From positions 9,605 to 73,604 of the forward strand of contig JAWOEG010000019.1 in the NCBI GenBank assembly GCA_046482875.1: a stretch of 64,000 bases of DNA, read 5' to 3'. Below, piece after piece: positions 1-64,000 of the stretch; positions within the stretch are counted from its first letter, which is position 1, and the number at the start of each line of letters is the position of its first letter. A program made the position numbers and the translations under genes. This stretch comes from Eubacteriales bacterium. Lineage in GTDB: Bacteria; Bacillota; Clostridia; Tissierellales; Dethiosulfatibacteraceae. The notes below the pieces were generated by a model. That model did not search any database. It was not told where the DNA came from and saw only the letters and a program-made list of their open reading frames with translations.

Positions 1-143
1 TTAAAGATTCACGATCTTCAATCATTGACGGATTATCAACAGATGCTATAGAAAAAACCGTTAAAATAATATCCTGGTATGATAACGAATGGGGTTATTC
101 TAATAGGCTCGTGCAATTAGCAGAATATGTATCTTCAAAATAA
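1..143 (+). CDS. gap: glyceraldehyde-3-phosphate dehydrogenase, C-terminal fragment (gene begins upstream of the window)
   Basis: The open frame runs off the 5' edge (codon phase starts at nt 3). Its translated tail ...[27 protein letters not shown] carries the conserved [11 protein letters not shown]-terminal signature of GAPDH. Stop codon TAA at 141-143. Confidence 0.8.
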
Positions 144-148
144 CTATA

Positions 149-177
149 TTGACAATAAAATTATATTTTGATATTAT
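149..177 (+). promoter_or_regulatory. sigma-A type promoter for the valS leader
   Basis: TTGACA (149-154), a 17-nt spacer, then TATTAT (172-177), immediately upstream of the T-box leader. Confidence 0.55.
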
Positions 178-199
178 TTTAGATAATTAAATATTATGC

Positions 200-417
200 T
201 ATGACAAAGAGGAGTAGTTGTATAAACTTTAAGAGATTGGATTAAATAGCTGAAAAAATCCATAAGTAAATGTACAATGAAGGTAGCTTTAGAGCATGTA
301 ATCTGAAATAAAGTAGGATTATACGGATATTTCCGTTACAAATTAAGAGCCAAATTGGAACTAAGGTGGTACCGCGGGTAATCTCGTCCTTAAAAAGGAT
401 GAGATTACCCGTTTTTT
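200..417 (+). promoter_or_regulatory. T-box riboswitch leader, probably Val-specific, with intrinsic terminator
   Basis: Conserved T-box sequence AAGGTGGTACCGCGGG at about 364-378. It overlaps the terminator stem GGGTAATCTCGTCC/GGATGAGATTACCC (376-410), which is followed by GTTTTTT. The upstream stem I region has AGAGA and GCTGAAA elements and GTA (Val) codons in the expected specifier region (TAAGTAAATGTACAA). valS lies downstream. Confidence 0.85.
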
Positions 418-465
418 CATGACCTAACATTTCAGCAGAATAAATACATTAAAAGGATGATGATC

Positions 466-633
466 ATGTACAATTTTGGACTAGGCTTATTATTAGTAGG
501 ATCACTAATAGTGTTTGGGTCAGATAAATTATTTAGAAAAGGTAAAATAAAAACAATGAAAAAGCTACTTACAGTTAAAGGGATAGGTTTAGCTGTAACA
601 TTATTAGGAATGATAATAATGATAAAATTTTAA
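466..633 (+). CDS. small hydrophobic protein (about 55 aa, two predicted TM segments) between the T-box terminator and valS
   Basis: This ORF is below the track cutoff. It reads ATG(466) MYNFGLGLLLVGSLIVFGSDKLFRKGKIKTMKKLLTVKGIGLAVTLLGMIIMIKF* with TAA at 631-633. An AAAGG Shine-Dalgarno-like sequence sits at 452-456. In-frame ATGs at 457/460 are alternative starts. I recognise no homology. Confidence 0.4.
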   Translation: MYNFGLGLLLVGSLIVFGSDKLFRKGKIKTMKKLLTVKGIGLAVTLLGMIIMIKF

Positions 634-645
634 TAGGAGGGTAAT

Positions 646-3288
646 ATGGAAAATTTAGCTAAAAAATACAACCCAAAAGATTTCGAGGATAGAATATACA
701 AGATGTGGGAAGAAAATGGTTACTTTAAGGCAGAAGCTAATAAAGATAAGGAACCTTTTACTATTGTTTTACCACCACCTAATATTACAGGACAGCTTCA
801 TATGGGACATGCATTAGACCATATACTTCAAGATATCTTAATCAGGTGGAAAAGAATGGACGGATATGAAGCATTATGGCTTCCTGGAACTGATCATGCA
901 AGCATTGCTACAGAAGTGAAGGTAGTAAAAAAATTAAGAAGAGAAGGAATAGAAAAAGATCAAATAGGCAGAGAAAAATTTCTTGAAAAAGCATGGGAAT
1001 GGAAAGATGAATACGGTGGTAGAATAACAGATCAGATGAAAAAGCTGGGGAATTCTTGCGATTGGTCAAGAGAGAGATTTACAATGGATGAAGGATGCAG
1101 CAAAGCGGTAAATGATGTTTTTGTAAAACTTTATGAAGAAGGATTAATTTATAGAGGAAATAGAATTATAAATTGGTGTCCTGACTGTCTTACTTCTTTA
1201 TCAGATATAGAAGTTGAACATGAAGATAAAGATGGTAATTACTATTATGTTAAGTATCATTTCGTAGATAATAAAGATGAATACTTTACAATAGCTACCA
1301 CAAGACCGGAAACTATATTTGGAGATACAGCTATAGCTGTACATCCTGACGATGAAAGATATCAAAAATACATCGGAAAGAAAGTTATTGTACCCCTGGT
1401 AGGAAGAGAAATAGAAATTATAGCTGATGAATATCCAGATATGGAAAAAGGTACTGGAGCCTTAAAAATAACACCATCCCACGACCCTAATGATTTTGCT
1501 ATTGGCAAAAGACACGACTTAGAAGAAATTTCCTGTATAGATGAAAAAGGTGTAATGAATTCTTATGCCGGCAAATACAAAGGAATGGATAGGTATCAGT
1601 GTAGAAAGGCTTTTGTAGAAGACTTAAAATCAAATGATTTAATAGTAAAAATTGAAAAAAATAATCATTCTGTAGGTACTTGCTACAGATGCAATACGGT
1701 AATAGAACCTAGGATATCTGATCAGTGGTTTGTAAAAATGGAACCATTAGCTGGACCAGCTATAAAAGCAGTAAAAGATAGTAAAACCAAATTTATCCCG
1801 GAAAGGTTTGATAAGATATACTTCCACTGGCTTGAAAATATAAGAGATTGGTGTATTTCAAGACAGCTATGGTGGGGACATAGGATACCTGCATACTATT
1901 GTCAGGATTGTGGAGAAACAATAGTTGCTAAAAAACCACCGGAAAAATGCACGAAATGTGGAAGTGAAAACTTAAATCAAGACGAAGACGTTTTAGATAC
2001 TTGGTTTAGTTCGGCATTATGGCCTTTTTCAACATTAGGATGGCCAGAAGAAACAAAAGATTTAGAATATTTTTATCCTACTAATGTATTGGTAACAGGA
2101 TACGATATTATTTTCTTTTGGGTTGTAAGGATGATGTTTTCTGGTTTAGAGCATATGAATGAAGTACCCTTCAAACATGTTTTAATACACGGATTGGTAA
2201 GAGATGCACAGGGAAATAAAATGAGTAAATCCCTAGGAAATGGAGTAGACCCATTAGAAGTAATTGATGAATATGGAGCTGATGCCCTTAGATTTATGTT
2301 GATAACAGGCTTAACACCGGGGAATGATACAAGATATCAAGTAGACAAACTTGAAGCTAGTAGAAATTTCGCAAACAAACTGTGGAATGCATCTAGATTT
2401 GTACTAATGAACTTAAAGGAAGACGAAGAATTAACTCCAAATATTAAAACCTTAAAAAACGAAGATAAATGGATGCTTTCAAGAATGAGTAAGGTGACAG
2501 AAGAAATAAATAAAAATTTAGAAAATTTTGATTTAGGATTGGCTCTACATAAGATATATGATTTTATCTGGAATGAATACTGCGATTGGTACATAGAATT
2601 AGTTAAGCCGAGATTGTACGGAGACAATAAAGAAGACAAACAAAATTCTCTTTATGTACTGGTGAACATAATGAAAGATATGCTTAAACTACTTCATCCA
2701 TTTATGCCATTTATTACTGAAGAGATATGGCAGAATTTACCGGGGAATGATGAACCACTTATCATAAGCCAATGGCCAAAAGTAAAAATAGAAAATAAAT
2801 ACCAAAAATCAGTAGAAGAGATAAACTTTGCTATGGAGATAATAAAAAGCATAAGAAATATTAAGGCGGAAATGGATGTTAAACCATCTAAAACAATAAA
2901 TGGATACTTTATTCCTAAAAATAAAAAATATAAAGAGTATCTAAAAAGTATAGAAAGGCACCTTAATAATTTGATTAATCTAGAAGAAATGACTATATTG
3001 GAAAATAAAGATATAATAGATGAAGATACAGCATCAGCGGTAATCGATGGTTTAGAAATTTATCTTCCATTATCCGAACTTATAGATTTTGAAAAAGAAA
3101 AAGAAAGACTGGAAAAAGAAAAAGAAAAACTAGAATCTGAGATAAAAAGAGCCGAAGGAAAATTAAAGAATAAAAGTTTTGTAGAAAAGGCTCCTGTAAA
3201 GATTGTAGAAGAAGAAAGAGAGAAGTTAAAAAAATATAAAGATATGTATGATAAGGTATTAAGCAGGATAAAACAAATAAATAGTTGA
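646..3288 (+). CDS. valS: valine--tRNA ligase
   Basis: 880-aa ORF with the class I HIGH motif (PPPNITGQLHMGHAL), KMSKS (GNKMSKSLGNG), CP1 editing-domain features and a C-terminal coiled coil (EKEKERLEKEKEKLESEIKRAEGKLKN). GGAGGG RBS upstream. Confidence 0.97.
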   Translation: MENLAKKYNPKDFEDRIYKMWEENGYFKAEANKDKEPFTIVLPPPNITGQLHMGHALDHILQDILIRWKRMDGYEALWLPGTDHASIATEVKVVKKLRREGIEKDQIGREKFLEKAWEWKDEYGGRITDQMKKLGNSCDWSRERFTMDEGCSKAVNDVFVKLYEEGLIYRGNRIINWCPDCLTSLSDIEVEHEDKDGNYYYVKYHFVDNKDEYFTIATTRPETIFGDTAIAVHPDDERYQKYIGKKVIVPLVGREIEIIADEYPDMEKGTGALKITPSHDPNDFAIGKRHDLEEISCIDEKGVMNSYAGKYKGMDRYQCRKAFVEDLKSNDLIVKIEKNNHSVGTCYRCNTVIEPRISDQWFVKMEPLAGPAIKAVKDSKTKFIPERFDKIYFHWLENIRDWCISRQLWWGHRIPAYYCQDCGETIVAKKPPEKCTKCGSENLNQDEDVLDTWFSSALWPFSTLGWPEETKDLEYFYPTNVLVTGYDIIFFWVVRMMFSGLEHMNEVPFKHVLIHGLVRDAQGNKMSKSLGNGVDPLEVIDEYGADALRFMLITGLTPGNDTRYQVDKLEASRNFANKLWNASRFVLMNLKEDEELTPNIKTLKNEDKWMLSRMSKVTEEINKNLENFDLGLALHKIYDFIWNEYCDWYIELVKPRLYGDNKEDKQNSLYVLVNIMKDMLKLLHPFMPFITEEIWQNLPGNDEPLIISQWPKVKIENKYQKSVEEINFAMEIIKSIRNIKAEMDVKPSKTINGYFIPKNKKYKEYLKSIERHLNNLINLEEMTILENKDIIDEDTASAVIDGLEIYLPLSELIDFEKEKERLEKEKEKLESEIKRAEGKLKNKSFVEKAPVKIVEEEREKLKKYKDMYDKVLSRIKQINS

Positions 3289-3337
3289 TTTTTTATTAAA
3301 AGTGTAATAAACTTTTGATTGTTGTAATTAAATATTT

Positions 3338-3476
3338 CTCGTATAAATTTGGCAATAAGGGTCAAATGTTTCTACAAACTACCGTAAATAGTTACAGGCT
3401 ACGAGTTCTGAACAAAAATTAATTTTTGTGTTAATTTTGTTATGAACTCTGCTTTTGCAGAGTTTTACTTTTTTAT
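3338..3476 (+). promoter_or_regulatory. purine riboswitch (guanine/xanthine class) with terminator expression platform
   Basis: The aptamer at 3338-3405 (CTCGTATAAATTTGGCAATAAGGGTCAAATGTTTCTACAAACTACCGTAAATAGTTACAGGCTACGAG) contains the conserved TATAA, GTTTCTAC and CCGTAAAT cores and a closing P1 helix CTCGTA/TACGAG. The discriminator position reads C (GGCTAC), as in guanine riboswitches. A terminator AACTCTGC-TTTT-GCAGAGTT plus T-tract follows at 3445-3476. Confidence 0.85.
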
Positions 3477-3488
3477 AAAGGAGAATGT

Positions 3489-4055
3489 ATGGAATTATTG
3501 GAGCAGAAGATTTTAAAAGAAGGGAAAGCATTAGGAAATAATATTGTTAAAGTTGATTCTTTTCTAAATCATCAGATAGATATCAATCTTTTGAAAAGTA
3601 TTGGAAAAGAGTTTCACAAAAGGTTTGAAGAAGATAACATAACAAAGATTTTAACAATTGAAGCATCAGGAATAGCAATAGCAAGTATTACAGCTTTGTA
3701 CTTTAATGTTCCCGTGGTTTTTGCTAAAAAAACTCAATCTTTGAATTTAGATGAAGACGTATATACTAATAGAGTATATTCCTACACTAAAGAAAAGTAT
3801 TATGACATTAAAGTTTCAAAAAAATACCTAAATGAAGAAGATAACATTTTGATAATTGATGATTTTTTAGCAAGAGGACAAGCGGCATTAGGACTTTATA
3901 ATATTGTAAAACAGAGCAAAGGAAATGTAAAAGGAATCGGTATAGTTGTAGAAAAAGGATTCCAAGATGGTAGGAAGCTACTACTGGAAAAAGAAATAAG
4001 ATTAGAATCATTAGCAATAGTTAAAAAAATCCAAAAAGGAAAAATAATTTTCTAA
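3489..4055 (+). CDS. xpt: xanthine phosphoribosyltransferase
   Basis: The 188-aa N-terminus MELLEQKILKEGKALGNNIVKVDSFLNHQID is typical of Xpt. PRPP-binding loop ILIIDDFLARG. The gene sits directly behind a purine riboswitch, as in Bacillus xpt. Confidence 0.9.
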   Translation: MELLEQKILKEGKALGNNIVKVDSFLNHQIDINLLKSIGKEFHKRFEEDNITKILTIEASGIAIASITALYFNVPVVFAKKTQSLNLDEDVYTNRVYSYTKEKYYDIKVSKKYLNEEDNILIIDDFLARGQAALGLYNIVKQSKGNVKGIGIVVEKGFQDGRKLLLEKEIRLESLAIVKKIQKGKIIF

Positions 4056-4071
4056 AAAACAGGAGGAAAAA

Positions 4072-5157
4072 ATGAAAAAATTTTTATTAGTAATTTTATC
4101 ATTAACATTAATGCTTTCACTGGTAGGTTGCGGAAGCGAAGAAGATGTTGAGACACCAAAAGAAGAAGAATTAACTGTAGGGTTTATATTTGTAGGACCT
4201 ATCGGTGATGGCGGTTGGACATATGCCCATAATGAAGGCAGACTATATTTAGAAGAAAACTTAAATGTTAAAACTATTTATAAAGAATCAGTTCCTGAAA
4301 CTCAAGAAGTTGAACAGGAAATTAGAAATATGATCGACCAGGGTGCAGAGGCAATTTTTGCTACAAGCTTTGGATATATGGATTACGTTGTAGAAGTTTC
4401 AAAAGATTATCCTGAGGTAGCTTTTTTCCACTGTTCAGGATACAAAACTACAGAAAACTTAACTACTTATTTTGGTAGAATCTATCAGCCAAGATATCTA
4501 AGTGGAATAGTTGCAGGACTAAAAACAGAAACAGATAATATTGGATACGTAGCTGCATACCCAATACCAGAAGTAATAAGAGGTATAAATGCTTTTACAT
4601 TAGGAGTGCAATCAGTAAATCCTGATGCAACAGTAAGAGTAAAATGGACATCTACTTGGTATGACCCTGCAATAGAAAAAGAAGCAGCAATAGCCCTGTT
4701 AGATGAAGGAGCAGACGTAATAGCTCAGCATCAGGATACTACAGGACCACAACAAGCTGCTGAAGAAAGAGAAGCTTATTCTATAGGGTATAATACTGAT
4801 ATGTCTGAAATGGCGCCGGAAGCATATATGACAGCACCAATATGGAACTGGGGACCTTATTATGTTGAGCAAGTTCAAACAGTAATTGATGGAACATTTG
4901 AATCACATCAATACTGGGGTGGAATGGATGATAATATAGTAGAGCTAGCTCCTGTTACAGATTTAGCACCAGATGAAGCAGAGGAATTCGTGGATGAAGC
5001 TAAAGAGAAAATACTAAATGAGCAAGTAAAAGTATTTGGTGGTCCTATTTACGACCAAGAAGGAAGCTTGAAAGTGGAAGAAGGACAAGAATTAACAGAT
5101 GGAGAAATGCTTGATATGATGTGGTTTGTAGAAGGTGTAGAAGGAAATATAGAATAG
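4072..5157 (+). CDS. BMP-family (PnrA/TmpC-like) nucleoside-binding lipoprotein, ABC transporter substrate-binding component
   Basis: Signal peptide plus lipobox LSLVGC, with an acidic linker. Motifs typical of the basic membrane protein family (GFIFVGPIGDGGWTYAHNEG, GYVAAYPIPEVIRGINAF). Followed by the cognate ATPase and two permeases. Confidence 0.85.
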   Translation: MKKFLLVILSLTLMLSLVGCGSEEDVETPKEEELTVGFIFVGPIGDGGWTYAHNEGRLYLEENLNVKTIYKESVPETQEVEQEIRNMIDQGAEAIFATSFGYMDYVVEVSKDYPEVAFFHCSGYKTTENLTTYFGRIYQPRYLSGIVAGLKTETDNIGYVAAYPIPEVIRGINAFTLGVQSVNPDATVRVKWTSTWYDPAIEKEAAIALLDEGADVIAQHQDTTGPQQAAEEREAYSIGYNTDMSEMAPEAYMTAPIWNWGPYYVEQVQTVIDGTFESHQYWGGMDDNIVELAPVTDLAPDEAEEFVDEAKEKILNEQVKVFGGPIYDQEGSLKVEEGQELTDGEMLDMMWFVEGVEGNIE

Positions 5158-5165
5158 AGGGTTTT

Positions 5166-6689
5166 ATGGATCAAAATATTTATGTAAAAATGGAAAACAT
5201 AAGTAAAAGTTTTGGTACAGTTAAGGCAAATGATAATATTAATTTAAAAGTAAAAAAAGGAGAAATCCATGCTCTTTTAGGAGAAAACGGAGCTGGGAAA
5301 AGTACCCTTATGAACATGCTATCAGGTTTTTATAAGCCTGATAGCGGTTCTATTTATATACATGGAGAACCTGTAAAATTCGATTCTCCGGAGGATTCAA
5401 TAAAAAAAGGTATAGGAATGATACATCAGCATTACAAGTTAGTAGAAGCAATGACTGCTGTTCAAAACATAACATTAGGTCAAAAAGGTAGTTTCTTTTT
5501 AAGCCAAAAGAAAAGCAAAGATAAAATTAAAAAAGTAGCAGAAAGCTATGGACTCAGCATAAACTATAATAAAAAAATATATGAAATGTCAATAGGAGAA
5601 AAGCAGGCAACTGAAATACTAAAAGTGCTCTATCAAGGAGCGGATATACTTATAATGGATGAACCTACTGCTGTATTAACACCGCAAGAAACAAAAAAAT
5701 TGTTTCAAATTCTTAAAAACATGGCAAAAGAAGGGTGCTCAATTATAATAATAACTCATAAACTTCATGAAGTTATGGAAATATCCAATAAGGTTACAGT
5801 ATTAAGAAAAGGAAATACAGTTAAAACATTAGAAACCTCTAAGACTAATTCTAAGGAACTTACGGATTTAATGGTGGGAAGAGCTGTGGATTTATCCATA
5901 GATAGACCCAAAGTTGAAATAGGAGAAGAGATACTTAAGATACAAGATTTAACAGTGGAAGATATAGAAAAGGTAGAAGTTTTAAAAGATATTTCTTTTA
6001 CTTTGCATAAAGGAGAAATATTAGGAGTAGCTGGAGTAGCTGGAAGTGGACAAAAGGAACTATGCGAAGCTATAGCCGGTCTTCATAAAATAAAAAAAGG
6101 TAGAATATTATACGATAGTGAAAACATGGTAGGATTATCACCAAGAGATATAATATATAAAGGCATAAGTATGAGCTTTATTCCTGAGGATAGACTAGGA
6201 ATGGGTTTGGTAGCTTCAATGGACATGGTTGATAATTATTTACTTAAAGAACAGCATAAGCAAAAGGGTTTATTTATAAAGAGAAAGCCTGTAAAAGAGA
6301 AGTGCAAAAATATGATTGATAAACTAGAGATACAAACACCAGGAACTTCTCATCCTGTAAAACAACTATCAGGAGGTAATATTCAAAAAGTCTTGATTGG
6401 AAGAGAAATAGATACAAATCCTCAGGTTTTAATAACTGCCTATGCAGTAAGAGGTTTAGATATAGCATCATCCCATACAATTTATGATTTGATTAACGAA
6501 CAGAAGAAAAAAGGCGTGGGTATATTATTTATAGGTGAAGATTTAGATGTGCTACTAAAACTTTGCGATAGAATAATGGTCCTTTCAAGTGGAAAAGTAA
6601 CAGGAATTTTATCTGCAGAAGGAACTACTAAAGAAAAAATTGGGCTTTTAATGTCTGATGAAATAGATACAGAGGTGCTGACAGTATGA
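5166..6689 (+). CDS. ABC transporter ATP-binding protein (duplicated nucleotide-binding domains), sugar/nucleoside type
   Basis: Two NBDs: Walker A GENGAGKST and GVAGSGQKE, plus the LSGGNIQK signature. The start is placed at ATG 5166 (MDQNIYVKMENISK), just after the upstream stop, rather than at the track start 5121, which overlaps the BMP gene. Confidence 0.9.
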   Translation: MDQNIYVKMENISKSFGTVKANDNINLKVKKGEIHALLGENGAGKSTLMNMLSGFYKPDSGSIYIHGEPVKFDSPEDSIKKGIGMIHQHYKLVEAMTAVQNITLGQKGSFFLSQKKSKDKIKKVAESYGLSINYNKKIYEMSIGEKQATEILKVLYQGADILIMDEPTAVLTPQETKKLFQILKNMAKEGCSIIIITHKLHEVMEISNKVTVLRKGNTVKTLETSKTNSKELTDLMVGRAVDLSIDRPKVEIGEEILKIQDLTVEDIEKVEVLKDISFTLHKGEILGVAGVAGSGQKELCEAIAGLHKIKKGRILYDSENMVGLSPRDIIYKGISMSFIPEDRLGMGLVASMDMVDNYLLKEQHKQKGLFIKRKPVKEKCKNMIDKLEIQTPGTSHPVKQLSGGNIQKVLIGREIDTNPQVLITAYAVRGLDIASSHTIYDLINEQKKKGVGILFIGEDLDVLLKLCDRIMVLSSGKVTGILSAEGTTKEKIGLLMSDEIDTEVLTV

Positions 6690-7762
6690 GAATGATAAAA
6701 AGAGAAAAAATTTCAAAAAGAGAAGCTGTTAAAATAAGAACTGTAGCAATCTTAGGATCTTTAATTTTATCCGGACTATTTATATTTTTACTGGGACACA
6801 ACCCAGTAGACGTATATATTTCAATGGCAAAAGGAGCTTTTGGTTCTTTATATAGGATTAAAGATACTATTAATATTATAATACCATTGATTATGACATC
6901 TTTAGGTATAATGATAGCTTTTAAAATGAAATTTTGGAACATAGGTGGAGAAGGACAGATTTTAATTGGAGCTCTGTTTGCCAGCTATATTGCATTAAAC
7001 TTTTCAAATTTACCGAAGCCGGTACTTTTACCTATAATGTTTCTAGCAGGATTTATGGGAGGCGGATTTTGGGCTTTTATACCTGCATTGTTAAAAGTTA
7101 AATTTCAAACCAACGAAACTATAATTACTTTAATGATGAACTATATAGCATTAAATATAATAACATATTTACAATATGGACCCTGGAGAGACCCTCAATC
7201 CCTAGGATTTCCAAAAATATCTAGTTTTGCTGAGAGTGCTTTACTGCCAGATGTTTTAGGAATACATATGGGATGGATAGTTACGGTTTTGACAGTTGTT
7301 TTAGTTACAGTATTTATGAACAAAACAAAATTTGGATACGAAATAAAAGTTGTAGGAGAGAGTAAGGATACAGCTAATTACTCCGGAATAAGGGTAAATA
7401 GGGTTGTTCTAAGAGGATTAATTATAAGCGGTGGAATATGTGGAATAGTTGGTATGATGGAAGTTTCAGGAGTTAATGGAACCTTAACTAATCATGTATC
7501 AGCAGGATATGGATATACAGCAATAATTACTGCTTGGCTTTCAGGGTTAAAACCAGCTTTTATCATTCCTGTTTCCGCACTTTTCGCTGGATTAATTAAA
7601 GGTGGAGGATTTATTCAAACGGCTTATCAGATACCCCAATCTGCAGCAGATATTATACAAAGTATGATATTATTTTTTGTTATAGGTAGCGAATTTTTTA
7701 TTCAATATAAACTGGTACCAGATAAGAGAAATGATAAGGGAGGAAATATAAATGTTAGTTAA
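6686..7762 (+). CDS. ABC transporter permease (BMP/nucleoside uptake system)
   Basis: 358-aa polytopic membrane protein. Its start overlaps the ATPase stop (ATGA). The order binding protein-ATPase-permease-permease is conserved. Confidence 0.85.
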   Translation: MRMIKREKISKREAVKIRTVAILGSLILSGLFIFLLGHNPVDVYISMAKGAFGSLYRIKDTINIIIPLIMTSLGIMIAFKMKFWNIGGEGQILIGALFASYIALNFSNLPKPVLLPIMFLAGFMGGGFWAFIPALLKVKFQTNETIITLMMNYIALNIITYLQYGPWRDPQSLGFPKISSFAESALLPDVLGIHMGWIVTVLTVVLVTVFMNKTKFGYEIKVVGESKDTANYSGIRVNRVVLRGLIISGGICGIVGMMEVSGVNGTLTNHVSAGYGYTAIITAWLSGLKPAFIIPVSALFAGLIKGGGFIQTAYQIPQSAADIIQSMILFFVIGSEFFIQYKLVPDKRNDKGGNINVS

Positions 7763-8675
7763 TATATTGAAAGCATCCGTTATTGCAGGTACTCCTTTAT
7801 TGTTAGCCACCCTAGGAGAACTTATAACAGAAAAAGCAGGGAACCTAAACTTAGGTGTAGAAGGTATGATGTTAATAGGAGCTATATCAGGATTTGCACT
7901 AGGATTTCATTTTCAAGATCCATACATTGCATTACTAGGAGCTGCTGTAGCAGGAAGTTTATCTGCATTAATATACGGATTCTTAACAATCACACTAAGG
8001 TCAAATCAAGTTGTATCCGGTTTGTCTTTAACTATTTTTGGAACAGGAGTTTCTAGTTTTATAGGTACTAACTTTATAGGCAAGAAGATGGCATCAGAAG
8101 TTATAAATTTTTTTAAGCCGGTAGAGATACCTTTATTGTCTAAAATTCCAATAATAGGAGAAGTATTTTTCTATCAGGATATTTACATATATTTAAGTTA
8201 TATACTTGTAGTATTTTTAGGAATATACCTATACAAAACAAGAAAAGGGTTAAATTTAACAGCAATTGGAGAAAATCCTTCAGCAGCTGATGCAGCAGGG
8301 ATAAATATAGATCTGTATAAATACATACATATTCTCGTTGGAGGGGCTTTATGCGGATTAGGAGGAGCATATCTTTCTATTGTAGAAGTACCTACTTGGC
8401 AGGACAATATAACTGCTGGAAGAGGGTGGATTGCTATCGCTTTAGTTATTTTTTCAAAATGGAATCCTTTAAAATCAATATATGGTGCATACCTTTTTGG
8501 TGGATTGAGTATTATAGGTTTTAGAATTCAGTATTTAAATATTTCTCAAAATTTATTAAATATGCTTCCTTACATTGTAACTATAATTATGCTCACCTTT
8601 AGTTCTTTAAATAAATCAAAAGAAGGAAGTCCTCCTAAATCATTGAGTCTTCCTTATTTTAGGGAAGAAAGATAA
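7752..8675 (+). CDS. ABC transporter permease (second subunit)
   Basis: 307-aa polytopic membrane protein that overlaps the preceding permease by 11 nt. It is the last gene of the riboswitch-headed cluster. Confidence 0.85.
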   Translation: MLVNILKASVIAGTPLLLATLGELITEKAGNLNLGVEGMMLIGAISGFALGFHFQDPYIALLGAAVAGSLSALIYGFLTITLRSNQVVSGLSLTIFGTGVSSFIGTNFIGKKMASEVINFFKPVEIPLLSKIPIIGEVFFYQDIYIYLSYILVVFLGIYLYKTRKGLNLTAIGENPSAADAAGINIDLYKYIHILVGGALCGLGGAYLSIVEVPTWQDNITAGRGWIAIALVIFSKWNPLKSIYGAYLFGGLSIIGFRIQYLNISQNLLNMLPYIVTIIMLTFSSLNKSKEGSPPKSLSLPYFREER

Positions 8676-8684
8676 AAAATATTA

Positions 8685-9962
8685 TCAGCTCTTTCTTGAT
8701 TCTATAAATTTAATAAGAAGATATGTTATATAAACTTTAGGCATAAAATTAATCAAATGTTTTTTGCTTAAAGTTTCTTTTTCGCTTAAATTCATTAAAT
8801 AAACTACTAAATTTTGTCTATTTATATTTGTCCAATCAAAAGACTTATACTTTCCTTTTATTAAATCTACTTTACTTGTATTTTTTAATATATTTTTGCC
8901 CTTAGTGTACTTTTCTATAACCAATTCATAAAGTTCATCTACAGTATATGATTCAATAGGATCAACTGCAAAGATTTCTGCGGCTATTTCCAAACAAGAA
9001 GGAAGTATATTTTTCATCGTAAGAGAATCATCTGAGTATTCGTGGATTCTTTTAATTAATGAATACCTTGCACTCTTAGTATTTCCTTCAGCATCTGATG
9101 CTATAATATCAAATATATCTAAAAGCTCTGTGTTGTCAATAGGGTAGAAATATTTCGAATCTGAATAATCTGAGGTTTTTTTAGATATGTAGTATTTACG
9201 ACCTGAAAATTCTCCAAAGGCCTTCATAGTATCTAAATAACCCATTTTTATTCCTCTTTTAATTTTATCTAAGTCAAACTCTAGAACACCACATATATCC
9301 TGGGAATTTTTAATTCTATAAAGATTATCAATATTTAATCCTTCAGCAGTATAGTTTCTATTTACTCCTATTCCTGAAATATCTACAATTATAATATTTT
9401 TACAACCACTTTCTGCAAGTAAAGGGGCAGGAGTGTTGTCATAAACAGCTCCATCTATGTATTTTTTACCGTTTATTTCAGGTGTTTTAAACAAGGGAAA
9501 AGCAGAAGATGCCATAATATAATCAACTAAAGCTCCTTGAGGTATATCTTTTTTCATTACCATAAAAGGCTTCATATCACTTAAAGAAAAAGTCACTAAA
9601 CCATAATCTATATGAGACTTTCTGATTTTTTCCTCATCAATTGTGTTTTTAATCATTTTTTTTAATAAAGTTGTATCAATACCCTTTTCTTTTACAGCGC
9701 TTAAAAAAAGAGTCACAGGGTTATCGTCGGAAGAATTTAGATAATCTTGTATATTTGCATTTACCCATTTTTCGTAAGCTAAGTCGTAATCTCCCTGTGC
9801 AAATAGAGCACCATTAATAGCTCCAATAGATGTTCCAGCAACAGCTTTCACTCTAATACCTATTTCATTAAAAGCTTTCCACGCACCAATCTCATAACAT
9901 CCTTTGGTACCTCCACCTGTAAATACAATTCCGTACTCTTTAGATTTATCGATTTTATTCAT
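8685..9962 (-). CDS. patatin-like phospholipase family protein
   Basis: N-terminal oxyanion-hole motif FTGGGTKG, nucleophile elbow GTSIG (GxSxG) and a DGA(V) catalytic Asp motif (YIDGAVYDN). The roughly 200-aa C-terminal region has no motif I recognise. Confidence 0.8.
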   Translation of the reverse strand: MNKIDKSKEYGIVFTGGGTKGCYEIGAWKAFNEIGIRVKAVAGTSIGAINGALFAQGDYDLAYEKWVNANIQDYLNSSDDNPVTLFLSAVKEKGIDTTLLKKMIKNTIDEEKIRKSHIDYGLVTFSLSDMKPFMVMKKDIPQGALVDYIMASSAFPLFKTPEINGKKYIDGAVYDNTPAPLLAESGCKNIIIVDISGIGVNRNYTAEGLNIDNLYRIKNSQDICGVLEFDLDKIKRGIKMGYLDTMKAFGEFSGRKYYISKKTSDYSDSKYFYPIDNTELLDIFDIIASDAEGNTKSARYSLIKRIHEYSDDSLTMKNILPSCLEIAAEIFAVDPIESYTVDELYELVIEKYTKGKNILKNTSKVDLIKGKYKSFDWTNINRQNLVVYLMNLSEKETLSKKHLINFMPKVYITYLLIKFIESRKS

Positions 9963-10031
9963 TATTTTGACCTCGCTTTTCTAGATATACTTAATAATAA
10001 CAAAAATAAAAATCTAAAACAACTGTAGAAA

Positions 10032-10060
10032 TTGATATAATTATATTTATGATGTAAAAT
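10032..10060 (+). promoter_or_regulatory. sigma-A type promoter with extended -10
   Basis: TTGATA (10032-10037), a 17-nt spacer, then TGTAAAAT with the -10 hexamer TAAAAT at 10055-10060. It lies upstream of the 74-aa ORF and the PHP phosphatase gene. Confidence 0.5.
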
Positions 10061-10080
10061 AAAACAGAAAAGGAGAAAAA

Positions 10081-10305
10081 ATGGATACTTTTAGAATAGA
10101 ATTAAAAAATCAATACGAAAGCGATATACTTACAGAGGTGTTAGAAGATTATGATATACCCTATGCATTAATAAAAAATCACAGTGTTGTTTATGATGGT
10201 ATCTTTGAAAATCAATTTGGATGGGGATACTTAGAAATAGAAAACAAATATAAAGAACAGGTAAAAAAATTATATAATGAATTTACAAAAGGAAATCAGG
10301 AGTGA
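10081..10305 (+). CDS. hypothetical small protein (74 aa)
   Basis: An ORF with a strong RBS (AAGGAGAAAAAATG), tightly coupled (5-nt gap) to the next gene. No confident family assignment. Confidence 0.5.
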   Translation: MDTFRIELKNQYESDILTEVLEDYDIPYALIKNHSVVYDGIFENQFGWGYLEIENKYKEQVKKLYNEFTKGNQE

Positions 10306-10310
10306 TATAA

Positions 10311-11150
10311 GTGAAATTTAACCTACATACCCACAGCACATATTGCGATGGTAGTAAAGAAGTGGAAGATATGATACTAGGAGCCATAAAATATAAATAC
10401 AATATTATTGGAATATCATCCCACGGACCATTGCCTTTTCCAAGCGATTGGACTATGAAAAAAGAAAAATTAAATAGTTATATAAAAGAAGTTCAGGATT
10501 TAAAAAATAAATATAAAGACAAGATCAAAGTATTACTTGGATTAGAGCTTGATTATATAGTTGATTATAAGATGAAGTATATAGACAAAAAGACTTTTGA
10601 TAGCTTAGATTATTGGATAGGTTCAGTACATTTTCTTGGGAAAAACCAGAATAATGGATATTGGACGGTTGATTATAATTTAGAAGAGTTAAAACAGGGT
10701 ATAAAAGAATCCTTTGATGGAGATGTTGAGAAGGCAGTCTGTCAGTATTACAATTACATGGGAGATATGATAGAAAATTATAACCCTCCTATACTTGGAC
10801 ATCTTGACTTAATAAAGAAAAACAATGAAGGTGGAATTTTATTCAACGAAAGCCATAGATGGTATAGAAAATCTGTATTGTCCTTACTAGATAAAATTAA
10901 AATCTCGAAAACCGTTGTTGAGTTAAATACAGGTGGCAAATATAGAGGATATTCAGACAGTTATTATCCCAGCAATTGGATATTAAAAGAAATAAATGAC
11001 AAAAACATACCTGTTACAATAAGTAGAGATGCTCACGATATTGAAAGTTTGGATTATGAATATGAAGAATCCATTGAGCTGCTAAAAAAAATTGGATTCA
11101 ATAGCATACACTATTTTAACGGAAAAAAATGGTGTGAATTAAAGATATAA
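10311..11150 (+). CDS. PHP-domain phosphoesterase, histidinol-phosphatase (HisJ) family
   Basis: GTG start. The N-terminal LHTHSTYCDGS metal-binding motif, internal SSHGP and SVHF motifs, and C-terminal SRDAHD are typical of the HisJ/PHP family. No his genes are nearby, so the physiological substrate is uncertain. Confidence 0.75.
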   Translation: MKFNLHTHSTYCDGSKEVEDMILGAIKYKYNIIGISSHGPLPFPSDWTMKKEKLNSYIKEVQDLKNKYKDKIKVLLGLELDYIVDYKMKYIDKKTFDSLDYWIGSVHFLGKNQNNGYWTVDYNLEELKQGIKESFDGDVEKAVCQYYNYMGDMIENYNPPILGHLDLIKKNNEGGILFNESHRWYRKSVLSLLDKIKISKTVVELNTGGKYRGYSDSYYPSNWILKEINDKNIPVTISRDAHDIESLDYEYEESIELLKKIGFNSIHYFNGKKWCELKI

Positions 11151-11163
11151 CAAGGGAGGAAAT

Positions 11164-11328
11164 ATGGCATTAAGATTAAAAATGATTGGCGGAACAATAT
11201 TTATAATTTTAATTTTACTATCTTATTTTATAGAAGGCTTGAGAAACCAACCTTTTATTTCTATTATAATGATAACAAGTTTAATAGTATGTGCATTAGG
11301 ATTTTATATTGAAAGGAGAAAAAAATGA
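11164..11328 (+). CDS. small membrane protein (54 aa, two TM segments)
   Basis: This ORF is below the track cutoff: MALRLKMIGGTIFIILILLSYFIEGLRNQPFISIIMITSLIVCALGFYIERRKK*. GGGAGG RBS upstream. Its stop overlaps the next gene's start (ATGA at 11325-11328). Confidence 0.45.
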   Translation: MALRLKMIGGTIFIILILLSYFIEGLRNQPFISIIMITSLIVCALGFYIERRKK

Positions 11329-12950
11329 GTAAGAAAAAAAGAATTTATAAAAATGGAAAAATCCACATAATGGATGAAAAAAGAAAAATTGTTGATTCTA
11401 TTTATATAGAAGAAGGTAAAGTAAAAGATTTTGGTGAGTTCAATTATTTGAAGAAAAAGTATGATATAACAGATAAAAATATTGTAGATTTAGAAGGTAA
11501 AACAACTTTGCCTGGATTTAACGATTCTCATATGCATATTTTAAAATATGGTGAAAGCTTAGAAAGTGTAGACCTAAAAGGAGTAAGATCTGTAAATGAA
11601 ATTATTGAAAGATGTAAAGATTTTCTTAATAAAAACAAATTAAGAGAAGAACAATGGTTGGTAGGAACTGGATGGAATCAAGATTTATTTTCAAAGAATG
11701 AGTTTCCTAACAAAAATGATTTAGATAAAATCTCCACAGAAATTCCTATTGCCCTATCTAGAATATGTACACATATTACAGTTTGTAACTCAAAGGCGAT
11801 TGAGATTATGGGAGTAAATAAGGAAACAAAGGTTGAAGGTGGAGAAATAGAGAAGGATGAAGAGGGTAATTTAACCGGAATGTTTAAAGAAAATGCCAAC
11901 AGTTTCATAAACAAAGCTAAACCGGTATTAACGTTGGATGATATAAAAGTCATATTAGAAAAAGCTACTAAAAGCCTTGAAAAGTATGGGTTGACGAGCA
12001 TACAAAGTGATGACATTCAGCATGGAGGTAAATCCTGGGAAACTGTAATACAAGCTTATAAGGAATTATATAAAGAAGGAAAAATAAATATAAGAATAAA
12101 TCAGCAAAGTTTATTTTTTGATATTAAAGAATATTTAGATTTCATAGATAAAAAGGTACATAAACTTAAAATTGATAATAAATTTAAAGTAGGTCCTCTA
12201 AAATTATTAGGAGATGGTTCTTTGGGAGCTAGAACTGCTTACTTAAGTCAACCTTACCATGATGATAAAAGTAAAACCGGCATGACAGCTTATACTCCAG
12301 AACAATTAGACGAGTTTGTATTAACAGCATGTAAAAATGGAAAAGCAGTTGCTATTCATTCTATTGGAGATAAGATGATGCATATGGCTTTTGACAGTAT
12401 AGAAAAAGCCACAAAAAATACAGGAAAAGAATTAAGACATGGGATAGTTCACTGTCAAATAACTACAAAAAGTTTATTTGAAAGATTCCAAAAAAATAAT
12501 GTATCTGCTTATATACAACCTATATTTGCGTCATCAGATTGGGAAGTTGCACCGAAAAGAGTAGGAAATGAAAGAGCAAAATATACCTATAACTGGAAAA
12601 GATATTACGATATGGATATTATTGCTTCTTTTGGAACAGACAGTCCTGTTGAAAGTCCAAGTCCTATTGAAAATATTTACTCAGCAGTAACTAGACAGGA
12701 TTTTTATGGCAATCCAGAAAAGGGATGGCTTCCAGAACAAAAACTTACTGTAGATCAATCTATAGTAGGATACACATATAATTCAGCGTATATGTCATAT
12801 GAAGAAGATATAAAAGGTACTTTAGAAATAGGTAAGCTAGCAGATATGGTTGTAATTAGTGAAGAGATATATAACATTATACCAGCTAAAATAAAGGATA
12901 TAGAAGTAGAAAAGACAATAATTGATGGAGAAGTAGTTTACGAAAAATAA
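11325..12950 (+). CDS. amidohydrolase-family metallo-hydrolase (YtcJ-like, amidohydrolase_3)
   Basis: 541 aa. HxH metal motif in LPGFNDSHMHIL, a later HSIGD and a C-terminal GTDSPVE motif. A composite beta-sandwich N/C-terminus (KLADMVVIS...IIDGEVVY) is typical of the family. Confidence 0.8.
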   Translation: MSKKKRIYKNGKIHIMDEKRKIVDSIYIEEGKVKDFGEFNYLKKKYDITDKNIVDLEGKTTLPGFNDSHMHILKYGESLESVDLKGVRSVNEIIERCKDFLNKNKLREEQWLVGTGWNQDLFSKNEFPNKNDLDKISTEIPIALSRICTHITVCNSKAIEIMGVNKETKVEGGEIEKDEEGNLTGMFKENANSFINKAKPVLTLDDIKVILEKATKSLEKYGLTSIQSDDIQHGGKSWETVIQAYKELYKEGKINIRINQQSLFFDIKEYLDFIDKKVHKLKIDNKFKVGPLKLLGDGSLGARTAYLSQPYHDDKSKTGMTAYTPEQLDEFVLTACKNGKAVAIHSIGDKMMHMAFDSIEKATKNTGKELRHGIVHCQITTKSLFERFQKNNVSAYIQPIFASSDWEVAPKRVGNERAKYTYNWKRYYDMDIIASFGTDSPVESPSPIENIYSAVTRQDFYGNPEKGWLPEQKLTVDQSIVGYTYNSAYMSYEEDIKGTLEIGKLADMVVISEEIYNIIPAKIKDIEVEKTIIDGEVVYEK

Positions 12951-12965
12951 ATAAAAATTAAGGAA

Positions 12966-12999
12966 ATAAAGTTCGTTATAAAGCGAACTTTATTTTTTT
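12966..12999 (+). terminator. rho-independent terminator after the amidohydrolase gene
   Basis: Stem ATAAAGTTCG (12966-12975) / CGAACTTTAT (12984-12993), followed by TTTTTT. Confidence 0.75.
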
Positions 13000-13026
13000 A
13001 TATTTAAATAAGCAACCGGAATTCTG

Positions 13027-13055
13027 TTGACATTCAAAACTATATTTTGTATTAT
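13027..13055 (+). promoter_or_regulatory. sigma-A promoter of the purine biosynthesis operon
   Basis: TTGACA (13027-13032), a 17-nt spacer, then TATTAT (13050-13055). It lies about 30 nt upstream of the purL RBS AAGGAGAG. Confidence 0.65.
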
Positions 13056-13085
13056 ATTAGTACAAAAAGAAAAAAGGAGAGTTGA

Positions 13086-16000
13086 ATGAATTCCGAAGTT
13101 TATAGAATATTTGTAGAGAAGAAAACTATATTTAATACAGAAAACAAAAATCTTCTTAAAGATTTTAAGAAAAATTTGAATATAAGGAATTTGGTAAGCA
13201 TAAGGTTGATAAATAGATATGATATTTCTAATATTTCTAAAGAGGAATTTGAAAAATCTATTTTTAAAGTTTTTGCAGAAAAAAACCAAGATAATGTTTT
13301 TTTTGAAAAAATAAATTATTCAGGAAATACTTTTGGAGTTGAATATTTGCCTGGACAATTTGATCAACGTTCAGATTCTGCTTCACAATGTCTTCAAATT
13401 ATTACTGGCAAAGAAAAACCTTTAGTAAAATATGCAGAAATTATTGTTTTACAAGGAGATTTAACTCAGAAAGAAATAAAAAAGATAAAAAAATACTATA
13501 TTAATCCGGTAGATTCTAGAGAAGCATCTCTTCTTAAACCACTTACCTTAGAGATGGTATATCCAGAACCACCGGATGTTTCTATTTGCAGAGGGTTTTT
13601 AAATTATTCATCTGAAGAACTCGAAAAATTTATTGAAGATAATTCTCTAGCTATGAATATTGATGATATAAAATTTTGCCAAAATTATTTTAAGGAAAAA
13701 GAAAAAAGAGATCCTTCTATTACAGAATTAAAGGTAATAGACACTTACTGGTCAGATCACTGCAGACATACTACATTTTCAACTAAAATTAATAATATTA
13801 CTTTTGAAAAAGGCATATTTACAGAAAGAATAAAAGAATCATATAAAAGTTATTTGAATTCAAGAAAATTTGTCTACGATAAAAGAAAAAAAGATATTAA
13901 TTTAATGGATTTAGCTACTATTAATTCAAAAGAAATCCGAAAAGAAGGACTACTCAAGGATTTAGAGATATCAGATGAAATAAATGCTTGTAGCATAGAA
14001 GCAAAAGTTGACGTAGATGGTAAAGATGAAGATTGGCTTATAATGTTTAAAAATGAAACTCACAATCATCCTACAGAAATAGAGCCTTACGGTGGTGCTG
14101 CAACATGTTTAGGTGGAGCTATAAGAGATCCTCTTTCTGGTAGATCTTATGTTTATCAAGGCATGAGAGTAACTGGAAGTGGTGATCCAAGAAGAAAAAT
14201 AGAAGATACCATAGAAGGAAAATTACCGCAAATAAAAATAACAAAAGAAGCAGCTAGAGGATTTAGTTCATATGGTAATCAAATAGGTTTGGCTTCTGGA
14301 CAAATAAAAGAATATTACAACGAAGGATTTTTAGCAAAACGAATGGAAGTTGGGGCTGTAATCGCAGCAGCGCCTAAAAAAAATGTTAAAAGAGAAAAAC
14401 CAAAGCCTGGAGATAGTATTCTACTTGTGGGAGGGAAAACTGGAAGAGATGGATGTGGAGGAGCTACTGGCTCATCTAAAGTTCATACCGAAGAATCCAT
14501 AGAGGAATGTAGTTCTGAAGTACAGAAAGGTAATCCACCAGAAGAAAGAAAAATTCAAAGGCTTTTTAGAAATCCAGAAGCAAGTAAATTGATTAAAAAG
14601 TGTAATGATTTCGGTGCTGGAGGAGTATCAGTTGCTATTGGAGAATTAGCAGAAGGTTTGAGAATAAACTTAGATTTAGTACCAAAAAAATATGAAGGTT
14701 TAGATGGGACTGAGTTAGCAATTTCAGAATCTCAGGAACGTATGGCTGTATTAATAAATAATTTGGATAAAGAAAAATTTATTCAATTAGCAGTAGAGGA
14801 AAACTTAGAATGTACAAAAGTTGCAGAAGTAACAGAAGAGAAAAGACTTATAATGACTTGGCGAGGAAAAAAAATATTAAATATTTCAAGAAAATTTTTA
14901 GATACAAACGGTGTAAGTCAAAATACAGATGTACATTTAACAGAGCCTAATAAAAAAACTTATTTTGAAAAAAATACAAATATAGAGGATTTAGAAACTA
15001 AATTTTTGAAGAATTTAGAAGATTTAAATGTATCTAGTCAAAAAGGGTTAGTTGAAATGTTTGACTCTACAGTGGGGTCTACAAATTTACTGATGCCTTT
15101 TGGTGGAAAGTATAAACTTACTCCTATTGATGGAATGGTATCTAAGATACCTGTTGAAAATGCAGATACAAGCACCTGTACTATAATGACCCACGGTTAT
15201 GACCCTAATTTGGCTATCTGGAGTCCTTATCACGGAGCTATGTTTGCCGTCCTTAGTTCTGTAGCAAAAGTTGTAGCTTTAGGAGGAGACTATAAAAAAA
15301 TCAGACTATCTCTACAAGAATATTTTGAAAGATTGAATTTTGATTCTAAAAAATGGGGTAAACCTTTTAGTGCTTTACTAGGCGCCTATGATGTACAGAA
15401 AAATTTAAGCATACCTGCAATAGGGGGAAAAGATAGTATGTCTGGAACATTCAAAGATTTAAATGTTCCGCCTACCCTAATTAGTTTTGCTGTATGTATT
15501 AGTAAAGTTCATAATATTATATCACCGGAATTCAAAAAAACAGATTCCAAAATAGTGCAGGTGTCAATTAATAAAAATAAAGACCTTACACCTGATTATG
15601 AAGATATGAAAACTAAATATGATAGAATACATAAATTGATTAAAAACAAAAATATTTTATCAGCTTCAGCAGTTGGTTATGGAGGTTCAGCAAGCACTAT
15701 TAGCAAGATGTGTTTAGGAAATAAAATAGGACTTGACTTTAATGAAAATTACAACTTGGAAAATATTTTTATTCCCTCTTATGGAGATATAATTTTGGAA
15801 GTAAAAGATTTAAAGAATTTAGATAAGTTAGAATATGAAATTTTAGGTAAAACTACTAAAAAACCATTTATAAATATAAATGGTAAGAATATAAGCCTAG
15901 AAAAAGTTAAAAAGTCTTGGGAAAAGCCATTGGGAAATGTATTTAAAATAAAAGAGAATCATGTAGGAAAAATCAAGAAATTTAAATACGAGAGTCAAGA

Positions 16001-16838
16001 TAACTCGAAACTTAAAAGTATAAATACTTTAAAAGGAAAGAAACCAAAAGTTTTTATTCCTATATTTCCTGGAACAAATTGTGAATACGATACAGGCAAA
16101 GTATTTGAAAAAGCAGGTGGGAAAGTGAGTTATCAAGTATTTAAAAATCAATCTTCAAAAGATATAGAAGAATCTATAAAAGTGATGTCAAAGAATATTT
16201 CAAGTTCAAATATTATAGCCATACCAGGGGGTTTTAGTGCAGGGGATGAACCTGATGGTTCCGGTAAGTTTATAACTTCTGTTTTTAGAAACTCATATGT
16301 AGCAGATTCTGTTATGGATTTAATAAAAAATAAAGATGGATTGATAATAGGCATTTGCAATGGATTTCAAGCTCTGATAAAACTAGGATTAGTTCAATAC
16401 GGTGAAATAACAAATATAAAAGAAGACTTCCCTACCCTAACTTTTAATAAAATAGGAAGACATATATCAACCTTTGTAAAGACAAAAATTACTTCAGATC
16501 TATCACCATGGTACAGTGGATGTAGCCTAGGTGATATTCATCATATACCTGTATCCCATGGAGAAGGAAGATTTGTAGCTAATGAAGATTGGATAAAAAG
16601 ACTTGAAAGAAATGGACAGATATCAACTCAATACGTAGATGATAAAAACAACCCATCCTACGATGGTGAATTTAATCCAAACGGTTCTCTATATGCTGTT
16701 GAATCTATCACCAGTCCTGATGGAAGGATATTAGGAAAAATGGGTCATTCTGAAAGAGTAGGTTCAAATTTATACAAAAATATATACGGAGATAAGAATC
16801 AAAGAATATTTGAATCAGGAGTGAACTACTTTAGGTAA
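13086..16838 (+). CDS. purL: phosphoribosylformylglycinamidine (FGAM) synthase, single-chain large form (PurS/PurL/PurQ fused)
   Basis: 1250 aa. It has AIR-synthase-like repeats (HNHPTEIEPYGGAATCLGGAIRD, DFGAGGVSVAIGEL) and a C-terminal glutamine amidotransferase domain with the nucleophile motif GICNGFQAL and HGEGRF. Confidence 0.95.
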   Translation: MNSEVYRIFVEKKTIFNTENKNLLKDFKKNLNIRNLVSIRLINRYDISNISKEEFEKSIFKVFAEKNQDNVFFEKINYSGNTFGVEYLPGQFDQRSDSASQCLQIITGKEKPLVKYAEIIVLQGDLTQKEIKKIKKYYINPVDSREASLLKPLTLEMVYPEPPDVSICRGFLNYSSEELEKFIEDNSLAMNIDDIKFCQNYFKEKEKRDPSITELKVIDTYWSDHCRHTTFSTKINNITFEKGIFTERIKESYKSYLNSRKFVYDKRKKDINLMDLATINSKEIRKEGLLKDLEISDEINACSIEAKVDVDGKDEDWLIMFKNETHNHPTEIEPYGGAATCLGGAIRDPLSGRSYVYQGMRVTGSGDPRRKIEDTIEGKLPQIKITKEAARGFSSYGNQIGLASGQIKEYYNEGFLAKRMEVGAVIAAAPKKNVKREKPKPGDSILLVGGKTGRDGCGGATGSSKVHTEESIEECSSEVQKGNPPEERKIQRLFRNPEASKLIKKCNDFGAGGVSVAIGELAEGLRINLDLVPKKYEGLDGTELAISESQERMAVLINNLDKEKFIQLAVEENLECTKVAEVTEEKRLIMTWRGKKILNISRKFLDTNGVSQNTDVHLTEPNKKTYFEKNTNIEDLETKFLKNLEDLNVSSQKGLVEMFDSTVGSTNLLMPFGGKYKLTPIDGMVSKIPVENADTSTCTIMTHGYDPNLAIWSPYHGAMFAVLSSVAKVVALGGDYKKIRLSLQEYFERLNFDSKKWGKPFSALLGAYDVQKNLSIPAIGGKDSMSGTFKDLNVPPTLISFAVCISKVHNIISPEFKKTDSKIVQVSINKNKDLTPDYEDMKTKYDRIHKLIKNKNILSASAVGYGGSASTISKMCLGNKIGLDFNENYNLENIFIPSYGDIILEVKDLKNLDKLEYEILGKTTKKPFININGKNISLEKVKKSWEKPLGNVFKIKENHVGKIKKFKYESQDNSKLKSINTLKGKKPKVFIPIFPGTNCEYDTGKVFEKAGGKVSYQVFKNQSSKDIEESIKVMSKNISSSNIIAIPGGFSAGDEPDGSGKFITSVFRNSYVADSVMDLIKNKDGLIIGICNGFQALIKLGLVQYGEITNIKEDFPTLTFNKIGRHISTFVKTKITSDLSPWYSGCSLGDIHHIPVSHGEGRFVANEDWIKRLERNGQISTQYVDDKNNPSYDGEFNPNGSLYAVESITSPDGRILGKMGHSERVGSNLYKNIYGDKNQRIFESGVNYFR

Positions 16839-16885
16839 AACAAATATTATAATTAGAAATTAATACAAAAAAAGGATGTGTAATT

Positions 16886-18040
16886 ATGAATCCAAAAAAA
16901 TTCACAATTGGAATAATAGGTGGAGGACAACTGGGTAAAATGTTAACCAGAGAAGCTAAACAAATGGATTTTAGTGTCATAGCTTTAGATCCAACTCCTG
17001 GATCACCAGGTGGTAGTATGGCTGACGAACAAATAATAGGAAATTTTTATGATAAAGATAAGATAATAGAACTAGTTAAGAAGTGTGATGTAACCACCTT
17101 TGAAATAGAACATATTGATACAGAAGTTTTAGCTGAACTTGAAAAAGAAGGACATAAAATATACCCTTCTCCAAAGGTTTTAGAAATTATTAAGGATAAG
17201 TCTTTACAAAAAGAAATGTTGATGGAAAATAATATACCTACATCAAGATGGGAGATAATATCTGACCTGGGAGAAACCGGAAAAAGCTTGGGCTTTCCCT
17301 TTATACAAAAATCCTGTATGGGAGGATATGATGGCAGAGGAGTTTTCCTTATTGGAGGAGAAAAAGATTTTGAAAATGCACTTAAAGTAGAAAGCTTTGG
17401 AGAAGAATATATAGACTTTAAAAAAGAATTAGCCGTTCTTGTTTCAAGAGATATAGATGGCAAAATAAAGAGCTTTCCTATTGTTGAAATGGTCTTTGAT
17501 CAAGATGCAAATATTTGTGATACCGTAATTGCTCCTGCTAGAGTAGATGGTATTATAGCAGATAAGGCAAGAGATATTGCGATAAAGTGTATAGAAGTAC
17601 TTGAGGGAGTAGGTGTTTTTGCAGTAGAAATGTTTCTGACAGATGAAAATGAAATTCTTGTGAATGAAATAGCTCCTAGAGTTCATAATTCAGGACATTT
17701 CACTATAGAAGCCTGTATGACCTCCCAATTTCAACAGCATATTAGAGCTATTTGTGGAATTCCTTTAGGAGAAACAGATTCCTTAATTCCATCAGTGGTT
17801 GTAAACATTCTAGGAGAAGAAGATGAAAAAGGAAGTCCATACTATAAAGGTTTTAAAGAAGCTTTAGAAATATCTGGTGTAAACATACACATATACGGTA
17901 AAGACCTAGTAAAACCCTATAGAAAAATGGGCCATGTAACCATCAGTGATAGGGATATAGAAAAAGCTATATATAAAGCAGGAAAGGTAAAGAAAATTTT
18001 AAAAGCTATAGCAAAGGAGGAAGATAAGTATGAAAAATAA
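16886..18040 (+). CDS. purK: 5-(carboxyamino)imidazole ribonucleotide synthase (ATP-grasp)
   Basis: 384 aa with N-terminal [12 protein letters not shown] and an ATP-grasp core. It precedes purE. Confidence 0.9.
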
Positions 18041-18545
18041 TATATCAGTAGGGATTATAATGGGGAGTGATTCTGATTTACCTATTATGCAGGAATCAGC
18101 TAAAATACTAGATTATTTTGAAATTGAGTATGAATTAACTATAGTTTCAGCCCATAGAACTCCAGAAAGACTTGTTGATTACGCAAAAAAAGGAAAATCA
18201 AAAGGGATTCAGGTTATCATAGCAGGAGCAGGCGGGGCAGCTCATCTTCCTGGGATGATAGCATCAATAAGTGAGCTACCTGTTATAGGTGTGCCTATCA
18301 AAACATCTACCTTAAATGGACTAGATTCATTACTGTCCATAGTTCAAATGCCTAGGGGTGTTCCAGTAGCAACCGTAGCAATAAATGGAGCTAAAAACGC
18401 AGGAATATTAGCTGCAGAAATTCTTGGCTTAAAAGAAAGTGGTATTCAAGAAAAAGTGTTAAAATACAAAGAAAATATGAAAAAAGAAGTAATAAAAAAA
18501 GCGGATAATATAGAAAAAATTGGATATAAAGAATATTTAAAATAA
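18030..18545 (+). CDS. purE: 5-(carboxyamino)imidazole ribonucleotide mutase
   Basis: 171 aa with the motifs [18 protein letters not shown] and [10 protein letters not shown]. Confidence 0.95.
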
Positions 18546-18558
18546 GGAGGTATATACT

Positions 18559-19257
18559 ATGAAAAAAGAAATGATTTATGAAGGAAAAGCAAAGAAAGTT
18601 TATAAAACAGAGGATAATGACAAATATATAGTAGAGTACAAAGATGATGCTACAGCTTTTGATGGAAAGAAAAAGGGAACTATAGTAGGCAAAGGAGTTG
18701 TAAACAACAAGATGTCTGCAGCTATGTTTATGCTTCTAGAAGAAGAAGGTGTACCAACTCATATGATAGAACTTATTAATGATAGAGAATCTTTGGTAAA
18801 AGCCGTTAAAATATTGCCAATAGAAGTTATTGTAAGAAATGTAGCAGCTGGCTCATTGGCAAAAAGACTTGGGTTGGAAGAAGGTACAGTAATGGATAAA
18901 ACTGTATTAGAATTTTGTTACAAAAACGATGATTTAGGTGATCCTATGATAAATGATTACCATATAGCTGCTTTGAATTTAGCATCCGAAGACCAGTTAA
19001 GTGAAGTAAGAAAATATGCATTTAAAATAAACAAGGTATTAGTAAAGTATTTTAAAGACAAAAATATTCGATTAATAGATTTTAAACTAGAATTTGGACT
19101 ATACAAAGGGAAAGTTATACTAGCAGATGAAATATCTCCTGATACTTGTAGATTGTGGGATGCTAAATCTGACAAAAAATTAGATAAAGATAGATTTAGA
19201 AGAGATTTAGGAAATGTAGAAGAAACCTATCAAGAAGTATTGAAAAGAATTCAATGA
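18559..19257 (+). CDS. purC: phosphoribosylaminoimidazole-succinocarboxamide synthase
   Basis: 232 aa. The N-terminus [21 protein letters not shown] and DKDRFRRD are SAICAR synthase signatures. Confidence 0.95.
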
Positions 19258-19274
19258 TGGAGGATTTAGCTTTG

Positions 19275-20660
19275 ATGAAGTGTTTTAATGAAGATAAACT
19301 AAAAGATGAATGCGGTGTAGTTGGAGTATATTCATCTAAGGATGAAATAGTTTCTCAACTTGCTTACTATGGATTATTTGCTCTTCAACATAGAGGGCAA
19401 GAAAGTGCTGGAATTGCAGTTAAATCAGGTGGTAAGATAAAATTTCATAAAAATATGGGGTTAGTATCAGAAGTATTTGACGATAAAATAATCAATGAAC
19501 TCAAGGGTGGCATGGCAACAGCTCATGTTAGATATTCGACTACAGGAGAAAGTCTTGCTGAAAATGCCCAACCTTTAGTAGTAAAATATAAAAAGGGTAG
19601 CATTGCTATATCTCACAATGGAAACCTTACTAATGCGGATGCTCTAAGAGATATGCTAGAAAACACAGGAGTAATTTTTCAGACTTCAACAGACACAGAA
19701 GTAGTAGCGAATTTACTATCGAGACATGCAAATGGAAATATGATTAAATCCGTAAAAAATGTTGTGGAAATAATAAAAGGAGCTTTTGCCTTTGTTATTA
19801 TGACAGAGAAAGAGTTAATAGGTATAAGAGATCAGTTTGGATTAAGACCACTATGCATAGGAAAAAGAGAAGATGGATATCTGTTGGCATCAGAAAGTTG
19901 CGCAATCACAGCAATGGGTGGAAAATTTATAAGAGATGTAGAACCAGGAGAAATAGTAGTAATAAACGAGGAAGGACTAAAAAGCGTTAAAAGCGATAAG
20001 TACGCTAATAGAAAGTCTTGTGTTTTTGAATATATTTATTTTGCAAGACCAGATAGCACAATAGACGGTATTAATATTTATGAATCAAGATTTAAAGCAG
20101 GAGAGCAATTGGCGGCTGAATATCCAGTAGAAGCTGATTTAGTATTTTCTGTTCCTGATTCTGGGACACCTGCTGCTATTGGTTATGCTCAGGCTTTAGG
20201 AATTCAGTATGGATTAGGATTGATAAAAAACAGATATGCAAAAAGAACTTTCATTCAACCCAAGCAGGATTTAAGAGATGAAGGAGTTAAAATAAAACTT
20301 AGTGTACTGGAGAATATAGTTAAGGGTAAGAGAGTAGTAATAGTTGATGATTCAATAGTAAGGGGAACTACAAGTAAAAGAATTGTAAAGATGGTAAGAG
20401 AAGCTGGAGCCAAGGAAGTTCATATAAGAGTATCCTCTCCCCCTGTAAGCTATCCATGCTATTTTGGGATTGATACACCATACAGAAGATATTTAATAGG
20501 ATCGTATAAAAGTATAGATGAAATAACAGAATATATTGGTGCAGATAGTGTGAGATATATTTCGCAAAAAGGACTTCTCAAAGCTCTTGGTCAAGAAGAT
20601 GGATTTTGTCTTGCCTGTTTAGATGGTAAGTATCCTATGGAGGTGCCGAATTTTGAATAA
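19275..20660 (+). CDS. purF: amidophosphoribosyltransferase
   Basis: A propeptide-like N-terminus ends in the catalytic Cys (MKCFNEDKLKDE-CGVVGV), and the PRPP loop is VVIVDDSIVRGTT. ATG 19275 is preferred because it is preceded by GGAGGA at 19259-19264. The longest ORF starts at 19254. Confidence 0.9.
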   Translation: MKCFNEDKLKDECGVVGVYSSKDEIVSQLAYYGLFALQHRGQESAGIAVKSGGKIKFHKNMGLVSEVFDDKIINELKGGMATAHVRYSTTGESLAENAQPLVVKYKKGSIAISHNGNLTNADALRDMLENTGVIFQTSTDTEVVANLLSRHANGNMIKSVKNVVEIIKGAFAFVIMTEKELIGIRDQFGLRPLCIGKREDGYLLASESCAITAMGGKFIRDVEPGEIVVINEEGLKSVKSDKYANRKSCVFEYIYFARPDSTIDGINIYESRFKAGEQLAAEYPVEADLVFSVPDSGTPAAIGYAQALGIQYGLGLIKNRYAKRTFIQPKQDLRDEGVKIKLSVLENIVKGKRVVIVDDSIVRGTTSKRIVKMVREAGAKEVHIRVSSPPVSYPCYFGIDTPYRRYLIGSYKSIDEITEYIGADSVRYISQKGLLKALGQEDGFCLACLDGKYPMEVPNFE

Positions 20661-21699
20661 AAATGAAAAATTAACATATAAAGATTCTGGAGTAGATATT
20701 GAAGCAGGCTACAAATCAGTAGATATGATTAAAAAACATGTAAAAAGTACTTTTACAGACGGAGTTTTATCAGATATAGGTGGATTTGGAGGTATGTTTT
20801 CTTTAGGAAAAGAAAAAATGGAAGAACCTGTATTAGTTTCCGGAACAGATGGAGTTGGAACAAAACTCATGGTTGCATTTAAAGCAGACAAACATGATTC
20901 AATAGGACAAGATGCTGTAGCTATGTGTGTTAATGACGTGGTATGTCAAGGAGCTAAACCTTTATTTTTCTTAGATTACATAGCAACAGGAAGGGTAAAA
21001 CCCAATAAAATAAGCAGTATAGTGGCAGGCATAGCAGAGGGTTGCAGAAAGTCGAAAGCTGCTCTAATAGGAGGAGAAACAGCTGAGATGCCCGGATTAT
21101 ACTCCGATGGAGAGTACGATATAGCAGGTTTTTGTGTCGGTATAATTGATAAAAAAAATATTATAACAGGAGAAAATATTAAAAAAGGTGATACTTTAAT
21201 CGGTATACCTTCCAGCGGATTACATAGCAATGGATATTCTTTAGTAAGAAAGTTTTTTTTTGAAATAAAAGAATGGGACACAGATAAATATATACCACAA
21301 CTAAAATGTACCTTAGGGGAAGAACTTCTTAAACCTACAGAAATATATGTAGAAGTTATTTTGAAAGTTTTAGAAAAATACAATATAAAAGGTATATCCC
21401 ACATAACTGGAGGAGGATTTTATGAGAATATACCTAGAATGCTGCCTGAAAATTTATCAGCAGATATTTATGTTGATAACATAAAAAAACAACCAATATT
21501 CAAACTTATAGAATCAGAAGGCAACATAGAAGAAAAAGAAATGTACTCTACATTTAATATGGGTATTGGAATGGTATTGGCAGTAAAGGAAGAAGATAAA
21601 GATGGAATAATGAAGATAATAAAAGAAAAAGGATATAATCCTATAATTTTAGGAAAAGTTTCAAAAGCTAGCTATAAGGTGAAGTTATGGAAAAAATAA
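20653..21699 (+). CDS. purM: phosphoribosylformylglycinamidine cyclo-ligase (AIR synthase)
   Basis: The conserved start context LTYKDSGVDIEAGY is present, as is DGVGTK. TTG 20653 is preferred because GGAGG lies 8 nt upstream. The track start 20623 would overlap purF by 38 nt. Confidence 0.9.
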   Translation: MNKNEKLTYKDSGVDIEAGYKSVDMIKKHVKSTFTDGVLSDIGGFGGMFSLGKEKMEEPVLVSGTDGVGTKLMVAFKADKHDSIGQDAVAMCVNDVVCQGAKPLFFLDYIATGRVKPNKISSIVAGIAEGCRKSKAALIGGETAEMPGLYSDGEYDIAGFCVGIIDKKNIITGENIKKGDTLIGIPSSGLHSNGYSLVRKFFFEIKEWDTDKYIPQLKCTLGEELLKPTEIYVEVILKVLEKYNIKGISHITGGGFYENIPRMLPENLSADIYVDNIKKQPIFKLIESEGNIEEKEMYSTFNMGIGMVLAVKEEDKDGIMKIIKEKGYNPIILGKVSKASYKVKLWKK

Positions 21700-22319
21700 A
21701 TATAGGAGTTTTAATCTCTGGATCTGGAACTAATCTTCAAGCGATAATAAAAAACGTTAATAACAATAAAATAAATGGTGAGATTAAGTTAGTTATATCT
21801 AATAGACAAGATGCTTTTGGATTAAAAAGAGCTGAAAAAGAAGGAATAAAAAATATTTTTATTAACCCTAAAGAATATCGTGATGACTATGATAAAAAAT
21901 TAGTGTCGGAATTTAAAAGAGAAAATATCCAGCTTATAGTACTAGCAGGGTATCTTAGAATTTTAACAAAGCCAATACTAAAGGAATATAGTAATAGAAT
22001 AATTAATATTCATCCCTCCCTTATACCTTCATTTTCAGGAAAAAAATTCTACGGTATCAAAGTACATGAAGAAGCAATAAAATACGGTGTCAAGGTATCT
22101 GGTGCCACTACTCATTTTGTAGATGAAGAACCTGATGGAGGACCAATAATTATTCAAGACACTGTTAGAGTGGATTACGAGGATAGGGCAGAATCACTTC
22201 AAAAAAAAGTTTTAAAAGTGGAACATAAAATACTTTCTGAAAGTATTAAACTATTTTGCGAAGGTAGACTAGAAGTTATAGGAAGAAAAGTTAAAATAAA
22301 AGACCAGGAGGTTATATGA
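21687..22319 (+). CDS. purN: phosphoribosylglycinamide formyltransferase
   Basis: 210 aa with [24 protein letters not shown] and a [17 protein letters not shown] motif. Confidence 0.93.
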
Positions 22320-23866
22320 GAGCATTAATAAGTGTGTCAGATAAAAAAGGAATTGTAGAGTTAGCAAAAAAGTTAGACGATCTAAAAGTAGAAATAATTT
22401 CTACTGGAGGAACTGCAAAAAAATTAAGAGAAAATGGAATTAAAGTTAAAGACGTATCAGAGATTACTGGTTTTCCAGAATGCTTAGATGGAAGAGTTAA
22501 AACTCTACATCCTAAAGTTCACGGGGGTTTATTGGCATCAAGAAACAATAAAAATCATATGGATGAAATTTCAAAATTAAACATTGAACCTATAGATATA
22601 GTAATTGTAAACCTATATCCATTTAAGGAAACGATCTTAAAAGAAAATGTAACTAGAGAAGAAGCAATAGAAAACATAGATATAGGCGGACCTACTATGC
22701 TTAGGTCTGCTGCAAAGAATTATCAAAGTGTTTCTGTAGTAGTTGATCCCAATGATTATGAAACTCTGCTAAAAGAACTAGAGGAAAAGGGTAAATTAAG
22801 TGAGAAAACCAACTTATACTTAGCCTCTAAAGTATTCCAACATACAGCTCATTACGATACTTTAATATTTGATTACATAAAAAAAGAAAATAATGATGAT
22901 ATATTTCCAAAATACCTAACACTTACATATGAAAAAGTTCAAGATATGAGGTATGGGGAAAATCCTCATCAAAATGGAAGTTTTTACAAAGAAGTATCTA
23001 ACAATGAGGGAAATTTAACTAAAGCTCAACAGCTCCATGGTAAAGCATTATCTTTCAATAATATAAATGATACAAACGGTGCATTGGAGTTAATAAAAGA
23101 ATTTGATGAGCCTACTGTAGTCGGTTGTAAACATTCAAATCCTTGCGGAGTGGGAAGTGGAGAAAATATATTTGAAGCATACAAAAAAGCTTATAAAGCT
23201 GACCCGGTCTCTATATTTGGAGGGATAGTAGTTGCAAATAGAAAAATAGATGAAAAAGTTTCAGAGGAAATAAGTAAAATATTTATAGAAATAGTTCTTG
23301 CCCCTGATTATACATCTGAAGCTTTAGAAATTCTTAAAAAGAAGAAAAACATAAGACTTCTTAAGCTGAAAGATTTGAATAAAGCAAGTGAAAACTCTTA
23401 TGATTTGAAAAAAGTTTCGGGTGGATTATTAATTCAAGACAAAGACAATAAATTATTTGAAAACAATCAATACCAAGTAGTTACTGATAGAAAACCAACA
23501 GAAAAAGAAATAGAAGATATGGTATTCGCGTGGAAGATAGTAAAATATGCTAAATCAAATGGTATAGCAATAGCCAAAAACAAACAATCATTGGGTATAG
23601 GACCAGGACAGGTTAGCAGAATTTGGGCATGTAAACAAGCAATAGAACATGCTGAAGAACACTTAGGAAGAGAAATACTAGTTGATTCAGTAATGGCATC
23701 AGATGCTTTTTTTCCATTTGCAGATAGTATAGAAGCTGCAAAAAAATCAGGTATAAAAGCAATAATTCAACCAGGTGGATCAATTAGAGATGAAAAAGTT
23801 ATAGAAGCTTGTAATGAAGCAGGTATTACTATGATTTTTACTGGAATGAGGCATTTTAAGCATTAA
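22316..23866 (+). CDS. purH: bifunctional AICAR transformylase / IMP cyclohydrolase
   Basis: 516 aa with an MGS-like N-terminus ([27 protein letters not shown]) and a C-terminal AICARFT domain ([19 protein letters not shown]). Confidence 0.95.
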
Positions 23867-23881
23867 TGAAAGGATGATAAA

Positions 23882-25135
23882 ATGAAAGTATTGGTAGTAG
23901 GATCTGGTGGACGAGAGCATGTTTTATGCTGGAAGTTAGCCCAAAGCACTAAAGTATCTAAACTTTTTTGTTTGCCTGGCAATGGAGGTATTGAATCAGT
24001 AGCTGAATGTGTTGATATAAAAGTGGATGATATAGATCAAATATTAGAATTTTCCTTAAAAAACAAAATAGACCTAGCAGTTATAGGACCAGAAGCACCT
24101 TTAGTAGCAGGAATTGCTGACTTATTAAAAGAAAATAATATAAAGGTTTTTGGGCCTGAAAAAGCAGGAGCTAAGTTAGAAGGAAGTAAGATATACTCTA
24201 AAGAGTTTATGGAAAAACACAAAATACCCACTGCAAAATTTAAAAAGTTTAATAATCCTCAAAAAGCTAAATTAGGTCTTAAAGAATTTGACCCTCCATA
24301 TGTTTTAAAAGCTGATGGTTTAGCAGCTGGAAAAGGAGTATTAATATGCAAAAATCTGGAAGAAGGCGAAAGAGCAGTTGAACAGCTGATGGAAAATAAA
24401 GATTTTGGGGCAGCTGGAGAAAATATATTGATAGAAGAGTTTTTAGATGGAATTGAAGCCTCGCTATTATGTTTAGTAAGCAAAAATAAAATCATTCCTT
24501 TAGAAAGTGCAAGAGATTATAAAAAAGCAATGGATAATGATAGAGGATTAAATACTGGAGGAATGGGCTGTTTTTCTCCTAATCCACTTTTTAATGAGAA
24601 CTTAAAAGACTATCTAAAAAGCAGGGTAGTTACTAAAATAGAAAATGGATTGGATAAAGAAAATATTAATTTTACAGGGATTCTTTTTATAGGACTAATG
24701 ATAAAAGATAATAAAGCAAAGGTTTTAGAATTTAATGTTAGGTTTGGAGATCCAGAAACTCAAGTAGTTATACCTAGATTGGAAAATGATTTAACTGAAA
24801 TCATACTAAAAACTCTGGATGGAAATATAAAAGAAGAAGATTTATTATGGTCGGACAAAAAAGCAGTTACCGTAGTATTAGCATCAGGAGGATATCCCAA
24901 GAAATACCAAAAAGGAAAGTTAATTAAAGGCTTAAATAAATTAGATGATGATATTATAGTTTTTCACAGTGGTACAAAAAAAAATAATGATAAGTTTATA
25001 ACTAATGGTGGAAGAGTATTAGCACTAACGGCACTATGTGAATCACTTGAAAAAGCAAGGGAAAAAGTTTATAATAATATTGTAAGTGTTAAGTTTGATA
25101 ACGTACAGTATAGAAAAGATATAGCGAAACTCTAG
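23882..25135 (+). CDS. purD: phosphoribosylamine--glycine ligase
   Basis: 417 aa with N-terminal MKVLVVGSGGREH, an ATP-grasp core and EFNVRFGDPE. Confidence 0.95.
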   Translation: MKVLVVGSGGREHVLCWKLAQSTKVSKLFCLPGNGGIESVAECVDIKVDDIDQILEFSLKNKIDLAVIGPEAPLVAGIADLLKENNIKVFGPEKAGAKLEGSKIYSKEFMEKHKIPTAKFKKFNNPQKAKLGLKEFDPPYVLKADGLAAGKGVLICKNLEEGERAVEQLMENKDFGAAGENILIEEFLDGIEASLLCLVSKNKIIPLESARDYKKAMDNDRGLNTGGMGCFSPNPLFNENLKDYLKSRVVTKIENGLDKENINFTGILFIGLMIKDNKAKVLEFNVRFGDPETQVVIPRLENDLTEIILKTLDGNIKEEDLLWSDKKAVTVVLASGGYPKKYQKGKLIKGLNKLDDDIIVFHSGTKKNNDKFITNGGRVLALTALCESLEKAREKVYNNIVSVKFDNVQYRKDIAKL

Positions 25136-25146
25136 AGTTTCGCTAT
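25121..25146 (+). terminator. perfect 26-bp palindrome at the purD stop codon (possible weak terminator)
   Basis: ATAGCGAAACTCTAGAGTTTCGCTAT is a perfect palindrome spanning the purD TAG stop. Only a weak T-tract (AATGTTTTAG) follows. Confidence 0.4.
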
Positions 25147-25169
25147 AATGTTTTAGCATCGAGGATATA

Positions 25170-25820
25170 ATGAAAAAAAAGACAAAAAAACTTATAAGAA
25201 AAATAGCATTGTTTTTACCCTTAGTATTTATATTAGGTATATTTGCTTTGAATTCTTATATTGAAATTAGTACAGAACCTTATATTTATGATAATTTAGA
25301 AAATATTCCTAAAAATGAGGTTGGATTATTGTTAGGGACTTCCAAATACTCAATCTATGGTGGAGAAAATTTGTTTTATAGAAATAGGATTGAAGCTGCT
25401 GCCGAATTATATGAAAATGATAAGATAGATTATATAATTGTTAGTGGAGATAACAGTAGTGAAGAATATAACGAACCTGCTAATATGAAAAATGATTTAT
25501 TAAAGAAAGGGGTGTCAGAAGAGAATATTTTTCTTGATTATGCAGGATTTAGAACTTTCGATTCCATCGTTAGAAGCAAAGAGGTATTTGGTCAAGAAGA
25601 AATTACAGTAATTTCACAAAAATTTCATAACGAAAGAGCAATATTCATAGCTATGTCTAGAGATATAGATGCTATAGCCTACAATGCTAAGTCTGTAAGT
25701 TTTAAATATGGATTTAAAACTCAGATAAGAGAATACTTTGCTAGGGTTAAAATGTTATTAGATATTGTTGTTAACAAGCAGCCTAAATTTTTAGGTGAAA
25801 AGATACTTATAATTAAATAA
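25170..25820 (+). CDS. SanA/YdcF (DUF218) family membrane-anchored protein
   Basis: 216 aa with an N-terminal TM anchor. The motifs LLLGTSKY, RIEAAAELY, IIVSGDN and ISQKFHNERA match SanA-like vancomycin-exclusion proteins. Confidence 0.75.
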   Translation: MKKKTKKLIRKIALFLPLVFILGIFALNSYIEISTEPYIYDNLENIPKNEVGLLLGTSKYSIYGGENLFYRNRIEAAAELYENDKIDYIIVSGDNSSEEYNEPANMKNDLLKKGVSEENIFLDYAGFRTFDSIVRSKEVFGQEEITVISQKFHNERAIFIAMSRDIDAIAYNAKSVSFKYGFKTQIREYFARVKMLLDIVVNKQPKFLGEKILIIK

Positions 25821-25837
25821 AATCGAAAGGATAAATA

Positions 25838-26605
25838 ATGAGTGAATTACAAGATTTGAGGCTAGCAGTATTAATTGATGCTGATAATGTGCCCTATTCA
25901 GATGTTGGAGCTATGATGGAAGAAATAGCACTATATGGAACACCAACATTCAAGAGAATATATGGCGATTGGACCAGACCTAATCTTTCAGGATGGAAAA
26001 AGAATTTACTTGAAAATGCAATAACTCCTATACAGCAGTATAGCTATACATTTGGTAAAAACTCAACAGATTCTGCAATGATTATAGACGCAATGGATAT
26101 TTTATATACAGGAAAAGTTGATGGTTTTTGCATAGTATCAAGCGACAGTGATTTTACTAGATTAGCTATAAGATTAAGGGAAGCAGGTATGAAAGTTTTT
26201 GGTATCGGAGAAAAGAAAACTCCAAATCCTTTTATAGTAGCCTGCGATAAATTTATATATTTTGAAATATTAGGACCATCGGACAATAAAAAAGAAGAGA
26301 AAGCAAAAATTAAAAAAGCTAACAATTATACTGCAAAAAATGGAAAATCTTACAGTAAGGTGCCAAAGGACGTTATAAAATTGATATCTGTAACAATAGA
26401 TAATTTAGCAGATGATAACGGATGGGCATTTTTAGGAGAAGTAGGAAGCTTGCTTTCTAAGAAAAGACCGGATTTTGATCCAAGAAACTATGGGTTTAAA
26501 AAATTAACTCCACTGGTTAAATATTTAAAAGAATTTGAAATAGATGAAAGAGATACCAACAATCCTTATGTAAAACACAATTATATAAGAAACAAAAATA
26601 AATAA
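25838..26605 (+). CDS. NYN-domain (LabA-like) protein with C-terminal OST-HTH/LOTUS-like domain
   Basis: The N-terminal AVLIDADNV, SDSDFTRLA and GIGEKKTP motifs are typical of NYN/LabA PIN-like nucleases. The C-terminal roughly 80 aa (GWAFLGEVGSLLSKKRPDFDPRNYGFKKLTPLVK) resembles the LOTUS RNA-binding module. Confidence 0.7.
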   Translation: MSELQDLRLAVLIDADNVPYSDVGAMMEEIALYGTPTFKRIYGDWTRPNLSGWKKNLLENAITPIQQYSYTFGKNSTDSAMIIDAMDILYTGKVDGFCIVSSDSDFTRLAIRLREAGMKVFGIGEKKTPNPFIVACDKFIYFEILGPSDNKKEEKAKIKKANNYTAKNGKSYSKVPKDVIKLISVTIDNLADDNGWAFLGEVGSLLSKKRPDFDPRNYGFKKLTPLVKYLKEFEIDERDTNNPYVKHNYIRNKNK

Positions 26606-26619
26606 AGAGAAACTAAAAG

Positions 26620-26661
26620 AACCTGCAGATATAAAAATGATATTATATCTGCAGGTTTTTA
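26620..26661. terminator. bidirectional rho-independent terminator between convergent genes
   Basis: Stem AACCTGCAGATATA (26620-26633) / TATATCTGCAGGTT (26644-26657). It is flanked by an A-run on the left and a T-run on the right. Confidence 0.8.
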
Positions 26662-26672
26662 TTATTATATTA

Positions 26673-27950
26673 TTATATTTCTTGAGGTAAAACTTTATTG
26701 AGTACTACCCCTATTAACGCTGCTAATGCAAGGCCTGATAGAGAAAGAGTACCACTAATGAATATGTTATCAACGGTTATTCCTAAGACTAGAATTAAAG
26801 ATGAAATTAGAAGGTTTCTACTGTGAGCAAAATCTAAATTTGCGTCCACCATTGTTCTTACGCCTACACTTGCAATCATTCCGAAAAGAATAATTGAAAC
26901 TCCACCCATTACAGGGAGAGGTATAGAACTTATAAGTGCTCCAAATTTACCTACGAAACTTAATATTATTGCAAATACTGCTGCAAATCTAAGAACAGAA
27001 GGATCGTATACTTTTGTCACTGCTAAAACTCCCGTATTTTCACTGTAGGTAGTATTTGCTGGTCCACCAAGAAATCCTGCTAATATAGTAGCAATTCCGT
27101 CTCCCATCATTGTTTTATCTACACCGGGATCTTTGAAAAAATCTTTTCCTACAACTGCTCCATTTGTTGTAATATCTCCAAAGTGTTCAATAAATATTAC
27201 TAGTGCTATGGGAGCAATAGCAGCTAATCCTGGTCCTGAAAAGCTAGGCATTGTAGTAATATGATCTACAGCCTTTTCTGAAAGTCCAATCCATTTAGCA
27301 TCTAAAACTGTAGAAAAGTTTACCAGGCCTAGAGGGATTGATACAATATAGCCAACTGTTACAGATATTAATATAGGTACTAATTTGAAAAAGCCTTTCG
27401 AAAATATTGAAACTACAATCATAGTTGTTATAACTACGCCAGCTGCAATAGCTGATTTAGGATCGAAGTAGCCTAAGGATGAACTACCATCGTATACATA
27501 GCCTGCCATACCTAATGCAACAGGAGCTAACCTTAAACCTATAACCATTATAACCGGGCCTGTTACGATAGGTGGGAAAAAAGATCTAACTTTTTCTACA
27601 CCAAAAATTTTAATAATGAAAGACATTAAAACATAAATTATTCCTGCGCCGATAATTCCTGATTTAACAGCTGCGATGCCGTGATTGTTAAGAGTAAGTG
27701 CTATGGCTCCTATGAAGGCAAAACTCGAACCTAAAAAAACAGGCACTTTTTTTCCAGTTATAAAGTGAAAAATTAAAGTACCTATACCTGCACACAAAAG
27801 GGCCATGGATGGATCAAGTCCTGTCAAAATCGGAACCAAAACTGTAGCCCCAAACATTGCTAGCAAATGTTGTAAACCTAAAATTGTTTTTTGAACATTA
27901 TCAAGATTTTGTGCTATACTTTTTGATGTGTTTTCTTTTAATGATGACAT
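26673..27950 (-). CDS. pyrP: uracil (NCS2 family nucleobase) permease
   Basis: 425-aa polytopic protein with NCS2 signatures (QHLLAMFGATVLVP, TYSENTGVLAVTKV). It is preceded by a PyrR-type attenuator, which favours uracil specificity. Confidence 0.85.
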   Translation of the reverse strand: MSSLKENTSKSIAQNLDNVQKTILGLQHLLAMFGATVLVPILTGLDPSMALLCAGIGTLIFHFITGKKVPVFLGSSFAFIGAIALTLNNHGIAAVKSGIIGAGIIYVLMSFIIKIFGVEKVRSFFPPIVTGPVIMVIGLRLAPVALGMAGYVYDGSSSLGYFDPKSAIAAGVVITTMIVVSIFSKGFFKLVPILISVTVGYIVSIPLGLVNFSTVLDAKWIGLSEKAVDHITTMPSFSGPGLAAIAPIALVIFIEHFGDITTNGAVVGKDFFKDPGVDKTMMGDGIATILAGFLGGPANTTYSENTGVLAVTKVYDPSVLRFAAVFAIILSFVGKFGALISSIPLPVMGGVSIILFGMIASVGVRTMVDANLDFAHSRNLLISSLILVLGITVDNIFISGTLSLSGLALAALIGVVLNKVLPQEI

Positions 27951-27980
27951 AAAAAAACCTCCTAATTAAATTTTGGAGAT

Positions 27981-28070
27981 AAAAAAGACTTCTTGTAGAC
28001 ACAAGAAGTCGATAATTGCTTCATTATTTATCTCCTTGTAAGTCTCACTGGACTAAATTAAAGGAATATT
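27981..28070 (-). promoter_or_regulatory. PyrR-binding transcription attenuator (anti-antiterminator hairpin plus terminator)
   Basis: The minus-strand RNA reads UCCUUUAAUUUAGUCCAGUGAGACUUACAAGGAG (28031-28064). This closely matches the PyrR binding-loop consensus (A/G)UCCAGAGAGGCU...AAGG. It is followed by the terminator GACUUCUUGU-GUCU-ACAAGAAGUC plus UUUUUU (27981-28010), then the RBS GGAGG of the permease. Confidence 0.75.
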
Positions 28071-28107
28071 TAATTCTATTTAATATTATAATTCTTTGAT
28101 TAAAATG

Positions 28108-28683
28108 TCAATACTTTTTAAATGATTTGTAATAGGATATTATTTCTTCATAAATATCATCCCAGTTGTATACTCTGATTATATTTTCCGGATCATCATA
28201 TCTATTAAAGCCTGTATCTATTAGAACAACCTTAATACCTTCAGCTGCTAATTCTTTTGATGTTTCTAAGTTATCTTCAATAAAAATGTCGCACTTTAAT
28301 TCTTTTGCTTTATTTGTTTTCTTAAAAGAACCAAGATGATGTGTATCATAATATACCTTGTTTTTCTTAAGCCATTCAATAGTTATAGGTTCTATGTGAG
28401 ATTCTCTTGCAGTAACATAGTTAATGTTGCAGAATTTTTCTAGTTTTTCTATATTTTTTTTAGCTTTTGGGCGTATGGTAGCTGTTTCGTGCATTTTTTC
28501 AGCATATTCATGATAAAAATTATCGAATTTTTTATAATCAAAATTATTATCCTTAAAATAATTCTCGACTGTATCATCATCATACTTATAATTTGTATTA
28601 AAATGATTATTTGCGTATTCAACCCAGTAATCAGGACTAGTTACTGTACTATCTATATCAATACATAAGTTTAATTTTGTCAT
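28108..28683 (-). CDS. HAD-superfamily nucleotidase-like protein (YqfW / 5'(3')-deoxyribonucleotidase-like)
   Basis: The DxDxT motif is at the N-terminus (CIDIDSTVT) and a late acidic motif is FIEDN. The start is placed at the second ATG (28683), because the first ATG (28695) lies inside the GGAGGG RBS. Confidence 0.55.
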   Translation of the reverse strand: MTKLNLCIDIDSTVTSPDYWVEYANNHFNTNYKYDDDTVENYFKDNNFDYKKFDNFYHEYAEKMHETATIRPKAKKNIEKLEKFCNINYVTARESHIEPITIEWLKKNKVYYDTHHLGSFKKTNKAKELKCDIFIEDNLETSKELAAEGIKVVLIDTGFNRYDDPENIIRVYNWDDIYEEIISYYKSFKKY

Positions 28684-28741
28684 TATACCCTCCATTTTTT
28701 ATAGCTTATAATAACACATAAGTATTAAAAAATAAAGATAT

Positions 28742-30841
28742 TTAAAGTAAATTACTGTAGATTAAATAACCGTTTTTACCTGATTTTTTAACTGAATACA
28801 TGGCTTCATCAGCTTTTTTGAAAAGTTCATTTCTACTTTTACCATTTTCAGGATATATTGAGATTCCAATAGAAGCCCCAATAGTACATACGCCTTGAGA
28901 AATTATATATTTATTTGTTACGGATTCATGGATTTTTTCCATAATTGCTTCCAAATCTTTTAGGTTTCCATATTCAGGTATAATTACTATAAATTCGTCT
29001 CCGGATAATCTTCCCACTAATGAGTTATCTGGCGCTGAATTTTTTAAACGCTTAGCAAAGGTTGCTATTACAATATCTCCTGCTAAATGTCCGTAAGTGT
29101 CATTAACAGGTTTAAAATTGTCTAAGTCCAGAATGGCTACTGCAAATTTAGACTGAGAAAACATAATAGACATATTATCATAAATACCTCTCCTATTGAA
29201 AATTTGAGTTAGTTGATCATAGTTGGATATAAGCTTAAGTTCTTTTTGGAAGATCCTATTTTCTGTAACATCTCTACCAATTATGTAAATATACTGTTTT
29301 TTATTAACTTTTACCATATAATGCTTAAATTGAATATATTTTTTGTGATTGTTAAAACTAAGTATTGTGCTGAAAGAATTATAATTAGATAAATTAGGGA
29401 TTAGTTTGTGAAACCACCAATCTTTATTTATATCTGGATGCTGATTATAATAGCAACAGGTAAAATTATCATTAATATTAAATGTTTCTTTTGCTTTATT
29501 ATTTGCATAAATGAGACTTCCGCTTAAATCAGTTAATATAACTTCGTCGCTTAATTTCTCCATAGAAGCAGATGCTATATCACTAACTTTAGGAATATAA
29601 TAATCGGTGATATCCAAAATATAGCCGTAATCACCAATGAAACCTGAATTTGACCTATCTTGAATAATTCCTAAGATTTTAAAATAATTATCATTATGGA
29701 ATCCTCTAGCTTTAGTTAGAGTATTAAATTTTTCTATATAAGGATCCTTAGATATGGTTGTTGATTCATAATTTTCTATAAAGTTTTTTTTGTCTAAAAC
29801 ACTAAAAAAATCTTCGGAAGATACTGTTTTGTTTTCAAATTCACTGAAAAGAAGATAAGATGCACCTTTAGATAATTCCACTAAATTATTTTCCTCATCA
29901 TATTCATATATTCCAAAATCTGAATGTTCCTGAAGAACATTAGAAATCGAACTTTTTTCTAAAGATTTAGTATAGTTTGATTTTAGATTAAAAACAACAG
30001 AAACACCAATTATATTTGAGTCAACTTTTATAGGAAATATCTTGTATTTTAATGTTAATAAAACATCTTTTATTCTTATGTTTTCATAATCAGCTGACTG
30101 AATGTGTTCATCCTGATATGCATTAGACAATCCTTCAAGAAGTTTTATATTGTTGCTGTAATTTTGTATAATATCGTTAAAATTCAAACCTTGATCCATA
30201 TCAAGGTTTAGTAATTGAGAAGAGGATTTATTGAAATATGTTATAGTTCTATTTCCATTTAAAATTAGAATGCTTGAATCTAAATTGTCAATAACATTAA
30301 ATATCAATGGGTTTTTTTTCATATCAAATATAGAAAATAAATCTTCAAATGGATATATGTTTAACTTACAGTAATTTTCATTCTGTATTTCGATCTCAGA
30401 AGGCATAATTAAATATGTTGAGTGAATATTATTAAAGTCTGATATAAAAATTGAAGGCTTTTGTTTTGCTGAAAGTTCTGTAATAATAGAACAATCTAAA
30501 TCTTTAAATAAATCACTTAATAATAAATTTTTAAAATTGTTGATATTAAATAAATTACTACAGGATTTATTCATAAAGTGAATTTTTAACCCTTGAGAAA
30601 ATATCATAGGATTTGAAGACTTATCAAAAAAATCTTTAACAATATATAACTCGTTTTTAATAATATGTTTCTTATAAATAAAATTGAGTCCAATTAGGAT
30701 TATTATATTGATAATAATAAATAAAAGAAAATAGTAAGAATCAAACCAACCCTTAATATAAGAGATTAAGTTTAATAGTAAATTTATGAATATGATTAAA
30801 TAAATTGAACTAAAGTAGAATTTTCTAGATTTTATATTCAC
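28742..30841 (-). CDS. membrane-anchored multi-PAS sensor diguanylate cyclase (GGDEF domain with SGDEF active-site variant)
   Basis: 699 aa. There are two N-terminal TM helices and a long PAS-like sensory region. The C-terminal GGDEF domain has DNFKPVNDTYGHLAGD and RLSGDEFIVI. GTG start with GGGAGGG upstream. Confidence 0.8.
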   Translation of the reverse strand: MNIKSRKFYFSSIYLIIFINLLLNLISYIKGWFDSYYFLLFIIINIIILIGLNFIYKKHIIKNELYIVKDFFDKSSNPMIFSQGLKIHFMNKSCSNLFNINNFKNLLLSDLFKDLDCSIITELSAKQKPSIFISDFNNIHSTYLIMPSEIEIQNENYCKLNIYPFEDLFSIFDMKKNPLIFNVIDNLDSSILILNGNRTITYFNKSSSQLLNLDMDQGLNFNDIIQNYSNNIKLLEGLSNAYQDEHIQSADYENIRIKDVLLTLKYKIFPIKVDSNIIGVSVVFNLKSNYTKSLEKSSISNVLQEHSDFGIYEYDEENNLVELSKGASYLLFSEFENKTVSSEDFFSVLDKKNFIENYESTTISKDPYIEKFNTLTKARGFHNDNYFKILGIIQDRSNSGFIGDYGYILDITDYYIPKVSDIASASMEKLSDEVILTDLSGSLIYANNKAKETFNINDNFTCCYYNQHPDINKDWWFHKLIPNLSNYNSFSTILSFNNHKKYIQFKHYMVKVNKKQYIYIIGRDVTENRIFQKELKLISNYDQLTQIFNRRGIYDNMSIMFSQSKFAVAILDLDNFKPVNDTYGHLAGDIVIATFAKRLKNSAPDNSLVGRLSGDEFIVIIPEYGNLKDLEAIMEKIHESVTNKYIISQGVCTIGASIGISIYPENGKSRNELFKKADEAMYSVKKSGKNGYLIYSNLL

Positions 30842-30962
30842 GTGACCCTCCCAGCATTGTTATAAATATAATATCAAAAAACAAGAAAAAAATACAGTAA
30901 TCTATTAAAAAAAGTTAATAAAAATGATATAATTACAAATAAATAGTTTTGGAGGAGAGAAA

Positions 30963-31460
30963 ATGGAAGTAAAATATAATGAATATTTAGACCAAGTAAT
31001 GGAAGAATTGTCAGGAGAAGGCATCTTTCTAACTGCAAAAAATAAGGAAAAAGTAAATACCATGACTATTGGATGGGGATTTGTAGGAATTATGTGGAAC
31101 AAGCCTGTTTTTATTGCTGCAGTTAGGTATTCAAGACATACTTATGAAATCTTAGAGGATACTGACGAATTTACAGTGAGTATTCCTAAAAAAGGTCAAA
31201 TGAAAGATGAACTTTTAAAATGCGGTACTAAATCAGGTCGAGATTATGATAAATTCAAAGAATTTAATATAGAGACTGAAGAATCTTTAAAATTAAAAAC
31301 ACCACTTATTAAAGATTGTGATTTGCATTATGAATGTAAGATAATTTACAGACAGACATTAGAAGCCGAACTTATAAAAAATAAAGATATAAAATCCAAA
31401 TACAAGGATCATGATTATCATGCTATGATATACGGAGAGATAGTTTCATGTCATAAATAG
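30963..31460 (+). CDS. flavin reductase-like (FMN-binding split-barrel) protein
   Basis: 165 aa. The pattern GIFLTAKNKEKVNTMTIGWG...AAVRYSRHTYEIL...EFTVSIP is typical of the flavin reductase-like domain family. Confidence 0.7.
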   Translation: MEVKYNEYLDQVMEELSGEGIFLTAKNKEKVNTMTIGWGFVGIMWNKPVFIAAVRYSRHTYEILEDTDEFTVSIPKKGQMKDELLKCGTKSGRDYDKFKEFNIETEESLKLKTPLIKDCDLHYECKIIYRQTLEAELIKNKDIKSKYKDHDYHAMIYGEIVSCHK

Positions 31461-31472
31461 GAGAGATAGATA

Positions 31473-32837
31473 TTGGCTAAATTAAAAACAACATTTATAT
31501 GTCAAGAATGTGGTTATGAATCACCAAAGTGGATGGGAAAATGTCCCGGGTGTAATAGCTGGAATACATTCGTTGAAGAAGTAGTTGATAAAAAAACTAA
31601 AAAAAATACACGAGGAATAAGTTCAAATAAAGTACTAAAGCTAAAAGATATTGAAATAAAGGATGAAAAAAGAATATCTACTAAATATCTTGAACTTGAT
31701 AGAGTTTTAGGTGGAGGCATCGTAAATAGCTCACTTGTTTTAGTAGGAGGAGATCCTGGGATAGGAAAGTCTACCCTATTAATGCAAACAGGAGATAAAG
31801 TAGCCCGGCAGGGACTAAAAGTACTATATGTTACAGGAGAAGAATCTGCAAGACAGATAAAAATTAGAGCCCAACGTCTGGAAATGAATAGCGATAATAT
31901 TTATATACTGGCGGAAACCAATGTTGACCATATTTTAAAAAATATCGAAAATTTAAAACCAGACCTTCTTATTTTGGATTCAATCCAAACTATATATAAT
32001 CCTGATATTACTTCAGCTCCTGGAAGTGTAAGTCAGGTTAAGGAAATAACATCGACTATAATGAGAACTACTAAAAGTTCTAATATGTCAACATTTATAG
32101 TAGGGCATGTTACAAAGCAAGGATCTATAGCAGGACCAAGGGTTCTTGAACATATGGTGGATACAGTTTTATACTTTGAAGGAGATACCCAGCACTCTTA
32201 TAGAATTCTTAGAGCTGTAAAAAACAGATACGGTTCAACTAATGAAGTAGGAGTATTTGAAATGAGGGATTCTGGGTTGGAAGAGGTAATTAATCCTTCA
32301 AGCTTTTTTTTGGAAAGTAGGACAGAAAATTCCTACGGAAGTGTCATTACAGCGAGCATGGAAGGTACAAGGCCTCTTCTTTTAGAAATTCAAGCACTAA
32401 TTTCATATTCTTCTTTTGGAGTTCCAAGAAGAGTTACTACAGGAGTCGACCATAGTAGAGCGGCAATGCTCATGGCGGTGTTAGAAAAAAAAGCTGGTAT
32501 ACAGCTTCAAAATACAGATGCCTACATAAATGTAATAGGAGGTATGCAGGTAAAAGAGACAGCTGTGGACCTAGCTATTATTTGTTCTATAGCATCAAGC
32601 TTTAGAGAAATAAGAATAGACTCTAACACCATAATAATAGGCGAGGTCGGTCTCTCGGGGGAAGTAAGAGGAGTTAAAGATGTTGAAAAACGTATAGGAG
32701 AAGCACATAAAATGGGATTTAAAAGAGCTTTGGTTCCATATGCTAATAAAAAGAATTTAAAAAATATATGTAAAGAATTAGAACTTGAAATAATAAAAGT
32801 CAAAAACATAGAAGAGGCATTAAAAGCAATTTTGTAG
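31473..32837 (+). CDS. radA: DNA repair protein RadA/Sms
   Basis: TTG start. N-terminal zinc finger CQECGYESPKWMGKCPGCNSWNT, Walker A GGDPGIGKST, the KNRYG motif (AVKNRYGSTNE) and a C-terminal Lon-like domain. Confidence 0.95.
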   Translation: MAKLKTTFICQECGYESPKWMGKCPGCNSWNTFVEEVVDKKTKKNTRGISSNKVLKLKDIEIKDEKRISTKYLELDRVLGGGIVNSSLVLVGGDPGIGKSTLLMQTGDKVARQGLKVLYVTGEESARQIKIRAQRLEMNSDNIYILAETNVDHILKNIENLKPDLLILDSIQTIYNPDITSAPGSVSQVKEITSTIMRTTKSSNMSTFIVGHVTKQGSIAGPRVLEHMVDTVLYFEGDTQHSYRILRAVKNRYGSTNEVGVFEMRDSGLEEVINPSSFFLESRTENSYGSVITASMEGTRPLLLEIQALISYSSFGVPRRVTTGVDHSRAAMLMAVLEKKAGIQLQNTDAYINVIGGMQVKETAVDLAIICSIASSFREIRIDSNTIIIGEVGLSGEVRGVKDVEKRIGEAHKMGFKRALVPYANKKNLKNICKELELEIIKVKNIEEALKAIL

Positions 32838-32917
32838 CCTTGATAAAATGCGGGAAAAAGTTTTCATAAATTAATTGACATACTTCATCAATGATGATAG
32901 AATTAGATTTTGACAAC

Positions 32918-32946
32918 TTGACAACTAAACAATTATGATGTATAAT
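32918..32946 (+). promoter_or_regulatory. sigma-A promoter (extended -10) upstream of carD
   Basis: TTGACA (32918-32923), a 17-nt spacer, then TGTATAAT with TATAAT at 32941-32946. Further TTGACA hexamers lie upstream at 32910-32915 and at 32875-32880, the latter paired with TAGAAT at 32898-32903. Confidence 0.6.
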
Positions 32947-32964
32947 GTATTTTGGAGGTATTTT

Positions 32965-33447
32965 ATGTATAGACTAGGAGATAAGATTGTGTACCCTATG
33001 CATGGAGCAGGGGTAATAGAATCTGTGGAAGAGAAAGAAGTTCTTGGAGAAAAGAAAAAGTATTTTATAATCAAAATGCCTGTAAATGAAATGAAGCTTA
33101 TGATTCCCGTTGATAACGTTGAAAATATAGGCGTAAGAAAGATTATTTCAAACTCTGAAGTAAAAGAAGTATTTGATATTTTAAAAGAAGATTCAAATTT
33201 AAATAAAATGAATTGGAATAAAAGATATAGAGCAAATATGGATAGAATGAAAAGCGGGGATATTTTTGAAGTAGCTAGGATTGTAAGAAGTCTTACATTT
33301 AGAGACCAAGAGAAGGGCCTATCTACAGGAGAAAAAAAAATGCTGAGTAATGCAAAACAAATTCTCATAAGTGAATTAATTCTAGCAGAAGATTCTTCAA
33401 GTGAAGAAGTAGAAACAAGGATAAATAAGATTATTTCTGAAAATTAG
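32965..33447 (+). CDS. carD: CarD/CdnL family RNA polymerase-binding transcription regulator
   Basis: MYRLGDKIVYPMHGAGVIESVEEKEVLGEKKKYFIIKMP is the typical CarD N-terminal Tudor-like RID domain. The start is placed at ATG 32965, behind GGAGG. The track start 32935 lies inside the promoter -10 region. Confidence 0.88.
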   Translation: MYRLGDKIVYPMHGAGVIESVEEKEVLGEKKKYFIIKMPVNEMKLMIPVDNVENIGVRKIISNSEVKEVFDILKEDSNLNKMNWNKRYRANMDRMKSGDIFEVARIVRSLTFRDQEKGLSTGEKKMLSNAKQILISELILAEDSSSEEVETRINKIISEN

Positions 33448-33475
33448 GATTATTCCTAATTTTCTTTCTTTTTTA
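33441..33475 (+). terminator. rho-independent terminator after carD
   Basis: Stem AAATTAGGA (33441-33449) / TCCTAATTT (33454-33462), followed by a T-rich tract TCTTTCTTTTTT. It overlaps the carD stop. Confidence 0.6.
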
Positions 33476-33578
33476 ATAAAAAAATTAAAGAAAAATCATA
33501 AAATTTTAAGGAAAAATAAAGTAATAACTGGTATAATGAATTAAGGTTATTAAATTAATTACTTTAGGAGGTGACTAA

Positions 33579-34652
33579 TTGCTAAGTAAAATTATAAGAT
33601 TAATAATGACATTAATAGGAATACTCTTTGGAGTAGGAATTTCAGTTCTTATTGATAGTTTTGGACTTCTAGATTTCATTAGTGTGGATCATGTTTATAT
33701 TTATATTATATTTGGAATTATATTTGGAATTTTACTATTTATACTAACACCTAACTTGAAAAAACTAGGAGAAAAAATTAGTGATAATTTTGAAACTGAA
33801 TTATTGAAATTTCAGACAAATGATATAATATTAGGAGCTGTAGGTCTAATTATTGGATTGATAATAGCTTTTTTGATAAGTCAACCATTATATAATTTAG
33901 ACATTAAGTTTTTAGGAACAGCAGCTTCAGTTCTTGTATACCTATTTTTCGGATATTTAGGAATTAATATAGCAACAAGAAAAAAAGATGAAATTAGTTT
34001 GACTGTAGGATCAAAGTTTAGCATAGGTTCTTCAAGTAAATCTAAAAAATCAACAAACAAAGCAACGCCTAAAATACTAGATACAAGCGTTATAATTGAT
34101 GGTAGAATTGCTGACATATGTAGAACTGGGTTTATAGAAGGAACTTTGATTATTCCAGAGTTTGTACTAAAAGAATTAAGACATATTGCTGATTCTGCTG
34201 ATGGGTTAAAGAGAAATAGAGGAAGAAGAGGACTGGATATACTAAACAAACTTCAGAATGAAGAAATAATTAATGTGAAAATTGACTCTAGTGACTTTCC
34301 AGAAGTATCAGAAGTAGATATAAAACTACTTAAACTTGCTGAAATGGTTAAAGGAAAAGTATTAACAAACGACTTTAATTTAAATAAAGTAGCAGAATTT
34401 CAGGGAGTTGAGGTTTTGAACATAAACGAACTAGCAAATGCAGTAAAGCCTGTTGTACTTCCAGGTGAAGTAATGACACTCCAGTTAATAAGAGAAGGGA
34501 AAGAATCGGGCCAGGGATTGGCATATTTAGATGATGGAACTATGATTGTAGTAGAAGGTGGTAAAAAATACATAGGTGAAACTATTCAAGTTGTAGTTAC
34601 AAGCGTACTACAAACAGCAGCTGGAAGAATGATATTCGCTAAGAAAAAATAA
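33579..34652 (+). CDS. yacL: PIN/TRAM domain membrane protein (YacL-like)
   Basis: TTG start behind GGAGG. It has N-terminal TM helices, a PIN domain (ILDTSVIIDGRI, VLTNDFNLNKVA) and a C-terminal TRAM domain. It lies upstream of ispD-ispF, as in Bacillus. Confidence 0.85.
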   Translation: MLSKIIRLIMTLIGILFGVGISVLIDSFGLLDFISVDHVYIYIIFGIIFGILLFILTPNLKKLGEKISDNFETELLKFQTNDIILGAVGLIIGLIIAFLISQPLYNLDIKFLGTAASVLVYLFFGYLGINIATRKKDEISLTVGSKFSIGSSSKSKKSTNKATPKILDTSVIIDGRIADICRTGFIEGTLIIPEFVLKELRHIADSADGLKRNRGRRGLDILNKLQNEEIINVKIDSSDFPEVSEVDIKLLKLAEMVKGKVLTNDFNLNKVAEFQGVEVLNINELANAVKPVVLPGEVMTLQLIREGKESGQGLAYLDDGTMIVVEGGKKYIGETIQVVVTSVLQTAAGRMIFAKKK

Positions 34653-34693
34653 AGATTTTGGATATCCAAAATCTTTTTTTATAGAGAGGTATT

Positions 34694-35389
34694 ATGGATA
34701 GAAAAAAAATAGCAGTAATAACGGCTGCTGGAAAAGGCATTAGGTTAAGAAAAGATATTAAAAAGCAGTATATAAAAATTAATGAAAAACCCATTATATA
34801 TCATACTATTAAAGTTTTTAATGATGCTGATTTTATAGATGCTATTGTAATAGTGGCTGATAGAGATAATCTCCAGTACGTAAAAAATGAAATAATAGAT
34901 AGATATAATTTTTCTAAAGTAATAGATGTAGTGGAAGGTGGAATTACGAGAAAAGATTCTGTACGTAATGGCTTCAATAGAATTCAAGATAAAGAAAGTA
35001 TAATTATTATTCATGATGGAGTACGTCCCTTCATAGATGAAAAGACTATTTTGAGATCAATTGAGGTTGCTGAAGAAAAGGATGGTGCAGTTGTAGCTAT
35101 TAAGAGCAGTGATACTATAAAGATTGTTAATAATACAAAAGTAGAAAAAACCTTAGATAGAAAGAATCTTAGAAGAATTCAAACACCTCAAACATTTAGG
35201 TATGAAGTTTTAGAGAGGGGATATTCAGCGGTTAAATGGCAGGATAACAGAATAACCGATGAGTCATACATAGTAGAGTCTGCAGGATTTGATGTATATA
35301 TAGTAGAAGGTAGTGAGACAAATATAAAGATTACTACTGAGTTCGATTTACAATTTGCTGAATTTTTATTTAATAGGGAGAGATTATGA
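34694..35389 (+). CDS. ispD: 2-C-methyl-D-erythritol 4-phosphate cytidylyltransferase
   Basis: 231 aa with N-terminal AVITAAGKGIRL, plus IHDGVRPF and RIQTPQTF motifs. Confidence 0.93.
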   Translation: MDRKKIAVITAAGKGIRLRKDIKKQYIKINEKPIIYHTIKVFNDADFIDAIVIVADRDNLQYVKNEIIDRYNFSKVIDVVEGGITRKDSVRNGFNRIQDKESIIIIHDGVRPFIDEKTILRSIEVAEEKDGAVVAIKSSDTIKIVNNTKVEKTLDRKNLRRIQTPQTFRYEVLERGYSAVKWQDNRITDESYIVESAGFDVYIVEGSETNIKITTEFDLQFAEFLFNRERL

Positions 35390-35859
35390 AAATTGGTATA
35401 GGATACGATGTTCATGAATTAGTCCCAGATAGAGATTTGATGATTGGTGGGATTAAAATAGAACATCCAAAAGGATTAAAAGGTCATTCAGATGGTGACG
35501 TACTTTTACATGCTGTAATAGATGCTTTATTAGGAGCCTTAGGAAAAGAGGATATAGGTACTTTATTTCCGGATAATGATACAAAGTACAAGGATATTGA
35601 CAGTAAAATACTTCTAGAGGAAGCTAATAAATTAATGAAAGAATCTAAATTTAAAGTAGGTAATTTAGATTGTATTATAATAGCTGAAAGACCTAAAATG
35701 AGTGAGCATATAAGCAAAATGAAGTCAATCATATCCAAAATATTAAAAACATCAGAAAAAAACATTAATATAAAAGCAACCACTACAGAAGGATTAGGAT
35801 TTACAGGTAGAGAAGAAGGAATAGCTGCACAATGCGTCCTACTTCTTGACAATAAGTAG
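35386..35859 (+). CDS. ispF: 2-C-methyl-D-erythritol 2,4-cyclodiphosphate synthase
   Basis: 157 aa with IGIGYDVHEL, GHSDGDVLLHAV and ATTTEGLGFTGREEGI motifs. Confidence 0.95.
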   Translation: MKIGIGYDVHELVPDRDLMIGGIKIEHPKGLKGHSDGDVLLHAVIDALLGALGKEDIGTLFPDNDTKYKDIDSKILLEEANKLMKESKFKVGNLDCIIIAERPKMSEHISKMKSIISKILKTSEKNINIKATTTEGLGFTGREEGIAAQCVLLLDNK

Positions 35860-35889
35860 AAATTTTAGTAAACTTTTATAAATGAATAT

Positions 35890-36092
35890 AATAGCTATGA
35901 GAAGAATAGTAGATAGTACATGTCTAAAGAGAGGAAATGATGCTGGAAATTTTCCGACCTCTGTATTATTGAACCTAACTTTGAGCTTTCAGGCAAACCT
36001 GAACGGTAGTACCGATATAACTAAGAGTGACTTGTAAAAGAGTAACTAGAGTGGTACCGCGGATATCCGCCTCTTGATGGAGGCGGTTTTTT
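35890..36092 (+). promoter_or_regulatory. T-box riboswitch leader, Pro-specific (CCU specifier)
   Basis: Stem I has AGAGAGG and GCTGGAA elements. The specifier-loop context is TTGAA-CCT-A, with CCT at 35974-35976. The T-box sequence AACTAGAGTGGTACCGCGG lies at 36044-36062. The terminator is CCGCCTC (36067-36073) / GAGGCGG (36080-36086) plus TTTTTT. proS lies downstream. Confidence 0.88.
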
Positions 36093-36117
36093 AATACTAA
36101 AAATAAAGGAGTAGGAT

Positions 36118-37560
36118 ATGGGTAAAAAGAAAAGTTTTGTAAAAGAAATAACACCAATGGAAGAAGACTTTGCTAGATGGTATACGGACATTATTATTAA
36201 AAATGAATTAGTAGATTATTCTCCAGTTAAAGGGTTTATGGTTATTAGACCATATGGGTATGCTTTATGGGAGAAGATACAGGGATTTGCAGATAGAAGA
36301 TTTAAAGAGACAGGTCATAAAAATTGTTATTTTCCACTGCTTATACCTGAAAGTTTATTAAATAAAGAAAAAGATCATGTAGAAGGATTTGCTCCAGAAG
36401 TGGCATGGGTAACTCACGGAGGAAGTGAAAAGCTTGGAGAAAGATTATGCGTAAGACCGACCTCTGAAACAATCATATGTAACATGTACAGTAAATGGTT
36501 AAATTCATACAGAGACTTGCCTTACCTATATAATCAGTGGTGTTCAGTAGTTAGATGGGAAAAATCTACTAGACCCTTTTTGAGAACTTCAGAATTCTTA
36601 TGGCAGGAAGGGCATACCCTTCACGAAACTAATGAAGAAGCTCAAGAAGAAACCCTACAAATGCTTGATATATATAGAGAAGTAGCTGAGGATTTACTGG
36701 CTATACCTGTTATTACCGGTAAAAAGAGTGAAAGTGAAAAATTTGCAGGAGCAGAGTCTACTTATACAATGGAAGCTATGATGCACGATGGACAGGCTCT
36801 TCAGTCCGGTACATCTCATAATTTATCACAGCATTTTACTAAGGCATTTGACATAAAATATTTAGGAAGAGATGGAAAAGAGCATTATCCTTACCATACA
36901 TCCTGGGGAATATCCACAAGATTGATAGGTGGATTAATAATGGTCCACAGCGATAACAGAGGACTTGTATTACCTCCAAGAGTAGCACCAACTCAAGTTG
37001 TTATTATACCTATAGCTATGAAGAAAGAAGGAGTACTTGAAAAAGCAGAAGAACTTTATGAAAGTTTAAAGGCAAGAGGAATAAGAGTAGAGCTAGATGA
37101 TGATCCTAAAGAATCTCCTGGTTGGAAATTTAATCAATATGAAATGAAGGGATATCCTATTAGAATAGAAATAGGACCTAGAGACATTAAAAATAATAGT
37201 GCTATTATGGCAAGAAGAGACACTTTTGATAAAGAGAAGATTTCTCTGGATAATTTTTCAGAAACTGTCCTAGATACATTAGATACAATGCAGCAGGATT
37301 TATTCAATAAAGCTAAGAAATTTAGAGAAGATAATACATTTGAAGTAAAATCTTATGAAGAATACAAAGCTCATGTAAAAGATAAAAAAGGTTTTGGAAA
37401 AGCAATGTGGTGTGGAAGTAAAGAATGTGAAGCTAAATTGAAAGAAGAAACTGGAGCTACTATTAGGTGCATACCTTTTGAACAGGAAAAAACCAGCGAC
37501 ACATGTCATTTATGCGGTAAAGAAGCAAAGCATATGATTTACATAGCTAAAGCTTATTAA
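36118..37560 (+). CDS. proS: proline--tRNA ligase, archaeal/eukaryote-like type (no INS editing domain)
   Basis: 480 aa. The N-terminus FARWYTDIIIKNELVDYSPVKGFMVIRPYGYALWE is typical of this type. Class II motifs are present (RPTSET, FLRTSEFLWQEGHT). The C-terminal Cys-rich Zn domain ends in ...IAKAY, the terminal Tyr characteristic of this ProRS type. Confidence 0.93.
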   Translation: MGKKKSFVKEITPMEEDFARWYTDIIIKNELVDYSPVKGFMVIRPYGYALWEKIQGFADRRFKETGHKNCYFPLLIPESLLNKEKDHVEGFAPEVAWVTHGGSEKLGERLCVRPTSETIICNMYSKWLNSYRDLPYLYNQWCSVVRWEKSTRPFLRTSEFLWQEGHTLHETNEEAQEETLQMLDIYREVAEDLLAIPVITGKKSESEKFAGAESTYTMEAMMHDGQALQSGTSHNLSQHFTKAFDIKYLGRDGKEHYPYHTSWGISTRLIGGLIMVHSDNRGLVLPPRVAPTQVVIIPIAMKKEGVLEKAEELYESLKARGIRVELDDDPKESPGWKFNQYEMKGYPIRIEIGPRDIKNNSAIMARRDTFDKEKISLDNFSETVLDTLDTMQQDLFNKAKKFREDNTFEVKSYEEYKAHVKDKKGFGKAMWCGSKECEAKLKEETGATIRCIPFEQEKTSDTCHLCGKEAKHMIYIAKAY

Positions 37561-37576
37561 AGAAAAGGTGATTTAA

Positions 37577-39202
37577 TTGAAATTAAAGAATAATTATTTA
37601 AATATGTTAAAAGAGCTGCCTAAGTCTATAGAATCAAGAAGCGGGCAGCTTCTTGTTAAATTAGGAATTATAAAAAAACATGGTAAAGGAATATATTTTT
37701 TTACACCCTTTGGGTTGAATTTGCTTAATAATGTAAAAGAAAAATTCAAAGAAAAACTTGTTAAAGAGAACTTTGCAGAAATCGATACACCTATCATTAA
37801 TTTGAAGAATAATTTTAATGAAAAAGGATATTTTGAATCAAAGGATATAGATGGGAAATCCTACCTAACTAGAGGTCCGGATTTATATTTATATGATGAT
37901 TATTTAAAAAACATAATTAAATCATATAAAGATTTACCAGTAGAGTATTACTATTTTAATAAAAAAGCTAACAACGACAATAAAGCTAATGAAGAATTAC
38001 TAAATCCAATGGCAACTGAAATATATAAATCTTTTTCTGCTTTATCAAATGAAAACTACGAAGAAAAGATAAATAAATACAAAGAACAAAGTTTGAATTT
38101 TTTAAAATGTTTTGGTATAAAACCTACTATCATTAGAAAACACAAAGATTCTCAAGGGATAATCTACGGTTGGCTTAGCAAAAAAGGTAGGGAAAAGGCA
38201 GCCTATTGTCCTCAGTGTAAAAAATATTACGATATTGAATACATGGGAATAGGTAGTTATACAAGAGAATATGAAGAGCTTAAAGAGTTAAAGAAGATAA
38301 AAACACCTAGTATAAAAACTATAGAAGATTTACAAGAGTTTACAAATGCTGATATTAAAAAACTTATAAAAGCTGTTTTGTTAAAGGTAGTTGACAAAAA
38401 CTACGTAATTTTTATAAGAGGTGATAGGGAATTAAGCAAGGTAAAGCTTGCAAAACTGATTAAAAGTGACGAAAACCTAATCAGACAAGCATCAGAAGAA
38501 GATTTAGAAGATATGGGAACTACAGGAGGATTTGTAGGACCAATTGGGCTAAAAAATTGCCAAATCTTAGTAGATGAAGAAGTAAGATATATAAAAAATG
38601 GAATTGCCGGAGCTAATGAAGAAGATTACCATATGGAAAACATTAACTACGATAGAGATTTTAAAGGTAGTGTATGTGGCGATATTGTTGTAGCTAATGA
38701 AAAGGATTTATGTGTTGAATGTAGTTCAAACATAGAAATTCATAACTACTATAAAATAGGTGAATTAAAGGGTGATACTGAAATCTGTGATGGAGTAACG
38801 GATATAAAATATATTGATAGAACAGGAAAAGAAAATTCAATATACAAAATAGAAAATTTATTAGATTTATACAAAACAATATCAGTTTCTTTAGAAGAAA
38901 AAGAAGATAATTTATTAAAATTGATTCCTTGGGATATACATATTTTATTATTAAAAACTGATGATGAAGACAGCATCATATTAGGAGATAAGATATACAA
39001 TATTTTAAAGAATAATGGTAGAAAACCTCTTTTGGATGATAGAAATATGAAAGTAGGACATAAATTTAAAGAAGGAGAATTACTAAATATAAATGAAAAG
39101 ATAATAGTAGGGCGAAGAGCCAAAGAAGGTATAGTAGAATATCAAAACAATGAAGATGATAAAAAAATCGAAATTACACTAGAGGATATAGATAAGTTAT
39201 AA
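37577..39202 (+). CDS. bacterial-type ProRS paralog with a recognisable INS/YbaK-like editing domain and anticodon-binding domain but degenerate class II catalytic motifs (putative pseudo-synthetase / trans-editing factor)
   Basis: TTG start behind AAGGTGA. The N-terminus resembles bacterial ProRS (LKELPKSIESRSGQLLVKLGIIKKHGKGIYFFTPFGLNLLNNV). Where motif 2 (FRDE..RPR.G..R..EF) is expected, the sequence is YYYFNKKANNDNKANEELLNPMATEIY. Where motif 3 (GxGxGxxR) is expected, it is IENLLDLYKT. The central segment IKAVLLKVVDKNYVIFIRGDRELSKVKL...GFVGPIG...IAGANEEDYH looks like an intact INS editing domain. Confidence 0.7.
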   Translation: MKLKNNYLNMLKELPKSIESRSGQLLVKLGIIKKHGKGIYFFTPFGLNLLNNVKEKFKEKLVKENFAEIDTPIINLKNNFNEKGYFESKDIDGKSYLTRGPDLYLYDDYLKNIIKSYKDLPVEYYYFNKKANNDNKANEELLNPMATEIYKSFSALSNENYEEKINKYKEQSLNFLKCFGIKPTIIRKHKDSQGIIYGWLSKKGREKAAYCPQCKKYYDIEYMGIGSYTREYEELKELKKIKTPSIKTIEDLQEFTNADIKKLIKAVLLKVVDKNYVIFIRGDRELSKVKLAKLIKSDENLIRQASEEDLEDMGTTGGFVGPIGLKNCQILVDEEVRYIKNGIAGANEEDYHMENINYDRDFKGSVCGDIVVANEKDLCVECSSNIEIHNYYKIGELKGDTEICDGVTDIKYIDRTGKENSIYKIENLLDLYKTISVSLEEKEDNLLKLIPWDIHILLLKTDDEDSIILGDKIYNILKNNGRKPLLDDRNMKVGHKFKEGELLNINEKIIVGRRAKEGIVEYQNNEDDKKIEITLEDIDKL

Positions 39203-39279
39203 TTTTTTAATTAAAAAAACATTCAAAAACCACATGATTATATGATATAATCTTCATACTAATGCTAAAGGAGAGCTAT

Positions 39280-41115
39280 ATGATAAAAAAAACAATTTTG
39301 ATATTAATATCTATGATACTTATAATCTCTACAGGATGCTCAAATAATGATGAAGAGCCTAATCCAGGAGAAGAAAATACTACTCCACCAGCCCTAGAAA
39401 ACGGTGAAGAGGAACCGGAAGAACCGGAAGAAGAACAACCGACAGAAGAAGAATTAGCACAGATGGCTTATGATGAATATCTAGAAGAATTAGAAACTTT
39501 AGAAAATGATAGAACAGAAACCTTGGGAAAATTCTATATTAAATTACCTGAATTGTCCTTTGAAGAATTTAAAAATAAAGATGAACCTAAGGAAAAAGTT
39601 GAAGCAAAGGGACTATTTTTTACGGGGAGTTCAGCTGGAATGGGTCTAGATGATGAAGACATACAAAATTATGCAGCCTATGTGAAAGCACTAGGAGAAG
39701 GTGACCAGGGAAAAATCAACGAGTTACTGCCTTTAATAGATGGAGTAAATAGATTTGAAAGAGCCGTTGCTTTAGCAATAGAGACAGAGGTTAATGCCTT
39801 TGTTATAGACGTAAAAGATGACAGCGGTTTTATGACTTACGAAAGTAGTTTAGAAATAGTAGAAGAAGTTAATGGAAACAGAGGAGTAAGGATTAAGGAT
39901 GTTGAAGGAATGCTTCAAACCTTAAAAAAATACGATATATATACAATAGCAAGGATTGTAACATTTAAGGACGAAAACTTTGCTGTTCAAAAACCAGACC
40001 ACTCTATACAGCTTAAAAACGGTGGCGTTTGGAAAGACTACAGCGGGACATCATGGGTTAATCCCTTTGATGAATACGTATGGGATTACAATATAGCTAT
40101 TGCAAGAGAAGCAGCATTAAAGGGATTTGATGAAATACAGTTTGACTATGTAAGGTTTCCCGATAATGCTATAGTATACAATCCCATAACACATTTTCCA
40201 GGAAGAAACGACAGGGAAAAGGACGAAGCAATTGGAGATTTTCTGAAGTATGCTGAAAAGGAATTAGTTGATTACAATGTTTTTACTGCAGCGGATGTTT
40301 TTGGTTTAATAACTAAGGGATGGGATGATTTTCCTGAAGATATTGGACAAAGCTGGATAGAAATGGCACCATATGTTGATTATATGTGTCCAATGGTATA
40401 TCCAAGTCATTATGGAGAATGGTGGTACGGATATGAGGCGCCGGATGCCCATCCTTATGGAGTTTTAAAGGGATCCATGGAAGAAGCATTAGAGAAAAAT
40501 GCAGCAATTGAAAACGACTCTTTAATTAGACCGTGGATACAGGGCTTTACTGCTGGCTGGGTAGAAGGACATATATACTATAGTCCAAGTAAGATAAGGG
40601 ATCAAATACTAGCATCAAAAGAACTAGGAATCGATGAATACCTAATTTGGGCTCCCGGTAATACATACGATCCGAGAATATTTTTCCCGTCGGAAGAGGA
40701 AAAAGCTACAACCTATCCTCTTGAAACAGGAGATAAAGACCTGGTTGGTCGAACACCGGCAGATGCTGTTTATGAGTACTTAAGTGCTGAAAGAAACGAC
40801 ACCATTAGTATGGTTTACCTACTTACTCCAATTGACGATAGAGTTCAAAACTTTAAAGAATTTTATAAAAATTATAAATCTTTAGGCTTTGAGTTGAGTG
40901 ATTACGAAGTGATGGAATATGATATATACGATGAAAATAAAGCTAATGTTAACTTATCCTATCAATATAAAATACTAGGTGAAGAAGTTGAAGAAGAAAA
41001 ATTCATAGAAGCGACAGATACATCGTGGCAAACTATTAAAGAAAAAGGTGTATGGAAGGTTAAATCTGAAATAGAAAGTGAAATAGAAACATTTAAAAAT
41101 ACTGCAGTTGAATAA
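39280..41115 (+). CDS. DUF4015-type putative glycoside-hydrolase-like lipoprotein
   Basis: The start is placed at ATG 39280 (MIKKTILILISMILIISTGCS, lipobox), behind AGGAG, and is followed by an acidic E/P-rich linker. The core with VNAFVIDVKDDSG, IARIVTFKD, QFDYVRFP and MCPMVYPSHY matches the uncharacterised TIM-barrel family DUF4015. Confidence 0.7.
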   Translation: MIKKTILILISMILIISTGCSNNDEEPNPGEENTTPPALENGEEEPEEPEEEQPTEEELAQMAYDEYLEELETLENDRTETLGKFYIKLPELSFEEFKNKDEPKEKVEAKGLFFTGSSAGMGLDDEDIQNYAAYVKALGEGDQGKINELLPLIDGVNRFERAVALAIETEVNAFVIDVKDDSGFMTYESSLEIVEEVNGNRGVRIKDVEGMLQTLKKYDIYTIARIVTFKDENFAVQKPDHSIQLKNGGVWKDYSGTSWVNPFDEYVWDYNIAIAREAALKGFDEIQFDYVRFPDNAIVYNPITHFPGRNDREKDEAIGDFLKYAEKELVDYNVFTAADVFGLITKGWDDFPEDIGQSWIEMAPYVDYMCPMVYPSHYGEWWYGYEAPDAHPYGVLKGSMEEALEKNAAIENDSLIRPWIQGFTAGWVEGHIYYSPSKIRDQILASKELGIDEYLIWAPGNTYDPRIFFPSEEEKATTYPLETGDKDLVGRTPADAVYEYLSAERNDTISMVYLLTPIDDRVQNFKEFYKNYKSLGFELSDYEVMEYDIYDENKANVNLSYQYKILGEEVEEEKFIEATDTSWQTIKEKGVWKVKSEIESEIETFKNTAVE

Positions 41116-41129
41116 CTGCAGTATTTTTT
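41099..41129 (+). terminator. rho-independent terminator
   Basis: Stem ATACTGCAG (41099-41107) / CTGCAGTAT (41116-41124) followed by TTTTT. It spans the stop codon of the preceding gene. Confidence 0.7.
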
Positions 41130-41270
41130 CTTTTGTTAACAAAAAAAGAACTTATGGCTAAATATGTATACGATAGGAATACAAACGTGCATAATTAAAA
41201 TACATAAGCCTTGATTTATTAAAGTTTTGTGTTATAATTGCAAAATAATAATTAAATTTAGGAGGAAAAT

Positions 41271-42296
41271 ATGTCAGATATAAGATTAGGGATTCTAGGG
41301 GCTACAGGAGTAGTTGGTGAAGAAATGATGAAAGTAATCGAGGAAAGAAATGTCAAATATAAAAGTTTAAAACTATTAGCAAGCAAAAAAAGTGCAGGTA
41401 ATGTAGTTGAATTTAACAATGAGCAATTAATTATAGAAGAAGTAAATGAAAATTCTTTTGATGACTTGGATATACTACTTGTTGCCGTAAGCAGCGGCTT
41501 AAGTAGAAAATTCAGTCCAATAGCAGTAGATAAAGGGGTAACAGTAATTGACAATAGTAGTGCTTTTAGGTTAGCTTCACAGGTTCCATTAATAGTACCA
41601 GAGGTTAATGGAGATGATGTAGTTAAACATAAAGGAATTATAGCAAATCCAAATTGTTCTACTATTATAGCATTAACTGCCTTAAACAAATTAAACCAAT
41701 ATGCAGGTATAAATAGGATGATAGTTTCTACATACCAAGCAGTATCTGGAGCTGGTGCTAAGGGGCTCAATGAATTAAAAGAACAGATATCAAATTTAGA
41801 GAATAATAAAGAATCGAAAAGTGAAGCTTTTCAGCATCAAATAGCTTATAATCTTATTCCGCATATAGGACCTTTCAATGAAGATGGATACTCTGAAGAA
41901 GAAATGAAAATGCAAAATGAAGGAAGAAAGATTTTTCATAATTCAAATCTTAAGGTGAACTGTACCTGTGTAAGAGTACCAGTATTTAGAAGTCATTCCG
42001 AATCAATAACTATAGAAACGAACAAGGAAATTACTGTTGACAAAGCAAAAGAAATAATTTCTGAAAGTCCAGGAGTTAAATTGGTAGATAATTTAGAAAA
42101 AAATATATACCCAATGCCTTTGGATACTTCAAACCAGGATTTAATATATGTTGGTAGAATAAGAAAAGATATAAGTAAAGAAGATAATAAATCCTTGACA
42201 CTCTGGTGTTGCGGAGATCAAGTTAGAAAAGGAGCAGCGACAAATGCAGTACAAATACTTCAGGAAGTAATCGAAAAAGAAGCTTATAAAAATTAA
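41271..42296 (+). CDS. asd: aspartate-semialdehyde dehydrogenase
   Basis: 341 aa with N-terminal ILGATGVVG, active-site NPNCSTI, and the VRVPV and GDQVRKGAA motifs. Confidence 0.93.
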   Translation: MSDIRLGILGATGVVGEEMMKVIEERNVKYKSLKLLASKKSAGNVVEFNNEQLIIEEVNENSFDDLDILLVAVSSGLSRKFSPIAVDKGVTVIDNSSAFRLASQVPLIVPEVNGDDVVKHKGIIANPNCSTIIALTALNKLNQYAGINRMIVSTYQAVSGAGAKGLNELKEQISNLENNKESKSEAFQHQIAYNLIPHIGPFNEDGYSEEEMKMQNEGRKIFHNSNLKVNCTCVRVPVFRSHSESITIETNKEITVDKAKEIISESPGVKLVDNLEKNIYPMPLDTSNQDLIYVGRIRKDISKEDNKSLTLWCCGDQVRKGAATNAVQILQEVIEKEAYKN

Positions 42297-42303
42297 AAAG
42301 TAT

Positions 42304-42332
42304 TTGACTTTTATAAAATCACAAGCTATAAT
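42304..42332 (+). promoter_or_regulatory. sigma-A promoter for the cysE leader
   Basis: TTGACT (42304-42309), a 17-nt spacer, then TATAAT (42327-42332). Confidence 0.6.
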
Positions 42333-42339
42333 AATACTT

Positions 42340-42578
42340 AATATCGTTGAATAAGGAAAGTAGTGTATAATGAAAATTTAGAGAGAGTATTTGTTTGGTG
42401 AAAAAATACTTATTGAATTTATATACGAAGTGCCCTTAAGAGATGCAGGTTGAAATTAGTAGGCTAGGCCGGAGTCCTCCGTTAAAAGGATATAGTATGA
42501 TAGTACTTAAAGTAGGGTTTAAATCAATTAGAGTGGAACCGCGGATAATCTCCGTCTCTTGTAAGAGGCGGAGTTTTT
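42340..42578 (+). promoter_or_regulatory. T-box riboswitch leader upstream of cysE (likely Cys, specifier not unambiguous)
   Basis: Stem I has AGAGAGAG and GGTGAAAA elements. The candidate specifier context is CGAAGTGCCC, which contains TGC. The T-box sequence AATTAGAGTGGAACCGCGG at 42526-42544 reads GGAACC where the usual form is GGTACC. The terminator is CTCCGTCTC / GAGGCGGAG (42550-42573) plus TTTTT. Confidence 0.8.
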
Positions 42579-42605
42579 GTATTTTTATTAAAAAAGGAGA
42601 AAAAA

Positions 42606-43130
42606 ATGAATTTTATAAGTAAAATAAAATTAGATATAAAAAGAGCCTTAGAAGTTGATCCAGCAGCAAGAAATTCTTTGGAAATATTGTTATTGTATCC
42701 TCATATAAAAGCATTAATAATTCATATATTAACCCACTTTCTATACAAAAAGAAATTGTTTTTTTTATCAAGGTTGATTTCTAATTTTGCTAGATTTCTT
42801 ACAGGAATAGAAATACATCCTGGTGCTCAAATAAGAGAAGGCCTATTTATAGATCATGGAATAGGGGTTGTGATTGGAGAAACAGCTGTGATAGGCAAAA
42901 ACGTTCATATGTATCACGGAGTTACTTTAGGAGGTACAGGGAAAGAAAGAGGGAAAAGGCATCCTACTATAGGAGATAATGTTATTATTGGAGCTGGAGC
43001 TATATTATTAGGTAATATAAAAATAGGCGAAGGAACTAAAGTAGGAGCAAATGCTGTAGTTTTAGAAGATACCAAACCTTATACAACTGTAGTGGGAGTT
43101 AAAGCCAAAGAAGTTAAAAAAAGAGGATAA
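42606..43130 (+). CDS. cysE: serine O-acetyltransferase (short form)
   Basis: 174 aa. Hexapeptide-repeat left-handed beta-helix ([46 protein letters not shown]) with a SAT-type N-terminus ([15 protein letters not shown]). Confidence 0.9.
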
Positions 43131-43149
43131 TAATTGCAATTATTATCCT
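43124..43149. terminator. 26-bp perfect palindrome between convergent cysE and the FAH-family gene (terminator, better suited to the minus-strand gene)
   Basis: AGGATAATAATTGCAATTATTATCCT. The A-run on its left gives a U-tract only for the minus-strand transcript. Confidence 0.55.
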
Positions 43150-43154
43150 TCCTA

Positions 43155-44051
43155 CTATATGATCTTGTTTTTTAAAGAACCTAATTTTTCGATTTTACAC
43201 TCTACTATATCTCCAGGTTTAAGCATTCTAGGAGGATTAAATCCCATACCTACTCCCGACGGAGTCCCTGTAAGTATTATATCTCCAGGATATAAAGTCA
43301 TTCCCTTGGATAAATCACTTATTAAATAAGGAATATCAAAAATCATTTTAGACGTATATGATGACTGTCTTACTTCTTTATTTACAAGGCATTCCAATTT
43401 TAAATCAAATGGCATTTTCAAAGCAGACTTATGTAAAATATATGGACCAATAGGGCTAAAGTTATCTAACGACTTACCCTTGAACCATTGTATATGTCCT
43501 TTTTGTAAATCTCTAGCAGATAAATCATTGGCTATAGTATAACCGAATATATAATTCTCAACATTTTTTTTATCAACATCCTTACATTTTTTGCCTATTA
43601 TTACAGCTAACTCCACTTCATAATCTACTTCATTAGTAGCGTCCCATGGAACATTAACATCAGAATTAGGTCCAATGGTAGGATGAGAAGTTTTACTAAA
43701 ATATATAGGTTTTGAAGGAATATTACCCCTTAACTCTTTAACAGTATCAAGTTCATTAACATGCTCTGAATAGTTTTTGCCTACACAAATTAAATTTCTC
43801 CGAGTATAGGGAATAGGGGATAGTATTCTTATCTCACTTATAGGTATTTTATTAAGACTCTCTGTATTAATAATTTTATTAATTCTTTTGATGATTTTAT
43901 CATTTGAAATATCAATAAAATCATTTATATTTAATGGAGTTGTCATTCCGATTTTTTTGAAAATTTCATCGGCTGGTATTATTTTTTCTCCATTGTTAGT
44001 CAAAAAACCGATTTCTTCTAAATTTCTATAACTGTAATTTAATATGTACAT
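43155..44051 (-). CDS. fumarylacetoacetate hydrolase (FAH) family protein
   Basis: 298 aa. The C-terminal catalytic domain has CVGKNY, YEVELAVIIGK, NDLSARDLQ and GDIILTGTPSGVG motifs. Confidence 0.85.
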   Translation of the reverse strand: MYILNYSYRNLEEIGFLTNNGEKIIPADEIFKKIGMTTPLNINDFIDISNDKIIKRINKIINTESLNKIPISEIRILSPIPYTRRNLICVGKNYSEHVNELDTVKELRGNIPSKPIYFSKTSHPTIGPNSDVNVPWDATNEVDYEVELAVIIGKKCKDVDKKNVENYIFGYTIANDLSARDLQKGHIQWFKGKSLDNFSPIGPYILHKSALKMPFDLKLECLVNKEVRQSSYTSKMIFDIPYLISDLSKGMTLYPGDIILTGTPSGVGMGFNPPRMLKPGDIVECKIEKLGSLKNKII

Positions 44052-44184
44052 TTTATCCCTCCTTTGATTGATTAATTATAACATAATAAATTAATTCTTT
44101 AAATAATCTAATATATTTAATATAATAGTTAAGGATGGGTAAATATCTATTGTATGCTAATAAATAAATAGAAAGAGGGATATT

Positions 44185-44979
44185 ATGATAAAAAATTGGG
44201 ATGAATATTTAATTCCCTATGAACAGGCAGTTGAAGAGTTAAAAGTAAAATTTAAAAGTATAAGAAAAGAATTTAGAGATGTTAATGAATATTCACCAAT
44301 AGAATTTGTTACTGGTAGGGTGAAAGAAATTTCTAATATTATAGAAAAATCAAGAATGAAAAAAGTTGAAATAGAAGAAATAGAAGATATTGCAGGTATT
44401 AGAATAATTTGCCAATTAGTAGCGGATATTCCCAAAGTTGTTAAAATCATTAGAAATAGAGATGGCAAAGACTTAGAAATTCTTGAAGAACGTGACTACA
44501 TAAAAAATCAAAAAGAAAGTGGTTACAGAAGTTATCATATAATTATAAAATATACTGTTCATACTGCTTTTGGAGAAAAAGAAATACTAGCTGAGGTACA
44601 AATAAGAACTTTAGCTATGAATTTTTGGGCTACAATAGAACATTCTATCAACTATAAATTTGATAAAAAAATACCGAAAAATTTAGCAAAAAGATTAAAA
44701 GAAGCAGCTGAAGCAGCTAATAGACTAGACGAAGAAATGTCAAAAATAAAACATGAAATAGTAGATGCACAAGAAATATTTATGATAAGGTCATCCTTAG
44801 TCGCGAAAATTTTAAAAAAGATACAGTTTTTATATTTTAGTGGAAATATGGAAAAAGAAAAATTAAAAAAATTACAAGAAGAATTTTATGTATATAGAGA
44901 AAATGGCTCTATAGAGGATTTAAGAAATTTAAATAGAAAACTAGAAGCACTTAACCAAAAATATTATATAAAGGATTAG
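44185..44979 (+). CDS. small alarmone synthetase (RelQ/RelP-like GTP pyrophosphokinase, RelA/SpoT synthetase domain only)
   Basis: 264 aa with the motifs GRVKEISNIIEK, DIAGIRIIC, SGYRSYHIII and EVQIRTLAMNFWATIEH. There is no HD hydrolase domain. Confidence 0.85.
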   Translation: MIKNWDEYLIPYEQAVEELKVKFKSIRKEFRDVNEYSPIEFVTGRVKEISNIIEKSRMKKVEIEEIEDIAGIRIICQLVADIPKVVKIIRNRDGKDLEILEERDYIKNQKESGYRSYHIIIKYTVHTAFGEKEILAEVQIRTLAMNFWATIEHSINYKFDKKIPKNLAKRLKEAAEAANRLDEEMSKIKHEIVDAQEIFMIRSSLVAKILKKIQFLYFSGNMEKEKLKKLQEEFYVYRENGSIEDLRNLNRKLEALNQKYYIKD

Positions 44980-44988
44980 GAGGAAGGA

Positions 44989-46371
44989 ATGTTAAATAAA
45001 AAAATTATTGAAAATGTAATAGAAGCAGCTCTGAGCTCAGGAGGAGATTTTGCAGAAGTATTTATAGAAGATAAAAAAGGTATTGGAATTAATATGATTT
45101 CTGGTAAAACAGAAAATATAATGTCAGGAAGAGACTATGGCATAGGTATAAGGATATTCAAAAATTTTAACAGTGTATATGCTTACACTAACAAAAGTGA
45201 TGAATCAACTCTTATACAAACAGCTAAAAAAGCATCGAAAGCACTTATAGGTAGTAAAGATATAAAAAATATAGTAATAAATAATACAAAATATGAAAAT
45301 AAGCATATTATAAAAATAAATCCTAATGAAATATCAACTAAGAAAAAAATTGAGGCTATGAAAAAAGCATATCTTAGTGCTAAAGAATTTGATGAAATCA
45401 TATCTCAAGTTACTGTTAATTACCAAGATTATAATCAAAAAATTGCAATTGCAAATTCAGAAGGACTTTATATTAAGGATGAAAGAACAAGAGGAAGAAT
45501 TGCAATTGGCGCTGTAGCAACTAAGGAAGGAGAAATGCAGTCTGGGTCATCAGCCCCCGGAGCACATAAGGGTTTTGAATTAATTGAAGATTTAGATATA
45601 GAATGGCACGGTAGAGAAGCAGCTAGGATAGCAAAAACTATGGTGAATGCTGATTATAGTCCTTCAGGGAAAATGCCTGTAATTATTCACAATGGATTTG
45701 GGGGAGTAATTTTTCATGAAGCTTGTGGACATGGATTAGAAGCTACTTCTGTTGCAAAAGGGAATTCTGTGTTTGCTGATAAAATAGATCAACAAGTGGC
45801 ATCGGAAATAGTAACAGCTGTAGATGATGGAACCTTACAAAACGAGTGGGGGTCTTCAAATATAGACGATGAAGGAAACCCAACTCAAAAGAATGTCTTG
45901 ATAGAAAAGGGTATATTAAAAGGATATATGATAGATAAGCTTAATGGAAGAAGAATGGAAATGGAGGCAACTGGGTCTTCAAGAAGACAGTCCTACAAAC
46001 ATTCACCTACTTCAAGAATGACAAACACCTATATAGCTAATGGAAGCTCAAAATTTGATGATATTATATCAAATACAGAAAAGGGATTATTTGCAAAATA
46101 TATGGGTGGAGGTTCTGTAAATCCGGCTACAGGAGAGTTTAACTTTGCAGTAATGGAAGGATATTTAGTTGAAAATGGAGTAATAAAAAAACCTGTTAGA
46201 GGAGCAACTTTAATAGGTAAAGGTATAGAAATACTTAAAAAAATTGATATGGTTGGAGATAATTTATCCTTTGGACAGGGAATGTGCGGCTCTTCAAGTG
46301 GTTCTGTGCCTGCAAATGTAGGTCAACCTACTATAAGAGTATCTGAAATCACAGTAGGAGGTAGGGAATAG
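44989..46371 (+). CDS. tldD: TldD-family metalloprotease
   Basis: 460 aa with the HExxxGH zinc motif (FHEACGHGLE) and a C-terminal GxC motif (GMCGSSSGSVP). Confidence 0.88.
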   Translation: MLNKKIIENVIEAALSSGGDFAEVFIEDKKGIGINMISGKTENIMSGRDYGIGIRIFKNFNSVYAYTNKSDESTLIQTAKKASKALIGSKDIKNIVINNTKYENKHIIKINPNEISTKKKIEAMKKAYLSAKEFDEIISQVTVNYQDYNQKIAIANSEGLYIKDERTRGRIAIGAVATKEGEMQSGSSAPGAHKGFELIEDLDIEWHGREAARIAKTMVNADYSPSGKMPVIIHNGFGGVIFHEACGHGLEATSVAKGNSVFADKIDQQVASEIVTAVDDGTLQNEWGSSNIDDEGNPTQKNVLIEKGILKGYMIDKLNGRRMEMEATGSSRRQSYKHSPTSRMTNTYIANGSSKFDDIISNTEKGLFAKYMGGGSVNPATGEFNFAVMEGYLVENGVIKKPVRGATLIGKGIEILKKIDMVGDNLSFGQGMCGSSSGSVPANVGQPTIRVSEITVGGRE

Positions 46372-47727
46372 ATGAGAGATTTTAATGAGTTGAAAACTAA
46401 AATATTTAATCAAGCAAAAGAATCTGGTATAGAAGATGTAGAAATTTACTATTCTCAAGGGAGAGATCTTAGCATCAAAGTTTTTGAAAAAGAAATAGAC
46501 GGATATAAACTGGCTGAAGCGGAAGGACTAGCCTTGAGAGGAAAGTATAATGGCGAGATGGGTTATTCTTATACAGAAAAAGTAGATGAAACTTCTGTTG
46601 ATTTCCTAGTTGAAAATCTTATAGAAAATGCAAAAAATATTGATAGAGAAGATAAAGAAGAAATATTTGAAGGAGCAAAAGAATACAAGGAAGTAAATAA
46701 TTTTAACACTAGTTTAGAAAAAATAGAAGAAATGGAAAAAATAAATTTTGTTAAAAACTTGGAAAAAGCATCCTTAGAAATAGATGATAGAATTAAATCT
46801 ATACAGGATTGTGTTTATGGAGACGGATTCAGCGAAACCATAATATCAAATACTAAAGGATTAGATATTAAAGATAGATCAAATTTAGCATATGCATATG
46901 TTGCATTAGTAGCAAAAGAAGGAAAAGACATACAAAGTGGATTTGCCTATAAGGTAACAAATAATTTTAGCGAGTTAAACTACAAAGATATAGCTAAAGA
47001 AGCTGTAGAAGAGGCTATATCAATGTTAGGTGCCAAAAGCATTAAATCCGGGAGATATCCTATTATATTAAGGAATAATGCATCGGCAGATATTCTTCAA
47101 GCTTTTACCTCGGTTTTTTCAGCGGAAAGAGTACAAAAGAACCTTTCTTTATTAAAAGGTAAACTGAAGAAAAAAATAGCGTCAGAGAAAATCACCCTAA
47201 TAGATGATCCTTTTATGGAAAAAGGATATGCATCTTCAGCTTTTGATAGTGAAGGAGTTCCTACAAAGGAAAAAAATATAATTGAAAAGGGAGTCCTAAA
47301 TACATACCTACACAATTTAAAAACTGCCTTAAAGGATGGTGTGGATAGTACAGGAAATGCCAGTAGAAGCTCATATAAGTCTTCAATTGGTATATCTCCT
47401 ACAAATATGTATATAGAGCCCGGAGAGAAAAAGTTAGACGCCTTAATAAGTGGGGTAGAAGAAGGTTTAATGATTACAGATGTCCAGGGCCTTCATGCAG
47501 GTTTAAATCCTATATCCGGTGATTTTTCATTATCGGCTCAAGGATTTTTAATAAAAAAGGGAGAAATCAAAGAGCCTGTAAATCAAATAACTATTTCAGG
47601 CAATTTTCTTCAAATGCTAAGTAACGTAGAAGAAATAGGTAAAGATTTGAGATTTGGTTTACCATCAAGTTCTTATATAGGTTCGCCTTCATTGAAGATT
47701 AAAAATCTTGATGTAGCAGGAGAATAA
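46372..47727 (+). CDS. pmbA: PmbA/TldE-family protein (partner of TldD)
   Basis: 451-aa TldD/PmbA-fold paralog lacking the HExxxGH motif. It starts immediately after the tldD stop. Confidence 0.85.
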   Translation: MRDFNELKTKIFNQAKESGIEDVEIYYSQGRDLSIKVFEKEIDGYKLAEAEGLALRGKYNGEMGYSYTEKVDETSVDFLVENLIENAKNIDREDKEEIFEGAKEYKEVNNFNTSLEKIEEMEKINFVKNLEKASLEIDDRIKSIQDCVYGDGFSETIISNTKGLDIKDRSNLAYAYVALVAKEGKDIQSGFAYKVTNNFSELNYKDIAKEAVEEAISMLGAKSIKSGRYPIILRNNASADILQAFTSVFSAERVQKNLSLLKGKLKKKIASEKITLIDDPFMEKGYASSAFDSEGVPTKEKNIIEKGVLNTYLHNLKTALKDGVDSTGNASRSSYKSSIGISPTNMYIEPGEKKLDALISGVEEGLMITDVQGLHAGLNPISGDFSLSAQGFLIKKGEIKEPVNQITISGNFLQMLSNVEEIGKDLRFGLPSSSYIGSPSLKIKNLDVAGE

Positions 47728-47737
47728 AGAAAATCGC

Positions 47738-47766
47738 TTGACACAAGTGTAATAATGAAGTATACT
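47738..47766 (+). promoter_or_regulatory. sigma-A promoter
   Basis: TTGACA (47738-47743), a 17-nt spacer, then TATACT (47761-47766). Confidence 0.55.
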
Positions 47767-47781
47767 AAGCTAAATGGTAAT

Positions 47782-47796
47782 TGATACTGATTATCA
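47782..47796 (+). promoter_or_regulatory. Fur box (7-1-7 inverted repeat)
   Basis: TGATACT-G-ATTATCA differs at one position from the Bacillus-type Fur 7-1-7 consensus TGATAAT-N-ATTATCA. It lies just downstream of the predicted -10 and upstream of the Cys-rich peptide gene. Confidence 0.65.
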
Positions 47797-47821
47797 TTTA
47801 ATACTTTTGAGGAGAATAGAT

Positions 47822-47983
47822 ATGATAAATTACATAATAGGAGCTTTGGTTTTAATACCAGCAGCTTATATTGTTTATAAAAAACTTAAAGATATAAAGA
47901 ACGGCGACAATGCTTGTTCTTCAGGAGGAGGATGCAGTAGTTGTGCATTTAACAGTCAATGCGGATCAGATAAAGCTAATTGA
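47822..47983 (+). CDS. FeoB-associated-type Cys-rich small membrane protein (53 aa)
   Basis: MINYIIGALVLIPAAYIVYKKLKDIKNGDNACSSGGGCSSCAFNSQCGSDKAN has one N-terminal TM helix, a basic stretch and a Gly/Ser/Cys-rich tail, which is the architecture of that family. The start at ATG 47822 sits behind GAGGAG. The track start 47774 overlaps the Fur box. Confidence 0.65.
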   Translation: MINYIIGALVLIPAAYIVYKKLKDIKNGDNACSSGGGCSSCAFNSQCGSDKAN

Positions 47984-48246
47984 GAAAATTTAACTGATCT
48001 TCCCTATAGGGTTCTAAGCATTTAGAAGAATTATTAGATGTACTGTTAACATATGTAGATACTTTATATTTATGGAAAGAATTATTTGAGAATGGCTCAA
48101 ACATGTCTAAATTATTAAAGTTTTTTAGATTTTGGGATAGCCATTCTTTTTTGTTGGATTCTTTTTTTATGACAGGCATAGGATTATGTATGTCTTTATA
48201 ATAACAAAAAATAATTTTTAGTCAAAGAAAAATCAAACAGTAGAAT

Positions 48247-48275
48247 TTGACAAAACTCATAAAATAGAATACTAT
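48247..48275 (+). promoter_or_regulatory. sigma-A promoter of the DUF134/NifX/MinD-ferredoxin cluster
   Basis: TTGACA (48247-48252), a 17-nt spacer, then TACTAT (48270-48275). An overlapping TATAAT lies at 48273-48278. Confidence 0.5.
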
Positions 48276-48312
48276 AATAATGAGCATATGCACATAATAA
48301 AGAGGTGGTTAT

Positions 48313-49065
48313 ATGTCTAGGCCAAAAAAGTTTAGAAAAGTAGCGTACATACCTGAAAACTTAGAATTCAAGCCTAAAATTGATACAAATGTAGTGGTTT
48401 ATTTAAGTATAGTAGAATTAGAAGCCATGAGATTATCGGACATGGAAGAAATGGATCAGATAAAAGCGGCTGAAGAGATGAAAGTATCAAGAGGTACTTA
48501 CCAAAGGATTATATCTTCTGGAAGAAAAAAAATTTCAAATGCTTTAATTAATGGAAAAAAAATCAAAATAAGTGGTGGTAACTATGTTTTCAATTGTGGA
48601 AGTAGTGCCTGTGATAAAAAGTGCGATAAGTATCAAGGAGGAAAATGTTTAAGGTGGCATAAAGCAAAAATAAATAATAAAAAGGAGAATTTGATAATGA
48701 GAATAGCAGTACCAGCAAAAGGTAGAAATTTAAATAGTAAAGTAGAGGATGTTTTTGGAAGGACACAAATATTTCTTGTAGTTGATGTAGAAACAAAGGA
48801 ATTTGATGTCATAGAAAATGATGGAGCTTCAGCAGCTGGAGGAGCAGGTATAACTGCGGCACAGTGTGTTGCTGATAGTGGAGCGGATGCAGTAGTTACA
48901 TACCAATGTGGTAAAAATGCAGCAGACGTATTAGGTTCAGCAAATATTAAAATTTTAAAAGCTGAAGATATTACAGTTGAAAAAATTATAGACAAATACA
49001 ACAAAGGAGAATTAGAAGTACTCCAAGAAGTCCATTCAGGATTTCACAGACACGGAGGTAAATAA
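48313..49065 (+). CDS. DUF134 (UPF0251) HTH protein fused through a Cys-rich linker to a NifX/NifB-C-like (dinitrogenase FeMo-cofactor-binding fold) domain
   Basis: The N-terminus MSRPKKFRKVAYIPENLEFKP...LSIVELEAMRLSDMEEMDQIKAAEEMKVSRGTYQRII is typical of DUF134, a sigma-70 region 4-like HTH. The linker is CGSSACDKKCDKYQGGKC. The C-terminal half, MRIAVPAKGRNLNSKVEDVFGRTQIFLVVDVE...ADAVVTYQCGKNAADVL, has the NifX-like fold pattern. Confidence 0.75.
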   Translation: MSRPKKFRKVAYIPENLEFKPKIDTNVVVYLSIVELEAMRLSDMEEMDQIKAAEEMKVSRGTYQRIISSGRKKISNALINGKKIKISGGNYVFNCGSSACDKKCDKYQGGKCLRWHKAKINNKKENLIMRIAVPAKGRNLNSKVEDVFGRTQIFLVVDVETKEFDVIENDGASAAGGAGITAAQCVADSGADAVVTYQCGKNAADVLGSANIKILKAEDITVEKIIDKYNKGELEVLQEVHSGFHRHGGK

Positions 49066-49940
49066 TGAAAATATCAGTATTAAGTGGAAAAGGGGGAACA
49101 GGTAAAACTTTTTTATCAGTCAATCTAGCACAAGTAGCATCAAATAGTGTTTATATCGATTGTGATGTAGAAGAGCCTAACGGCAACCTTTTCCTGAAGG
49201 CAAAGGATTCTAAAATAGAAAACGTGGATGTACCAGTACCTGTTTTTGATCAAGAAAAATGTACCGGATGTAAAGAATGTGTAGATTTTTGTGAATTTAA
49301 TGCTCTTGCTTATGTAGGAGGGAAAATCAAAATATTTAAGGAACTATGCCATTCTTGTGGAGGATGTACTCTATTATGTCCAGAAAAGGCAATCAAGGAA
49401 GTTGATAGAAACATAGGCAAGGTTGAAGTTGGAAAATCTGGAAATATAAAAGTGAAAACTGGAGAACTTAATATTGGAGAGGCAACGGGAGTTCCAATAA
49501 TAGAAAAATTACTTGAAGATATGGATTACAGTAAAAATAATATAGTAGATTGCCCTCCAGGTAGTTCTTGTCAGGTTATGGAAAGTATAAAGGGAAGCGA
49601 CTACGCTTTACTTGTAATTGAGCCTACAAAATTTGGAGTTCACAATATAAATCTTGTTTATGAATTAGTAAAAATATTTGATATTCCATACGGTGCAGTT
49701 ATAAATAAAGATATGGGGGATTCCGAAATTGCTGAAAAATTTTGTGAGGAAAATAATATAAAGTTATTAGGTAAAATTCCCTACGACGAAGAAATGGGAA
49801 AATTAATTTCAGATGGCCATATTGTAGCTAGAGAAAGGGAAAAGTTTGAAAGAATATTTAAGGATATTTTTGATAAAATTAAAATTGAAGCAATAGCTAA
49901 AAAGGTTTTAGATAAAATTGAAGAGGAGGTAAAACAATGA
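49065..49940 (+). CDS. MinD/ParA-superfamily P-loop ATPase with inserted 2x[4Fe-4S] ferredoxin domain
   Basis: Deviant Walker A SGKGGTGKT and two CxxCxxCxxxC(P) motifs (CTGCKECVDFC, CHSCGGCTLLCP). Its start overlaps the upstream stop (TAATG). Confidence 0.85.
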   Translation: MKISVLSGKGGTGKTFLSVNLAQVASNSVYIDCDVEEPNGNLFLKAKDSKIENVDVPVPVFDQEKCTGCKECVDFCEFNALAYVGGKIKIFKELCHSCGGCTLLCPEKAIKEVDRNIGKVEVGKSGNIKVKTGELNIGEATGVPIIEKLLEDMDYSKNNIVDCPPGSSCQVMESIKGSDYALLVIEPTKFGVHNINLVYELVKIFDIPYGAVINKDMGDSEIAEKFCEENNIKLLGKIPYDEEMGKLISDGHIVAREREKFERIFKDIFDKIKIEAIAKKVLDKIEEEVKQ

Positions 49941-50821
49941 AGCAGTTGGTTATCTTAAGCGGAAAAGGCGGTACAGGCAAGACAACATTGGCAGTATCTC
50001 TAATAAAACTATCAAAAAATAAAATGTTTGCCGACTGTGATGTTGATGCTCCTAATGTTAAGCTAATATTTGAAAACAACGAAATTTTAGAAGAAAAACC
50101 CTACTTTGGACTTAAGAAAGCTTTTAAATATGATGATATATGCATAGATTGTGGAAAATGTGAAGAACTTTGCAGATTTAATGCAATAAAAGATGGAGTT
50201 GTAAATATTAATTATTGCGAAGGTTGTGGAGTGTGTGAAAGGTTTTGTCCTGTTACAGATGATAAGGGAAGAAAAGCTATTAGAATGGAAGATGATTCTT
50301 CAGGAACAACAAGAGTTGAAAAATTGAATAATGAATTTTTTTCAAATGCAAATTTGAAAATAGGAAATGGTGCATCTGGTAAACTGGTAACCGAAGTTAG
50401 AAAAAACATGTATAGTTTTAAAACGAATGAAGAATTAGCAATAATAGATGGGTCTCCAGGTATAGGATGTCCCGTTATAGCTTCTTTGACAGGAATTGAA
50501 TACTGTATATTAGTTGCAGAACCCTCAATATCCGGAATTCATGATATGATTAGAATACTTGAAACATCAAGAAGTTTTAATACTAAATGTTTTATAGTAG
50601 TTAATAAATACGATAATAACTTTGAAAAGACAAAGGAAATTGAAAAAATAGCAAAAGAAAAGAATATAGAAATACTTGGTAAAATACCCTTTGATAAAAG
50701 TGTTGTAAAAATTACAAATGAAGGGAAACCGGTAGTAGATAATCCAGATACTAAAGCAGCTAAAGAAATAATAGGCATCTGGAATAAATTAAAAAATAGA
50801 TTAGATTTAGAAAATCAATAG
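49937..50821 (+). CDS. MinD/ParA-superfamily P-loop ATPase with inserted ferredoxin domain (paralog)
   Basis: SGKGGTGKT Walker A, with the Cys motifs CIDCGKCEELC and CEGCGVCERFCP. It overlaps the preceding gene by 4 nt. Confidence 0.85.
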   Translation: MKQLVILSGKGGTGKTTLAVSLIKLSKNKMFADCDVDAPNVKLIFENNEILEEKPYFGLKKAFKYDDICIDCGKCEELCRFNAIKDGVVNINYCEGCGVCERFCPVTDDKGRKAIRMEDDSSGTTRVEKLNNEFFSNANLKIGNGASGKLVTEVRKNMYSFKTNEELAIIDGSPGIGCPVIASLTGIEYCILVAEPSISGIHDMIRILETSRSFNTKCFIVVNKYDNNFEKTKEIEKIAKEKNIEILGKIPFDKSVVKITNEGKPVVDNPDTKAAKEIIGIWNKLKNRLDLENQ

Positions 50822-50832
50822 GAGGATTAGTT

Positions 50833-51198
50833 ATGAAAAAAATTGCAATAGCAACAGAAGGGCAAAAGGTATCACAACATTTTGGTTACTGTGAAGGTTT
50901 TAAAATATCCGAAATAGAAGATAATAAAGTGGTTAATGAAGATTTCCTAAAAAATCCCGGACATCAGCCTGGTTTACTACCTAAACTTTTATCAGAAAAA
51001 GGTGTAGATTTAGTAATTTCAGGAGGAATGGGCGGAAATGCTATAGCTATATTTAATGAGAACAACATCGATGTTATAACAGGAGCTTCTGGTGAACTTA
51101 GTAAGATTATAAATGATTACATTTCAGGAGAACTAATATCAGGTAGCAGTCCTTGCAGAGAGCATGTGCACCAAGGTAATGGAATGAGTAAACATTAA
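50833..51198 (+). CDS. NifX/NifB-C-like (dinitrogenase iron-molybdenum cofactor biosynthesis fold) small protein
   Basis: 121 aa. MKKIAIATEGQKVSQHFGYCEGFKISEIEDNKV...VDLVISGGMGGNAIAIFNENNIDVITG is the typical family pattern. The C-terminal tail contains Cys and His (SPCREHVHQG). Confidence 0.8.
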   Translation: MKKIAIATEGQKVSQHFGYCEGFKISEIEDNKVVNEDFLKNPGHQPGLLPKLLSEKGVDLVISGGMGGNAIAIFNENNIDVITGASGELSKIINDYISGELISGSSPCREHVHQGNGMSKH

Positions 51199-51220
51199 AT
51201 TCATAGACTTGACAAATTTT

Positions 51221-51255
51221 AAAATCTGTTACATTATAAGGTAACAGATTTTTTA
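51221..51255 (+). terminator. rho-independent terminator ending the cluster
   Basis: Stem AAAATCTGTTAC (51221-51232) / GTAACAGATTTT (51241-51252) followed by Ts. Confidence 0.8.
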
Positions 51256-51268
51256 ATGGAGAGATTTA

Positions 51269-52492
51269 ATGGATAAAAAAAAGGTTATAATTATAGGCGG
51301 AGGAGCATCTGGGTTAGTAGCTGCAATTTCAGCATCACGACGTGGATTCCAGGTAGATATTTTAGAAAAAAACGACAGAGTAGGTAAAAAAATTCTTGCA
51401 ACAGGAAATGGTAGATGTAACTATTCTAACACTAATATTTCAAGTTATAATTACTACAGCAATAATAAAAGAATTGTAGATAATATAATAGATAGATTTA
51501 CACCTGAAAGAATAGTAGGATTTTTCAAAGAACTGGGAATTCAGGAATATGTAGATAATACAGGGAAAATCTATCCTAATTCTTTGCAGGCTTCAAGTGT
51601 CCTTGATGTATTAAGAATGGAATGCAAATATTTAGGTGTTAAAGAAATTTGTAACAGTGAAGTAGTTGATATTTCAAAACGGGATGATAAATTCAAAATA
51701 AAAACAGCTGAGGATACTTATACTTGTGATAAAGTGGTGGCAGCCTTTGGTGGAAAGGCCAGTCCTCAATTATCCTCCGAAGGCACTGGATACGATATAA
51801 TGGAAAAATTAGGACACAGTATTATACCAATTTTTCCTGGATTAGTTCAGCTAAACCTTGATAGCAAATACTTAAAAAGGTTATCAGGGATAAAAGTGGA
51901 TGGAGAAATTTCAATTCAAATTGATGGAAGTGATATAAAAAAGGATTCTGGAGAAATACTATTTACTAATTACGGAATATCAGGGCCACCGGTTTTACAG
52001 CTTAGCAGGCATTGCGTAAACATGATAGAGAATAATAAAAAAGTAGTTATAAAACTGGATGTTTTTCCTAAATATGATAAGAATGAATTATTCCAACTTT
52101 TAAAAAATAGATTTATTAATATGAAATATAAAACTATTAGAGAATCCTTTATAGGACTTATAAATAAGGGTCTCATTGATGTAGTATTGAAAGAATCAGC
52201 CATACAAAAAACTAACATTCCTGGAACAAAATTTAAAACTAAGGATATATATAAAATAGTAAATACTCTTAAAGAATGGGAATTTGAAGTTCTAGGACCA
52301 TACTACTGGGAGCATGCTCAAATAACTGCAGGTGGAGTAAAAACTGGTGAAATAAATTCTGAAACTATGGAATCTAAATTAATTGAGAACCTGTATATAA
52401 TAGGAGAATTAATGGATGTAGACGGAGATTGTGGAGGCTACAATCTTCATTGGGCATGGGCTACAGGATACACAGCAGGAAGGAGCTTATAG
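51269..52492 (+). CDS. HI0933/YhiN-family NAD(P)/FAD-dependent oxidoreductase
   Basis: 407 aa. The N-terminal dinucleotide fold VIIIGGGASGLVAA, then KKILATGNGRCNYSN and C-terminal LYIIGELMDVDGDCGGYNL, are hallmarks of the family. Confidence 0.85.
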   Translation: MDKKKVIIIGGGASGLVAAISASRRGFQVDILEKNDRVGKKILATGNGRCNYSNTNISSYNYYSNNKRIVDNIIDRFTPERIVGFFKELGIQEYVDNTGKIYPNSLQASSVLDVLRMECKYLGVKEICNSEVVDISKRDDKFKIKTAEDTYTCDKVVAAFGGKASPQLSSEGTGYDIMEKLGHSIIPIFPGLVQLNLDSKYLKRLSGIKVDGEISIQIDGSDIKKDSGEILFTNYGISGPPVLQLSRHCVNMIENNKKVVIKLDVFPKYDKNELFQLLKNRFINMKYKTIRESFIGLINKGLIDVVLKESAIQKTNIPGTKFKTKDIYKIVNTLKEWEFEVLGPYYWEHAQITAGGVKTGEINSETMESKLIENLYIIGELMDVDGDCGGYNLHWAWATGYTAGRSL

Positions 52493-52587
52493 GCTCCTGT
52501 TTTCTTGTAAAAAGCCCTTAAAAATGTTAAAATATAGTTTGTGATAAAATTGATTAAACATAAAAATTTAGATAGATAGGTGGTTTT

Positions 52588-55326
52588 ATGAAAAATATTT
52601 TTGAAAAAATTTTTGGTTCTTATAGTAAAAGAGAAATTAAAAGAATAGATTCTATAGTTGACCAAATAGAAAACTTAGAGAAGAAAATTTCTAAACTAGA
52701 AGATCAAGAATTAAAAGGGAAAACAGAAGAATTCAAAGAAAGATTAAAAAATGGCGAAAGTTTAGATGATATACTTCCCGAAGCATATGCTGTAGTGAGG
52801 GAAGCATCTACTAGAGTTTTAGGTATGAAACACTTTAGAGTCCAATTGGTAGGGGGGATTATACTACATCAAGGTAGAATTTCCGAGATGAAAACAGGAG
52901 AAGGAAAAACATTAGCTGCAACATTGCCGGTTTACTTAAATGCATTAGAAGAAAAGGGAGTACATATTGTAACAGTTAATGATTATTTGGCAAAAAGAGA
53001 CAGAGATTGGATGGGTAAAATCTATAATTTCTTGGGATTATCTGTTGGATGCTTAATACATGGAATATCAAAAGAAGAAAGAAAACAATCATATCAGTCA
53101 GATATAACATATGGTACAAATAACGAATTTGGATTTGACTATTTGAGAGACAATATGATTATTAGAAAAGAAGATATGGTTCAAAGAGATTTAAACTACT
53201 GTATTATTGATGAAGTAGACAGTATATTAATAGATGAAGCAAGAACTCCTCTTATAATTTCAGGACAAGGAGATGAAAATACGAAGCTTTACTTCCAGGC
53301 AAATTCCTTTGCTAAAACCTTAAAAGGTAGAAAAAAAGATCCCGATGAAAAAATAGGTAAAATGGATATGATAATGGGGGAAGGCTACGAAGAAGAGACT
53401 GTAGACTTTATTATAGATGAAAAAGGCAAAAATGTAACTTTAACAGAAAAAGGAGTTACTAAAGCAGAGACTTACTTCAATATAGAAAATTTAGCAGAAC
53501 AAGATAATATGGAGTTAACTCATCATATAAATTCAGCATTAAAATCACAACATATAATGAAAAGAGATTCCGACTATATAGTAAAAGATGGAGAAGTAAT
53601 TATAGTAGATCAATTTACCGGTAGATTAATGCACGGTAGGAGATATTCTAATGGCCTTCATCAAGCTATAGAGGCAAAAGAAGGATTGGATATTAGAAGA
53701 GAATCAAAAACCCTCGCTACAATAACTTACCAAAACTTTTTCAGAATGTATAATAAATTAGCTGGTATGACTGGGACGGCAAAAACAGAGGAAGAAGAAT
53801 TTAGGGAAATATACGGAACAGATGTTGTAGAAATACCAACAAATAAACCTGTAATAAGAGATGATTTTCCAGATGTAATATATAAAAATGAAATAGGTAA
53901 ATATAATGCTGTAATTGAAGAAATAATTGAAAGAAATAAAAAAGGTCAGCCGGTACTTGTTGGTACTGTATCGATTGAAAGATCAGAACTTTTAAGTAAA
54001 CTACTTAGTAAAAAAGGTGTAAAGCATGAAGTTCTTAATGCTAAAAATCATGAAAAGGAAGCAGAAATAGTTGCTCAAGCAGGTAGGTATAAATCAGTTA
54101 CTATTGCCACTAATATGGCTGGTAGAGGTACCGATATTGTTTTGGGAGGAAATCCTGAACATATTGCAAAAACAAAACTAAAAGATAATGTTTCTGAAGA
54201 GATAGTAGCCCAAGCTGATGGATTTGACGACACAGATGACCCAGATGTAATAAATGCAAGGAAAATATATAGAAAAATATTAGAACAAGCAAAAAAAGAT
54301 TTAAAGGATGAAAATAGAAAAGTAATAGAAGCTGGAGGATTGGCAATAATAGGAACTGAAAGACACGAATCCAGAAGAATTGATAATCAACTTAGAGGAA
54401 GAGCTGGTAGACAGGGAGATCCTGGAACCTCAAGGTTTTATATTTCTTTAGAAGATGATCTTATGAGATTATTTGCAGGGGATAAGGTAAAAACAATAGT
54501 TGATACTTTAGGACTTCCTGAAAATGAGCCCCTTGAGCATAATATGCTTTCAAAATCAATTGAAACAGCTCAAGGAAGAGTAGAAGGACGAAACTTCAAC
54601 ATAAGAAAGCACGTTTTACAATATGATAACGTAATGAATAGGCAGAGAGAAGTTATTTACTCTGAAAGACGCAAAGTTCTCATGGGAGAAGATTTAAGAG
54701 ATTATATATTTACAATGGTTGAAGAAATAGTAGATGAAAATATGTCTTTATTTACTACGGACAAATATCCTGAAAACTGGGATATTGAAGGATATCAAAG
54801 GTTTTTAAGTAGCTTAGTAAATTCTCAAGTTAAATTTGAGATAGATAATATAGAAGGATTAACTAAAGAAAAACTAAGAGAAATGACATTTAAACTAATA
54901 GACAAAATTTATGAAAGAAAAGAAGAAGAATTTCAACCAGAAAGATTCAGAGAATTGGAAAGAATAGTTCTTTTGAAAACTGTAGATAGCAAGTGGATGG
55001 ATCATATCGATGCAATGGACCAGCTTAAGCAGGGAATAAACCTTAGGGCAATGGGTAACCAAGATCCAGTTAGAGCCTATACTAAAGAAGGCTTTGAGAT
55101 GTTTGAAGCTTTGATAGCAAGCATTAAAGAAGATACCGTTAAGATACTTCTTAGGATACAGGAAAAAGAAAATATAAAAAGACAAAGGGTTGCAAAAGTA
55201 ACAGGAACAAACAAAGATGATAAAGGGACCAAACAAAAAACTGTTGTCAAAGGGGATAAGGTAGGAAGAAATGACCCATGTCCATGCGGAAGCGGTAAAA
55301 AGTATAAAAAATGTTGTGGGAGATGA
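52588..55326 (+). CDS. secA: preprotein translocase ATPase SecA
   Basis: 912 aa with the DEAD-like motor ([38 protein letters not shown]) and a C-terminal zinc-binding tail [14 protein letters not shown]. Confidence 0.97.
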
Positions 55327-56433
55327 TTGAATTGGATATAAATGATATAAAAGGAAAAATAACAGAGTACAATAAAAAAATACAAGAAATAGGTGTTTCT
55401 CTTTGACCCCTCTAAACTAAAAGAACAAAAAGAAAAACTTCATAAAAAGATGCAGTCTCAAGGATTCTGGGATAATCCTGAAAAAGCAAAAAACATATCT
55501 ACTAAAGCAAACTCAATAGAAAATATAATAAAGAAATATAATGACATAAAAAATGAAATTGAAGAAATAGAAATACTAGTAGAGATGTCAGAAGAAGAAG
55601 AGGATAACAGTCAGATAAAAGAATTAACTAATATGATAAAAAAACTTGATAAAAAACTTGAAGAGTTCAGATTAGAAATCCTACTAAATGAGGAATACGA
55701 TTCAAACAACTGTATTCTTTCAATCCATGCAGGAGCTGGTGGAACTGAAGCTCAGGATTGGGTTGAAATGCTTCTTAGAATGTACACAAGATGGTCGGAG
55801 AGTAAGGGTTATAAAGTTGATTTTTTAGATTATTTATCCGGAAGTGATGCAGGAGTAAAAAGTGTAACCCTTATAATAAAGGGCGAAAATGCATACGGAT
55901 ATTTAAAAGCTGAAAAAGGTGTTCACCGGCTTGTTAGAATTTCACCTTTTGACTCATCTAATAGAAGACATACTTCCTTTGCTTCAGTGGATGTAGTTCC
56001 AGAACTTGAAGAAATTCCGGATTTAGAAATTGATCCTTCAAATTTAAAAATAGATACATATAGAGCAAGTGGTGCTGGAGGTCAACATGTAAATACAACG
56101 GATTCTGCAGTTCGTATTACTCATTTGCCAACAGGAGTAGTAGTTACATGTCAAAACGAAAGATCTCAGATTAAAAACAGAGAAACTGCAATGAAAATGC
56201 TTTCAGCAAAACTAATCGAAATTCAAATAATAGAACAAAAGGAAAAAATAGATGATATTCAGGGCGATTACAGTCAAATAGCCTGGGGTAGCCAGATTAG
56301 ATCATATGTTTTTCATCCTTATAACATGGTTAAGGATCATAGAACAGATGCTGAAACAGGAAATGTACAAAGTGTGATGGACGGCAATATAGATTTATTT
56401 ATAAATGAATACTTAGTACAGAAGAAAAAATAA
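55323..56433 (+). CDS. prfB: peptide chain release factor 2, requires programmed +1 ribosomal frameshift (join 55323..55403, 55405..56433)
   Basis: Frame 0 runs ATG 55323 ...[27 protein letters not shown] and ends at the in-frame TGA (55404-55406) within the canonical CTT TGA C slippery context. The +1 frame continues [12 protein letters not shown]... to the SPF motif (RISPFDS) and GGQ motif ([16 protein letters not shown]). The start overlaps the secA stop (ATGA). Confidence 0.92.
55391..55407 (+). other. RF2 autoregulatory +1 frameshift site
   Basis: An SD-like AGGTG (55391-55395) lies upstream of CTT TGA C (55401-55407). Confidence 0.9.
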
Positions 56434-56454
56434 CACAAGCGAGGAGTATAGCCA

Positions 56455-58740
56455 ATGAATATAATAAAACAAATATGTAACGAATTAAAATTAAAAGAAA
56501 ACCAAGTAAAAAATGCTGTAAAATTAATCGATGAGGGAAACACTATTCCATTTATTGCTAGATACAGAAAAGAGCAAACTGGATCTTTAGATGATGTAGA
56601 ACTAAGAGATTTAAATGAAAGACTTTCTTATTTAAGAAACTTAGTAGATAGAAAAGAAGAAGTAATTCGATTAATTGATGAACAAGACAAACTAACTGAT
56701 GAATTAAGAGGAGAGATTAATAAGGCGGAAGTACTACAAAGAGTTGAAGATCTTTACAGGCCTTACAAACAAAAAAGAAAAACAAGAGCAACAAAGGCTA
56801 AAGCAAAAGGTTTAGAACCCCTCGCGGATATTATATTATCGGAAGAAATAGAGTCGGGAAATATAGAAGATATAGCTGAAGAATATGTAAATGAAGAAAT
56901 GGAAGTAGAAAGTGCTCAGAAAGCTTTAGATGGAGCAAAAGATATAATAGCTGAAATAATTTCAGACAATCCGGATTTTAGAAAAGATATAAGAGATATT
57001 TTTTATAATGAAGGAACTTTAATATGTGAAGCAACCGACTCAGATAAGCAAAGTGTTTACGAAATGTATTATAAATTCGAAGAAGCTGTAAATAAAATAG
57101 CAAATCACAGAGTTTTAGCGATTAACAGAGGTGAAAAAGAAGAATTTATAAAAGTTAAATTATCAGTACCAGAAGAAAAAATTATAAGTATATTATCTAA
57201 TCAATCTATAACAAATGAAGAAGCAATAACAACCCAATATTATAAAGATGCTATTGAAGATGGTTACAAGAGACTTATAAATCCTTCCATAGAAAGAGAA
57301 ATTAGAAACCTACTAACTGAGAGAGCTGAAGATGAAGCTATAAAAGTTTTTGCTAAGAACACAAAAAACCTGTTATTAGCACCACCAATCAAAGATGCAT
57401 CTGTATTAGCAGTTGACCCATCTTTTAGAACAGGGTGTAAACTTACAGCTTTAGATGGATCAGGAAATTTGCTTGATTATACAACTATATATCCAAATGA
57501 ACCTAGAAACGAAATAAAAAAATCTAGAAAACTAGTAATTGAGTGGATAAATAAATATAATATAGATATTATAGCTATTGGTAATGGTACTGCAGCAAGA
57601 GAAACAGAGCATTTTGTTTCAGAAAGCCTTAATGAAATAGAAAGAAAAGTAGCATATACTATTGTAAGCGAAGCTGGAGCCTCTGTTTATTCGGCTTCAA
57701 AGATTGCAAATGAAGAATTTCCTAAGATAGATGTTTCTATAAGAGGAGCTATATCAATAGGTAGGAGACTTCAAGACCCATTGGCAGAGCTTGTAAAGAT
57801 AGACCCAAAAAGCATAGGAGTAGGTCAATATCAGCATGATGTTAATCAAAAAAAATTAGGTGAATCTTTGGACGGAGTAGTTGAAGACTGTGTAAACAGC
57901 GTAGGAGTTGACCTAAATACGGCATCAAAACCACTGTTAGAACACATATCAGGATTAACAAAATCTACTGCTAAAAATATTATAAAATATAGAGATAAAA
58001 ATGGTAAATTTACAAACAGACAGCAGTTGATGGAAGTAAGTAGATTGGGAGAGAAAGCCTTTGAACAGGCAGCTGGATTCTTAAGAATTTACAATGGAGA
58101 TAATCCTTTAGATAAAACCGGTGTTCATCCTGAAACCTACGATAATACTCTTAAGCTTTTAGATAAGCTGAACTATTCCCTAAAAGAGTTGGAAAAGGAA
58201 AAACTAGATAATATTAAGGTGAAGATAATTGAAATAGAAATAGATGAACCTAAGGTAGAATTAGCTACTTCTGGAAAAAGCTTCAAAAGTCTACAGGATT
58301 TAAAAAAGCTAAATTTAAATACAAAGAAAAAATCATCTGAAGAAAAATATAAAGATAGAATAAAGTTCTTATCGGAAAAATTAAATATAGGAATACCAAC
58401 GCTAGAAGACATAGTTAAGGAATTAAGAAAACCCGGTCGTGATCCAAGAGAAGATATGCCGGCACCTATATTTAGAAACGATATATTAAAAATAGATGAC
58501 TTACAGCAGGGAATGATGCTTAAAGGTACAGTTAGAAATGTTGTTGATTTTGGAGCCTTTGTAGATATAGGATTGAAGCAGGATGGATTAGTCCATATTT
58601 CTCAGATGAGCGATAAATTTATAAAAAATCCACTTGATGTAGTTCAGGTAGGAGATACAGTAAATGTTACAATAATATCTATTGATAAAGAAAGAGAAAG
58701 AATTTCTCTAAGTATGAAGAAAAAAGGAAAAACGAAGTAA
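56455..58740 (+). CDS. tex: Tex-like transcription accessory protein (YqgF/HhH/S1 domains)
   Basis: 761 aa. The N-terminus is typical of Tex (NQVKNAVKLIDEGNTIPFIARYRKEQTG). It has a RuvC/YqgF-like core (IIAIGNGTAARETE) and a C-terminal S1 domain (GTVRNVVDFGAFVDIG...GLVHISQM). Confidence 0.93.
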   Translation: MNIIKQICNELKLKENQVKNAVKLIDEGNTIPFIARYRKEQTGSLDDVELRDLNERLSYLRNLVDRKEEVIRLIDEQDKLTDELRGEINKAEVLQRVEDLYRPYKQKRKTRATKAKAKGLEPLADIILSEEIESGNIEDIAEEYVNEEMEVESAQKALDGAKDIIAEIISDNPDFRKDIRDIFYNEGTLICEATDSDKQSVYEMYYKFEEAVNKIANHRVLAINRGEKEEFIKVKLSVPEEKIISILSNQSITNEEAITTQYYKDAIEDGYKRLINPSIEREIRNLLTERAEDEAIKVFAKNTKNLLLAPPIKDASVLAVDPSFRTGCKLTALDGSGNLLDYTTIYPNEPRNEIKKSRKLVIEWINKYNIDIIAIGNGTAARETEHFVSESLNEIERKVAYTIVSEAGASVYSASKIANEEFPKIDVSIRGAISIGRRLQDPLAELVKIDPKSIGVGQYQHDVNQKKLGESLDGVVEDCVNSVGVDLNTASKPLLEHISGLTKSTAKNIIKYRDKNGKFTNRQQLMEVSRLGEKAFEQAAGFLRIYNGDNPLDKTGVHPETYDNTLKLLDKLNYSLKELEKEKLDNIKVKIIEIEIDEPKVELATSGKSFKSLQDLKKLNLNTKKKSSEEKYKDRIKFLSEKLNIGIPTLEDIVKELRKPGRDPREDMPAPIFRNDILKIDDLQQGMMLKGTVRNVVDFGAFVDIGLKQDGLVHISQMSDKFIKNPLDVVQVGDTVNVTIISIDKERERISLSMKKKGKTK

Positions 58741-58744
58741 ATTA

Positions 58745-58796
58745 AAAACTCCCCCTTAAAAGTTAGGTATGATACTAACTCTTAAGGGGGAGTTTT
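58745..58796. terminator. bidirectional rho-independent terminator between tex and the apbE-like gene
   Basis: Long hairpin AAAACTCCCCCTTAA.../...TTAAGGGGGAGTTTT with flanking A and T runs. Confidence 0.8.
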
Positions 58797-58798
58797 AA

Positions 58799-59854
58799 TT
58801 AATCAAGAAGTTCGTAATTGCTGCTATCGAAATTAAAATTCTCTTTTAAACCTTCAGTTACATAAACTTCATGATTTTTATTAATAAAAATAGCTTCAAC
58901 ATTGTTTAAATTCTCAATAATGTTTATTCCTTTATCCCAACCTGATAATAGGACTGATGTTGAAAGAGCATCTGCTTCAAAGGATTCTTCAGTTATTATG
59001 CTAACACTTTTAATCTCAGTTTCCACTGGGGAGCCGGTTTTAGGATTTAATATGTGATGATATCTAACCCCGTCTTCTACAAAAAAACGTTCATAGTCAC
59101 CGGAAGAAACAATTGTTACATCTTTACCAGTATACACACCAATATTTCCTCCCCTTGTTTCATCGGGGTCCTGAATTCCAATTCTAAATAATGTACCATC
59201 GGGCTTAGAGCCAATAAGTTGAACATTTCCACCTAAGTTAATTATAGCACTTTTCACACCTAACTCATAAAGTTTTTCTTCTACTTTATCGGCTATATAT
59301 CCTTTTGCGATAGCTCCTAAGTTAGCTATCATACCTTCATCTTTTAAAAATACTGTTCCTTCATTTTTATTTATTTTAATTTTTTTATAATCTATTAATT
59401 TAATAGAGTCATTGATTTCATTTTTTGTAGGAATTTTAGCTGATTCTGTACCTATGCCCCATAAGTCAATAAGGGGACCAGCTGTGATATCAAAAAGCCC
59501 ATGGGTTAATTGAGAATACTTCATTGATTTTTCAAGTACTTTAATTGTATCTTCAGAAACCTGTACAGGCTTAATACCAGCATTATCCTTTAATAAATCT
59601 AAGTCGCTTCCTTCTACATGGACACTTAAAATATTTTCTAATCTTTCGATTTCTTCAAATATTTTAGGAAAAAGGCTTTCGTCTTCAGTTCCGTAGAGGG
59701 TTATATTAACATGAGTATTCAGTAAAAATTCACTTTCACTAATTTTGGAATTATTAACAATTCCACTATCTTCATCTTTACAACCTGTAAAGGTAAAAAT
59801 TAAAGATATTAGCAATAGAAATATTATTATTTTAGTCTTAAATATATTTTTCAT
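58799..59854 (-). CDS. apbE: FAD:protein FMN transferase (ApbE/FmnB-like) lipoprotein
   Basis: 351 aa. Signal peptide and lipobox (FTFTGC). ApbE family motifs are present (FDITAGPLIDLWG, GAIAKGYIADKV, INLGGNV, SGDYERFF, HHILNPKTG). Confidence 0.88.
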   Translation of the reverse strand: MKNIFKTKIIIFLLLISLIFTFTGCKDEDSGIVNNSKISESEFLLNTHVNITLYGTEDESLFPKIFEEIERLENILSVHVEGSDLDLLKDNAGIKPVQVSEDTIKVLEKSMKYSQLTHGLFDITAGPLIDLWGIGTESAKIPTKNEINDSIKLIDYKKIKINKNEGTVFLKDEGMIANLGAIAKGYIADKVEEKLYELGVKSAIINLGGNVQLIGSKPDGTLFRIGIQDPDETRGGNIGVYTGKDVTIVSSGDYERFFVEDGVRYHHILNPKTGSPVETEIKSVSIITEESFEADALSTSVLLSGWDKGINIIENLNNVEAIFINKNHEVYVTEGLKENFNFDSSNYELLD

Positions 59855-59874
59855 TATACCACCTTAACAAAATA

Positions 59875-59898
59875 AAAACCGGGCAAAGCCCGGTTTCT
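59875..59898 (-). terminator. intrinsic terminator between the PplA-like gene and apbE (minus strand)
   Basis: The minus-strand RNA reads AAACCGGGC-UUU-GCCCGGUUU followed by UUAUUUU. This GC-rich stem in an AT-rich genome lies 14 nt after the upstream stop. Confidence 0.7.
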
Positions 59899-59911
59899 AT
59901 AATTAACTAAT

Positions 59912-60805
59912 CTATTTTACAGCTTCGTTAAAAAGTTCAACCATTTCATCTACATGAATAGAAACACCAGCTATAGCATCAGTATAACCATCTTCCATAG
60001 AAACGTCAAGGTTTTGGTTTTCAACTATATATTCTTCAACTAATGCAGCTTGTTCGTACCATTCAAGTTCTGCACCGCCGTTTTCCTTCATACCGTATTC
60101 TTCTTTAAGAGTTTTCTTATCATCGAATTCACCCTCATCATTTTCAGAAGTAGCTACACCATTTACATTAGCACTAACTATAGTACCGTTAACTACTGTA
60201 AGTTGAAGCATTGATTGCCAATTGTCATCTTCAGTAACTTCAGCAACTGCCATTGGAAAACCGTCAGTATAGTCACCTTCAGATACTGGTCCGTTAGCTA
60301 CAGCTTTTTCAGCAAGGTCAAAGAATTCAACAACGTGAATACTAACACCAGCTATAGCATCAGTATGACCGTCTTCATCAGTATAAAAATCTTCAGGTAC
60401 TTCTACAGATTGATTTTCTAAGAAATAATCAATAGTAGCGTCAGCCTGCTCATACCAGTAAGAACTAGCATCGCCGTATGCTACCATACCGTATTCACCA
60501 TTTACTGATTGATCGTATTTATTAGTTTGAGGAACTATGTTAGTACCTTTCCACTGTGCATCTACAAATTCTCCATCTTCAACAGTTAAAATAACATGAT
60601 ACTTCCAACCTGTTCCGCCGAATTCATCCTGTTCTGCGTAGTATATACCATCTTCATAATTAACTTTATTAGCTGGTTCTTCTGATTCTTCAGCTGGTTC
60701 TTCAGATTCTTCAGCTGGTTCTTCAGATTCTTCAGCTGGAGAACATGCTACAACACCAGATAAAACTAGTACCATTACTAAAATAAAAACTAGTATTTTT
60801 TTCAT
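59912..60805 (-). CDS. surface lipoprotein with two tandem FMN-binding-like domains (PplA-like candidate flavinylation substrate)
   Basis: 297 aa. Lipobox LSGVVAC, then (EESEEPA)x3 in the linker. Two homologous domains follow, each ending in YTD...TDAIAGVSIHV. An ApbE gene lies immediately downstream and an Ndh2 gene is divergent upstream. Confidence 0.65.
   Translation of the reverse strand: MKKILVFILVMVLVLSGVVACSPAEESEEPAEESEEPAEESEEPANKVNYEDGIYYAEQDEFGGTGWKYHVILTVEDGEFVDAQWKGTNIVPQTNKYDQSVNGEYGMVAYGDASSYWYEQADATIDYFLENQSVEVPEDFYTDEDGHTDAIAGVSIHVVEFFDLAEKAVANGPVSEGDYTDGFPMAVAEVTEDDNWQSMLQLTVVNGTIVSANVNGVATSENDEGEFDDKKTLKEEYGMKENGGAELEWYEQAALVEEYIVENQNLDVSMEDGYTDAIAGVSIHVDEMVELFNEAVK
60671..60740. 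repeat. 21-bp tandem repeat, 3.3 copies, inside the PplA-like gene
   Basis: Copies are AGCTGGTTCTTCTGATTCTTC (60671-60691), AGCTGGTTCTTCAGATTCTTC (60692-60712), the same sequence again (60713-60733), then a partial AGCTGGA. The repeat encodes (PAEESEE)n in the lipoprotein linker. Confidence 0.95.
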
Positions 60806-61173
60806 AAAATAACCTCCATTTATAATATTTGTTATTATAATAAACTAAATTTGAATAAAATTCAAGGTATATTTAGTATATCGTTAATTAAATAACTGTA
60901 ATAATTGGATATTTCATATTTATTATTATTTAATTTGACTATTATATAAAATTGTTTTATTATATGAAATAAGAATCAACAATAATTTTATATAATAGCT
61001 TAATAATATAAATAAAATATTAATATAAGTAATGAATTGTTTGAAATTGCTTTTAAAAGAACCTTAATAAGGTTAAATAAGGTTATAATTGTGTTAAATA
61101 TTTATTTATGTTATAATAATTATAAATAATAAAAACATTATAAAATTAATAAAAATAAAAGAGGTGATTTTAG

Positions 61174-63123
61174 TTGGGTAAGAAGATAGTAATACTTGGT
61201 GGAAGTTATGCAGGTGTTAAGGCAGGAAAGACACTGCACAAACAATTCAAGGATAAGGATGATGTTGAAATAACATTAATTGACAAAAACCATTTCCATA
61301 CTCTGATGACGGAACTACATGAAGTAGCGGCTTTTAGAACTGAGCCGGAATCAATTAAAATAGATTTGTTTAAAATTTTTGCAGAAAGAAAGGTAAATGT
61401 AGTAGTTGATAAAATTAATAATATTAATTTTAAAGAACAGAAACTATATTCGGATAAAACTGAATATGATTACGATTATTTAGTTTTAGCAACAGGCAAT
61501 GAATCTAATTTTTTTGGAGTAGAAGGAGCAGAAGAAAATGCCTTCACACTGTGGGCATATGAAGATGCTGTTAAAATAAGGAAGCATGTTGAAGAAATGT
61601 TCTTAAAAGCTTCATATGAAAAAGATGAAGAAGAAAGAAAAAGAATGTTAACCTTTGCTGTATGTGGTGGAGGATTCACAGGTGTTGAAATGGCTGGCGA
61701 ATTAGGAGACGCAAAAAAAAGTTTATGTAGTAAATACGGTATTGATGAAAAGGAAATAACGATATATAATATAGAAGCATTAGATAGAATACTTAATATG
61801 CTAGAAAGTGATGCGCAGGTTAATAAGGTAGAAGATAAGTACTATAAAAAACTTGGAGTAGAACTTTTAAAAAATGCTCCTATAGTAAAGGTAGATAAAG
61901 ATTCGATTACTTTAAAAGATGGTAGGGTAATACCTACTTATACATTAATCTGGACTGCAGGTATTAAAAACTGCGATTTTTGTTCTGGTTTAGGTTTGGA
62001 AACTGGCAAAGGTGGAAGAATTCTAGTAGATGAAAATATGAAAACAAAGTCCTACGACAATGTATATTCAGCAGGAGATAATACATATTATGAAGACGAA
62101 GACGGAGTTCTTCCTCAAATAGTAGAGGCAGCAGAACAATCTGGACATACGGCGGCACTTAATATTGCAGCTGAGATCAATAATACAGAAAAACATAAAC
62201 ATAAACAAAATTACCACGGATTTATGGTTTCTATAGGTTCCAGATATGCAGTAGCAGATACGGGATTTAAAACAAGCGGATGGTTTGCAATGCTCATTAA
62301 GCATTTTGTAAATTTTTACTACCAGTTCTTAGTATCTGGTGTTAGACAGTTATGGAACTACTGGATGCACGAATTTTTCCATGTTAAAAATAAGAGATCT
62401 TTTGTTGGTGGACATTTTGCTAAAAGATCACCTAATTTCTGGCTACTCCCTTTAAGAGTTTGGTTAGGATTTATGTGGTTGGTAGAGGGTGTTAAGAAGA
62501 TAGATGAAGGATGGCTATCAGAACAAAAGATGTATGCGTCCACACCGGCGGCTGCGGATGCAGGAGCAGGAGCTTCAGCAGCAGATGCAACAGCAGCAGC
62601 TTCAGGAGCAGCAGATACAACAGCAGCAGCAGCAGCGGATACAACAGCAGGAGCAACGGCTTGGGAAGCAGCAACATCAGGAGCTGTAGAAGGTGGAGGC
62701 GAGGCCGCAGCAAGCAATATGCCCGAATTTGCTCAATGGGTTACGGATCACACACCTTCAGGATATGGTGAAGCATTATTTGAAGAAGTACCTGGCTTTA
62801 TGCAGTGGATTATCGATAATATAGTAGCTCCAAACGCAGTTCCTTTCCAAACAGGAATGGTACTAATGGAAATCGCTATAGGATTAGCTTTGATTGTAGG
62901 TTTATTTACTTTTATAAGCTCTATAATAAGTGTTGGTTTAGTAATAGGAATATCTTTAACAGGTATGTCGGATGCTACTATACTTTGGTACTTATTTGCT
63001 GGTATAGCACTCATAGCAGGATCAGGAAGCGTTTTTGGTTTAGATTACTACATCTTACCAAAATTAAAAGAATGGTGGAAGAATACTAAGTTTGCACGGA
63101 AGTCCTACTTGTATTTCGATTAA
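61174..63123 (+). CDS. ndh: type II NADH dehydrogenase (NDH-2) fused to a C-terminal DoxX-like polytopic membrane domain (EET-type Ndh2-like)
   Basis: TTG start behind AGAGGTGA. There are two dinucleotide folds (IVILGGSYAGV, VCGGGFTGVEMAGEL) and a GD motif (YSAGDN). Residues from about 415 onward have a DoxX-like first helix (LLPLRVWLGFMWLVEGVKKI), then an Ala/Thr/Gly low-complexity insert, then three more TM helices. Confidence 0.8.
   Translation: MGKKIVILGGSYAGVKAGKTLHKQFKDKDDVEITLIDKNHFHTLMTELHEVAAFRTEPESIKIDLFKIFAERKVNVVVDKINNINFKEQKLYSDKTEYDYDYLVLATGNESNFFGVEGAEENAFTLWAYEDAVKIRKHVEEMFLKASYEKDEEERKRMLTFAVCGGGFTGVEMAGELGDAKKSLCSKYGIDEKEITIYNIEALDRILNMLESDAQVNKVEDKYYKKLGVELLKNAPIVKVDKDSITLKDGRVIPTYTLIWTAGIKNCDFCSGLGLETGKGGRILVDENMKTKSYDNVYSAGDNTYYEDEDGVLPQIVEAAEQSGHTAALNIAAEINNTEKHKHKQNYHGFMVSIGSRYAVADTGFKTSGWFAMLIKHFVNFYYQFLVSGVRQLWNYWMHEFFHVKNKRSFVGGHFAKRSPNFWLLPLRVWLGFMWLVEGVKKIDEGWLSEQKMYASTPAAADAGAGASAADATAAASGAADTTAAAAADTTAGATAWEAATSGAVEGGGEAAASNMPEFAQWVTDHTPSGYGEALFEEVPGFMQWIIDNIVAPNAVPFQTGMVLMEIAIGLALIVGLFTFISSIISVGLVIGISLTGMSDATILWYLFAGIALIAGSGSVFGLDYYILPKLKEWWKNTKFARKSYLYFD
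62536..62716 (+). repeat. GC-rich GCA/GCN-rich imperfect repeat encoding an Ala/Thr/Gly/Asp low-complexity linker within ndh
   Basis: The DNA is dominated by GCAGCAGAT(G/A)CAACAGCAGCAGC-like units and encodes STPAAADAGAGASAADATAAASGAADTTAAAAADTTAGATAWEAATSGAVEGGGEAAAS. The absence of stop codons in most frames generates the four overlapping track ORFs here. Confidence 0.9.
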
Positions 63124-63134
63124 ATTAATTGGTT

Positions 63135-63170
63135 AATGCCTTACTGTCTTAAAGGCAGTAAGGCATTTTT
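63135..63170 (+). terminator. rho-independent terminator after ndh
   Basis: Stem AATGCCTTACTG (63135-63146) / CAGTAAGGCATT (63156-63167) followed by TTTTT. Confidence 0.8.
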
Positions 63171-63192
63171 ATGAATATGATATGGTGATAAT

Positions 63193-64000
63193 ATGACAAA
63201 AATTTGGGATGATATACCTGAAATAAAAAATGAGTTAGAAGATGTACAGGATATTATTATTAAAAATTTAAAAACTAAAAATACAAAATCAATTGAAAAA
63301 GTTATAGATCATTTACTAAAAGCTAACGGCAAAAGAGTAAGAGCTGGACTTTTAATTTTAGCTGCAAAAATGGGAGAATATAATAGAGATAGGATACTAC
63401 CATTAGCTGCTTCTATTGAAATGATTCACCTGGCTACCTTGGTACATGATGATATAATTGATGATGCTGATACAAGAAGAGGAATTGATAGTATACAGTG
63501 TAAATTTGGAAAAGATTCTGCTGTATACACTGGAGACTTTATCTTTGCAAAAGCATATAGACTATTAGCAGGAGACTATGATTTAGAAGAAAATCGCATA
63601 ACCGACGGGATGGAAAAGGTATGTCTTGGAGAAGTATTTCAAAACGAAAACAAGTTTAATACAGACATAACAGTTAGAAAATACTTAAGAATTATTTCGG
63701 GAAAAACTGCGGCCATGTTTGGTTTGTCTATGTATGCTGGGTCATTCGAATCTAAATTAGGCAACTATAAATCTAGAGTCATTGGATATTCAGGATATTA
63801 TGCTGGTATGGCATTTCAAATCATAGATGACTGCATGGATTACACTAATTCCCTTGATAAAATGGGTAAAAATACTAGGGTTGATCTTTTTAATGGTATA
63901 TATACATTACCTATAATATATGCAGTAAAAAATGATGCAGATAACAACATTAAAAATATTTTAAATAAGAAAAACATTAATGAAGACCATGTCAAAAAGA
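63193..64000 (+). CDS. trans-polyprenyl diphosphate synthase (HepT/DmkB-like), 3' end beyond the window
   Basis: The first aspartate-rich motif is LATLVHDDIIDDADTRRG, and the second, FQIIDDCMD, also lies within the window. The ORF is open to the window edge. Confidence 0.85.
   Translation, partial: MTKIWDDIPEIKNELEDVQDIIIKNLKTKNTKSIEKVIDHLLKANGKRVRAGLLILAAKMGEYNRDRILPLAASIEMIHLATLVHDDIIDDADTRRGIDSIQCKFGKDSAVYTGDFIFAKAYRLLAGDYDLEENRITDGMEKVCLGEVFQNENKFNTDITVRKYLRIISGKTAAMFGLSMYAGSFESKLGNYKSRVIGYSGYYAGMAFQIIDDCMDYTNSLDKMGKNTRVDLFNGIYTLPIIYAVKNDADNNIKNILNKKNINEDHVKK

Follow-up and report, generated by a model that had tools for sequence, protein, structure and literature searches.

A bacterial-type prolyl-tRNA synthetase, probably displaced by an archaeal-type enzyme, as a candidate anticodon-guided Ala-tRNA(Pro) deacylase

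Bacteria whose prolyl-tRNA synthetase (ProRS) has no functional INS editing domain have a separate protein that deacylates Ala-tRNA(Pro) (PMC10164551), and all free-standing members of the INS superfamily are single-domain proteins according to a 2024 review (PMC11295145). One of them, ProXp-ala (PrdX), acts as a second sieve in organisms such as Clostridium sticklandii (PMC10164551) and recognises its tRNA by the acceptor stem (G72/A73). INS editing by E. coli ProRS needs recognition of G35/G36 by the anticodon-binding domain and not of the acceptor stem (PMC3973320, PMC11295145); how the two domains cooperate is, by the account of the 2024 review, poorly understood (PMC11295145). The Lys equivalent to E. 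coli K279 is strictly conserved in the superfamily and essential (PMC10164551). Charging and editing are divided between two genes in crenarchaea, where ThrRS-cat charges without editing. Its partner ThrRS-ed (NF011500, Ser-tRNA(Thr) hydrolase), a protein of the same synthetase-family origin with an editing domain and an anticodon-binding domain of class IIa, takes no part in charging and removes mischarged tRNA in trans (PMC3592468, PMC7373986, PMC11295145). In Anabaena (ThrRS T1/T2), one ThrRS paralog charges with low fidelity and charging-inactive subunits of the other edit in trans (PMC4787780). Bacillus thuringiensis carries both a bacterial-type (P-type) ProRS1 and an archaeal/eukaryote-type (E-type) ProRS2, each an active synthetase (PMC11229370).

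The window analysed here, a stretch of 64,000 nucleotides from an Eubacteriales bacterium, carries two adjacent genes related to proS behind a T-box leader (Table 1). The leader scores above the RF00230 gathering threshold, its specifier loop (GAA-CCU-A, ahead of proS) designates proline and fits the regulated gene, and the terminator overlaps the T-box sequence; the proline T-box that the first-pass annotation had placed ahead of the pair is thus borne out. Across five related loci the leader is 94% identical and its specifier invariant. When positions 35700-39400 were scanned for terminators, none was found besides that of the T-box, and none between the two genes; this and the 16-nt gap suggest that they are co-transcribed. 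Promoter-like matches in this region showed no excess over shuffled sequences, and gene 2 may have an internal promoter.

Table 1. Features of the two-gene locus, in positions of the window
Feature	Position	Strand	Evidence
Promoter-like site TTGACA-17-TAAACT, 5' of the T-box leader	35846-35874	+	Consensus scan, 10/12; pattern match only
T-box leader	35888-36077	+	RF00230 match, 103.6 bits (gathering 93); specifier CCT at 35974-35976
T-box intrinsic terminator	36067-36092	+	Hairpin 36067-36086, 8-bp stem with 6 GC pairs, then T-run
Gene 1, archaeal/eukaryote-type (E-type) ProRS without INS, 480 aa	36118-37560	+	TIGR00408 and Pfam
Ribosome-binding site and TTG start of gene 2	37564-37579	+	Read from sequence; AAAGGTGA at 37564-37571; 16 nt past gene 1 stop
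Gene 2, 541 aa	37577-39202	+	Colinear with bacterial ProRS
N-terminal part of class II core, degenerate, aa 1-235	37577-38281	+	Alignment; dN/dS 0.11-0.18; motif 2 remnant at 37952-38023
INS editing domain, aa 236-365	38282-38671	+	PF04073, 71.2 bits (gathering 25.5), aa 243-358; codons of K265 at 38369-38371, G318-P322 at 38528-38542, H352 at 38630-38632
C-terminal part of class II core, degenerate, aa 366-450	38672-38926	+	Alignment; dN/dS 0.18-0.22; motif 3 remnant at 38849-38878
Class IIa anticodon-binding domain, aa 451-541 and stop	38927-39202	+	PF03129, 34.8 bits

Gene 1 had been read as an archaeal/eukaryote-like ProRS without INS, and this holds: the protein scores 635 bits against TIGR00408 (proS_fam_I, cut-off 437), and the Pfam search returned tRNA-synt_2b, HGTP_anticodon and ProRS-C_1 (PF09180, 87.5 bits) with no match to tRNA_edit (PF04073). 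It shares 72-80% identity with ProRS of Sedimentibacter, Tissierellales and Peptostreptococcales, and its dN/dS is 0.02-0.03. Some archaeal-type ProRS enzymes reportedly deacylate Ala-tRNA(Pro) themselves, which counts against a need for gene 2 as an editor.

Gene 2 has a G+C content of 27.1%, below that of its neighbours. Its ribosome-binding site, spacing and TTG start are conserved in four related loci (L002-L005), and its N-terminus (MKLKN.YL) aligns with the MKLS... of working ProRS. In agreement with the domain order first proposed, the protein aligns end to end with the ProRS of S. aureus (5znj) and E. faecalis (2j3l) as core, INS, core and anticodon-binding domain. AlphaFold2 predicts with confidence that it has the fold of a full-length bacterial ProRS (pLDDT 85.2, low at aa 72-101 only; pTM 0.84) with 2j3l as its best Foldseek match (TM 0.77). 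The alignments to NF006625 and TIGR00409 also run end to end, with scores of 233.5 and 155.7 bits below the respective cut-offs of 558 and 306.7. The only Pfam matches are tRNA_edit (aa 243-358) and HGTP_anticodon (aa 463-538); tRNA-synt_2b (PF00587) was not detected by this search. Two assignments were rejected: the bacterial-type proline--tRNA ligase equivalog, because of these sub-threshold scores and the loss of catalytic elements, and YbaK (TIGR00011, Cys-tRNA(Pro) deacylase), with 17.8 bits against a cut-off of 153.25.

When mapped to E. coli ProRS, 11 of the 12 catalytic-site residues checked are replaced or deleted in gene 2. The motif 2 region has given way to FNKKANNDNKANEELLNPMATEIY, with R140, E142, R151 and R153 of the E. 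coli enzyme corresponding to N132, D134, N143 and M145; T109 and E111 of the TxE loop correspond to P101 and L103; the GGSxSHEF segment is deleted; GHIFQLGTKY has become GELKGDTEIC; and G442, G445, G447 and R450 of motif 3 correspond to I425, L428, D430 and K433 within the remnant IENLLDLYKT, which has no G.G.G..R. The alignment thereby upheld the earlier observation that motifs 2 and 3 are replaced. Motif 1, the dimer interface, is retained (SYKDLP). From this loss of residues, gene 2 would be expected to make no Pro-AMP and to charge no tRNA.

The editing site of gene 2 retains all eight residues of the E. coli reference: T257 (T243 in gene 2), I263 (I249), L266 (L252), K279 (K265), G336xxxP340 (G318FVGP322), D350 (D333) and H369 (H352). 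Of these, the equivalents of I263, L266 and H369 presumably define an Ala-sized pocket. The segments IKAVLLK, GGFVGPIG and AGAN..H, which had been taken as editing signatures, are in place. The PF04073 score above gathering, the Lys, the GxxxP and the ProRS-INS residues place the protein in the INS/YbaK superfamily, and INS is its most conserved domain at every level of divergence. In the anticodon-binding domain the LLDDRN..G.KF motif is retained; in the family of the window the GIP motif has become NIN, which counts against the reading proposed below.

We think it reasonably probable, judging from sequence, that a bacterial ProRS was displaced by the archaeal-type enzyme and survives in gene 2 as an anticodon-guided Ala-tRNA(Pro) deacylase. 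Gene 2 would then be a pseudo-synthetase descended from the lineage's own bacterial-type ProRS and kept for proofreading: the archaeal-type proS would have taken over charging, after which the resident bacterial proS lost its synthetic site and retained editing. We infer both this order of events and the deacylase activity, Ala specificity and anticodon-guided mode of the protein. Every computational check that the first-pass annotation had called for gave the predicted outcome. It is proposed that i) the anticodon-binding domain anchors tRNA(Pro) via the anticodon, ii) the class II core, though dead, provides dimerisation and a scaffold and sets the distance of INS from this anchor, iii) Ala-tRNA(Pro) that leaves the editing-less archaeal-type ProRS is hydrolysed in the intact INS pocket, and iv) since both genes lie behind one proline T-box, proofreader and synthetase would rise together as tRNA(Pro) charging falls. 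The dependence of INS editing on the anticodon-binding domain, known from E. coli ProRS, may explain why the whole protein is retained.

In functional class, not by homology, the locus belongs with the split synthetase/editor systems, as synthetase-derived editing and anticodon domains without a synthetic site are encoded beside an editing-less ProRS. Like the crenarchaeal ThrRS pair it comprises two genes, one for charging without editing and the other for a synthetase relative with editing and class IIa anticodon-binding domains; trans-editing is a demonstrated activity of ThrRS-ed and a predicted one of gene 2. It differs in the amino acids concerned (Pro/Ala instead of Thr/Ser), in the editing fold (INS/YbaK instead of DTD-like), in the domain of life and in the retention of the entire dead core; moreover, genes 1 and 2 are of E-type and P-type architecture, apparently joined by displacement, and not halves of one gene. 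With ProXp-ala, gene 2 shares the predicted substrate and role, the fold of its editing domain and the invariant Lys, but it is a four-part ProRS relic of 541 aa with dead core and anticodon-binding domain, outside the single-domain format (~150-200 aa), and is expected to read G35/G36 like the cis-acting INS (PMC3973320). The first-pass claim of a distinct solution therefore stands within the INS superfamily (PMC11295145), whereas the general idea has a precedent in ThrRS-cat/ThrRS-ed (PMC3592468, PMC7373986). Canonical P-type ProRS (E. coli, E. faecalis, S. aureus) share domain order, fold, INS site, anticodon domain, motif 1 and chromosomal position with gene 2, which has lost their ATP-binding, proline-binding and catalytic residues. 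Anabaena T1 is a fully functional synthetase, inactive only under the condition of low zinc, and works through heterodimers, whereas gene 2 has suffered a permanent, genetic loss and is not known to form a heterodimer. Compared with the two active synthetases of B. thuringiensis, the present locus looks like a later stage, at which P-type charging has been given up.

The gene pair and the Pro T-box are conserved in seven relatives (L002, L004, L007, L009, L010, L017 and L018), and the arrangement recurs in five species-level MAG lineages. A sister lineage (L016) has the identical gene order without gene 2, which is therefore dispensable or replaceable. An exhaustive profile search yielded at least ~80 clusters (at 50% identity) of degenerate-core ProRS proteins, cultured Clostridia included, and among its best 150 matches 81 of the 144 full-length representatives combined a degenerate core with 7-8 of the 8 editing residues. 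The retention of columns conserved in working ProRS was 0.88 for INS, 0.91 for the anticodon domain, ~0.9 for motif 1 and 0.41 for each core half; in 54 diverse members, Pfam detected tRNA_edit and HGTP_anticodon in every one and tRNA-synt_2b in 20. The catalytic INS residues are near-invariant in members otherwise only 25-30% identical, and the catalytic-site replacements differ from lineage to lineage. In related Clostridia working bacterial proS directly follows ispD/ispF; the degenerate copies lie in this slot or in that before gltX-cysE-cysS, usually the slot of working proS. Displacement with a retained editor probably occurred several times across Clostridia. The co-occurrence expected of the pair held in the relatives, but many clostridial degenerate-core genes do not adjoin an archaeal-type gene, those of Clostridium amazonitimonense, L020 and Petromonas among them. 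In Inediibacterium massiliense and Cand. Petromonas the degenerate protein may share a contig with an E-type ProRS. An editing-less partner of the degenerate gene is shown for some lineages only.

An active deacylase need not act on Ala-tRNA(Pro). Very similar active sites in the INS superfamily have varied specificities (PMC11295145), and several members go by the name 'YbaK/EbsC family protein' at NCBI. The substrate might be Cys-tRNA(Pro), which YbaK clears, one of the Ser/Thr- or aminobutyryl-tRNAs on which other ProXp families act, or tRNA(Pro) charged with a proline analogue. We regard this as unlikely, as gene 2 descends colinearly from a ProRS INS, falls far below the YbaK cut-off, and belongs to a set in which the I263, L266 and H369 equivalents are kept or conservatively changed in all 54 diverse members.

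Rates of evolution bear on two further readings. The relatives compared had dS of 0.7-2 and hence are not assembly copies of one genome; dN/dS of gene 2 was 0.11-0.18 overall, lowest in INS (0.06-0.09) and 0.11-0.22 in the dead core. It is rather unlikely that gene 2 is a non-catalytic tRNA(Pro) binder whose INS pocket only binds the CCA end. Such a protein might act as a chaperone or in sequestration, regulate charging or T-box read-through, or form an obligate structural complex with the E-type ProRS. The retained anticodon domain and motif 1, the co-regulation with proS under a tRNA-sensing leader and the precedent of LeuRS-I and LeuRS2, synthetase paralogs that bind tRNA without charging (PMC9437257), would suit such a role, but the near-invariance of the INS catalytic residues is what selection for catalysis predicts, and INS is the slowest-evolving domain. 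That gene 2 is a decaying leftover of bacterial proS is very improbable, even though it evolves about five times as fast as gene 1 (identity 60% against 91% in L010 and 32% against 81% in L017), is low in G+C and is absent from L016; its ORF is intact and of conserved length in all relatives, start and ribosome-binding site are conserved, the editing residues are invariant and the model is confident. Since it is under purifying selection it is not decaying, and dN/dS together with conservation effectively refutes a pseudogene. That gene 2, by means of some unconventional active site, still works as a ProRS or ligates amino acids to another acceptor is hardly credible despite the full-length fold and several public records that say 'proline--tRNA ligase', as the motif 2 arginines, motif 3 and the other catalytic elements are replaced or deleted, the replacements vary between lineages and a competent ProRS is encoded immediately upstream.

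The preferred reading of gene 2 as an anticodon-guided Ala-tRNA(Pro) deacylase can be extended, tentatively and at slightly less than even chances, to a large unrecognised class, 'ProRS-ed': full-length pseudo-synthetases of Clostridia, and perhaps of other groups too, which would have arisen repeatedly upon displacement of P-type by E-type or INS-less ProRS and in which the INS pocket, anticodon domain and dimer interface alone would be under strong selection. If true, this would add a new kind to the trans-editing factors that serve proline codons, guided by the anticodon instead of the acceptor stem; extend to bacteria, and to ProRS, the split arrangement of crenarchaeal ThrRS; and explain the two apparent 'proS' genes of many clostridial genomes. 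The degenerate-core proteins would then be natural separation-of-function mutants in which the cis-editing architecture outlives synthesis. With dozens of independently diverged members they are a natural experiment on what editing alone requires of ProRS, and the parts that emerge are INS and the anticodon domain together with motif 1 and a Cys4 element. Genes 1 and 2 would record the displacement of an essential gene by a foreign analogue without its loss. The cultured hosts (Oxobacter pfennigii, Inediibacterium massiliense and Clostridium amazonitimonense) open the hypothesis to direct testing.

No description of degenerate-core ProRS of this kind was found in the searchable literature. Gene 2 is not a one-off, as it belongs to a large and diverse clostridial set. 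Public labels for its members are mixed ('proline--tRNA ligase', 'YbaK/EbsC family protein' and 'tRNA ligase C-terminal domain-containing protein'), so that ProRS may be miscounted in annotation, completeness estimates and essential-gene inference.

The paralog encoded by gene 2 had been described in the first-pass annotation as a bacterial-type (P-type) ProRS that keeps the editing domain (INS) but has lost its synthetic site. The bacterial domain order was borne out by full-length phmmer alignments to the S. aureus (5znj) and E. faecalis (2j3l) ProRS among PDB sequences, and bacterial ProRS models span the protein end to end, with scores below half of their cut-offs. Of the Pfam families named, tRNA_edit and HGTP_anticodon were matched, while the class II core model, tRNA-synt_2b, gave no match. 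When residues were mapped against the E. coli proS product, the motif 2 residues R140, E142, R151 and R153 corresponded to N132, D134, N143 and M145, T109/E111 of the TxE loop to P101/L103, and G442/G445/G447/R450 of motif 3 to I425/L428/D430/K433; the GGSxSHEF segment is deleted and GHIFQLGTKY has become GELKGDTEIC. The synthetic site is thus gone, as had been claimed. The editing site is complete, with T257, I263, L266 and K279 present as T243, I249, L252 and K265, and G336...P340, D350 and H369 as G318...P322, D333 and H352. Motif 1 (SYKDLP), the class II dimer interface, is retained. An AlphaFold2 model based on a 56-sequence alignment was confident (pLDDT 85.2, pTM 0.84), being weak at aa 72–101 alone, the site of the lost TxE region, and its top structural matches were full-length bacterial ProRS (2j3l, TM 0.77). 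Two CxxC pairs, C211/C214 (38207-38218) and C379/C382 (38711-38722), flank the INS insertion. Working Clostridial ProRS have these pairs conserved, as do about 85% of the degenerate-core representatives described below, whereas E. coli ProRS lacks them; by their look, they form a zinc-binding element where INS emerges from the core.

The Pro T-box annotated ahead of the ProRS pair was recovered with a specifier loop GAA-CCU-A (proline codon at 35974-35976), and its terminator is the sole terminator-like site within 35700-39400. Gene 1 contains the domains tRNA-synt_2b, HGTP_anticodon and ProRS-C_1, with no editing domain detected by Pfam, and is a normal archaeal/eukaryote-type (E-type) ProRS, in agreement with its earlier description as complete and lacking INS. 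Gene 2 starts, as annotated, 16 nt past the gene 1 stop, at a TTG preceded by AAAGGTGA. With so few nucleotides and no terminator between the genes, gene 2 is probably co-regulated with gene 1 by the Pro T-box. Two other origins were rejected: i) gene 2 is not a tandem duplicate of gene 1, since the two are only 25% identical, along 111 aa of their anticodon domains, and ii) the T-box was not inherited from a resident bacterial proS, since the regions upstream of the closest working proS genes of bacterial type gave no T-box, and the leader therefore belongs with the E-type gene. Downstream lies a gene for a 617-aa DUF4015-family protein (39262-41115, + strand) whose N-terminus is lipoprotein-like and whose linker is rich in Glu and Pro. 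This gene is always directly 3' of the proS locus whether or not the degenerate gene is present; no terminator separates it from gene 2, and 39222-39251 resembles a promoter.

Features of the window and lone degenerate-core ProRS genes in the ancestral proS slot of other genomes
Feature	Source	Position	Strand	Match or remark
T-box leader (second)	window	192-394	+	120.6 bits; upstream of valS
valS	window	646-3288	+	NF004349, 1270 bits
Purine riboswitch	window	3319-3421	+	ahead of xanthine phosphoribosyltransferase, 3489-4055 (+)
PyrR-binding leader	window	27979-28068	-	ahead of uracil permease, 26673-27950 (-)
Pro T-box leader	window	35888-36077	+	Rfam, 103.6 bits (gathering score 93)
T-box terminator hairpin, then T-run	window	36067-36086	+	
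Gene 1, E-type ProRS, 480 aa	window	36118-37560	+	TIGR00408, 635 bits (cut-off 437)
Gene 2, degenerate-core ProRS, 541 aa	window	37577-39202	+	Pfam tRNA_edit aa 243-358, HGTP_anticodon aa 463-538
T-box leader (third)	window	42338-42562	+	116.5 bits; upstream of cysE-type gene
cysE-type serine O-acetyltransferase	window	42606-43130	+	TIGR01172, 230.7 bits
Lone degenerate-core ProRS	L019, C. amazonitimonense CCFK01000015.1	6001-7686		ispD-[gene]-cysS
Lone degenerate-core ProRS	L020	6001-7638		ispD-[gene]-cysS
Lone degenerate-core ProRS	L021, Cand. Petromonas JAALLO010000038.1	5995-7620		just before gltX-cysE-cysS-mrnC-rlmB

A first homolog search recovered nine 90%-identity clusters of exactly the gene 2 type (59–100% identity), below which identity fell sharply to 31%, the level of working Clostridial ProRS. 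Among GTDB species representatives, five carry gene 2, and each of them is a MAG from uncultured Clostridia. The TTG start, the RBS and the N-terminal MKLKN.YL are conserved among relatives, as is, wherever the flank suffices, the order radA-carD-yacL(PIN/TRAM)-ispD-ispF-[Pro T-box]-proS(E-type)-gene 2-DUF4015-asd; between these loci, leader identity reaches 94% and the specifier is invariant. The dN/dS values (Nei-Gojobori, window genes against three relatives) were 0.11–0.18 for gene 2 overall, 0.06–0.09 for its INS, 0.11–0.18 for the dead N-terminal core and 0.18–0.22 for the dead C-terminal core, and 0.02–0.03 for gene 1. The G+C content of gene 2 is 27.1% versus 34.2% for gene 1, while the two are similar in third-position G+C (0.196 versus 0.216), which suggests that relaxed constraint lets the amino-acid composition of the dead core drift to residues with AT-rich codons, such as Lys, Asn and Ile.

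An exhaustive search of 1.84 billion cluster representatives with a profile of nine close relatives of gene 2 gave 3290 matches at E<=0.001. Full-length proteins among the best 150 of these were aligned to E. coli ProRS and scored at 12 catalytic and 8 editing positions. The core was degenerate (<=8/12 catalytic residues) in 81 of the 144 full-length representatives, with <=5/12 in 72, counts that come from the top 150 matches to a profile which itself favours degenerate members. Within this set, all degenerate-core representatives kept 7–8 of the 8 editing residues, save two outliers with 5–6. At columns where 60 working representatives showed a conservation of 85% or more, retention in the 72 degenerate ones was 0.88 for INS, 0.91 for the anticodon domain and just 0.41 for each core half, the core survivors being motif 1 (~0.9) and the four INS-bracketing cysteines (~0.85). 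Among 54 diverse degenerate members, tRNA_edit and HGTP_anticodon were matched in every one and tRNA-synt_2b in 20; the invariant columns were T243, K265, G282, G318, P322, D333, G345, N347, H352 and D361 in INS and D487 and R489 in the anticodon domain, with none elsewhere. Degenerate and working sequences were intermixed in a rough neighbour-joining tree built on the INS and anticodon-domain columns, and a profile of the 54 members ranked working Clostridial ProRS first, with no new degenerate members among the matches listed; this crude tree and ranking would be compatible with several independent degenerations of working ProRS.

Carriers include Oxobacter pfennigii (WP_054876794.1), Clostridium amazonitimonense, C. 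simiarum, other Clostridium spp., Inediibacterium massiliense (WP_053955619.1), Cand. Petromonas and a Tissierellia MAG. Of the loci returned by a metagenome scan with the single Petromonas protein, one was degenerate and 17 encoded working ProRS. Two degenerate-core clusters bear non-Clostridial taxon labels, P0254 (Cand. Eremiobacterota MEQ8225773.1) and P0275 (Caulobacteraceae MAG MGE5629795.1); both are doubtful carriers, reflecting either a binning error or a reach of the type past Clostridia. Database records disagree on what to call the protein, with 'YbaK/EbsC family protein', 'proline--tRNA ligase' and 'His/Gly/Thr/Pro-type tRNA ligase C-terminal domain-containing protein' all in use. 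For example, WP_032123646.1 of C. amazonitimonense is labelled proline--tRNA ligase, yet keeps only 3 of the 12 scored catalytic residues.

For the closest bacterial proS genes that are working, the position is directly 3' of ispD/ispF, with the radA...ispD neighbourhood shared. This slot is also that of the degenerate copies. The degenerate copy is just 3' of the inserted E-type proS in the window lineage and at the related loci L017 and L018, stands alone between ispD and cysS in C. amazonitimonense and at L020, and directly precedes gltX in Petromonas. These locations support the inference that the degenerate copies are the lineages' own housekeeping proS, freed from charging by another ProRS. 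In Inediibacterium and Petromonas, the longest-contig sizes listed for the E-type ProRS and for its degenerate counterpart are equal, and solely on this ground the two may be on one contig. Locus L016 of a sister lineage (GCA_964539975.1, CAZIKK010000001.1, 6001-9323) has the ispF-proS(E-type)-DUF4015-asd order of the window lineage, with no degenerate ProRS in the ~100-nt gap after the E-type proS; the gene was either lost or never present. In Sedimentibacter, the E-type proS is at another location and no degenerate copy was found nearby. At L005 (2-873; ENA ERZ27257085 k141_897313), the E-type proS that precedes the degenerate copy was called as 229 aa plus 51 aa, owing either to a frameshift or to faulty assembly of that contig.

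ProRS misactivates Ala, and in the bacterial enzyme Ala-tRNA(Pro) is cleared by INS. Bacteria without a functional INS in ProRS depend on a separate deacylase, ProXp-ala (PMC10164551). Unlike ProXp-ala, INS owes its tRNA specificity to the reading of G35/G36 by the anticodon-binding domain (PMC3973320, PMC11295145). In an anticodon-guided, editing-only ProRS, as gene 2 may be, the INS pocket, the anticodon domain and the dimer interface would all have to be intact, and the dead core between them would have to keep its structure; the retention pattern matches these needs. Because of this fit, a trans-acting Ala-tRNA(Pro) deacylase, the role first proposed for gene 2, would be its likeliest function, and we hold it to be fairly probable. 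Neither tRNA genes nor a second INS-like gene were found within the 64-kb window. A deacylase for a different substrate is unlikely, and a non-catalytic tRNA-binding protein slightly more so. A decaying pseudogene without conservation, which the first-pass annotation had raised against its own proposal, is highly improbable: the overall dN/dS is low and the gene order conserved, and gene 2 is not a pseudogene. Residual ligase activity, given the replaced motif 2 and motif 3 residues, hardly merits consideration.

According to a 2024 review, the INS superfamily comprises INS and eight free-standing families, with members other than INS being single-domain proteins (PMC11295145), and the sole ProRS paralog in a 2022 review of synthetase paralogs is ProRSx (PMC9437257). 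Full-text searches of open-access literature and preprints turned up no account of a ProRS that is full-length but catalytically dead. The concept of a synthetase-derived trans-editor is itself already known: crenarchaeal ThrRS-ed, which has an anticodon-binding domain, serves the editing-less ThrRS-cat (PMC11295145, PMC3592468, PMC7373986), and in Anabaena ThrRS the T1 subunits edit on behalf of T2 (PMC4787780). In B. thuringiensis, P-type and E-type ProRS are both active (PMC11229370), presumably an earlier stage.

The window contains further leaders (see the table). The specifier region of the T-box upstream of the cysE-type gene, ACGAAGUGCCC, probably reads UGC (Cys), with an ambiguous frame, and this T-box is conserved at the related loci L007 (10761-10985) and L010 (10749-10969). 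That of the valS T-box, AUGAAGGUAGCU, fits GUA (Val).
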